A stretch of DNA of 44,453 bases from NCBI GenBank assembly GCA_964370035.1, contig CAYJGT010000002.1, positions 1 to 44,453 on the forward strand, read 5' to 3'. The notes under the pieces are model-generated. The model had not been told where the DNA came from. It saw nothing but the letters and a program-made list of their open reading frames with translations, and ran no database searches. This DNA is from an uncultured Oscillospiraceae bacterium. GTDB taxonomy: Bacteria > Bacillota > Clostridia > Peptostreptococcales > Anaerovoracaceae. Shown piece by piece: positions 1-44,453 of the stretch. Both the position numbers and the translations under genes were made by a program. Each line of letters starts with the position of its first letter. Position 1 is the stretch's first letter.

Positions 1-238
1 CTTATACCAAGGTATGTTAATATTACCGACTTATTATATTCTCCTATCAAATTATGTTCCTTCCTTGTCTCCACTTAATCTCAATTTTAATTTACCTTCT
101 ATATTTAGATTGAATTATTATACGAGGTTAATTAAGTTTCAATTGAAATCATTAGTTCTTTGTATAACTTCAATATAGCGCCGGCACTAAAGAAACTATG
201 GTAAAATTCAACTCTGTTATTAACCTCAAATATAAAGA

Positions 239-823
239 TTAAATATTTTTACGAACTTTAACCCCATATAAAATCAAGTTTACTGCGATATGGGTAAATC
301 CCCCAAGGAGAATATATGTTACAACTCCCTGCAAACTTAGTCTAGCTAATATTCCAATGGCAACACCTATTCCTATAATAGAGTCAAACTGATCTGCTAC
401 AAAAAACACAATACCTTTCATCCCTCTATCAGTTTTCCCAGAACTAATATTCAATCTACGTTTAATAAAGCTATTCGGAAGCTCAAATATTACATATAGT
501 GCCCCAAATAAAAGCCCCACTAATAAGTTAAAAATAATAGTGTTTTCCCAAAAAATATATAGTTGATTATATTCTTCTAAACCTGTTACTTTCAACACTA
601 TTCCCCAAAAGACTTGCATGGCTCCTGTGATTATTATCATTCCCCAAAAGCCTACCCAAGTTTTGTTTTTTCCAAAAATAGGGCGGCCATCTTTAAGAAC
701 TCTGTGACCATCAATAGGGGTAGCATTTTCCTTATACAAATTTGTTTTTGTGAAAACCATATTTCCAATACCACCTATGATTATTGGCATAATGGTTACA
801 TACATTATAAAAATGCTCATCAT
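239..823 (-). CDS. CDP-archaeol synthase-like (CarS/DUF46, CTP-transferase superfamily) integral membrane protein
   Basis: 194-aa multi-TM ORF. Motifs PIDGHRVLKDGRPIFGKNKTWVGF and NSFIKRRL...VADQFDS resemble the CarS-family signature. Its ATG overlaps the stop of the upstream dgkA-like ORF (ATGA, 820-823). Confidence 0.6.
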   Translation of the reverse strand: MMSIFIMYVTIMPIIIGGIGNMVFTKTNLYKENATPIDGHRVLKDGRPIFGKNKTWVGFWGMIIITGAMQVFWGIVLKVTGLEEYNQLYIFWENTIIFNLLVGLLFGALYVIFELPNSFIKRRLNISSGKTDRGMKGIVFFVADQFDSIIGIGVAIGILARLSLQGVVTYILLGGFTHIAVNLILYGVKVRKNI

Positions 824-1185
824 ATAACCTTGGGAATTAAAATAATACCTTGAGTAATAAAAAAGCCTATTCCCATAGCCAACACTCCTGCTGCCGCAAC
901 ATCTTTTAGAACCTTAATCTTATCATTATATTCTGGCTCAATAATATTTGAAACATGTTCTATTGCTGTGTTAATAAACTCTGCAGAAAATACTGTTGCA
1001 ACTGAAACGGTAAATATGCAATACTCTATCAAAGTACTTTTAAGAAGAATATTAAAAGCAAAAAATATTGCCGCTATTAAAGCATAGTATTTGAAATTTT
1101 TTTCAGTCTTAATGCCAATAGCAAAACCTATAGCTGCTCTTTTTATACTCTCTGCAAATGTCCTATTTCTCACTAGCCACCTCAA
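820..1185 (-). CDS. dgkA: diacylglycerol/undecaprenol kinase family (DgkA-like) small membrane protein
   Basis: About 120-aa ORF with 3 predicted TM helices. AEFINTAIEHVSN matches the DgkA E-x-x-N-[ST]-A-I-E signature. The track start at 1185 is TTG. GTG at 1173, preceded by GAGGTGG, is a likelier start. Confidence 0.65.
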   Translation of the reverse strand: MRWLVRNRTFAESIKRAAIGFAIGIKTEKNFKYYALIAAIFFAFNILLKSTLIEYCIFTVSVATVFSAEFINTAIEHVSNIIEPEYNDKIKVLKDVAAAGVLAMGIGFFITQGIILIPKVI

Positions 1186-1393
1186 TTCTAATCCATCTTA
1201 TAGTTCCCTCTATTATCTATGAAATTCTAACAAATGTCAAACTACTCAACTGGCTCATAATTAGATATTCCCTCTAAATCAAGAGGAATACACCCTTCTT
1301 TTTTATAAACCCTTTTGCGGTAAAAGAAAAACCTATAATAAAGAGGTGATATTTCCTCATCAATAGCTTCACCTTAACTATATGAAACACTTT

Positions 1394-1421
1394 GAAAAAG
1401 AGCATGCTAATTTTAGCATGC
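1394..1421 (-). terminator. rho-independent terminator after the EamA gene
   Basis: GCATGCT/AGCATGC stem (1402-1421) followed on the minus strand by a T-run (plus-strand A-run 1394-1400), about 60 nt downstream of the stop at 1483. Confidence 0.5.
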
Positions 1422-1482
1422 CCTTTCTATAAATCGTCACATTATGTTTTTATAATTAGTATAAAATTCTTGTCTAACATTA

Positions 1483-2373
1483 TCAAAGTTTATCTAATTG
1501 TTTTCTTTTAATAAATCCCAACTTAGTTTCAGAACAAATAATTCCAATAAAAATTAAGGTGAACCCAATAAGCATCCTAGGTGTAGGGTGATCCATCCCA
1601 AACATTATCGAAAATATGGCACCAAATGGAGCTTCCAAAGAAAAGAAAATTGCCGCCATAGATGTAGGAGTAAATCTTTGAGAATAATTTTGTATCAAAA
1701 ATCCTAATACGGAAGGAAATATTATCAAATATCCTAATTGGAAAATTGCTTCTGACGGAATAATTGATTCAGGCATAGGCGTTGTTATAAATGCAGTTAT
1801 CCATGCAAATATGGAAAAAGCTCCAAACTGAACCACCGTAAGAGCAAATACATCTTTCCCACGCGTGAATTTTCCTACTACCACAATTGTCCATGCGAAA
1901 CAGATTCCTGCAATCAAACCAAAGATTACACCAATTTCCCCTGTTAAAGATCCGTTTAAGGATATAAATCCTATCCCAGTTAAACAAACAACACCTGCTA
2001 TTATATTATACCTATCCGGCTTCTTTTTATCCACTAACCAATACAGAAAGGGAACTATTACACAATAGATTCCGCATAGAAAGGCTGTGGTTCCAGGGGT
2101 AATTCTCTCTAAGGACATAATTTGAAAGGCATATGTAGCATATAAAAAAAAGCCCATCAAACTGCCTCTCCAAATATAGCTTAAGTCTATCTTCCTAATT
2201 TTTTTCCACATTATTATCGCTATGACAATAAAGCAACCTGTAAATCTATAGGCTAATAGCCAAAATGCAGGCAAACTATCTAAGGCATCCTTTGAAACCA
2301 CAACCGCACTACCCCATAAAATTGGTGCCAGAATCAGAAGAAATCTCATTTTTTTATTCGAGTTATTATTCAT
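1483..2373 (-). CDS. EamA/DMT-family transporter
   Basis: 296-aa ORF with about 10 TM helices and the duplicated EamA-type architecture. Confidence 0.75.
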   Translation of the reverse strand: MNNNSNKKMRFLLILAPILWGSAVVVSKDALDSLPAFWLLAYRFTGCFIVIAIIMWKKIRKIDLSYIWRGSLMGFFLYATYAFQIMSLERITPGTTAFLCGIYCVIVPFLYWLVDKKKPDRYNIIAGVVCLTGIGFISLNGSLTGEIGVIFGLIAGICFAWTIVVVGKFTRGKDVFALTVVQFGAFSIFAWITAFITTPMPESIIPSEAIFQLGYLIIFPSVLGFLIQNYSQRFTPTSMAAIFFSLEAPFGAIFSIMFGMDHPTPRMLIGFTLIFIGIICSETKLGFIKRKQLDKL

Positions 2374-2501
2374 AAGAAGCCCCTTTGTTTTACAATTTTA
2401 TATCATTATTTGCTTTCTTTTTTAGATTTAACTTTTATTAACTTAAAGTTCTTGTGCTTCTAAGTTTATATTTATTAGTTGGCATTTGAATTATCTCTCT
2501 G

Positions 2502-2921
2502 TTACTTGTCCAGTTCTAATATTTCTCTCAAGGTAGGGCTTAAGGGCCTACTAACCCTGTTAGCAGCATCATAACCAACAAAAACACTTTCTAAGGTAAC
2601 TAGTATTTCTTCTTCACCTTTACGATATACTTCAAACATGACCGTAAAGCTTCGCTCACTTGACTTTAAGATATACATCCCAACCTCTATAATATCATCT
2701 GCCATTACACTTCCCATGTAGTCAATGGTATTCTTTCGGTGGCAGATTTCAGAATCTAGCTCATTTACAAGTTGAGTCGTGGTAAAGCCTCTGGATCTAA
2801 AGAAGTCTTCAAGAGTAAATTCACTGTAAATTCCATATACTGAATTGTGGACTATGCCTTGTTGATCAATTTCATTATATCTAGTTGTAATGGTTGTAAA
2901 GTGTATACAATCCTTCCTCAT
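2502..2921 (-). CDS. hotdog-fold acyl-CoA thioesterase (4HBT/YbgC-like)
   Basis: 139-aa ORF. The N-terminal RYNEIDQQGIVHNSVY is the typical YbgC/4HBT catalytic-Asp region, and the size fits the family. Confidence 0.7.
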   Translation of the reverse strand: MRKDCIHFTTITTRYNEIDQQGIVHNSVYGIYSEFTLEDFFRSRGFTTTQLVNELDSEICHRKNTIDYMGSVMADDIIEVGMYILKSSERSFTVMFEVYRKGEEEILVTLESVFVGYDAANRVSRPLSPTLREILELDK

Positions 2922-2996
2922 AATTTTCTCCTTGCTGTATAAAATATATACTTTCTCTTTTTTGCACGACTCCTCTTTTCACATCAGACAATAAAT

Positions 2997-3263
2997 CTAT
3001 TTCGTTTTATCATCTTTTTTTATTAGCGCATTGTATCTTGTAATTGCAGCTTTTGCACTGAAAGAAGGCTTTCTAATCATATGATTGAAAGCTTTGGGTA
3101 CACATATGTCAACACAATAACCACAGTTAATGCATAGCCTAAAAGAATCCGTTGTAGTAATTGGACAACCATTTCCCTCGTCACCAATTGCTTTTTGCGG
3201 ACATACAACTATACATTTTCGACACTTTATGCACTTTTCTTTATCAATAGTAAATAATTCCAT
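2997..3263 (-). CDS. 2x[4Fe-4S] ferredoxin-domain protein
   Basis: 88-aa ORF with two CxxCxxCxxxC(P) motifs (CIKCRKCIVVCP and CINCGYCVDICVP). Confidence 0.8.
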   Translation of the reverse strand: MELFTIDKEKCIKCRKCIVVCPQKAIGDEGNGCPITTTDSFRLCINCGYCVDICVPKAFNHMIRKPSFSAKAAITRYNALIKKDDKTK

Positions 3264-3458
3264 ATTTTCTGCCTTTCAGTAATAGCTATTAAGTGTTTCT
3301 CTAGTATATCACCAAATACCTTGCACCACCTATAAAAGGTGGTAGCAAGGCCTTTATTTTTTTGCATAACATTTAACTGCTGCTAGGCTTTTAATGCGTA
3401 TGTCTTTGTTTATTCTGATTTCAACAATTTCCTTCACAAGCATTTAACCTTTTTCAGA

Positions 3459-4664
3459 TTACAGCGATCCTTGAACTACTGCCCCACAGTCTAAAAGCTC
3501 ATCAATCCTCTCTTGAGAGTATCCTTCGCCTTTTAGAACCTCAATTGACTCAGCTCCTGGAGTTATAGGCGCTGCATTATATGGGTATACAGGAGTTTTG
3601 CTGAATTGAATAGGTGTGTTTACTGCCTTCATTTTTCCAACTATTGGCTGATCTATTTCTACAATTACATCTAAATTTACAGTTTGAGGATTGTTAATAA
3701 ACTCTGCTGAAGTATTAACTGCTGAGGCAGGAACTCTAACTTCAAATAGATCATTTTCAATTTGGCGTTTATCCATTTCTTTTGTAGCCGTTTCTATTTC
3801 AGCAATAAGCTCTGCTCTATTATCTACACGCAGCTCATTATCCAGGAAACGAGGGTCAGACAAAAGCCTTGTTAGCCCTAGCTTTTCACAAGCAGCTTTC
3901 CACTCTTCTTCAGAAGTCACTGCCATTGTTACATGTCCATTTTTTGCGACAAACTCTCCAAATGGAGCATACCACGGATGATGATTCCCAGTTCTAGCCG
4001 TAAATTTTCCTTCTATTGAATGTTCAAGAACTGCTGCTTCACACATATAAAATGCACAATCAAGCATTGCAATATCTACTCTAATACCTTTTCCTGTTTT
4101 CTTCCTATTTAGCAGTGCCATTGATAGGCCTTTCAGCAGATTTAAGCCAGCCCATGTATCGCACATCGAAAATCCAGGTTTTATTGGAGCTTGACCCTCT
4201 TCCCCTGTTTGCCCAATAAGGCCACTCCTTGCCGCAGCAATTATGTCCATGCAAGGCAGGTGTGATAAAGGCCCATATGTTCCAAACCCTGCAATAGATC
4301 CATAGATCAAGTTAGGATTAACTTTAATCATTTCTTCATAACCTAAGCCAAGCTTTTCTAAAGTTCCAGATTTATAATTCTCTATAACTATGTCTACTCT
4401 AGAAACTAAGTCTAACACAACTTTCTTGCCCTCTTCCGACCTCATATCTATTGCTATACCTTTTTTTCCCCTATTATACTGGCAAAAATAAAGGCTAACA
4501 TCATTAACATAAGGACCATATTCCCTGGATAAATCTCCCCCTCCAGGTCGCTCAATTTTTATCATTTCTGCACCTAAGTCCGATAGAAGCATTCCACAAA
4601 ATGGTGCTGCTAGTACTTGTGACAAGTCTAGAATTTTTATTCCTTCAAGAGGTCTTTTTTTCAT
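3459..4664 (-). CDS. family III CoA-transferase (CaiB/BaiF family)
   Basis: 401-aa ORF. The N-terminal LEGIKILDLSQVLAAPFCGMLLSDLGAEMIKIERP is the classic family-III start. A GFSMCD segment is present at the expected catalytic-Asp region. Confidence 0.85.
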   Translation of the reverse strand: MKKRPLEGIKILDLSQVLAAPFCGMLLSDLGAEMIKIERPGGGDLSREYGPYVNDVSLYFCQYNRGKKGIAIDMRSEEGKKVVLDLVSRVDIVIENYKSGTLEKLGLGYEEMIKVNPNLIYGSIAGFGTYGPLSHLPCMDIIAAARSGLIGQTGEEGQAPIKPGFSMCDTWAGLNLLKGLSMALLNRKKTGKGIRVDIAMLDCAFYMCEAAVLEHSIEGKFTARTGNHHPWYAPFGEFVAKNGHVTMAVTSEEEWKAACEKLGLTRLLSDPRFLDNELRVDNRAELIAEIETATKEMDKRQIENDLFEVRVPASAVNTSAEFINNPQTVNLDVIVEIDQPIVGKMKAVNTPIQFSKTPVYPYNAAPITPGAESIEVLKGEGYSQERIDELLDCGAVVQGSL

Positions 4665-4737
4665 TCTCTATATTTTGTACGTCCTTAAAAAATTGAAAGC
4701 TAACGTACTCTCCTTTCCTATTAATTTCTAACAGTAA

Positions 4738-5940
4738 TTAAATTACGCCTTTTTCTTGTAATTTTGACATCATAGAAGCATCAATATCTAAACTAGCATA
4801 AATTTCAGCATTATTTGCTCCCAAAATTGGCGCTGGCGGAATACTTTTCTCTACAGTCCCTAGGAATTTTACTGGCCTTCCAGGCATTTCCACATCTCCA
4901 ATCGCTGGGTTCTTAACAGTGTGAATCATATTTCTTTCTTTTAATTGAGGGTCTCCAAGGGCTTGTTCCGTAGTACCACACATTGTTCCAGGAATCAGAA
5001 TTTCATCACAAATATCCGCAAATTCTTTCATAGTGTAGTCAGCTAATAAGTCCTCGAGTTTGTCCCTAAGATCACCAAAATAATTATATCCTCTTACTGA
5101 ATTTGAGTGATATTTTTCGTCAGTAGCCCATTCTGGCTTTCCAAATCTTATAGCAAGCTTTTTCCACTGATCATCGGAGGAAGCCCCAATGGCCACATAA
5201 CCATCTTTACACTTAAGAATATCATATGGGTTTATATTAGGGTGGGCATTACCTGTTCGCATCGGATCATCTCCCGTTGCACTGTAGGTTATGACCTTAT
5301 CTTCACTAATTGCGGCTAAAGTCCCACATAAAGAAGTTTCCACTAATTGGCCTAATCCTGTATCCATAGCATCCATCAAAGCTAAAGTTATACCTGCCGA
5401 AAGAAAGCTTGCACTATATTTTTCTCCTATTGAAAATCCTATTCTTGTAGGTGGATTTTCTGGAAATCCTGTTACATGCATGGACCCAGCTTTTGCTTGG
5501 GCAATAAGTTCAATCTGAGGAAAATCCACGCCTTCTCCTTTAGATCCGTACCCTGTTGTTCTTCCATACACAATAGACGGTTTTTCTTTTGCAATATCTT
5601 CATATCCTAATCCAATTGCCTCTAACGTGCCAATTGGGAAATTTTCTAAGACAACATCTGCAGTCTGTACCAATTCTTTAAAAATCTTTTGCCCTTCTGC
5701 AGACCATAAATTTAATGTAATACTTTTCTTTCCTCTATCTCTAAAGGCTTGATGTGGGCTTGCTCCTTTTTTTAACGGAAGCATTTTGCGAAGAGGATCT
5801 CCCTCTCCAGGGGCCTCAATCTTAATCACTTCTGCCCCATAATCAGCTAACTCCATTCCTGCATATCCAGAAAGGGTCATTAGGTCTAAAACTCTAAATC
5901 CTTCTAAAGGCAACATGTTATTTCTCCTTTTCTCATTCAA
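4738..5940 (-). CDS. family III CoA-transferase (CaiB/BaiF family), second paralog
   Basis: LEGFRVLDL...LADYGAEVIKIEAPGEGDP is a family-III N-terminus. The likely true start is the ATG at 5916 (MLPLEG...), preceded by AAAGGAGAAATAAC. By eye, the aligned catalytic position reads GFSIGE (Glu rather than Asp). Confidence 0.85.
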   Translation of the reverse strand: MNEKRRNNMLPLEGFRVLDLMTLSGYAGMELADYGAEVIKIEAPGEGDPLRKMLPLKKGASPHQAFRDRGKKSITLNLWSAEGQKIFKELVQTADVVLENFPIGTLEAIGLGYEDIAKEKPSIVYGRTTGYGSKGEGVDFPQIELIAQAKAGSMHVTGFPENPPTRIGFSIGEKYSASFLSAGITLALMDAMDTGLGQLVETSLCGTLAAISEDKVITYSATGDDPMRTGNAHPNINPYDILKCKDGYVAIGASSDDQWKKLAIRFGKPEWATDEKYHSNSVRGYNYFGDLRDKLEDLLADYTMKEFADICDEILIPGTMCGTTEQALGDPQLKERNMIHTVKNPAIGDVEMPGRPVKFLGTVEKSIPPAPILGANNAEIYASLDIDASMMSKLQEKGVI

Positions 5941-6354
5941 AAAGTTTCTATTTTTTAATTTTTATCAAGTTCTCATTTTTATTTATTTAACTATATAATC
6001 AAATTATTAATTTTGACAAATTCAATTCCTTTATTAAATTAACTCTTTGTCAAATTAGCACTTTGGTTGAATTCATCCATTGCTCCAACTAATTTGATTT
6101 TATTAACTTCTTTGCTAGGGGTACTGCTTAATCATGGCAGTACCCCTAACCACTTCTCACAATTAATAAACAACAACATTTTGGAGTATCATATATAATC
6201 TTTCTACAACAACCTTTGTCTCTACTAAAGCAGCATATTCCTCTTCAGCCTTTTAGTACGGTAAGTTCTTCCTTGGAAACAAAAGACGCAATACTCCTTT
6301 ATTTTTTCTGCAGCTAGACACCACTTTTTTTAGCTACTTTTTCTGCTTCATCAA

Positions 6355-7998
6355 TTATTTTTGATCAATTGATTTCCCTTTTGCAACGGCCTCTTCATCA
6401 GCTTCTTTTTCTTGGAGTTCAATATTTTTTCTATGGAGCCCATTTCGAGAGTCTTCTTTAAGCCATTTGAGTAATCCTATTTCCATAATAATAACTATAA
6501 CTATAAATGGCACAGATATTATTATTGCTATGTATTTTATAGCATCAAAGCCTACATCTGTTAATACAATGCTCATAGGAATAATCGCTAGTAGTACGCA
6601 GAAGAAAATTCTCAGTAGCATAGGAGGAGTTCCCCTCTTTGTTGCTGTTTCGGCTAACGCTAATGAGGCCGAATCTAGTGATGGAACTAAGAAGCATATA
6701 ATCAATATCAGTATTGCTATTGGGCCTATTACTGCTCCCATCGGAAGTGTGCTTATAACTTCAAGTCCAACTTGCTCTGTTATACCTTCCTCTGTTACTA
6801 AACCAACTACATCTACTTCTCCATTCACAAATGTGTTAATTGAGAAGCTACCTAGAACCCCAAAGAGTATAATACTTCCTGATGTAATACCAAGCATAGT
6901 TGCTAGGGCAACTTCTCTAATTGTTCTGCCTTTAGAAACCTTAGCAATAAAGATTGCCATCATTGCTAAGTAATTAAGGTAGAATGCTTGGAAATAAATT
7001 GTCCAACCTTCAGCAAACCCGGTATTACCAATAGGGTCTGTAAATAGAGTCATTCTTATTGATTGATCAATGGTAATTCCTAGAGAGTTAACTATATTCT
7101 TAAATATAAACTCTGCTGCCCCACTAAAGAATAAAACATATAGCAAAAATATTCCGGTCAATATAGCTGCGAGGTTAGATATAACCTTCATCCCCTTATG
7201 CGTTCCTAAATATGATGTAAAGGTATAGATAAGACCGATAATTACAATTATTGCCACCTGTAACGTAGATGTAACTTCAATTCCAAAAACCCTATGAGCC
7301 GCTTCAGATGCCAAAGGAACTCCAAGGCCTAGTGAGGAACTAAGTGCACCTAATATACCAAATATAACTACAAAATCGATAACTTTTCCTATCGCTGACT
7401 TACCTTGAACTTTTTCTCCAAGCATCGCTGTACAAACAGCACTAGTTTGGAATGATGACACCTTTCTGACATACACACCATAACCTATAGCTACTGCCAA
7501 TACTGTGTACATAGCTTGATTAACAATACCCCAATGATAAAATTGATAAGGCAATGCCGTTTCTAATGCTTCTTGACTAAGCGGTTCTATTCCCAATCCA
7601 GGCGAGGTGTAGTAATATACCCACTCGTAAAAAGACCAAGCGATTGCTGATGATGCAAGTGACGCTAATATCATCATAATTATATAGCTTGAAGTACTAA
7701 ATTCTGGCTTTGTATCTCCTAGTCTAATTTTTCCGTATTTGCTAACACAAAGAAATATTGCTAATAAGAAAGTCACAAAAGTAAATACTTCAAAGAATGG
7801 CCCAAGAATAGCTATCATTTCCCAGAAAAATCCCGATATACCTCCTATAGTACCTTCCGGGTTTACTACCATAAGTATTATAAATCCAATAAGAATCACT
7901 ACACTAGTTATAACTAATCCCACTTCAACATTTGCATATTTTTTGCCATTGTTTGTTTCTATATTATTTCCTGTATCCTTGTTCATAATTCTCTCCAT
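6355..7998 (-). CDS. BCCT-family betaine/carnitine/choline-type transporter
   Basis: 547-aa ORF with about 12 TM helices. It has Trp/aromatic-rich BCCT-like segments (AWSFYEWVYYY, GWTIYFQAFYLNYLAMMAIFIAKVSKGRTIRE). Confidence 0.88.
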   Translation of the reverse strand: MERIMNKDTGNNIETNNGKKYANVEVGLVITSVVILIGFIILMVVNPEGTIGGISGFFWEMIAILGPFFEVFTFVTFLLAIFLCVSKYGKIRLGDTKPEFSTSSYIIMMILASLASSAIAWSFYEWVYYYTSPGLGIEPLSQEALETALPYQFYHWGIVNQAMYTVLAVAIGYGVYVRKVSSFQTSAVCTAMLGEKVQGKSAIGKVIDFVVIFGILGALSSSLGLGVPLASEAAHRVFGIEVTSTLQVAIIVIIGLIYTFTSYLGTHKGMKVISNLAAILTGIFLLYVLFFSGAAEFIFKNIVNSLGITIDQSIRMTLFTDPIGNTGFAEGWTIYFQAFYLNYLAMMAIFIAKVSKGRTIREVALATMLGITSGSIILFGVLGSFSINTFVNGEVDVVGLVTEEGITEQVGLEVISTLPMGAVIGPIAILILIICFLVPSLDSASLALAETATKRGTPPMLLRIFFCVLLAIIPMSIVLTDVGFDAIKYIAIIISVPFIVIVIIMEIGLLKWLKEDSRNGLHRKNIELQEKEADEEAVAKGKSIDQK

Positions 7999-8143
7999 TT
8001 TCCAATCTTCATATGATGGTAAAACCCCTAAGATTATAATAGTTGTAAAACCCTTTCCTATACAATCTTTTAATTTTCATCATATTCAAATTTTTATTCG
8101 TCAAACTATTCAGTTCGTCAATATTTTCTGACAATTCTACTTT

Positions 8144-8191
8144 AAAAAAGTCCGCCTAATGACAAAGTTTTTATTTTATCAGTAGGCGGAC
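8144..8191 (-). terminator. terminator-like hairpin between the acyl-CoA dehydrogenase and BCCT genes
   Basis: 13-bp stem with 1 mismatch (8150-8162 / 8179-8191) and a 16-nt loop, followed on the minus strand by TTTTTT (plus-strand A-run 8144-8149). It lies about 48 nt after the stop at 8239. Confidence 0.55.
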
Positions 8192-8238
8192 GAACGCTCA
8201 ATTAAAAACTACCTTCTAGCCTTTAACTGTATTCAATT

Positions 8239-9411
8239 TTACCAACCAGTATAAATCTCAGGTCCACGCTTTTTAATTTGTCCGCTTACTACGATACGCT
8301 GAATTTCTGAAGTTCCTTCCCATATTCTGTCAACACGCGTATCTCTAAATAGACGCTCTACTGGATTTTCTCTCATATATCCACGTCCACCTAAGATTTG
8401 AACTGCTTTATCACAAACACGACCAACCATCTCAGAAGTGTAAAGCTTTATTGCTGAAGCTTTTGCATGACGCATTTTACGATCTGCTTCTGGTTGAGAA
8501 ATTTCCCAACAAACACGATATAGCATGCTCTTTGCAGCCATAATATCCATAGCCATATCAGCTAGCATAAACTCTATTGCTTGGCAGTCACGAATAACCT
8601 GTCCACCAAATGTCTTACGAGTTGCAGCAAATTCATTCGCTACATTAAGAGCACGAGTAGCTCCACCAACGCAACGAGCAGCAATTCCTAAACGAGCTTC
8701 TACAAACCAGTCTTTAGTAAAATCAAACCCTTGTCCTACTTTACCTAGGATTCTTGACTCGTCAACTACTACATCTTCAAATACGAACTCAGGGTGTTTA
8801 AATGCAAAATGGTGAGTAAATTGAGGTGTACGTTTAATGCTTACTCCCGGTGCATCCTTTTCCACAAAGAATACCGTAGCTTTGTCAACGTCTCCATCAA
8901 CATGTGCATGAACTAATAAGAAATCAGCTACATCTCCAACTGTTACATACCATTTTTCTCCGTTAATCTTATATCCACCGTCACATTTGTCAGCTCTAGT
9001 CAAACACATTGTTGGGTCAGAACCAGCATCTGCCTCTGTTATTGCATACGCATCTCTACGTTTGTTTTGGCAAGCTGGAATCAAATATTCTTCAATCTGA
9101 TCTTGGTTGCCAAAGCACATTGGGTATGAAGGCTGTGGTACAGCGTCCCAGATAGCTCCTGTTGACTGGCCTAATTGCTCACTAACTAGCATTTGCTCAA
9201 ATAATGTCATACCTTGTCCGCCATGTTCTTTTTTATGGTTAGTTGCATTAAATCCCCAGTCCATTACCTTTTGATTAATAATTGCATGTGTTTCTTTAGT
9301 TAACCCATCATTTTCTTCGCATTCCATTTCATGCGGAAATAATACCTCTTGCGTAAATGCTTTTGCTTTTTCCGCTAACTCGCGATGCTCTTTGCTTAAT
9401 GTGAAATCCAT
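8239..9411 (-). CDS. acyl-CoA dehydrogenase family flavoprotein
   Basis: 390-aa ORF with the ACAD fold signatures (AYAITEADAGSDP, GEKWYVT, QILGGRGY) and the C-terminal RIWEGTSEIQR motif, which retains the catalytic Glu. Confidence 0.9.
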   Translation of the reverse strand: MDFTLSKEHRELAEKAKAFTQEVLFPHEMECEENDGLTKETHAIINQKVMDWGFNATNHKKEHGGQGMTLFEQMLVSEQLGQSTGAIWDAVPQPSYPMCFGNQDQIEEYLIPACQNKRRDAYAITEADAGSDPTMCLTRADKCDGGYKINGEKWYVTVGDVADFLLVHAHVDGDVDKATVFFVEKDAPGVSIKRTPQFTHHFAFKHPEFVFEDVVVDESRILGKVGQGFDFTKDWFVEARLGIAARCVGGATRALNVANEFAATRKTFGGQVIRDCQAIEFMLADMAMDIMAAKSMLYRVCWEISQPEADRKMRHAKASAIKLYTSEMVGRVCDKAVQILGGRGYMRENPVERLFRDTRVDRIWEGTSEIQRIVVSGQIKKRGPEIYTGW

Positions 9412-9726
9412 ATTTTCTCCTTCCCATTAATTACAATTTCAAATACCTTTAATCCTAAAATGTTGTTATAAGTTATACTCTTCAATAACTATATTTGTTA
9501 TTATTCGCATTATATTCTCTGCATATAACTGCCTCGCAATACCTTTTTACAAAAAAATATATGCGAATTGTCCACTTAACTACTTCCCGTAATGGTTTTT
9601 TCTATAAAACACACAAAGTATCCACCTAGGTACACTTTTTCATTGCTATTCATAGTCATATAATGTAAAATTACAGTAATAACTTTTCCCTTTATACTTT
9701 ATCGCGATTGTTGTTTAGGAGATAAT

Positions 9727-11028
9727 ATGAAAAAAGGTGAATTTTGCAAATATTTTAATGTACCGCTTAGTACCGTAAGATTTTATATCGAATGCGGCCT
9801 TCTCGTTCCAAAAAAATGTGGACACCAGTTTATTTTTTCTGAAGAAGATATTAGAGATATGAATATAATTAATAAGCTACACGATTTAGCTTTTTCTAAT
9901 TCTGAAATAAAAAACTACCTAAAGGTAGTTAGATTATATGCGGCAAACGATCCTTCAATAGATGAAAAAGAGTTAAGTTTATTTCATGAAAAAAGGCATC
10001 AATTAGAAGCAAGTATAAGAACTATGAGTAAACAATTGGCATCATTGGAAGCTTCGATCCAAGAAAGAGGTTCCGCACATCAAGAAGAACCTGTTGCTAA
10101 TTCTTTAGGAGTCCCTCTAGACTTTTTACCTTTTTTGGCCTGCCCTAACTGCACTTCCTCTTTAAATCTGGTAGATGCAAAAATTAGCAATATGAAAATC
10201 TCCCATGGAGCATTCCTTTGCGATTGCGGTTATAGAATTGCCATAGACGATGGAATTCTACTAGTGGAAGATCCTCTCTCTAATTATTACGAGAGTGATG
10301 AATTTGATATGGACCACTATGGAGTCGTAGCCTCTAAAGATCCAGACTTTGTTTTCTTTGAGCATATGGATAGAATCAACCCAGAAGTTGTAACCTTGTT
10401 AAATAAAGCTTACTCTTGGGGAAACACTAAACTCCAAGAAGCACCTTTATGCAAACCTGTAATTTTTTTGCCAGATTTATCTAGCCACTATTTTTATATG
10501 ACCATGCATGAAGAGTATTACAAAGATGCCCTAATAGTTATATCTGGTTTTTCTAAAAAACACATCACTTCTATAAAAAAACATATTGAAATTTTCAACA
10601 AACATAATTTAAAAATACTATTCGTAGCAAATACAATTCATACCTTGCCTCTTAAACCGAAAATTTTCGACCTTTGTATTGACATGGGAGCATCATACAA
10701 CTTTTCCTACTACCACAACTACTCTATGTTTACACGGGTTCGTCCCTATTTAAGCAACAGTTGTCAAACCATAGGGCTAAGTAAGTATTATGATAAAAAC
10801 TCTCAAACCTTAAAGGAAATAAAAAAGTTATACAAAAATTCATATTGCAACTATTCATTACTATCTACATTTAAGCACGAACTTTGCAAAAATCAATTAG
10901 CTTTAGTAGAGTTAACCGAAATAGGTACTATCAAAAATCCTGGGGATTACTATAGGCATCATATTCCTGGCGAAACACAAACTTTCTTCACCTACATCGC
11001 TGAAGCAAATACATCGGAAAAAATATAA
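9727..11028 (+). CDS. MerR-family transcriptional regulator fused to a Trm112-like zinc ribbon and a degenerate methyltransferase-like C-terminal domain
   Basis: Residues 1-70 form a MerR wHTH (FCKYFNVPLSTVRFYIECGLL). Next come a coiled coil, then CPNC...x24...CDCGYRIAIDDGILLV (Trm112-type ribbon), then an alpha/beta-like domain of about 250 aa. In that domain VIFLPDLSS sits where SAM motif I (VLDLGCGTG) would be. Confidence 0.75.
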   Translation: MKKGEFCKYFNVPLSTVRFYIECGLLVPKKCGHQFIFSEEDIRDMNIINKLHDLAFSNSEIKNYLKVVRLYAANDPSIDEKELSLFHEKRHQLEASIRTMSKQLASLEASIQERGSAHQEEPVANSLGVPLDFLPFLACPNCTSSLNLVDAKISNMKISHGAFLCDCGYRIAIDDGILLVEDPLSNYYESDEFDMDHYGVVASKDPDFVFFEHMDRINPEVVTLLNKAYSWGNTKLQEAPLCKPVIFLPDLSSHYFYMTMHEEYYKDALIVISGFSKKHITSIKKHIEIFNKHNLKILFVANTIHTLPLKPKIFDLCIDMGASYNFSYYHNYSMFTRVRPYLSNSCQTIGLSKYYDKNSQTLKEIKKLYKNSYCNYSLLSTFKHELCKNQLALVELTEIGTIKNPGDYYRHHIPGETQTFFTYIAEANTSEKI

Positions 11029-11069
11029 CATTGATTATAATAATAGGTCACAACTAGTTTAAAAAAGGG

Positions 11070-11999
11070 TTAGCTTTCATTATTAAAGTTACCCTTTTTA
11101 TTTTTTCGCACCCAATTTACACCTACAATTCCGCCTAGCATACACAGAGTTCCTATTAATGTTCCAATTGTAGCCGCTTCTCCTAAGAATAATATTCCTG
11201 CAATTACTCCTACTACTGTAGTTCCAATTAGCACTAAAGTTCCTGCAATATGTATTGATAATTTTGACAAAGTATAGTTATAAGCAAAGTAAGCCCAAAA
11301 TGAGCTTAGGGTTCCCAAATACAGTATAGGTAACAAATGGTCTGTTTCTAAGAATACCTTTGTGTAGGTTTCCACTCCAAACCCAAGCACAAAGTTTAAA
11401 GTATTGAAAAATATTAGACCTACAATATTCATCATATAGGTTATTTCAAAGGCAGAATAGTTTTTCGAAACTTTCGCGACAACCCCTGCATAAATAGCGC
11501 CCACTACCAAAGTAGTTAGTAAGAAGATATATCCTGTAATTTCTCCTCCTACTTTTAAATTTCCGCCAAATAAGGCTACAATTATTACCCCTAAAATAGA
11601 AATAATAATGCTGCAAAATTGTATTTTAGTAACCCTTTGTTTTAAAAATAGTGCTGCAACAATCAAGGATGCCATAGGCGCTAAAGCTAATACTATTGAA
11701 GCTTCCGTAGCTGTTGTTAAAGCAATCCCTTCCACTTCCAACATTCCATATATACATGGTTCCAATATTCCTATCAAAAGAAGTATCCCTATATCTTTTT
11801 TCTTGAATCTAATTTCAATTTTTCTAATTAAAATGAATAGTGTCATTACAATAACCGCAATAATCATTCTAGATGCCATCAGTTCAATTAAATGCAATTC
11901 ATTAGTAGTATCTTTGACTACTGCTATTGCTCCTCCCCAAGTCACGGCTGATGATACACCTAGTATATAAGCTAAAATTGGCTTTTTTGTCTTCCCCAT
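11070..11999 (-). CDS. EamA/DMT-family transporter
   Basis: 309-aa ORF with 10 TM helices and the EamA duplicated architecture. Confidence 0.75.
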   Translation of the reverse strand: MGKTKKPILAYILGVSSAVTWGGAIAVVKDTTNELHLIELMASRMIIAVIVMTLFILIRKIEIRFKKKDIGILLLIGILEPCIYGMLEVEGIALTTATEASIVLALAPMASLIVAALFLKQRVTKIQFCSIIISILGVIIVALFGGNLKVGGEITGYIFLLTTLVVGAIYAGVVAKVSKNYSAFEITYMMNIVGLIFFNTLNFVLGFGVETYTKVFLETDHLLPILYLGTLSSFWAYFAYNYTLSKLSIHIAGTLVLIGTTVVGVIAGILFLGEAATIGTLIGTLCMLGGIVGVNWVRKNKKGNFNNES

Positions 12000-12039
12000 A
12001 ATCCCTCCATTTTCTAATTTCCGAAGTTAGTATATCATT

Positions 12040-12074
12040 AAAAAAAGACCGTTGCAACGCAACAGTCTTTTTTT
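12040..12074 (-). terminator. bidirectional rho-independent terminator after groEL
   Basis: GACCGTTGC/GCAACAGTC stem (1 mismatch) with a 3-nt loop, flanked by an A-run (12040-12046) and a T-run (12068-12074). Confidence 0.6.
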
Positions 12075-12174
12075 ATAATACACAGCAAATATATTACTAG
12101 TTTATTACTAATATATTCTTTTTTTGTTTCCTAAATCTTACTTACCCTAAGTTAACGTTTGTGGATTCCGCCAA

Positions 12175-13812
<1,638 letters not shown>

Positions 13813-13979
13813 TTAGTCTCCTTAATACTTCTATTTAGTTATTTTTTCTTACAAATTCCCTATTACTTCAAATAAGGTTTCGACTCACAACTCTTTATAT
13901 AATTATGTTTTCTTCTTACGCCACAGGGAATTATTTTCTGTTGTCAATATTTGTCTTTCAACATATTATTATACTAATC

Positions 13980-14261
13980 CTACTTTTCTATTTTTGCTAA
14001 AATATCTCTTTGAGAAAGAATCGTATACTCTTGTCCTTCGTATTTAACATTTGTTCCAGCATACTGGGCAAAAATTACTGTATCCCCTTCCGCTAGTTCC
14101 ATTGGCTCTTCTTCACTTCCCGGTCCAACTGCTAAAACATTAGCAATTTGTGGTTGCTCTTTTGCTTGTCCTGGCAGCACAATTCCACTAGCAGTTTTTT
14201 CCTCAGCTTCTAGCCTTTTAATAACAACTTTTGTTCCCAACGGTTTAATTCCTACACCCAT
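13980..14261 (-). CDS. groS: co-chaperonin GroES (Hsp10)
   Basis: 93-aa ORF with a typical GroES sequence ([25 protein letters not shown]), directly upstream of groEL. Confidence 0.97.
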
Positions 14262-14310
14262 TTTGTCCTCCTATTTTATTTTTACCTTAAATTTTATTAA
14301 TCGCGTTTTG

Positions 14311-14337
14311 TTAGCACTCTTTCTTTATGAGTGCTAA
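14311..14337 (-). promoter_or_regulatory. CIRCE operator (HrcA binding site)
   Basis: Exact TTAGCACTC-N9-GAGTGCTAA, 50-76 nt upstream of the groES start. Confidence 0.92.
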
Positions 14338-14341
14338 CTAT

Positions 14342-14369
14342 ATTTTACTATTTTTTTCTTTCCTGTCAA
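14342..14369 (-). promoter_or_regulatory. sigma-A-type promoter of groESL
   Basis: On the minus strand, TTGACA-16 nt-TAAAAT lies immediately upstream of CIRCE, the canonical arrangement. Confidence 0.6.
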
Positions 14370-14396
14370 TAGGATATTTAAAATTTTTTTATTTAA

Positions 14397-15434
14397 TTAG
14401 TTGAATAAGGCTCCCACTACAAAGTCGAACTTTTCTCTTTCTTTTTCTTCAGCTTTTATTAATTCCAATTCATGCTCCAACGCTGCAATAACTGCTCTTT
14501 GTTCTTCTAAAGCCTCATCTAAACTTTCTTGCTGTATTATTGCAACATCCGAATATAAGGAGGCCATCTGATTTACAACCTTATCATCCCATTTTGAACT
14601 TGTTGCATATCTTTTATTTACATCTGTTGCAGTGGTACCTGAATAAAGACTTCCACTAGGATGCAAATAATTATTTCCTAAACCTTCAGCAACTGCCATT
14701 ATATTATCTTCTTTGGTGGCATAACCACTCGAGCCATATCCAAACATATTATTAGGCCTAAAGTTAATGGTTCCCCAAGCGCTTTCTAGTGCTGCTATAC
14801 TTACGAGAAACATAGCATTTACATTATGAGTTTTTTCCGCCTCAATAAAAGCCTCTTCTAAACCTACAGTTCCCCCTTTTAATAAAGGCGCTAACTCCTC
14901 AGCAGTAACTCCACTTGGCTGAGATAGATCCATTTCCCATATTTCACTATGGGTAAAAATATCCACTTCTTTTTCTATAGCCTCTAAGGCCTGATTCGCT
15001 ATGGCTATTTCAACTTCTGCCTCTGCAACTTTTCTTTCAAACTTCAAAACTTCTTGCGCTTCAACTGAAGCTAAATGTCCTACAAATGCTCCTGCACCTA
15101 TAAGAAGTAATACTACAACAAAACTGCTAGCAACTATAAAAGGTCTTTTCTTTATTTTTCTAATAAGTTTTACTATTATTTTCTTCTTTCCTTTTTCTGC
15201 CTTCGCTTCTTCTTCCACTTTTTCTATATTGCAACTTACTTGGAAGCTATTCTCGCAATTCTCAACAAATGCATTTTCCTCATTTTCCAAGATACCTTTC
15301 CCTTTATTCTTTTCTATGTCCTTTAGGCAATCCTCTATAATTGCATTATTTACTTTCTTCTTATTATTCAACTTAACTTTTTCAATCTTACACTCTCTAA
15401 TATACTTATTTAATCTTAATTTAGACGTTCTCAT
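14397..15434 (-). CDS. membrane-anchored glucosaminidase-domain (LytD/FlgJ-type) cell-wall hydrolase
   Basis: 345-aa ORF with a lysine-rich N-terminus, one TM helix (FIVASSFVVVLLLIGAGAFVG) and coiled coils. The C-terminal domain (NAMFLVSIAALESAWG...NNMFGYG) is typical of mannosyl-glycoprotein endo-beta-N-acetylglucosaminidase. Confidence 0.65.
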   Translation of the reverse strand: MRTSKLRLNKYIRECKIEKVKLNNKKKVNNAIIEDCLKDIEKNKGKGILENEENAFVENCENSFQVSCNIEKVEEEAKAEKGKKKIIVKLIRKIKKRPFIVASSFVVVLLLIGAGAFVGHLASVEAQEVLKFERKVAEAEVEIAIANQALEAIEKEVDIFTHSEIWEMDLSQPSGVTAEELAPLLKGGTVGLEEAFIEAEKTHNVNAMFLVSIAALESAWGTINFRPNNMFGYGSSGYATKEDNIMAVAEGLGNNYLHPSGSLYSGTTATDVNKRYATSSKWDDKVVNQMASLYSDVAIIQQESLDEALEEQRAVIAALEHELELIKAEEKEREKFDFVVGALFN

Positions 15435-15817
15435 TTTTTCCTTCTTTCATATCCGTATATCCTGCTGTCTTTTTTATGTTTGCTATCCTAATTATAAATT
15501 TCCCTTACATTTAATAAACAAAAAAGCCACCTACTACGTTGTCTTTATTCCAACATTTCAATGGCTCGTAGTTATTTTATCATATTTAGCCGCATATTGC
15601 AAACTTGCCTATTCAGCGAATTGCATGCACAAATATCAGTATTGATATTATTCTTATCTTTTAGAAAATTTTAAAGCATATTTTATAAAGCTAAGCAAAG
15701 TATAGTCTTTTTAACCACTGACACTTCTTTCCGTAAATATATTTCTTTTATCCTATTCTTTCACTTCACCTTAATAGTGGTGATTAATTTCTAGCCATTA
15801 CTTTATCTCTTGATTCA

Positions 15818-17380
15818 CTACGCTTTACTTTCTTCTAGTTTCGCTGTAATTGTAGCTTCTTCGCCATCCCTTATTATTTTTATTTCTATGCTATCTCCAG
15901 GTTCCCTATTTGAAATCTCAGCTTGAACATCAGCTGCGCTTTCAATCTCATTACCATCAATCGATAATAATTGATCTCCTATTTCTAGGCCTGCTGATTC
16001 AGCTGCCGACCCTTCGGTTATCTCCCCAATGTAAACTCCTGGAGTTGATACCCCATATTGATTTGCAGATTCTTGACTTACAATATCAATCATTCCAATA
16101 CCTAATATTGCTTTTCCTGTAACATATCCATCTTCAATTATTGATTCAGTAACAGATTTAACTTGGTCTATTGGAATTGCAAATCCCAATCCCTCAACTT
16201 CACTTCCAGATGATTTTGCTACTACTATCCCTATTAGTTCTCCATTAGCATTAAATAGTCCTCCTCCTGAGTTCCCAGGGTTAATAGAAGCATCCGTTTG
16301 CAATAAATTCATTGTCTGTCCTTCAATGCTAATTTCTCTATCCAAAGAAGATATAATACCTTCTGTAACAGAGCCTCCCAACTCACCTAGGGGGTTTCCT
16401 ATTACAACAGCCTGTTGTCCCAACGCTACATCTTCAGAATTCCCCATTACCGCCGCGGATAATTCTTCAGCTTGAATTTTAATAACTGCTAAATCACTTT
16501 CGGTATCACTTCCTACTATCTCTCCTGAATATTCTTCGCCATCTCTAGTGGTTACAGTAATCTTTGAAGCTCCTTCAATCACATGATTGTTTGTGACAAT
16601 ATAGCCATCTTGGCTGATAATAACACCACTCCCTGCTCCTTCTTCTACCATTGAAGGGTTAAAAGGATTATATTTAGCTACTTCAGTTTTTATTTCAACT
16701 ACCGTATCAGCGCTTACTGCTGCCACTTGCTCGGTAGTTGTTCCTCCTTGATTAGCAGAGGATACCGGCTGCGCTATAGACTGGAATAATGTAGTCCCAT
16801 CACCAAAAAGATTAACAGCCAAAACTCCTCCCCCAAATCCAAATAGCAAACTCACTACTGCAAAAATAGCGCCTACTTTTAGGAATTTTCTTCTTTCCTT
16901 CTTCTTTGCAGATTTACTCCCTAATTCCTGTTGATTATCTGAATTCTCAATATAAGTTGGATGCTCATTATTATTTATAAGATTGCTTTCAAAGTCGCCT
17001 CTCATCCCATTGTTCTCCTCTGCTTTTGCTCTTATATCAGTGGCTGACAAAGTATTATTTTCTTCCAAGGCTTCTTTTTCGTCAGCAGCCATAGATTTTA
17101 CACCATTGCCAAAACTAGAGTTCTCATTTTCATCTTTATCAAGAGTGATATTTATTTCTTTTTCCTTCTCTTCTGCAAGCTCTAATTCCCGTCGACTATT
17201 TTCAATAGGAAGTTCGTGATTCTTATTATTTACATAAGAATCATGCTCATTTAATCCCATATCTTCTGTGAGCTTCTCTGTTACTTCAGTCTCATTTAAT
17301 CCCATCCCTTCTGTGGACCTCTCTGTTTCCCTTAAGTCATTTGCATTGCTTTCTCTGTCCTTGTTCATTTCTTCCTCCAA
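15818..17380 (-). CDS. htrA: HtrA/DegP-family serine protease with PDZ domain and a long acidic N-terminal extension
   Basis: Trypsin-like core (TNNHVI, DLAVIKI, GNSGGGLF catalytic Ser) plus a C-terminal PDZ domain (GLEIGDQLLSIDG). One TM helix lies at about residues 165-190. Confidence 0.9.
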   Translation of the reverse strand: MEEEMNKDRESNANDLRETERSTEGMGLNETEVTEKLTEDMGLNEHDSYVNNKNHELPIENSRRELELAEEKEKEINITLDKDENENSSFGNGVKSMAADEKEALEENNTLSATDIRAKAEENNGMRGDFESNLINNNEHPTYIENSDNQQELGSKSAKKKERRKFLKVGAIFAVVSLLFGFGGGVLAVNLFGDGTTLFQSIAQPVSSANQGGTTTEQVAAVSADTVVEIKTEVAKYNPFNPSMVEEGAGSGVIISQDGYIVTNNHVIEGASKITVTTRDGEEYSGEIVGSDTESDLAVIKIQAEELSAAVMGNSEDVALGQQAVVIGNPLGELGGSVTEGIISSLDREISIEGQTMNLLQTDASINPGNSGGGLFNANGELIGIVVAKSSGSEVEGLGFAIPIDQVKSVTESIIEDGYVTGKAILGIGMIDIVSQESANQYGVSTPGVYIGEITEGSAAESAGLEIGDQLLSIDGNEIESAADVQAEISNREPGDSIEIKIIRDGEEATITAKLEESKA

Positions 17381-17771
17381 TTCACTTTATTCAATAGAGC
17401 ATTACCTTCTGTATCATATCTCTATTCGTTTACAACTTTATTCTATTACTAAAAAATAGCTCCTTATCTATTTTCATTTTTTCTAGCTTTGAAAATTCAC
17501 CAAAGGACTTCTCCTTTAATTTATGTTTACATATTAGTTTACATTTATGATTTTTTTTTGATTTTAAACACACTAATTTTTATTTTCATACCTAACCGCA
17601 AAATATTTCCCCTTACTTCTCAACAACATAACTCCTCTTTTTCATCTATACTTTTCTACTGTCCATCATCTTTTTTACCGACTCGCCTTCTTATTATCTT
17701 TTTCTATTGCATATAATTTACTTTGTACTAAAAAAGCATAATTACATTAAACGCGGTATTTTAACGTCCAG

Positions 17772-17805
17772 AAAAAAAGTAGCAGTGTATAAACAACTGC
17801 TACTC
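17772..17805 (-). terminator. rho-independent terminator after tyrS
   Basis: Perfect 9-bp stem AGTAGCAGT/ACTGCTACT (17779-17787 / 17797-17805), followed on the minus strand by a 7-nt T-run (17772-17778). Confidence 0.75.
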
Positions 17806-17825
17806 AATACTTAAATTTTAAATTT

Positions 17826-19142
17826 CTACCCTAACACAACTCTATGGAACGTCTTCTTTCCTTTTTGAATAATTAATTCATTTTCCATAAACATATCTAT
17901 TGTTACCAACATCTTAGGATTAGTTACTTTATCGCCAGCTATTAGCAATCCTCCCTGCTGAATGGTTCTAAAACCTTCACTGTTGCTCGGGACAATCCCC
18001 AGTTCTTTTATTAGGTTCACAATTCCAATGCCCTCACCTTCAAACTTATCTGTAGGCATTTCGGTAGTTGGGATATTTTCCATCGCTCCCCCGCCTCCAA
18101 AGGCTGCTCTTGCACCTTCTTGGGCCTTGGTCGCTTCCTCTTCATTATGAACTAGCTTAGTCACCTCAAAAGCTAGAATTTCTTTAGCCTTATTTATTTC
18201 AGCACCTTCTAAAGCCGATAGTTCATTTACTTCTTCCATCGGTAGGAAGGTTAACATTCTAAGGCATTTATTTACATCTGCATCTTCTACATTTCGCCAA
18301 TATTGGTAAAACTCGTACGGACTAGTTCTGTCTTTATTAAGCCAAAGTGCACCTTTTTGAGTCTTTCCCATTTTCACACCTTCGCTCGTTGCCAATAATG
18401 AAAATGTCATACCAAATACTTGCTTGCTTAGCTCTCTTCTAGTAAGGTCTACTCCTCCTAGTATGTTAGACCATTGATCATTTCCGCCAAACTGCATCTT
18501 TACATCAATGTCTCTGGCCATAACCATAAAGTCATAAGACTGCATCAGCATATAATTAAACTCTAAGAAAGAAAGGCCTTGCTCTAGTCTTTGCTTAAAG
18601 CATTCCGCCCTAAGCATGTTGTTTACACTGAAATGTCTACCAATATCTCTAATAAACTGAATATAATTAAGCGGTAATAGCCAAGAGGCGTTATTTACAC
18701 AAATAGCCTTACCATCTTCTACTTTTTTATTGCTCTTTCCACCCTCATATCCACCTTCATATACAAACTCGTCATCAAAATCTATAAATTTATCAAAAAG
18801 TTTCTTAAAAGCGGTGCAGTTTTCATTAATTGTATCTGGGGTCATCATGCTTCTCATATCTGTTCTGCCAGAAGGATCTCCAACCATTCCAGTCCCTCCT
18901 CCAATTAATACTACTGGAGTGTGTCCATATTTTTGCATATACATCATTATTATGACTTGCATAAAATGTCCAACATGAAGGCAGTCAGCTGTTGGGTCAA
19001 AGCCAATATAGAACTTAATCTTTTCTTTACCTAGAAGTTCTCTAATTTCATCTTCATGAGTAGCCTGTTCTATAAACCCTCTCTCCTTTAGCACGTCAAA
19101 TACGTTGGTGTGTTTACTAACATCATCTCTAATTAGTTTCAT
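17826..19142 (-). CDS. tyrS: tyrosyl-tRNA synthetase
   Basis: 438-aa ORF with HVGH (HIGH motif), KMGKT (KMSKS motif) and a C-terminal S4-like domain. Confidence 0.95.
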
Positions 19143-20979
19143 CTTCGTCCCTTATATCCTTCCATCTCTCTTCCTTAGCCCCACCTGTGTTCATTCCTAG
19201 TCTATCTTCAGTCTTTTCAAGCTCATTCCATAATTTATCCGGAAGGCTATCTCCGAACATTTCATAAAACTCTCTAACGCCCTTCATTTCCTCAACCCAT
19301 ATGTCATTATCTACAGTTAATATTTCCTTTAACTGTTCCTCTGTGATATCGCATTGATTAATGTCTACATCTGCCAAGTGAGGAACCTTTCCTATAGGCG
19401 TTTTAACCGCATCAAATCCATCATGACATCTTTCAAGTATCCACTCAAGGGCTCTAATATTCTCTCCAAATCCTGGCCATATAAACTTTCCGTTTTCATC
19501 AGTTCTAAACCAGTTTACATTGAAAATTTTAGGCTTATGTTCAATTTGCTTACCCATATCCAACCAATGTTGCCAGTAGTCTCCCATATTATAACCACAG
19601 AAAGGTAGCATTGCCATTGGGTCTCTTCTAACTACTCCTACTGCTCCCTCTTTTGCCGCAGTTGTTTCTGATGTCATAGTTGAGCCTACAAATACTCCAT
19701 GCTCCCAATCTCTTGACTGATATACTAGCGGTGCCGCCTTTGCCCTTCTTCCACCAAAAATAATTGCAGAAATTGGAACTCCCCTATCACTATCAAACTC
19801 GGTAGATAGAACTGGACAATTAACTGCCGGCGCTGTAAATCTTGAGTTCGGATGAGCTCCTGGTGTTCCTTTTGAGCTGTCCCATTTTTCACCCTTCCAG
19901 TCTAATGCATTCTGAGGAGGGTTCTTGTCTAAGCCTTCCCACCAAACTGTATTGTCGTCTAGGTTTTTAACTACATTTGTAAAAATTGTATTTCTTTCCA
20001 TAGACTTAAGGGCATTTGGATTAGATTTTGCACCTGTTCCAGGAGCAACTCCAAAGAATCCATTCTCTGGGTTTGTAGCCCAAAGTCTTCCGTCTTCTCC
20101 TACTCTTAGCCATGCAATGTCATCACCTACACAGTATATTTTCCAACCTGCTTTTTGGTATAACGGAGGAGGAATTAACATTGCTAAGTTTGTCTTTCCG
20201 CAAGCAGAAGGGAATGCTGCTGCTACATATCTAATTTTTCCTCTTGGGTTTTCAATACCCAAAATAAGCATGTGTTCCGCTAACCAGCCTTCTTCTTTCG
20301 CTTGATGGGAAGCTATTCTAAGAGCTAAGCATTTTTTTCCAAGAAGAACGTTTCCGCCATAACCTGAATTAATAGACATAATACAGTTATCCTCTGGGAA
20401 ATGTACAATGTATCTTTCTTCCGGATCCAAATTAGCCTTTGCATGCCACCCTTTAGTAAACTGCGAGGATTCTCCAAGGCCTATTAAAGCTTCTTTTCCA
20501 ATTTTAGTCATAATAGCCATGCTTAATACCACATATATTGAGTCAGTAATTTCTACTCCATATTTAGCAAATGAGGATCCTGGAACTCCCATTACAAAAG
20601 GAACAACATACATTTCTTTTCCTTTCATGGAACCTTTATATAGAGCTTTCATTTTTGCATACATTTTTTCTGGTTCCATCCAATTATTTGTAGGACCTGC
20701 ATCTTTTTCTGTTTTTGTACAAATATATGTTCTATCTTCAACTCTAGCCACATCTCTAACATCACTTCTATGTAAATAGCAACCTGGCATTTTCTCTTGG
20801 TTCAGTTCTTCTAGGATTCCTAAATCACAGGCTTCCTTTCTTAGGGTATCAAGTTGGTCTTCTTCCCCTGTAATCCAAACAACAGTTTCAGCTTCCGTTA
20901 ACTCTACTACCTCTTCAATCCACTCTAACACATGATGGTTGTCAGTAAGCGCATTAGACATGAAAATCTTCTTATCCAT
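19129..20979 (-). CDS. pckG: phosphoenolpyruvate carboxykinase (GTP-dependent)
   Basis: 616-aa ORF with GTP-PEPCK signatures ([10 protein letters not shown]-loop/kinase-1a, GDDIAW, NWF). Its 3' end overlaps the tyrS start by 14 nt. Confidence 0.93.
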
Positions 20980-21070
20980 CCTTAATTATCCTCTTTCTAT
21001 ACATCAGTTATTACTATGTTTTATAAGCTTTTTCTTTGATTCTTTTCTGCTTAGCCCAGCTCAGGCCATA

Positions 21071-21122
21071 AATGCCTAGGCTGATGAAAGCCGCAAAATG
21101 CCTAGGCTAATGAAAGCCGCAA
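21071..21122. repeat. 2 x 26-bp tandem direct repeat, each unit containing the palindrome GCCTAGGC
   Basis: AATGCCTAGGCTGATGAAAGCCGCAA (21071-21096) and AATGCCTAGGCTAATGAAAGCCGCAA (21097-21122) match at 25 of 26 positions. They lie between the upp stop and the pck start. Confidence 0.9.
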
Positions 21123-21178
21123 GCGTCTAGAGCTACATTGCCCTTTAATTTCAATTGCTAATCTCCTGTCTCTGTGCC

Positions 21179-21838
<660 letters not shown>

Positions 21839-21895
21839 TTATTAACTTTACATTTATATTCTTTATCGTATGTCAGAACGCATCTCTTTTAAGTT

Positions 21896-22357
21896 CTACA
21901 TTTCATCAAGCATATCTACTCTTCTTTGGTGTCTTCCGCCTTCAAAGCTAGTGGATATCCAAGTTTTAACTATTTTCATAGCATCACCTTTCGATGTAAT
22001 TCTTCCTCCTAGGGCTAATACATTAGAATCGTTATGTTTCCTCGTCATCTCAGCCATATAATCATCTGTGCAAAGTGCACACCTGACACCTTTAATTTTA
22101 TTTGCTGCAATAGATATCCCAATTCCTGTACCACAAACAACTATTCCTCTATCTACCTCTCCCTTTGCAACAGCCTCTGCACATTTTTTACCATACTCCG
22201 GATAATCTACTGAATCCTCTGAGTTTGTCCCAAGATCTACCACCTCTATCTTGTGGCAATTCCCTTCCCCACAAACGGTCTTTTCATAAGTCAGATACTC
22301 TTTCAAGTATTCCTTAAGTTCATATCCTCCATGATCACTTGAGATTGCAATCTTCAT
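21896..22357 (-). CDS. rpiB: ribose-5-phosphate isomerase B (RpiB/LacAB family)
   Basis: 153-aa ORF with KIAISSDHGGYELK and GIVVCGTGIGISIAANK, the RpiB hallmarks. Confidence 0.9.
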   Translation of the reverse strand: MKIAISSDHGGYELKEYLKEYLTYEKTVCGEGNCHKIEVVDLGTNSEDSVDYPEYGKKCAEAVAKGEVDRGIVVCGTGIGISIAANKIKGVRCALCTDDYMAEMTRKHNDSNVLALGGRITSKGDAMKIVKTWISTSFEGGRHQRRVDMLDEM

Positions 22358-22470
22358 GTAGGTCCTCCCTTTCTAATTGCTTTCCAATTTTTTTAGGTTT
22401 TCTTCCAAGCCATAAAATCTTTTATGGCATATTTTTCAACTGATTCTTTTAACCAGTCCTATAAATAAAT

Positions 22471-23601
22471 TTATACCTTTACAATATTATAACCTGCAGC
22501 CTTCATCATCCGATTCATTACTGCAAATCCAACCCCATCAGTGTCGCTTAAAGCTCCCGCTAAAATTAAATCAACTCCCTCTTTATCCATATCTCGAAGT
22601 TGTGAAAAGAACTTACTCGCTGCTTCAAGAAAGGCTTTTTCCTCAAAAAGAATTACCCCTACTTTATTCCCTAATCTTTCATTTAACTTCTGAAGTCGTT
22701 CTATTTCTTTCTTTACCTTTTCCCGTTGACCTTCTACTACCAACATCTTTGCATTAGGAGCATAGTGCTTATATTTCATTCCTGGGGACTTAGCCACGAA
22801 AGCATTTTGATAATGGCTCCTGTGACTTTGTTCAACTTCATCCGCAAAAAAGTCTGCTTCGAGTTCTAAATTACCTTCGCCTAATTCTGATCTAAACTCT
22901 TCATCTTTTTCATTTTCCAATAAGCTTGGGTGAAGCACAACTTTTTTCTTTGTAGCTATACTTATATCCGCTGCAGTTATTATTCCTGGTCTAAGAATGG
23001 TTAATACATCTCCTGTCACATCCAGAACCGTAGATTCAATTCCTACTCTGCAATCATCCCCTATAACAATGCCATCAATAATACCGTCTAAATCATCAAC
23101 CACATGCTCACCTTTAGTGGGGCTAGGCTTTCCAGACAAATTTGCACTTGGCGCCGCTACTGGGCACCCTGCTTTATTAATTAGTTCAAGAGCAATCGCA
23201 TTGTCTGGCATTCTTACTGCTACGGTCTCTAACCCCCCTGTAGCCTCTTTTGGAACTATGTCCTTTTTCTTAACAACTAAGGTTAATGGCCCTGGCCAAA
23301 ACTGCTCAATTAAAGTAACTATTGTTGGTGAAAGCATAGGCGTTACAGCACCAATGTCGCTTGCTCTCGCAATGTGCACTATCATAGGATTATCTGCCGG
23401 CCTTCCTTTCGCCTTATATACTTTTTTTACTGCTTTTTCATCTAAAGCATTAGCCCCTAGGCCGTAGACTGTTTCTGTAGGGAATGCAACCAATCCGCCT
23501 TTTGATAGAAGCTTTGCAGCTTCTTCTATTTTACTTTGATCTCCTACATTAGCAAGTTCGCTATTTTCTATCTTAAAAATTTGTGTTTTCTTTTTGAACA
23601 T
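22471..23601 (-). CDS. tsaC: L-threonylcarbamoyladenylate synthase, Sua5/YwlC type (YrdC plus Sua5 domains)
   Basis: YrdC-domain motifs (PTETVYGLGANA, KGRPADNPMIVH, SANLSGKPSPT), the SPGMKYKHYAP linker motif and a C-terminal Sua5 domain. Confidence 0.9.
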   Translation of the reverse strand: MFKKKTQIFKIENSELANVGDQSKIEEAAKLLSKGGLVAFPTETVYGLGANALDEKAVKKVYKAKGRPADNPMIVHIARASDIGAVTPMLSPTIVTLIEQFWPGPLTLVVKKKDIVPKEATGGLETVAVRMPDNAIALELINKAGCPVAAPSANLSGKPSPTKGEHVVDDLDGIIDGIVIGDDCRVGIESTVLDVTGDVLTILRPGIITAADISIATKKKVVLHPSLLENEKDEEFRSELGEGNLELEADFFADEVEQSHRSHYQNAFVAKSPGMKYKHYAPNAKMLVVEGQREKVKKEIERLQKLNERLGNKVGVILFEEKAFLEAASKFFSQLRDMDKEGVDLILAGALSDTDGVGFAVMNRMMKAAGYNIVKV

Positions 23602-23620
23602 TTATATTCCCTTATACATG

Positions 23621-24688
23621 TTAGAAATTCTTCATTTTTTCAGCTTGATCCATGGTAATTAGCCCGTCTATTATCTCATCCATATCTCCGTCCAGAAAAG
23701 TTTCTAGCCTATAAATTGTTGCTCCTGATCTGTGTTCTGATATTCTTCCTTGCTGAAAATTATAAGTCCTTATCCTTTCACTTCTATCCCCTGATCCAAC
23801 TTGACTCTTTCTTTGGCTAGCTATTTCTTTATTTTGTTCTTGTAGCTTCATATCATAAAGCCTTGCTCTTAAAACTTTAAAGGCTTTATCCTTATTCTTT
23901 ATTTGAGACTTTTCATCTTGGCAGGTTACCACTACGCCTGTAGGCTCATGTGTTAATCTTACTGCTGAGTCTGTTGTATTTACACTTTGCCCGCCATTAC
24001 CTGACGATCTATACACATCAACCCTTACATCGCTAGGATTGATTTCAATTTCCACATCGTCCACTTCAGGAAGAACTGCTACTGTAGCCGCCGATGTATG
24101 TACTCTCCCACTGGATTCTGTTTCAGGAACTCTTTGAACCCTATGGGTTCCGCTTTCATATTTAAGGCGTGAGTATGCCCCATTCCCTTTAATCAAAATG
24201 CTTGCCTCTTTAATTCCACCAATTCCAGTATCATTAACATCCATCATTTCGGTTTTCCAACCATGTCTTTCTGCATATCTAGAATACATTCTCAAAAGAT
24301 CACTCCCAAACAATGCTGCTTCATCTCCGCCGGTCCCTGCTCTTATTTCGACAATTACGTTTTTACTATCATTAGGATCTTTAGGAAGTAACAATATCTT
24401 CAATTCACTCTCTAGTGGCTCTACTTGCTTTTCTAAATCCGAAAGTTCTTCTTTCCCCATTTCCCAAAGTTCTTTATCTAACCCGCTTTCATCAAGCATC
24501 TCTTTGGTCGATATAATATCTTCTTTTACTTTCCTGTATGCTTTATATTTATTTACGATAGGCTCCATTTCTCCCATTTCCTTAACATGTTTCTGCCAAA
24601 CTTCTTGATCGGCTATAACCTCTGGGTCTGAAACCTTTAAAGATAATTCTTCAAATTTATCTGTAATAAAATCTAATTTGTCAAACAT
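23621..24688 (-). CDS. prfA: peptide chain release factor 1
   Basis: 355-aa ORF with the GGQ motif ([17 protein letters not shown]) and an RF1-type recognition region. Confidence 0.97.
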
Positions 24689-24895
24689 TTCTGCTCCTTT
24701 TTATACTACTGTTTCGTTTAATAACACGACAATATTTTTCTCTTATCTAACTTAATATTATACCACAAACTGCTTAAAGTTTCTAAAATATCAACAATTT
24801 TTGTGTTGCTTTATTTTATCTTAGGTGATTATATTACAGCTCAGTATAATTATTTTGGATACTCATCAACGCACCCTTAAAACGACCCTCAATTG

Positions 24896-25630
24896 CTAAT
24901 CCACATTACTTTGCGCATTTGTTTTAAGGTTACTCTTTAGCTTAATTCCCCCTATTAAAAACAGTATCGGAAGTGCTCCATTAAAGGCTAATGATAATAT
25001 CCCTGCAACAATTAGCATTGAGCTTCCTAGGAAGACCCCTACTATTGTGGGTAAAAAGGCTAACCCAAGCATTATTATTGAAAATTTAATAATTTTATGC
25101 CCTTTTTTTGGTTTGTAAAAATTTTGTATACCATAAATTCCAAAGGCCAACATGGTGCTCGACAAAGCAAGGGTTAATATATCCGAAAACATGTCAAACC
25201 AATATGGCACTCCATATTCATCGCTATAGCTTATTTTGCTTGAAGACATAAATTCCCCCAAGCTACTTAGAATAGCAAGACTTCCAAAAATTATCATAAT
25301 AATCGCCACAAGCTTTACAAATTTTTCGCCCTTAATTTTTTTCACATCTTGCGGACGAGTGTCAGTTTTGCTAGCACTCCCATCGGCATAAATCAGCCCT
25401 TCTTCAGAGATTTCTTTCTCCTCTCCATTTGACTCTTGGTCGAATTTTTCTGCGTCGCCTTTATCCTCTATTCCTTCAACAGCCTTTACATAGGACAAGG
25501 CTTTCAGCCTTTCGTCTTCATCTGTTTTTTTTGCTAAAGCTTCCCTTTTCTTAACACTTATTTCACTTCCACATTTTCCACAGTGGTATGTATTTGCAGT
25601 CAACAACCCACCACAATTTTCACAGTACAT
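24896..25630 (-). CDS. zinc-ribbon membrane protein of unknown function
   Basis: The track ORF is trimmed to the ATG at 25630, which is preceded by GGAGG. The N-terminus is CENCG-x11-CGKCG, followed by an acidic linker and about 4 C-terminal TM helices. Confidence 0.55.
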   Translation of the reverse strand: MYCENCGGLLTANTYHCGKCGSEISVKKREALAKKTDEDERLKALSYVKAVEGIEDKGDAEKFDQESNGEEKEISEEGLIYADGSASKTDTRPQDVKKIKGEKFVKLVAIIMIIFGSLAILSSLGEFMSSSKISYSDEYGVPYWFDMFSDILTLALSSTMLAFGIYGIQNFYKPKKGHKIIKFSIIMLGLAFLPTIVGVFLGSSMLIVAGILSLAFNGALPILFLIGGIKLKSNLKTNAQSNVD

Positions 25631-25696
25631 TTTTTCCTCCGCTTTTATTATTTCTAAAAAATAAGCGCTCGCATAAAATGCAAGCACTTGATTTTA

Positions 25697-25897
25697 CTAG
25701 TCCAAATTGTATTTTGTCTTGAACTTTTCAACTCGCCCACCTTTGTGAGAGAACTTTTGCTGGCCTGTAAAGAACGGATGGCACGATGAACAAATTTCAA
25801 GTCTTATTTCTTCGCCTAAAGATTTTGTTTCAAATGTGTTTCCGCATGCGCAAGTTACTTTACATTCCTTGTAATCAGGATGGATTCCTTCCTTCAT
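25697..25897 (-). CDS. rpmE: 50S ribosomal protein L31 (Zn-binding type A)
   Basis: 66-aa ORF: MKEGIHPDY...CACGN...[10 protein letters not shown]. Confidence 0.95.
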
Positions 25898-26156
25898 GCT
25901 TTCACCTCTTTCTGTTAGTGATTACTATTGTTACTTTTAACTAGCTTAGTTTATCACGAATCCTAATATTATGCAAGGATTTTTTGCATTACCCGCACCT
26001 GCCCAAGTGTAAGTTTCTCCCAAGTTTCTCCCCATAGTTTCTCTTAACTTCACATTACCAATAAATGTAATTAATGTTTGATTTAGGGTTTACCTTTTTT
26101 ACAAATTAGTATATACTATAGCAAATCTTATCTATATTAATTATGGAGGTAATATT

Positions 26157-26267
26157 ATGAAATGGAAATGTATTGTGTGCGATTATGTTCACGAAGGCGA
26201 CACTGCCCCTGATGAGTGTCCTGTCTGCGGCGTTGGAGCTGACCAATTTGTAGAAAGTAACGATTAG
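26157..26267 (+). CDS. rubredoxin-like CxxC...CPxCG mini-protein (36 aa; not in the ORF track)
   Basis: ATG at 26157 preceded by GGAGGTAATATT. Translation: MKWKCIVCDYVHEGDTAPDECPVCGVGADQFVESND. The TAG stop at 26265-26267 is 1 nt before the next ATG. Confidence 0.6.
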   Translation: MKWKCIVCDYVHEGDTAPDECPVCGVGADQFVESND

Positions 26268-26268
26268 T

Positions 26269-26595
26269 ATGAAAATTCAATTCACCAAAACAGCTTTTGA
26301 CAAATATCTTGAAGAGTTGCAGTCTGGCAAACAATTTGGCTTATCCCTAGTAAAAGGTGGGTGCTGCGGCTATGTTTTAGCCTTTGATGTTCTATATTCT
26401 TCAAAAAATAGAAAGATGATAGAAATTTTGTTGCCCCAATCTGATTCTGAAGGAAATACAAAGTATTTACCGTCTGGAACTTCAGTTCCAGTTTCAGAGG
26501 AAGCTTCAGGAATTGCTAGAAGCGCTCTTATTGATTATAAGTCATCAGGTTTTAGAAAATCATTCAAAGTCTATCCTAACCAGATTAAAGACTAA
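26269..26595 (+). CDS. hypothetical protein, possibly a divergent HesB/IscA-like (Fe-S biogenesis fold) protein
   Basis: 108-aa ORF. The N-terminal pattern IQFTKTAFDKYLEEL...GLSLVKGGCCGY resembles PF01521-type proteins, but the C-terminal Cys pair is absent. Confidence 0.4.
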   Translation: MKIQFTKTAFDKYLEELQSGKQFGLSLVKGGCCGYVLAFDVLYSSKNRKMIEILLPQSDSEGNTKYLPSGTSVPVSEEASGIARSALIDYKSSGFRKSFKVYPNQIKD

Positions 26596-26602
26596 TTAAA
26601 AT

Positions 26603-26628
26603 AAAGAGAGACCAGTTGGTCTCTCTTT
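26603..26628. terminator. bidirectional rho-independent terminator (convergent HesB-like ORF and coaX)
   Basis: Perfect 11-bp stem AAAGAGAGACC/GGTCTCTCTTT with a 4-nt loop, flanked by an A-run upstream and ATTTT downstream. Confidence 0.75.
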
Positions 26629-26673
26629 ATTTTAATTGATTTTCCATATTACAGAGCATATCACCTTGCTCAA

Positions 26674-27465
26674 CTACCTATTTTCCTTATTCAATTCATA
26701 AATAATTCTTAACCCTTCTAAGGTTAACATTTTATCTACATGATCAATACAGTCTACACCTTTGGCTATCATGCTTGCAGTGCCTCCTGTTGCAATTACC
26801 TTGATACCAGTTCCTTCCGAGATAATATCATTAAGTTCTTTTTTCATTCTCTTGACAATAAACTCCACCGCTCCCATATGCCCCATTACTACTCCTGTTT
26901 TAATACTTTCACTTGTTTCTTTGCAAATCACATTTTCAGTATAGTCAAGTTCAACCTTAGGCAATTTTGCAGTTTTTTCAAAAAGAGCCCCTGAAGATAT
27001 TAACAGTCCTGGCGCAATTGAGCCTCCTAGGTACTCCCCTTTTTCAGTAATCGCACAAAAAGTTGTGGCCGTACCAAAGTCTATAATTATCAACGCTCCA
27101 TCAAATTTAGCTCTAGCTCCAACTGCATTTACTATTCTATCTGCCCCAACTTGAGCAGGATTATCATACATAACTTTTAACCCTGTTTTAATTTCCGAAT
27201 TTACAATGATCGGCTTTTTCTTGAAATACTTTGTTGACGCGTGCATCAAAGAAAATAACGAGGATGGTACAACTGTTGAAATTATTACATCTTCTACATC
27301 TTCAATATTTATTTTCTCGTGGGCAAACAGTTGTATAAGCATCATCCCATACTCATCAGCACTTTTATTGCTATCTGTACTAAATCTCCAATTTTGCACT
27401 AGTTTATCACCTTCAAAAGCTCCAACTACTATATTTGTATTTCCCACATCAAAAGTTAATAACAT
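26674..27465 (-). CDS. coaX: type III pantothenate kinase
   Basis: 263-aa ORF with LLTFDVGNTN, GADR, IIIDFGTATT and ATGG motifs typical of CoaX. Confidence 0.92.
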   Translation of the reverse strand: MLLTFDVGNTNIVVGAFEGDKLVQNWRFSTDSNKSADEYGMMLIQLFAHEKINIEDVEDVIISTVVPSSLFSLMHASTKYFKKKPIIVNSEIKTGLKVMYDNPAQVGADRIVNAVGARAKFDGALIIIDFGTATTFCAITEKGEYLGGSIAPGLLISSGALFEKTAKLPKVELDYTENVICKETSESIKTGVVMGHMGAVEFIVKRMKKELNDIISEGTGIKVIATGGTASMIAKGVDCIDHVDKMLTLEGLRIIYELNKENR

Positions 27466-27842
27466 ACTCTTCTCCTTTTAAAAATTTTCATGTTTAAAAA
27501 CTAGGATAACTCAATTAACTAGTACATTATAATCCCATCAATATAATATTTCAAACACTATTTTATTTATTTATTTTTTTAATAAAAAATATTGCAAAAT
27601 AATTCGTATTCACATCTAGGCAACTGCCGATGCCTTTGCCTAGATTAAGTCTATCTAATTATCATCAGTCTGTCAATTTTTTTAATCTTTTCTGCTTCTT
27701 CACTGTTTTTCTTCCCAAAGTTGATAACCTTTCCTAGTTTATTCTAAACACAGTTTCTGTTATACTCTATTTACTACTTATTTTATACAGTTTAACCTAG
27801 AATCTTTTTAGGAAAAGTTTCAAGAAAGTTGGTATTATTTAA

Positions 27843-28832
27843 ATGAAAATAGAATTAGGGAGAATAAAACTTGACAACCCTTTCATACTAGCCCCAATGG
27901 CAGGAGTTACCGATAGACCCTTTAGAGTAATCTGCAAGCAGATGGGAACATCTCTTGTTTACAGCGAAATGGTTAGTGCTAAGGGAATGTTCTACGGAGA
28001 TAAAAATACAGAAAAACTCCTTTTAACTTCTCCTAATGAGCAACCTGTAGCCTTTCAAATTTTCGGTTCAGAGCCCGATGTAATTAAGTACGCAGCAGAA
28101 AACCTTGCTGACAGAGATAATGTTATTTTAGACATTAATATGGGCTGCCCAGTCCCCAAAATAGTTAAAAATGGAGAAGGCTCTGCCCTAATGAAAAATC
28201 CAGATTTGGTATATCAATTAGTCAAAGTAGCTAGGTCTGTCAGCGGGAAACCTGTAACTGCAAAAATTCGTCTTGGCTGGGATAAGAATTCCATCAATGG
28301 AGTAGAAGTAGCACAGGCTATTGAATCTGCTGGTGCTGAATTTATAGCAGTTCACGGTAGAACTAGAGAAGAATTCTATAACGGTACTGCAGATTGGGAA
28401 GGCATTGCAAAGATAAAGCAGGCTATAAATATTCCAGTTGTTGGAAATGGAGATATTTTTACAGGTATAGATGGAGTAACCTGTTTAACAACTTATGGTG
28501 TGGACGCTGTAATGATCGGAAGAGGAGCTATGGGAAATCCATTTATCTTTAGAGAACTAACAGAGGCATGGGCTTATTATATTAACAAGGGAAATCTAAA
28601 TGGTTATATTCCAGTCGAAGTGACCCTTCTAGAAAAAATGCAAGTTTTGCTAGAACAGTTCAACCTTCTTATAGAGGAAAAGGGCGAGTATGTTGCAGTT
28701 CGCCAGATTAGATCTCATGGCGCTTGGTACTTAAAAGGAGTTAGAGGTGGTTCTAAAATTAAGCAACAGCTAAACAGTCTTACCACTAAAGATCAAGTCA
28801 AAGCCCTGTTCTCTTCAATACCTATTTCTTAA
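27843..28832 (+). CDS. dusB: tRNA-dihydrouridine synthase
   Basis: 329-aa ORF with LAPMAGVTD, DINMGCP, VHGRT and GNGDI motifs. Confidence 0.92.
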   Translation: MKIELGRIKLDNPFILAPMAGVTDRPFRVICKQMGTSLVYSEMVSAKGMFYGDKNTEKLLLTSPNEQPVAFQIFGSEPDVIKYAAENLADRDNVILDINMGCPVPKIVKNGEGSALMKNPDLVYQLVKVARSVSGKPVTAKIRLGWDKNSINGVEVAQAIESAGAEFIAVHGRTREEFYNGTADWEGIAKIKQAINIPVVGNGDIFTGIDGVTCLTTYGVDAVMIGRGAMGNPFIFRELTEAWAYYINKGNLNGYIPVEVTLLEKMQVLLEQFNLLIEEKGEYVAVRQIRSHGAWYLKGVRGGSKIKQQLNSLTTKDQVKALFSSIPIS

Positions 28833-28940
28833 AGAGCCTTTTTAATCTTCCTCTTTAACCGCTTTAACCAACCTCTTAGAAATCTGCGTCTATATCTTGC
28901 TAGCATTAGTAGTGCAACTAACCTTAAATCTTACAATTAA

Positions 28941-28985
28941 AACAGGAACCTACTTCTCAAAGTGAAATAGGTTCCTGTTGTTTTT
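28941..28985. terminator. bidirectional terminator between dusB and the decarboxylase operon
   Basis: Perfect 11-bp stem AACAGGAACCT/AGGTTCCTGTT (28941-28951 / 28969-28979), then GTTTTT. An A-run precedes it. Confidence 0.7.
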
Positions 28986-29034
28986 ATGTATGAGCTTATA
29001 ATTTGTTTCAACTATTAGAATTCAAATTATAAAT

Positions 29035-29427
29035 CTACTTTAGAGATACTAAAACATCTCCTGCATTTACTGCAGCGCCCTTAGGTGCCGGAATCGCATC
29101 AACTGTTCCAGCTTGTGGTGCAACAATTTCATTTTCCATCTTCATTGCTTCAAGAACTACTAGTACATCTCCTGCATTTACTGCTTGTCCAACAGTTACA
29201 TTAACTTCAAACACTGTTCCAGGCATTGGAGCTGTTACTGTTGTTGCTCCTGCAGAAGGAGCTGCCGCTGGAGCTGGGGCTGCTTTTGGAGCCGCTGGCG
29301 CTGCTGGCGCAGGTGCCGCAACTGGAGCTGCTGCTACAGGCGCGGCTGCGGCTGGTGCAGATCCTTTAACTTCTTCTACATCTACTACATATGTTGTTCC
29401 ATTTACTGTTATGTTATATTGTTTCAT
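29035..29427 (-). CDS. biotin carboxyl carrier subunit (gamma) of a methylmalonyl-/glutaconyl-CoA-type decarboxylase
   Basis: 130-aa ORF with an Ala/Pro-rich linker and the biotinylation motif EAMKMENEI in a C-terminal biotinyl domain. Confidence 0.85.
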   Translation of the reverse strand: MKQYNITVNGTTYVVDVEEVKGSAPAAAAPVAAAPVAAPAPAAPAAPKAAPAPAAAPSAGATTVTAPMPGTVFEVNVTVGQAVNAGDVLVVLEAMKMENEIVAPQAGTVDAIPAPKGAAVNAGDVLVSLK

Positions 29428-29539
29428 ACTTTTTCTCCTTCACTTGTCTTTTTAACCTATCATTTGTTTTAATCATTTAACGCCTTATAACAGGCTAAAA
29501 ATCCTAGGTAACTATTTTTCATTTTATTTCTAAAAAAGT

Positions 29540-29947
29540 CTATCTTCTACTTTCAATTACTTCAGCTCTTCCTGCTACAGACCAAGTCGGTGCACTCCCT
29601 GAAATTCTGCTGATTCTTTTTACTATCAGGTTTGACATTGCGCCTTCACCTTCCATAGCAGCAATTGTGGCGGTAATAACCGCTATCAATTGTCCATCAT
29701 CTACAGTTTCCTCAACTGGGGCTTGTACTGCCGCCGCTGGGGCAGGAGCCGGAGTTGGCGAGCTTTCTTTCTTCTCAGTTGAAGCTATTACCTTAGATAC
29801 TACTGCAATAATAATCCACAACAACAGCAAAACTATAAATGTAATACTTATTCCTATTACTGTTGTTATCAATCCCCCTAACAGCTTGTCACCCATTGAA
29901 AGGTTTTCAATTTGTTCAGGATTGCTAAACATTTCCATTAAACTCAT
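29540..29947 (-). CDS. OadG/MmdD/GcdD-family small membrane anchor (delta) subunit
   Basis: 135-aa ORF with a single TM helix, an Ala/Pro linker and a C-terminal LIVKRISRI...WSVAGR segment typical of OadG-family proteins. Confidence 0.65.
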   Translation of the reverse strand: MSLMEMFSNPEQIENLSMGDKLLGGLITTVIGISITFIVLLLLWIIIAVVSKVIASTEKKESSPTPAPAPAAAVQAPVEETVDDGQLIAVITATIAAMEGEGAMSNLIVKRISRISGSAPTWSVAGRAEVIESRR

Positions 29948-29957
29948 CGTTTACCTC

Positions 29958-31505
29958 CTATAGTGGAATATTACCATGCTTCTTAGCAGGCAGTGACTCT
30001 CTCTTTGATGACAGCATATCAAATCCATTTACAACTCTTTGTCTTGTTGTAGCTGGCTCGATTATGTCATCTACATAACCCATTTCAGCTGCTCTATATG
30101 GATTGTTGAATTTTTCTTCATATTCTGCGATTTTTTCTTGTGTTTTTGCAATCGGATCATCTGAAGCTTTTATTTCTTTTCTAACTGATGAAATAATATT
30201 TGCAGCTCCTGAAGCTCCCATAACAGCAATCTGTGCTGTTGGCCAAGCTAAAACTAGATCGGCTCCAAGCTCTTTGTTGCACATTCCTATGTAAGCTCCG
30301 CCATATGCTTTTCTAAGAATTAATGTAACCTTAGGTACTGTAGCCTCACAATAAGCATAAAGCATTTTTGCCCCGTGCCTAATAATTCCGCCATACTCTT
30401 GGTCAGTTCCAGGAAGGAATCCAGGAACATCTTCAATAGTAAGAAGTGGAATGTTAAACGCATCGCATCTTCTAATAAATCTTGCAGCCTTATCTGAAGC
30501 ATTTATGTCTAAGCATCCTGCTCCAACCTTTGGTTGGTTTGCAATAACTCCCACTGAGTTACCATCAATTCTGATGAAGCAGGTTATCATATTCTTTGCG
30601 TAATGTGGCATTACGTCAAATAAATATCCATCATCTGAAATCCCTTTAATAACCTGATACATATCATATGCTTTGTTTGGATTATCTGGAATAATCGTAT
30701 CAAACTCTGGATTCAATCTATTAATATCATCTGAACATAACACTTGAGGAGCAACCTCCATATTATTTGAAGGGAATAAGCTTAGTAGCTCTCTTACACT
30801 TTGAAGAGTGCTAGTATCATCCGCTCCAATGAAATGTGCGTTTCCACTAATGCTGTTGTGAGTCATTGCTCCGCCCAACGCTTCAGCTGAAACTTCCTCG
30901 CCTGTTACTGTTTTAATTACCTGTGGTCCAGTGATAAACATCTGGCTAGTTTTGTCTACCATGAAAATAAAATCTGTAATGGCAGGTGAGTATACTGCTC
31001 CCCCTGCGCAAGGTCCCATAATTACTGAAATTTGCGGAATTACACCTGACGAGATTGTATTATTGTAAAAAATCTTACCAAAGCCAGAAAGTGCGTTTAC
31101 ACCTTCTTCTACTCTAGCACCACCTGAGTCTTGCATACAAACTATTGGCGCTCCCATTTTTAATGCCATGTTTTGAATTTTCACAATTTTCTCTGCGTGA
31201 TATTCCCCTAAAGAACCTCCAATTACTGTGAAGTCCTGAGCAAATGCAAATACTAATCTGTCATCCACTCTACCATAACCAGTTACTACACCATCTCCAG
31301 GCGCATGCTTTTCTGGCATGTCAAAGTTTGTAGATCTATGAGATACAAATACATCAATTTCTACAAAACTCCCTTCATCAAAAAGGATATCGATTCTTTC
31401 TCTAGCAGTCAACTTGCCTCTTTTGTGTTGATCTTCTATTCTCTTTTCTCCGCCACCTAAAGCGATTTCAGCTTTGAGGGCACGAAGTTGTTCTAGTTTA
31501 TCCAT
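29958..31505 (-). CDS. acyl-CoA carboxyltransferase (alpha) subunit, methylmalonyl-CoA decarboxylase/propionyl-CoA carboxylase-beta family
   Basis: 515-aa ORF with typical carboxyltransferase-domain sequence (GKLTARERIDILFDEGSF, DSGGARVEEG, VIMGPCAGGAVYSPA, the GGAYIGMCNK region). Confidence 0.9.
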   Translation of the reverse strand: MDKLEQLRALKAEIALGGGEKRIEDQHKRGKLTARERIDILFDEGSFVEIDVFVSHRSTNFDMPEKHAPGDGVVTGYGRVDDRLVFAFAQDFTVIGGSLGEYHAEKIVKIQNMALKMGAPIVCMQDSGGARVEEGVNALSGFGKIFYNNTISSGVIPQISVIMGPCAGGAVYSPAITDFIFMVDKTSQMFITGPQVIKTVTGEEVSAEALGGAMTHNSISGNAHFIGADDTSTLQSVRELLSLFPSNNMEVAPQVLCSDDINRLNPEFDTIIPDNPNKAYDMYQVIKGISDDGYLFDVMPHYAKNMITCFIRIDGNSVGVIANQPKVGAGCLDINASDKAARFIRRCDAFNIPLLTIEDVPGFLPGTDQEYGGIIRHGAKMLYAYCEATVPKVTLILRKAYGGAYIGMCNKELGADLVLAWPTAQIAVMGASGAANIISSVRKEIKASDDPIAKTQEKIAEYEEKFNNPYRAAEMGYVDDIIEPATTRQRVVNGFDMLSSKRESLPAKKHGNIPL

Positions 31506-31668
31506 TTATGTTCCTCCTTACGTACACTTATCCACAACAACTATACAATAACTCCCCTTATATTTCAAGGTGAATTGCAAATGTATACATTATGCTTTAC
31601 AGATAGCTAAGTAACGTCTTTATCATTCAATATATTCACCTTATTTGTAGAAACATCCTACCTTTTAT

Positions 31669-33246
31669 CTATCGATTTTTATTTAACCTTCTAAGGGCTA
31701 GCGCAACAGTCAAACTAGGAACTATCCTATTAGTCGAAATTTCCGCTCCAAGTAAGTCATCTGCTCTTTTCAATCTATACTGTACTGTGTTTGCATGAAT
31801 TTTTAGCACCTCTGCAGTTTTGTTGCTATTTAATCCAGTATCTAGGATAAATGTTTCAAGTGTTTCCAATAGTTGTTTTTCTTTTATATCCCCGACTTCT
31901 TCCAAGGGTTTTAAAAGGTCAAGGTATGTTTTTTTGATAGTTCCACCTTGCAACTCCATCCCTACACAATTTCTGACTAATGATAGTTCGAATTTAGAAA
32001 ACACCATCCTGTTTGGATATACGCTTTCTACAAAGTGACTTGTCTCATTTATCAGTTGAAATGCTTCTATGGTTCCTTCTATCCCTTCTATTCCTGTCAC
32101 CTGAAATACTGCTCTATCTTTGCTTTCGCCTATTTCCGAATAAAATTCTAGACACACTTGTCGCTCTTCTTCTTTATTCTTTTTCCCTACTGCTGCTTTT
32201 GACAGAATAACTCCGTAGGTCTCTAGACCTTCATTAACACGGACAAATTCCAAGCCTTCCTTTATATACTTTTGAACTTTTTTATCAAGATCTGCATCTT
32301 CAACACCTTTAATAAAAAACACGCTTATAATCTGTTCTTCATTTATTCTGGCATCATTATTCAATGTATATGCTAGGCTTCTGTTTCCTCTTCTTAAAGC
32401 CTTTATCATTTCTGCTTTAGAATCGCTATCTGGAGAATACTTCCACATCAACGCAGAAATTTCAATAATTTCAGCTAGTTTAGCAATCTCCCCCACTGTA
32501 TAATAGTCATTATTATCCACCAATAACAAGAAGTTACTCTCTTCCCCAATATTTATTGGCCCCCAATAGGTTAGAACTCCCTTAATATCTTTCGCTGTAT
32601 AGACTCCCTCTCCAGTCTTATTCGCATTATTTCTCCAAGCTTCAACTGCCTCTGCAATTGTCGCCCTATGCCTAGTTTCTATCGAAAGTATTGGGTTAAA
32701 GTCAGGGCTTATGATAATAGCCTGAAACTCATTTGCTATTGCTGCTTCTCTAAGTGCCGTTTGAAAGTTGTCATATTTTTCAAAATTCAACAAATGAAAT
32801 ATACTGTTACTTATTAATCTGTTTTGAAAATTTTCCTTGCTACCGTAAAATATCTTCCGGTTAATCTCCGCAATTACATCTCCAAGAGACGCTTCACTAT
32901 CCTTGGACGTTATTATCGGAAAGTTGTATTCTTTGGCTATACTTATTACCTTTTCATCTACTGAATTTAGTACAGTTCCAACCCTTAAAAGTATCAACCC
33001 TACATTTTCATTTCGAGCTAATGACTCTATGACTTTACACTGTTTCAAAACATCATTTTTAATTTCTGAAAAAGTGGCAATTACAAGCTGCGCACTATCT
33101 TTGCAGTATTTTTCAATCTCCGAAACATTCGTGCTTTCTAAGTAAGAAACTTTCTTTATGCTCTTCCCTAGCTGGCTCTTGCCAGTGATAATTTCTGTCC
33201 CTAGCAGAGCACTTAGCCCTAGGCATTCTTCCAATGTAAATCCCAT
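31669..33246 (-). CDS. PucR-family transcriptional regulator
   Basis: 525-aa ORF with a C-terminal PucR-type HTH (NSNKTAEVLKIHANTVQYRLKRADDLLG) and a large N-terminal putative sensor region. Confidence 0.8.
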   Translation of the reverse strand: MGFTLEECLGLSALLGTEIITGKSQLGKSIKKVSYLESTNVSEIEKYCKDSAQLVIATFSEIKNDVLKQCKVIESLARNENVGLILLRVGTVLNSVDEKVISIAKEYNFPIITSKDSEASLGDVIAEINRKIFYGSKENFQNRLISNSIFHLLNFEKYDNFQTALREAAIANEFQAIIISPDFNPILSIETRHRATIAEAVEAWRNNANKTGEGVYTAKDIKGVLTYWGPINIGEESNFLLLVDNNDYYTVGEIAKLAEIIEISALMWKYSPDSDSKAEMIKALRRGNRSLAYTLNNDARINEEQIISVFFIKGVEDADLDKKVQKYIKEGLEFVRVNEGLETYGVILSKAAVGKKNKEEERQVCLEFYSEIGESKDRAVFQVTGIEGIEGTIEAFQLINETSHFVESVYPNRMVFSKFELSLVRNCVGMELQGGTIKKTYLDLLKPLEEVGDIKEKQLLETLETFILDTGLNSNKTAEVLKIHANTVQYRLKRADDLLGAEISTNRIVPSLTVALALRRLNKNR

Positions 33247-33276
33247 CTATTCCACCTTTACCCTTATTCTGAGTTA

Positions 33277-35637
33277 TTATTCCTCATCTTTAGTTTTCGT
33301 TGATTTACTCCTAGTCTTTTTTGTTCCTTCTTCTGCGTCAACATCTTTGGATACTTTAGTTTTTGAAGTAGTCGACTTGGCCTTAGGCTCTTTCTTTGCT
33401 TCATCCTTCTTTACGTCTTTAGTTTTTGGAGTAGTCGGCTTAGCCTTAGGAGTTTTCGTCTCTTCATTCTCCTCGCTTTCTTTCGTCTTTTTTTGCGTTG
33501 CCTTTGGCTTTGCCACTTCAGTTTCAGATTTTTTTTCTGGCGCCTCAGCTTTTGCAACTTTTGGAGCTTTTTCTTTTGCCTTTGGCTTTGCTGCTTTTTT
33601 AGTGTCAACTTCTTCGTTCTCTTCTGAAAGCTTGATTTCATCTTCACTTTCTTCATTTAAGTAGTCGCCATCATAGGCAGCTAGTTCTGCCTCTTCTTTA
33701 GCTCTTTCTTCTTCGATAATTCTTTCCATTTCCTCAGCTTCTTCTTTATTTCTAAGGGCAATGGTTGTTTCTTTTTCTTTCACTGCTACATTTAATTGAT
33801 CAGCTGTAATCTTACCCGCATAAAGTTCTTCAAACTGTTCACCATCTAGTGTTTCAATTTCAAGTAACGCTTTTGAAATTTCATGCAACTTTTCCATATT
33901 TTCTGAAAGTATATGCTCCGCTTCTTTATGAGCCTCTTCAATGATCTTTTTAATCTCTTCATCTATCTCCGAAGCAGTTTCCTCAGAGTAGTTCTTTCTA
34001 GTAGAGAAGTCTTTTCCAAGGAACACTTCATCAGACGAACTATAATTTACAGTCCCTAGTTTTTCACTAAATCCATACTTTGTAACCATGTCTTTCGCTA
34101 TCTCAGTAGCTCGCATAATATCGTTGCTCGCCCCTGTACTAATATCATCTAGAGTTAACATTTCCGCAACTCTTCCACCTAATAAATGTACAATTTGCTC
34201 TCTCATGCCTGACTTAGTGCCGTAATATTTATCTTCCTTAGGCAGAATCATGGTGAATCCACCAGCTCTTCCCCTTGGAACTATTGTGATTTGATGTACT
34301 GGATCAGTGCCAGGAAGTGCGTGCGCAACAATTGCATGTCCTGCTTCATGATAAGCAGTTAGCTTTCTCTCTTCTTCACTAATTACCCTACTCTTCTTTT
34401 CAGGCCCAGCAATCACCTTAGTAATAGCTTCTTCTATTTCTGTCATTCGGATAAATCTTCCATTTCTCCTTGCTGTAAGAAGGGCCGCTTCATTTAGCAT
34501 ATTTTCAATATCCGCAGGTGTAAATCCTGGAGTTCTTCTTGCAAGTACCTTTGGGTTTACCTCTGGTGCTAAAGGTTTGTTCTTTGAGTGAACAATAAAA
34601 ATTTCTTCTCTACCTTTAATGTCCGGAACGCCAATTACCACTTGTCTGTCAAATCTTCCTGGTCTTAAAAGTGCAGGGTCTAGTATATCTGGCCTATTGG
34701 TTGCCGCCAGAATAATTATTCCCATATTAACAGCAAAGCCATCCATTTCAACCAAAAGTTGATTTAATGTCTGCTCTCTCTCATCATGTCCGCCACCGAG
34801 ACCTGCTCCCCTCTTTCTACCTACAGCATCAATCTCGTCTATGAAAATAATACAAGGTGCATTCTTTTTTGCTTGTTCAAAAAGATCCCTTACTCTTGAA
34901 GCTCCTACTCCGACAAACATCTCTACAAAGTCAGAACCACTTATTGTAAAGAATGGAACCCCAGCTTCTCCAGCTGCAGCCCTTGAAACATATGTTTTAC
35001 CAGTTCCTGGAGGACCTACCAACAATATTCCCTTCGGGATTCTTGCTCCTACATTATTGTATTTTCTTGGATTTCTCAAGAAGTCTACAACTTCTTCTAA
35101 CTCTTCTTTTTCTTCATCTAAACCTGCTACATCTGCAAATGTTAGTTTCTTCAACTGAGACCCAGTTTGTAGTTTTGCCTTGCTCTTTCCAAACTGCATC
35201 GCCTTGCCACCTCCGCCGGCTTGATTCATCATCATGAACCAAAAGAACACAAGTAACAATACCATTATTACCGTCGGCATTAGACTTACATACCACGGAG
35301 TTACATAAGGCTCTTCATTTACTAACTTTATGTCCCCCGCATCCATTTGAGGGTATACATAAGTTTCATTCAGCCAATTTACTTCAATAATTGAAGACGC
35401 ATACGTTGTATATATAGTTCCATTAGTCGCCTCTCCTGTTAGCTTCAGTTCTTCCACATTTAGCTCTTCAATTTTCTTGTCTTCTATGTACTTCGTAAAA
35501 GTAGAGAAAGACACTTCTTTAGCATCTTCTCCCGATCCTGAGCTCAAAAAGTAGGACATTCCTATTACTAGGACAAATACCAACACATAAATCCCTATAC
35601 TTCTTCCTTTAATTTTCATCTCTTTCCTTTCTTGCAA
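33277..35637 (-). CDS. ftsH: ATP-dependent zinc metalloprotease FtsH with a C-terminal Lys/Glu/Pro-rich tail of about 175 aa
   Basis: Two N-terminal TM helices, Walker A (GPPGTGKT), Walker B (IIFIDEIDA), SRH, and the HEAGHA zinc motif. Total length is 786 aa. Confidence 0.95.
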
Positions 35638-35737
35638 CTAGATAATTGTTTATGTCGTTAAACTATTTTTAACCTTTTTAATATATAAATATATAGTTTC
35701 TGTTTATTGTTTCCTCTTTCTCATCATCATCTTATCG

Positions 35738-37189
35738 TTACTTAATTATGCTTAAGGATAAAATATTTTTAGTATCCTGATTAGTAGTATACTTCCCAGT
35801 AATTCTATTTCTAACTTGATCATCTAGAATCCAGACGATTTCGTTGCCCAAGGCTAGCATCCAAATTTTATCTCTCATTTCTTTAGGAACCTTTTCATCC
35901 ACGAAAATATCCTGAATTTTTTTCCTGCCATTTCCCCCTTTTAGCGGAAGGTAGTCTCCTGGTCTCCTAGTTCTAAGTTCTAATTTTCTGGCAGGAGATT
36001 CTAGATTTTTGTTTTTTTCTAAAAACACGTCATAATCCAAAACCACTTCCCCCTCTATAGGATTGTGATGACTAATTTTTATTCCCACAACCTTTAGATT
36101 CGGCTTTTCTTTTTCTTTTTCTACTGGTTTTTCTACTTCTACGAAACAATTGCTATTGTATAATCTTATTTGCCCCGGGTTAAAATCGATGCAGTATCCC
36201 TTAGGGAAGTACATTGTCCCATTCCAACCTTTTTCATCTATCTTTTCATTTAGAGGAACCAGATGACTCCTTCCAATATTTTTCTTAAGATTTATTTCTT
36301 CAAAAGCCATCAATATTATTCTATTTCTAATTGAAACATCTGCCAATTTAAAATCATGCCTATCTAAAATTATTTCGTGAGGTCTTCTTCTAATTAGCAT
36401 CTTATTGTAGTCTTCTTTTACCCTATACCAAATGTAATCTCTATCAGTTTTTACTTGCCTTGTATTAGCAATAATAGACTTCTTAAAGCTCGGATTAAAG
36501 TTTGCTTCGATATAAGGAATTAACTCTATTCGAATTTTGTTTCTTGTATAATCATTTTCGCCATTAGTTTTATCATAACGATAAATAACATTGTTTCTTA
36601 TGCAATACTCTTCAATACTTTCTTTTTCTACATCCAACAGAGGTCTAATTAAATATGGGCCATCTTCTAATTCTCTAATATAATCCATACCCGATAAGCC
36701 ATCTAAGCCTGTGCCTCTAATAAGCTTCATCATAATAGTTTCTACTTGATCTCCCAAATTATGCGCAGTAGCTATTTTGATTTTTTCGTAGAAGGTTCCT
36801 CCCTTAAAAAGTTCTTTTGCAACTTGATTATACACTGAATATCTTAAGGACCTACCTGCCTCTTCAACTGTCATCTGGTTTTTTTCTGCCATTCCTTTGC
36901 AGTCAACTTGAAAAGAAAATTTCTTTACGCCAGCATTATCACAAACTTTTTCCACAAAAGCCTGGTCTCGATCTGCTTCTTCCCCTCTTAACATGTGGTT
37001 TATGTGAACCGCTACTAGTGTGAAATCTAGAGTTTTTTGAAGTTTTAAAAGAATCGAAAACAGACACATAGAGTCAACTCCACCAGACAACCCCAGCACT
37101 ACATGATCTCCTTTTTCTATTAGTCGATCTTTTATTATACGCTCTTTTACAATTTGGAAAACTTTATTTTTCTTTTTCATCTCATTCAC
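35738..37189 (-). CDS. tilS: tRNA(Ile)-lysidine synthetase
   Basis: 483-aa ORF with the PP-loop LGLSGGVDS, a TilS substrate domain and a C-terminal domain. Confidence 0.9.
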   Translation of the reverse strand: MNEMKKKNKVFQIVKERIIKDRLIEKGDHVVLGLSGGVDSMCLFSILLKLQKTLDFTLVAVHINHMLRGEEADRDQAFVEKVCDNAGVKKFSFQVDCKGMAEKNQMTVEEAGRSLRYSVYNQVAKELFKGGTFYEKIKIATAHNLGDQVETIMMKLIRGTGLDGLSGMDYIRELEDGPYLIRPLLDVEKESIEEYCIRNNVIYRYDKTNGENDYTRNKIRIELIPYIEANFNPSFKKSIIANTRQVKTDRDYIWYRVKEDYNKMLIRRRPHEIILDRHDFKLADVSIRNRIILMAFEEINLKKNIGRSHLVPLNEKIDEKGWNGTMYFPKGYCIDFNPGQIRLYNSNCFVEVEKPVEKEKEKPNLKVVGIKISHHNPIEGEVVLDYDVFLEKNKNLESPARKLELRTRRPGDYLPLKGGNGRKKIQDIFVDEKVPKEMRDKIWMLALGNEIVWILDDQVRNRITGKYTTNQDTKNILSLSIIK

Positions 37190-38046
37190 CCTTTAATATT
37201 AAAAAATTTAACCCCGTTCTCGCAAGTTGTGCGAGCTACCTCTTCATAAGAAATATCCTTTATTTCCGCAATCTTTTCCGCTACCAATCTTACATTCATC
37301 GGTTTATTTTCTTTGCCTCTGTATGGCTCAGGAGTCAAATATGGAGAATCCGTTTCAATTGTTAGGAATTCAATTGGAATTTCTCCCACTACAGCTCTAG
37401 TTTTTTTATTATTTTTGTATGTTACAGGTCCTGCAATTGAAATTGTGGCTCCTTGTCTCACATATTCCCAAGCAAGTTCTTTGCTCCCTGAAAAACAATG
37501 AAGTAAAACTCTCGCATCATCCACCTCTGTGCCATCCGAACCTTTTCTTTTCGGAAACCAGCTTTTTCTTTCAGTAGAGAAAGCTCCTTCTTCCCGGAGA
37601 ATATCCATAACTAGTCTGTCTGCATCTCTCGAATGAATCACAATAGGCATCTTTAATTTATTTGCTAACCTAATTTGCTTTCTAAATGCCTCGATTTGAA
37701 TGTCTTCCGGAGATAGATTTCTATAAAAGTCTAGGCCAATTTCTCCAATTGCCACTACCCTTTCCTTCTTTGCCAATCCTTCAATTAAAAACAAAGTCAT
37801 ATCATCTACTTGGTCTGCATTATGTGGATGATATCCTGCAGTAGCATAGCAAAAGTCATATTCCTCACTATGTTTGACCGCAATTTGGGCGCTTTCAAGA
37901 TCAAAGGCACAGTCTACTACAAATTTCACTTCTGACTGAGAAGTTTCCTCAAATAATGCTTTCCTCTTTTCTTTTGTAAAGCTTTCATTGTTATAGTGAC
38001 TATGTGTATCAAACAGCATCTGTGCTCCTCTTGTATTTTCTAGCAT
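37186..38046 (-). CDS. tatD: TatD-family metal-dependent hydrolase/DNase (YabD-like)
   Basis: 286-aa ORF with FDTHSH, IGEIGLD, HSRDA, HCFSG and ETDSPYL motifs. Its stop overlaps the tilS start by 4 nt (ATGA). Confidence 0.9.
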   Translation of the reverse strand: MLENTRGAQMLFDTHSHYNNESFTKEKRKALFEETSQSEVKFVVDCAFDLESAQIAVKHSEEYDFCYATAGYHPHNADQVDDMTLFLIEGLAKKERVVAIGEIGLDFYRNLSPEDIQIEAFRKQIRLANKLKMPIVIHSRDADRLVMDILREEGAFSTERKSWFPKRKGSDGTEVDDARVLLHCFSGSKELAWEYVRQGATISIAGPVTYKNNKKTRAVVGEIPIEFLTIETDSPYLTPEPYRGKENKPMNVRLVAEKIAEIKDISYEEVARTTCENGVKFFNIKG

Positions 38047-38066
38047 TATATTTGTCGAATAAATTA

Positions 38067-40016
38067 TTAAGTTACTGGATTTCCATCCTCTGCTACTGTA
38101 CTAACAAATTCAAAGGTTTCTTTTCCATCCACTTCATTGTCTGCAAACATTATCATACCCTTTGATTCTAGCCCTCTAAGATTTCTAGGCTTAAGATTTG
38201 CAACTACTATTACCTTCTTTCCTATGGTCTCTTCTGGTTTATAGTACTCTGCAACGCCTGATAAAATCTGCCTTGTTTCTGTTCCCATTTTTACTTGGAA
38301 CACTAGAAGCTTATCGGCCTTTGGATGTTTCTCACAAGACAAAATTGTCCCCACCCTAAAGTCTATCTTATCAAAATCTTCGTACACAATTTCATCTTTT
38401 AATTCTAAAGGAATATTCTCTTCCTTAGGGTCGTTTAGGTGCTCTAATTCTTCTAGTTCTTTTTCTATATCTAGCCTTGGGAAAATAGGGCTTCCTTTAG
38501 CAACCTTTTCGCCTTTTAATCCAAAGAAAACCTTACCATCTTCCCATTCAGGCTTAGGTTCTGCCATTCCAAGTTGTTCTCTAATTTTTCCAGATGTTGT
38601 GTGCATAAACGGATAAATTAAAACTGAAACCACTCTTAATGATTCTGCTAAATTACGCAGCACTGTGTCTAAACGCTCCTTGTCTTCTTCTTTTTTTGCT
38701 AAAGTCCAAGGCATAGTTTCATCAATATATTTGTTCGCTCTTCTTACAACTACCCATATTTCTTCTAAAGCCAAATTAAATGCAAACTTGTCCATTTGGG
38801 CCTCTACCTTTGCGCTAGCGCTCTCAGCAATTTCTATAAGGTCCCTGTCTAATTCTCTTGCTTCGCCCTCAGCTTCTGTATATGTTGGAACAACCCCGTC
38901 ATTATATTTTTCTATCATCGTAACTGTTCTTGAAACTAAATTTCCAAGATCATTTGATAAATCATAGTTCATTCTTTTAAGCATTACCTCATTGGTATAT
39001 ACTCCATCTTGCCCAAAAGTATATTCTCTAAGCAAAAAGTATTTAAGTGCATCGATGCCGTATCTTTCAATTAGTTTCACGGGATCAACTACATTCCCTT
39101 TAGACTTGCTCATTTTCCCACCTTCAAGAAGTAGCCAACCATGGCCTAAAACTTGTTTTGGCAAAGGAAGGTCTAAAGCCATAAGCATTGCCGGCCAAAT
39201 TATTGAATGAAATCTAACAATTTCCTTCCCTACAAGGTGTACATTTGCTGGCCAATATTTCTCATATTTTTCTGGAGAATCTGGATATCCTAAAGCAGTT
39301 ATATAGTTTGCTAACGCATCTAACCAAACATAGATAACATGCTTTTCGTCAATAGGAACCTTAACACCCCAATCAAAAGTAGATCTAGAAATACAAAGAT
39401 CTTCCAACCCTTGGTTGATGAATCCAATCATTTCGTTTCGTCTTGATTCAGGTTCCAAGAAACTTGGATTAGTCTCAAATAGTTCTAACAACTTATCTCC
39501 ATATGCAGAAAGTTTGAAAAAGTATGCTTCTTCCTTAGCGTTTTCCACTTCTCTACCACAGTCAGGACACTTTCCTTCTGCTAGCTGTGAATCAGTCCAA
39601 AATGATTCACAAGGTTTGCAGTAAAGACCTTTGTACTCTCCTTTATATATTTCTCCTTTTTCATATAATCGGTTAAACAAAGCTTGCACTCTAGTTTTAT
39701 GTCTATCTTCAGTAGTCCTAATAAAATCATCATATGAAATTTCCATTGTTGCCCACAAGTCTTTAATTCCTGCCACTACATTATCTACATATGCTTGTGG
39801 TTCCACGCCTTCCTTCAATGCAATATCTTGGATTTTTTGTCCATGTTCATCAGTTCCAGTAAGGAACATTACATCGTGGCCTGTTGCTCTCTTAAACCTT
39901 GCCATGGCATCTGCCATTACAGTACAGTATGTATGACCAATATGTAAGTTAGAGCTTGGGTAATAGATTGGTGTAGTTATATAAAATTTCTTATTATTCA
40001 TGGGCTTTCCTTTCAT
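38067..40016 (-). CDS. metG: methionyl-tRNA synthetase with a C-terminal EMAP/tRNA-binding domain
   Basis: HIGH variant (NLHIGH), KMSKS and a CPDCG zinc knuckle. The likelier start is the ATG at 40001 (MNNKKFY...), preceded by AAAGGAAAG. Confidence 0.95.
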
Positions 40017-40052
40017 TTTTCGACTTTACTATTTATTATAAGCCTTCACTAT

Positions 40053-40081
40053 AGTATATAATAGTTTTTTGGCATTTGCAA
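40053..40081 (-). promoter_or_regulatory. candidate sigma-A promoter of the metG-tatD-tilS-ftsH unit
   Basis: On the minus strand, TTGCAA (40076-40081), a 17-nt spacer, then TATACT (40053-40058), about 40-50 nt upstream of the metG start. Confidence 0.45.
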
Positions 40082-40152
40082 TGAATTACCCTTTATTTTC
40101 CACCATTTTTTTGTGGTAATTTCGCCTATTTTTTATATTTTTTTGTTGCTTT

Positions 40153-40188
40153 AACAAAAAAGCGACACAACCCCTCGTTATGTCGCTT
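40153..40188 (-). terminator. rho-independent terminator after the EEP-family gene
   Basis: 8-bp stem AAGCGACA/TGTCGCTT (40160-40167 / 40181-40188) with a 13-nt loop, followed on the minus strand by TTTTTGTT. Confidence 0.6.
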
Positions 40189-40213
40189 AATCTTTCTTTT
40201 ATAATGATAAACT

Positions 40214-41293
40214 TTAATATACTTTAAATTCAAGTAGCACCGGCATGTGGTCCGTATATTCAAATTCAGTGTTGATGTTTTCAACTTTAATAATTTTAAT
40301 ATTTTTCGAGTGTATAAACCCATCAATAGTTACAACTGTTGCATCCTCAGGAGTATACGGCACATCATTCAATCTACTAGTTGGATTATAGCCACCATCT
40401 TCATAATCTGTAGCCTTAACAAAGTTTTCTCCTAAATACTCGTCTGGGAAAGGCTGAGCCCAGCTATAATCAACTTCCTTGCCTTCATTAAAATATTCGC
40501 CCGAATTTCCGGTAAAGTCATGATTAAAATCTCCACCTGCAATTACATAATGACCTTCTTCTAATTTTGCATTCATGTCATCGAAAAGTGTTTTCATTTG
40601 AGCATCCCTTATACTGGCGTCTATCCCATACGCCGAAAGATGAACATTGTACAAGTACAGACTTTTCCCATTTGTCAAAGTGACACTGTTGACTACATAG
40701 CACCTATCCAGATCAAAAAATTTGTTGAACCCTTCTGAGATTGGCAAACTTCTTCTTACCCCTTCTTCCATTTGATATTTTGATAGGGTAACCAACTCAG
40801 ATTTCGACTTTCCAATTGGATCCAATATAGGATAAAACAAATATGCCGAGTCATAGTTTATGGCTTCCGCCATCTGATAATTTGGAAAGGCTTGACTAAT
40901 CATTTCACTTTGATCTATATCAAAGCTTCTATCTGCCATTATATCGACTTCTTGAAAAAACAGGAAATCAGGGTTATATTCTTTGGCAATCTCAAGTGCT
41001 CCTTCTACATTTCCTTTTACTTCTTCTTCACTTCTGCCTCTCGAATCCGTTCCTCCATCCATGAAGAATGTATAGTCTTGGCTATATGCTCCATACCCTA
41101 TATTATATGTCAAAATTGTATGACTATCTGTCCACTCTGCAGTCTTCTCTTGATATTCTCCTGTAACTGGCACTTTAATGTTATCTTCTATTCTTTCATA
41201 ACTCACAAAAACATATGTTACATATATCAATGCTATAATAATAAGCAAAGCAACTATGCAAAGTATTACTCTTAACATCTTTTTCATCCACAA
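40214..41293 (-). CDS. membrane-anchored endonuclease/exonuclease/phosphatase (EEP) family protein
   Basis: 359-aa ORF with an N-terminal TM helix and the EEP motifs ILTYNIGYG, FFQEVD, GGDFNHD and YTDHMPV. Confidence 0.8.
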   Translation of the reverse strand: MWMKKMLRVILCIVALLIIIALIYVTYVFVSYERIEDNIKVPVTGEYQEKTAEWTDSHTILTYNIGYGAYSQDYTFFMDGGTDSRGRSEEEVKGNVEGALEIAKEYNPDFLFFQEVDIMADRSFDIDQSEMISQAFPNYQMAEAINYDSAYLFYPILDPIGKSKSELVTLSKYQMEEGVRRSLPISEGFNKFFDLDRCYVVNSVTLTNGKSLYLYNVHLSAYGIDASIRDAQMKTLFDDMNAKLEEGHYVIAGGDFNHDFTGNSGEYFNEGKEVDYSWAQPFPDEYLGENFVKATDYEDGGYNPTSRLNDVPYTPEDATVVTIDGFIHSKNIKIIKVENINTEFEYTDHMPVLLEFKVY

Positions 41294-41588
41294 GCCCTTT
41301 CTCCAATTTTCTAGTAATAATAGTCTTTTTTCAACGCCCTACTTTATGGTATATTTGCAGCATCTTCACCATTTTACTCTATTGGGCAATTTGTCAAAGT
41401 TTTATTTGATCCTTATAAGTATACCACAGTTACTTCATATGTCCATCTGCTTTTATTTAGCTTTTTTAGCGGCTCGCAATATTTTATTTACACTAGCTCC
41501 CATCACAAATTTATCTCAACTTACCCCCTTTTTCTTTATTTCCATTTTGTTTTTTGTTATAATAATCTATAGAATTGGAGAAATACAT

Positions 41589-42833
41589 ATGGATATTAAA
41601 GATTCATTAGGCGAAAAAGAGCAAGACGCAAGAGAAACCTTCGGAGAGCTAACGACTGAGAAACCAGTTGAACTCGACCAGGACTCAATAACTACAACTT
41701 ATGGCACTTACTTAAGCTCCGATAAGTCAACAACTATTGAGTATATGTGCATAGCTCCTCAAGGTGAACCTAAACAGGTCTTGCAGTTTATGCACGGCAT
41801 GGCAGAATACAAAGAAAGATATACTCTACTTGGAGAATATTTGGCAAGCAGAGGAATTGCTTTTTATATTAATGATCACATCGGACATGGTAGGAGCTCT
41901 CTAAGCCCTGAACATTTAGGATATTTCGGAGGAAGTAAGGCTTGGATGAACATGGTTTATGATGCCAAAGTTTTAACTGACATAGCTAGAGCGACTTACC
42001 CCAACACCCCTTTTAATATTGGAGGGCACAGCATGGGTTCTTTAACAACTAGAGCCTACCTAGCTGCTTTTCCAAATATACCTGGCAAGGCAATTTTAGT
42101 TGGTACATGTAACTCAAATATGCTTTCCGCACTGGGAAAAACCATAGCTAAGTTAATTGGCTTTTTTAAAGGAAAAATGTACAGGAGCCAATTTCTTAAT
42201 GTAAATACATTTGGTTCATATAATAAAAAGATTTCTAATCCTGCAACTCCTTACGACTGGTTGTCTGTTGATAAAGAAAATGTAGAGAAGTATATTGGAG
42301 ATCCTCTATGTGGATTTACCTTTACTACTGATGGCTTTGAAAATCTTGCAGGTTTAATAACTTATGTCTCGAGAAGATCCATTATGACAGATTATAACAA
42401 ACACTTACCTGTTTATATTGCTTACGGGAAAGGTGATCCTGTTGGGCATTTCGGAAAAGACATTAAAAAACTTGCCCGCGAACTAAAAAGCGTAGGCTTA
42501 GCTAATGTATCGATTTGTGCTTATTCTGGATTAAGGCATGAAATTTTCCAAGAATCTGCAAAGTATGACATTTATAAAAACCTAGCAGACTGGTTACTTG
42601 CTGAACTACCAACCATCCCTATAGTGCCCGAGAATAACACTCCTACTCCTTCCAAAGTTGTAGCATCTGAAGATATAGATACTGAAATTAAAAATATTGA
42701 TAACACTTCAGATGAAGGCCAAGCTCTAGAATATGATAATAACGAAGGCATTGCTCTAGAGGATGATAATGACGAAGGCATTAATGAAGAAGAAAATTTA
42801 ACCGAGACAACGCAAGAAAAAGAGTCGACTTAA
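41589..42833 (+). CDS. alpha/beta hydrolase (lysophospholipase/monoacylglycerol-lipase-like) with an acidic repeat tail
   Basis: The track ORF is trimmed to the ATG at 41589, which is preceded by TTGGAGAAATACAT. It has an HG oxyanion motif (FMHGMAE), a GHSMGS nucleophile elbow and a C-terminal DEGQALEYDNNEGIALEDDNDEGINEE tail. Confidence 0.8.
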   Translation: MDIKDSLGEKEQDARETFGELTTEKPVELDQDSITTTYGTYLSSDKSTTIEYMCIAPQGEPKQVLQFMHGMAEYKERYTLLGEYLASRGIAFYINDHIGHGRSSLSPEHLGYFGGSKAWMNMVYDAKVLTDIARATYPNTPFNIGGHSMGSLTTRAYLAAFPNIPGKAILVGTCNSNMLSALGKTIAKLIGFFKGKMYRSQFLNVNTFGSYNKKISNPATPYDWLSVDKENVEKYIGDPLCGFTFTTDGFENLAGLITYVSRRSIMTDYNKHLPVYIAYGKGDPVGHFGKDIKKLARELKSVGLANVSICAYSGLRHEIFQESAKYDIYKNLADWLLAELPTIPIVPENNTPTPSKVVASEDIDTEIKNIDNTSDEGQALEYDNNEGIALEDDNDEGINEEENLTETTQEKEST

Positions 42834-42901
42834 TATTCTATAATCTTTTGATTCTAGAATTAATAAAGAAAATTAAAATATAGTACAAAGGGGACAGAAC
42901 A

Positions 42902-44453
42902 ATGAGCTTATTGAATGTAACTAGTGTTTCTCATGATTTCGGAGGCAGAAGAATCTTAGAAGATGCCTCCTTTCGTTTGTTAAAAGGCGAACATGTAGGA
43001 CTTGTTGGTGCAAACGGAGAAGGAAAGTCATCTTTCCTTAATATTATTATCGGAAATATTCAACCTGACGAAGGCACTGTTGAGTGGTCTCGAAATGTTA
43101 GAGTTGGCTACCTTGACCAACACTCTACACTTAAACCAGGAACTACTATTGAACAGGCCTTAAGTAGCGCTTTCGATTATATGCACGAGATCGAAGGAAA
43201 GATGCTAAAACTATACGAGGATATGGCTGTTGAAGGCTGCGACATGGATGTCCTTATGGAAGAAGCAGGGGAGTACCAACACATACTTGAAGATAGTGGC
43301 TATTATGAAATTCCCGTAAAGGTAGGGCAGGTGGCTGACGGCTTGGGCCTTTTGGACATCGGCCTTGATAAGGATGTAAGCCAATTAAGCGGAGGGCAAA
43401 GAACGAAGGTGCTTTTAGGGAAATTGCTTTTAGAAGACCCCTCTATTCTTCTTTTAGATGAGCCTACTAACTATTTAGACGAAGAGCATATTGCTTGGCT
43501 TAAAAGATATTTAACTGAATATGAAAATGCCTTCATATTAATTTCCCATGATGTAGACTTCTTAAATTCCGTAGTTAATGTAATATATCACTTAGACGAC
43601 GGAGAACTAAGTAGATACACTGGAGATTACAATAATTTTGTAAGGATGAATGAAATTAAAATCTCCCAGCAAGATGCGGCATATAAAAGACAGCAGGCCG
43701 AAATTGCAAAAACTAAAGATTTCATCGCAAGAAATAAAGCAAGGGTTGCTACTAGGGGAATGGCCAACAGTAGAGCAAAAATGCTAGACAAAATGGAAGT
43801 AATTGAAAAGCCAAGAGAAAAGCCAAAGCCGGAATTCGACTTCAAAAAAGGGAAAACCTCTGGCAAGGTTTTAGTTGATTGCACAGATCTAGTAATTGGC
43901 TATGATGAAGCCTTAACTAGCCCTTTAAATTTTAAAATGATTAGAGGCGATAAACTAGCTATAGTCGGAACAAATGGTCTTGGAAAAAGCACTTTATTAA
44001 AAACAATTCTAGGAGAAATCCCTGCCTTTTCCGGAAAGGCACAACTTGGCGATTATCTTATTCCAGCTTACTATGAGCAAGAAGCTTCTAGAAACGATAA
44101 GACCACAGCATTAGAGTATATTTGGGCTAAGTATCCTTCCTACACCAATGCTGAAGTTCGTTCTGCCTTGGCTCATTGTGGCTTAACTAACGAACATATT
44201 ACAAGTCAAATGAAAGTCCTTAGTGGTGGTGAAAATGCTAAGGTGAGGCTTTGTGATTTAATGCAAAAAGAAAGTAATTGGCTTATTCTAGACGAGCCTA
44301 CTAACCATTTAGATGTAGATGCAAAAGAAGAATTAAAAAGGGCCCTTGCCGCTTATGAAGGCTCTATACTAATAGTTTGCCACGAGCCAAGTTTTTATCA
44401 AGATTGGATTACAGACGTTTGGAATGTAGAGGATTGGACTACAAAAACCGTAT
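42902..44453 (+). CDS. ABC-F family ATPase (translation factor/ribosome-protection type), 3' end cut by the window edge
   Basis: Not in the ORF track because no stop is reached. I translated it codon by codon from the ATG at 42902 (RBS AAAGGGGA) and it is open to the window end. It has two ABC domains (GANGEGKS/LSGGQ/LLLDEP and GTNGLGKS/LSGGE/LILDEP) joined by a basic linker (ARNKARVATRGMANSRAKMLDKME), with no TM domain. Confidence 0.9.
   Translation, partial: MSLLNVTSVSHDFGGRRILEDASFRLLKGEHVGLVGANGEGKSSFLNIIIGNIQPDEGTVEWSRNVRVGYLDQHSTLKPGTTIEQALSSAFDYMHEIEGKMLKLYEDMAVEGCDMDVLMEEAGEYQHILEDSGYYEIPVKVGQVADGLGLLDIGLDKDVSQLSGGQRTKVLLGKLLLEDPSILLLDEPTNYLDEEHIAWLKRYLTEYENAFILISHDVDFLNSVVNVIYHLDDGELSRYTGDYNNFVRMNEIKISQQDAAYKRQQAEIAKTKDFIARNKARVATRGMANSRAKMLDKMEVIEKPREKPKPEFDFKKGKTSGKVLVDCTDLVIGYDEALTSPLNFKMIRGDKLAIVGTNGLGKSTLLKTILGEIPAFSGKAQLGDYLIPAYYEQEASRNDKTTALEYIWAKYPSYTNAEVRSALAHCGLTNEHITSQMKVLSGGENAKVRLCDLMQKESNWLILDEPTNHLDVDAKEELKRALAAYEGSILIVCHEPSFYQDWITDVWNVEDWTTKTV

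Follow-up and report, generated by a model that had tools for sequence, protein, structure and literature searches.

Among the bacterial routes that release trimethylamine (TMA), the one fed by carnitine-derived gamma-butyrobetaine is encoded by a known cluster, bbu (alias gbu), whose reference system in Emergencia timonensis SN18 has been experimentally characterised (Rajakovich et al. 2021, PMC8364193; the gbu work is summarised in PMC10653785). Published work shows that neither BbuB nor BbuC can be dispensed with and that the two associate in a hetero-oligomer. BbuD is considered non-essential and is missing from some bbu carriers, and activity in E. coli requires neither BbuD nor BbuF. The association of bbu with chaperonin genes, as well as the need for native GroES/EL, has already been published.

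The window analysed here, by which we mean the whole stretch of 44,453 nucleotides, very probably carries an intact orthologue of this cluster at 2502-9411 on the minus strand, an assignment that draws on orthology, synteny and residue conservation (Table 1). The original prediction had listed six co-oriented genes at these coordinates; the ORFs are indeed present and their Pfam families agree with those proposed. All six are full-length positional orthologues of the SN18 genes, with identities ranging from 49% for BbuD to 78% for BbuA, BbuD and BbuF being the least conserved (49-52%). Synteny of the six extends to more than 30 other genomes, those of two further validated strains, A. desmolans and E. 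minutum, among them, so their arrangement is not a matter of chance. The resemblance to the six-gene E. timonensis cluster is therefore upheld by the orthology and by the published gene content. It had also been suggested that enzymes distant from BbuA-C could constitute a new TMA-lyase-type pathway, an idea left unsupported because the enzymes are close to them; the pathway is a known one, to which the locus adds a further example.

Table 1. Features of the bbu locus and its surroundings (positions in the window).
Feature	Position	Strand	Evidence
EamA/DMT-family transporter, accessory	1483..2373	-	Pfam EamA; directly downstream of bbuF; inside the indel island
bbuF orthologue, hotdog (YbgC/4HBT-type) acyl-CoA thioesterase, 139 aa	2502..2921	-	4HBT_2/4HBT, TIGR00051; 52% to E. 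timonensis BbuF
bbuD orthologue, 2x[4Fe-4S] ferredoxin, 88 aa	2997..3263	-	Pfam Fer4 dicluster; 49% to E. timonensis BbuD, same position
bbuC orthologue, family III CoA-transferase subunit, 401 aa	3459..4664	-	Pfam CoA_transf_3; 72% to E. timonensis BbuC
bbuB orthologue, family III CoA-transferase subunit, 392 aa from ATG	4738..5916	-	Pfam CoA_transf_3; 65% to E. timonensis BbuB
Stable 14-bp GC-rich hairpin, no U-tract	6114..6150	-	After bbuE; RNA fold -29.1 kcal/mol, z = -6.6
bbuE orthologue, BCCT-family transporter, 547 aa	6355..7998	-	Pfam BCCT, E 1.6e-104; 66% to E. timonensis BbuE
Intrinsic-terminator-like hairpin + U6 tract	8144..8191	-	Directly after bbuA; RNA fold -23.6 kcal/mol, z = -6.6, then UUUUUU
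bbuA orthologue, FAD-dependent acyl-CoA-dehydrogenase (ACAD) fold, 390 aa	8239..9411	-	Pfam Acyl-CoA_dh_N/M/1
Promoter-like TTGCGA-19 nt-TATAAT	9509..9539	-	Upstream of bbuA; read from sequence
MerR-family regulator, divergent; Zn-ribbon + degenerate methyltransferase-like C-terminal domain	9727..11028	+	MerR_1 HTH residues 2-66; inside the island
About 9.9 kb indel island (EamA, bbuF-D-C-B-E-A, MerR-like)	1197..11114		Absent from the same site in the close relative L082
groES (13980-14261), groEL (12175-13809)	12175..14261	-	ORFs; upstream of bbu, same strand

At the activation step, the two CoA-transferases match the Pfam family with E values of 1e-97 (4738-5940) and 6e-110 (3459-4664), keep the adjacent B-then-C order and share 30% identity, the value published for BbuB and BbuC. 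The mechanically delimited bbuB ORF extends to a TTG at 5940; the most likely start is the ATG at 5916 (MLPLEG..., with an AAGGAG ribosome-binding site ahead), as in E. timonensis BbuB. The difference at the aligned catalytic acid noticed in the original prediction holds: in an alignment with E. coli CaiB, GFSMCD and GFSIGE both fall on the position of its catalytic Asp169. The 3459-4664 protein has D169 there, in register also with the Asp of YfdE/SUGCT, and the 4738-5916 protein has E165. This Asp and the C-D-T-W core around it do not vary among the 33 positional BbuC orthologues; no BbuB orthologue has the Asp, the position being occupied there by Glu, Gln or Ser. Both this pattern and the published joint requirement for the two subunits agree with the non-redundant roles that had been proposed for them, and we infer that BbuC provides the catalytic Asp while BbuB, whose E165 is not conserved among orthologues, acts as a non-canonical or structural partner. 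Of the other products, BbuE is the predicted gamma-butyrobetaine importer and BbuD shows two intact CxxCxxCxxxC motifs, at C11 and C44; BbuD and BbuF might plausibly serve to keep the flavin oxidised and active and to see to CoA housekeeping. The hairpin that follows bbuE is possibly a terminator or an RNA-stabilising element.

The functional unit probably reaches beyond the six genes, a point that the original prediction had not made: the EamA gene, the MerR-like gene and also groES-groEL close by are likely to belong to it. The edges of the island that contains the first two are defined by L082 (GroEL 96% identical), whose DNA aligns to positions 12061-11115 and then 1196-240 of the window, and in which the gene order is GroES-GroEL-EamA-DAGK-CarS with the whole bbu block absent. 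The EamA gene is the probable seventh member of this cluster variant, and an orthologue lies directly after bbuF in L001 (53%), L012 (49%) and L003 (42%). The MerR-like protein is a candidate regulator of the cluster. A set of 5.8e9 proteins contains just two homologues of it, each encoded divergently from a gene for a family III CoA-transferase; its low-confidence structure model matches class I methyltransferase folds. MerR-controlled promoters typically have an over-long spacer, and the promoter-like element ahead of bbuA may be of this type. Like other bbu carriers, the window has an associated chaperonin locus: groEL lies within 10 kb of bbu in about 20 of 40 loci. The window groESL is a conserved housekeeping locus whose products probably help the Bbu proteins to fold.

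Besides the six families, the window and E. timonensis have in common the catalytic-type Glu of BbuA; bbu carriers are expected to lack cai genes, and the 44 kb of the window contain none. They differ in gene order, which is A-E-B-C-D-F in the window and A-B-C-D-E-F in E. timonensis. This rearrangement had been overlooked in the earlier reading of the sequence. The extra EamA transporter downstream is likewise foreign to the E. timonensis cluster, and upstream of bbuA the MerR-like regulator stands where E. timonensis and many other carriers have a DDE-transposase-like gene. The host belongs to an uncultured Anaerovoracaceae-like lineage, with a GroEL only about 78% identical to those of named Anaerovoracaceae genera. 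The A-E-B-C-D-F-EamA order recurs in L001, a MAG labelled Oscillospiraceae, and in L012 (Epulopiscium sp. Nuni2H_MBin003, with groEL immediately upstream of bbuA), where BbuA is 96% and 82% identical to that of the window, respectively; the remaining L001 proteins are just 49-78% identical and its flanking genes are unrelated. There is an outside chance that this early-branching bbu lineage, with its own gene order, EamA gene, island of about 9.9 kb and near-orphan MerR protein bearing a degenerate methyltransferase-like sensor domain, is functionally different, either by preferring another quaternary amine or by using a new kind of quaternary-amine-sensing MerR regulator.

The ACAD is a predicted gamma-butyrobetainyl-CoA TMA-lyase. 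Its identity to the enzymes of the validated strains (78% for E. timonensis SN18, 76% for E. minutum, 77% for A. desmolans) exceeds the 70% to SN18 BbuA above which its discoverers recognise a BbuA homologue. In a distance-based neighbour-joining tree it falls, with 100/100 bootstrap support, within a monophyletic clade of 40 ACADs nearly all of which are flanked by bbu genes, CaiA being 27% identical to it. T57, P92 and Y155 vary little or not at all within this clade and set it apart from 43 non-bbu homologues; the window ACAD has all three. In the same tree the three tested strains fall together in a crown clade with 100% support, and the window ACAD branches, with L001 and L002, outside it; its 76-78% identity to validated BbuA is only slightly above the 72-74% to non-bbu homologues from Gammaproteobacteria. 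This basal lineage might have diverged before the tested enzymes and apply the same logic, CoA activation followed by flavin-dependent elimination of the amine from C4, to some other preferred quaternary or tertiary amine, a reading favoured by the position outside the crown clade, by the peculiar gene order and additional transporter and by a regulator unlike the neighbours of other bbu loci. We regard it as improbable in view of the identity of BbuC (72%), BbuB (65%) and BbuE (66%) to gamma-butyrobetaine-specific E. timonensis proteins and of the presence of the three clade-specific residues. Moreover, the nearest outgroup ACADs adjoin BCCT transporters and ADP-forming acyl-CoA synthetases; if these synthetases are of the BcoAB type, as they may be, the pocket for gamma-butyrobetainyl-CoA would be older than the bbu clade as a whole.

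A different objection concerns the chemistry itself. As the original prediction had remarked, the ACAD keeps its catalytic Glu: IWEGTSEIQ includes E365, which lines up with the catalytic Glu in the IYEGTSQIQ of medium-chain acyl-CoA dehydrogenase, and the W-E-G core of the motif is invariant in 80/80 homologues. Together with the ferredoxin gene, this residue would fit a true oxidoreductase, a gamma-butyrobetainyl-CoA dehydrogenase or crotonobetainyl-CoA reductase that interconverts crotonobetaine and gamma-butyrobetaine with the ferredoxin as redox partner and no release of TMA; the beta-oxidation-like setting of homologues from aerobes (58-76% identity), beside an acyl-CoA synthetase, an enoyl-CoA hydratase and an SDR, does suggest real dehydrogenation. 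However, E. timonensis BbuA keeps the same Glu and the same ferredoxin neighbour and is nonetheless a redox-neutral lyase, the window ACAD sits apart from the aerobe homologues in the bbu-context clade (100% bootstrap) and has the bbu-type P92 and Y155 where they have W/F92 and F155, and hydratase and ETF genes are absent from the window, so that this oxidoreductase reading is very unlikely. An unrelated acyl-CoA pathway that is bbu-like at the domain level only (bile-acid BaiF-type, formyl/oxalyl-CoA or with a generic butyryl/glutaryl-CoA dehydrogenase) could appeal to sub-threshold NCBIfam matches to many CoA-transferase and ACAD equivalogs, none reaching its cut-off, and is effectively refuted by the match of all six genes to bbu in both orthology and synteny (49-78% identity), by the ACAD tree and by the far weaker best matches to NCBIfam models and solved structures (e.g., AcrC, 217 bits against a cut-off of 640; YfdE, E 3e-73).

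On the preferred reading, that of a gamma-butyrobetaine utilisation cluster, the pathway would run as in E. timonensis. Gamma-butyrobetaine would be imported by BbuE, and the BbuB/BbuC hetero-oligomer would transfer CoA to it from acetyl-CoA or another short acyl-CoA. BbuA would then use its FAD in a redox-neutral reaction to eliminate trimethylamine from C4 of gamma-butyrobetainyl-CoA, yielding crotonyl-CoA, which could serve as carbon source or electron sink for housekeeping enzymes encoded elsewhere, the downstream enzymes for crotonyl-CoA being absent from the 44 kb window.

Three further systems delimit this assignment. The E. coli caiTABCDE operon resembles the locus in combining a BCCT transporter, a family III CoA-transferase and an ACAD-fold flavoprotein, and acts on the CoA esters of gamma-butyrobetaine and crotonobetaine; it requires the CaiC ligase and the CaiD hydratase, and its CaiA is a reductase that releases no TMA. 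In the scanned ORFs of the window Pfam detected neither a CaiC-type (AMP-ligase) nor a CaiD-type (enoyl-CoA hydratase) domain, and the NCBIfam CaiA, CaiB and CaiT models score far below their cut-offs on its proteins. Because of the missing CaiC and CaiD and of the 23-29% identity to the E. coli proteins (CaiA 27%, CaiB 23-26%, CaiT 29%), compared with 49-78% to the Bbu proteins, a cai operon is excluded, as had been anticipated.

Clusters of aerobic Gammaproteobacteria, Bacilli and Alphaproteobacteria are closer in their ACAD, which is sister to the bbu clade and 58-76% identical to its members, and they also have a BCCT gene nearby. They lack BbuB/C, BbuD and BbuF and pair the ACAD, which has W/F92 and F155, with an ADP-forming acyl-CoA synthetase, an enoyl-CoA hydratase and an SDR, activation being by a ligase and not by a transferase; the bco-like synthetase of about 720 aa (ATP-grasp/Succ_CoA_lig), the hydratase and the SDR are present in L038, L050 and L066 and absent from the window. 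These clusters probably encode the oxidative, bco-type route from gamma-butyrobetaine to carnitine, with a predicted ACAD chemistry of dehydrogenation instead of TMA elimination. BcoAB of S. meliloti is a characterised gamma-butyrobetaine:CoA ligase, and Bazire and co-workers are said to have assigned, in 2019, an ACAD as the dehydrogenase of this route. Finally, for the CoA-transferase pair a structural parallel is offered by BbsEF, the succinyl-CoA:(R)-benzylsuccinate CoA-transferase (PDB 9fn0). Its substrate differs from that proposed for BbuB/C and each window CoA-transferase matches both of its chains distantly (E 1e-24 to 1e-43), yet it is likewise a family III enzyme built from two different paralogous subunits.

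Six co-oriented genes had been proposed at 2502-9411, and all of them are present on the minus strand at exactly those positions. The start of the upstream CoA-transferase, however, is almost certainly not the TTG at 5940 but the ATG at 5916 (MLPLEG...), which has AAGGAG 7 nt upstream and coincides with the start of Emergencia timonensis BbuB. The ferredoxin carries two CxxCxxCxxxC motifs. Elsewhere the window encodes housekeeping functions (groES/groEL, HtrA-like protease, TyrRS, PEPCK, Upp, Sua5, RF1, CoaX, Dus, FtsH, TilS, TatD, MetRS and a carboxyltransferase), and it contains neither an AMP-dependent ligase nor an enoyl-CoA hydratase, in agreement with the predicted lack of CaiC-type and CaiD-type enzymes. 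GroEL places the source organism nearest to the Anaerovoracaceae (Aminipila, Anaerovorax and Clostridium aminobutyricum, all ~78%), its close GroEL relatives being metagenome-assembled genomes (MAGs) only; the public gene index holds no sequence identical to the window ACAD.

Features of the window and of the comparison loci (L numbers; positions are those of the window unless a locus is named)
Feature	Coordinates	Strand	Remark
bbuA, acyl-CoA dehydrogenase-fold flavoenzyme (ACAD)	8239-9411	-	three ACAD domains (Pfam)
bbuE, BCCT transporter	6355-7998	-	BCCT (Pfam)
bbuB, CoA-transferase	4738-5940	-	CoA_transf_3 (Pfam)
bbuC, CoA-transferase	3459-4664	-	CoA_transf_3 (Pfam)
bbuD, ferredoxin	2997-3263	-	4Fe-4S dicluster families (Pfam)
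bbuF, thioesterase	2502-2921	-	4HBT hotdog families (Pfam)
EamA transporter after bbuF	1483-2373
MerR-like protein	9727-11028	+	433 aa, N-terminal MerR HTH
Promoter-like element upstream of bbuA	9509-9539	-	TTGCGA-19 nt-TATAAT
Hairpin after bbuA	8150-8191 + U6	-	-23.6 kcal/mol, z -6.6
Hairpin after bbuE	6114-6150	-	-29.1 kcal/mol, z -6.6
Direct repeat, 45 nt	5950-5994; 8065-8109		78% identity
groEL	12175-13809	-	same strand as bbuA
groES	13980-14261	-	with groEL, 2.8 kb upstream of bbuA
Indel island	~1197-11114		9.9 kb
GroEL-EamA-DAGK-CarS run	L082 5139-7413		contiguous
MerR-like homologues	L083 1317-2648; L084 933-2237
groEL in comparison loci	L012 3063-4718; L030 7693-9291; L034 6069-7715; L015 16615-18528
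Cluster of MAG L001	L001 10001-17193		compared with window 1483-9411
Cluster of C. aminobutyricum DSM 2634	L004 10001-16070		complete
Paired bbuA copies	L002 297-1466, 5192-6361; L003 522-1688, 6737-7903		two per cluster
Split bbuC, E. minutum ATCC 700079	L034 (CP016202.1) 12427-16138		N-terminal 124 residues 12430-12801, remainder 15290-16135
DDE_Tnp_1 gene	L022 7931-9643	-
Outgroup neighbourhoods	L038 6533-15073; L050 7984-13630; L066 4781-11170

In E. timonensis SN18, the gamma-butyrobetaine utilisation cluster (bbu, also gbu) encodes two CoA-transferases of class III, BbuB and BbuC, which share 30% identity, are both needed and form a hetero-oligomer that makes gamma-butyrobetainyl-CoA; the ACAD-like flavoenzyme BbuA then eliminates trimethylamine (TMA) to give crotonyl-CoA, and BbuD, BbuE and BbuF are a di-[4Fe-4S] ferredoxin, a BCCT transporter and a thioesterase, respectively (PMC8364193). 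Conversion of gamma-butyrobetaine to TMA has also been reported for the bbu carriers E. minutum ATCC 700079 and A. desmolans ATCC 43058. The window ACAD was used to scan a single genome of each prokaryotic species, which yielded 80 loci; in these its identity is 78% to SN18, 76% to E. minutum, 77% to A. desmolans, 86% to C. aminobutyricum DSM 2634 and 96% to L001. By tblastn against these loci, all six window proteins have positional orthologues in SN18 (A 78, B 65, C 72, D 49, E 66 and F 52%) and the six bbu genes co-occur in more than 30 genomes, whereas identity to the products of the E. coli carnitine operon is only 27% for CaiA, 23-26% for CaiB and 29% for CaiT. Therefore, the resemblance to bbu that had been proposed from gene content is true orthology. 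At every sequence level compared the cluster groups with bbu/gbu and not with cai, and its function is very likely the conversion of gamma-butyrobetaine to TMA. Against NCBIfam the six proteins gave only sub-threshold matches to many equivalogs, CaiA, CaiB and CaiT included, and are claimed by no curated family; a cai operon is rejected by identity (23-29%) and gene context, and so are a generic ACAD and CoA-transferases of the BaiF or formyl-CoA type.

The ACAD phylogeny called for by the original prediction was built by neighbour-joining (100 bootstraps) from 85 sequences, comprising the ACADs of the 80 loci, three second copies, the window protein and E. coli CaiA. The window ACAD falls inside the bbu clade with 100% support. 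This clade unites 40 ACADs from Bacillota loci (100%) and has bbu genes alongside nearly all of them; the L005 contig shows none, and three contigs end within the cluster. The window protein pairs with L001 (100%) and next with L002 (99%). The three tested strains lie in a 21-member crown sub-clade (100%), outside which the window ACAD belongs to a basal grade with L012, L003, C. aminobutyricum and Aminipila-type sequences. It is 76-78% identical to the tested BbuAs versus 72-74% to the sister group, formed by Psychrobacter, Marinobacterium, other Gammaproteobacteria and Bacillaceae, with Alphaproteobacteria at ~60%. The main caveat to the functional assignment is that the lineage branches outside the tested crown, a few identity points away from dehydrogenase-type relatives.

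The ACADs of these outgroup loci (L037-L055, L057-L080) are 58-76% identical to those of the bbu clade, and BbuB/C/D/F occur in none of them. In the three neighbourhoods examined, a ~720-aa ADP-forming acyl-CoA synthetase lies beside each ACAD, joined in L038 and L050 by an enoyl-CoA hydratase and an SDR and in L038 also by a hexapeptide protein and an AraC-type regulator, a beta-oxidation-like context; a BCCT transporter is found near the ACAD in L038 and several other outgroup loci. The outgroup ACADs are probably gamma-butyrobetainyl-CoA dehydrogenases. The ACAD encoded beside BcoAB is reportedly, from work by Bazire et al. in 2019, the gamma-butyrobetainyl-CoA dehydrogenase of that pathway. 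S. meliloti BcoAB has been used as a gamma-butyrobetaine:CoA ligase by Rajakovich et al. (PMC8364193), and the cntAB and caiAB modules of a published Psychrobacter plasmid are distinct from the ACAD homologues considered here. We infer that BbuA arose from an enzyme already binding gamma-butyrobetainyl-CoA, which favours gamma-butyrobetaine as the substrate in the window. As the nearest relatives of BbuA (68-76% identity) lie in clusters of aerobes that are of dehydrogenase type and not bbu, an identity cut-off near 70%, as used in metagenome screens, is tight, and a 70% bbuA cut-off could admit outgroup ACADs, which reach 74-76% to basal BbuAs, if basal references were used. Within the clade, the window cluster and that of L001, its nearest bbu relative, differ unevenly: next to the 96% identical BbuA, BbuB/C/E share 73-78%, BbuD 59% and BbuF 49%, and DNA identity is 84% for bbuA and ~72% for bbuB/C/E. 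BbuA either evolves under much tighter constraint than the other cluster proteins or has been separately exchanged.

The ACAD had been said to keep its catalytic Glu, and E365 (IWEGTSEIQ), the putative base, indeed aligns with that of medium-chain acyl-CoA dehydrogenase (MCAD); the W-E-G core is invariant in 80/80 homologues, and E365 therefore does not tell lyase from dehydrogenase. Three other positions do separate the groups. Position 57 is T in 40/40 bbu-clade ACADs and mostly I or P in 43 outgroup homologues, position 92 is P (40/40) versus W or F, and position 155 is Y (39/40) versus F (40/43), the window protein carrying the bbu state at each (T57, P92, Y155). HMMER alignment to human MCAD equates P92 with Glu99, which lies at the bottom of the acyl pocket, and Y155 with Trp166, which borders the flavin on the side facing ETF. 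It is plausible that a Trp/Phe-to-Pro change at the predicted trimethylammonium site, combined with a flavin-side change, would determine the passage from dehydrogenase to lyase. A literature search on BbuA structure or mechanism returned nothing usable in the collection searched. T57, P92 and Y155 offer testable handles on how a dehydrogenase scaffold becomes a TMA-lyase.

Gene order varies among bbu loci. It is A-B-C-D-E-F in SN18, A-B-C-D-F-E followed by groEL in Oscillospirales/Butyricicoccaceae loci, and A-E-B-C-D-F followed by an EamA transporter gene in the window; the latter order, EamA included, is found again in L001 and the Epulopiscium MAG L012, and EamA likewise follows bbuF in L003. 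It is a known variant order. The strong hairpins 3' of bbuA and bbuE suggest transcription as bbuA, bbuE and bbuBCDF(-EamA), or attenuated read-through; they and the promoter with a 19-nt spacer were picked out by reading the sequence, a consensus promoter/terminator scan having shown no enrichment over shuffles. Scanned in full against Rfam at gathering thresholds, the window gave no match to a riboswitch or any other RNA family. The two copies of a direct repeat lie just upstream of bbuB and bbuE, in both cases downstream of promoter-like hexamers; the repeat could serve both genes as operator or leader, be a relic of bbuE's relocation, or be chance in AT-rich DNA. Other loci show further rearrangements: the MAGs L002 and L003 have the order A-B-C-D-F(-F)-(EamA)-A'-E, each bbuA copy pairing in the tree with its partner from the same MAG. 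In the deposited genome of E. minutum ATCC 700079, bbuC is split by a ~2.4 kb insertion containing an opposite-strand 482-aa ORF, despite the TMA formation reported for this strain; bbuC is intact in the related MAG L035.

Comparison with L082, a close relative (GroEL 96% identical) devoid of the bbu block, delimits the cluster further. There, GroES, GroEL, EamA, DAGK and CarS follow one another without interruption. The L082 DNA matches window 12061-11115 and resumes at 1196-240, revealing an indel between EamA and DAGK whose entire gene content is the MerR-like gene, bbuA-F and a second EamA gene. A search for direct or inverted repeats at the ends of this island gave only short, chance-level matches, a tRNA scan of the window found none, and transposase and integrase genes are absent from the window. 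As GC content does not shift either (35.5% in the island, 36.7% elsewhere in the window), there is no support for the recent insertion of a mobile element.

The MerR-like protein would plausibly be the local regulator of the cluster; the promoter-like element upstream of bbuA has the long spacer that is typical of MerR-activated promoters. Its HTH is followed by a predicted long helix, a CxxC...CxC zinc-ribbon-like motif and a ~250-residue domain. Pfam and PDB sequence searches with the C-terminal 300 residues gave nothing significant; in a low-confidence AlphaFold model (pLDDT 62.5) the C-terminal part matches only class I SAM-methyltransferase folds, and no glycine-rich SAM motif of the usual kind is apparent from the sequence. 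Among 5.8 billion proteins only two homologues (39% identity) were found, both divergent from a non-bbu family III CoA-transferase gene (38-44% identity), and tblastn detected none beside bbu in the 80 bbuA-type loci. These proteins may constitute a small new family of regulators for CoA-transferase catabolic clusters.

About 20 of the 40 bbu loci have a groEL within 10 kb of the cluster, in varying arrangements: straight after bbuE in Oscillospirales, straight before bbuA in L012 and upstream in E. minutum-type loci. This association, and the need for native GroES/EL, have already been published (PMC10653785). The window groESL is an ordinary housekeeping locus, ~78% identical to Anaerovoracaceae GroELs and syntenic in L082, and its adjacency may stem from the island's location and need not mean a dedicated chaperonin.

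With the window, an uncultured Anaerovoracaceae-like lineage contributes an intact cluster to a pathway in which gamma-butyrobetaine, formed from carnitine, yields TMA and then TMAO, a metabolite linked to cardiovascular risk. Beyond the type arrangement, bbu is seen in further lineages and gene orders, C. aminobutyricum DSM 2634 being a cultured carrier suitable for testing (order A-B-C-D-F-E, BbuA 85% identical to SN18). This organism is the classical GABA fermenter with 4-hydroxybutyryl-CoA dehydratase and was reportedly isolated from swamp mud. Such an origin, if right, contradicts the published claim that only host-associated bacteria have bbu; published inventories list few bbu carriers, all host-associated. 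A ~560-aa DDE_Tnp_1 transposase-like gene (40-97% identical to the SN18 copy), absent from the window, adjoins bbu in several genera (L004, L005, L007-L009, L013, L015, L021, L022, L033-L035, L056). In most it lies directly upstream of bbuA, divergently; L013 and L015 have it on the downstream side. Its retention suggests a mobile unit or a domesticated gene and fits uneasily with the description of bbu as inherited only vertically (PMC10989800). The picture of the bbu pathway itself is unchanged; worth keeping are the 9.9 kb indel, a MerR-type regulator that is nearly an orphan, three ACAD residues that mark the lyase clade, and the transferase pair's Asp/Glu asymmetry.

This asymmetry, first noticed by eye, holds in a MAFFT alignment, where CaiB Asp169 stands opposite D169 of BbuC and E165 of BbuB; it is conserved across orthologues, SN18 included, and the placement is borne out by HMMER alignments to YfdE, SUGCT and a formyl-CoA transferase. 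The C-D-T-W core of BbuC is invariant in 33/33 positional orthologues, and at the BbuB position most orthologues have Glu, L002 and L003 carry Gln and L012 carries Ser. The simplest reading of these alignments is that catalysis would fall to BbuC, with BbuB as a non-canonical partner that it cannot do without, which would explain why neither works alone. BbuB and BbuC are inactive singly, and their discoverers assign neither monomer a catalytic role (PMC8364193). The asymmetry provides a testable handle on the mechanism of this heteromeric transferase. The two window enzymes are 30% identical to each other, as published for BbuB/BbuC, and both match BbsEF (PDB 9fn0), likewise a heteromeric family III enzyme.
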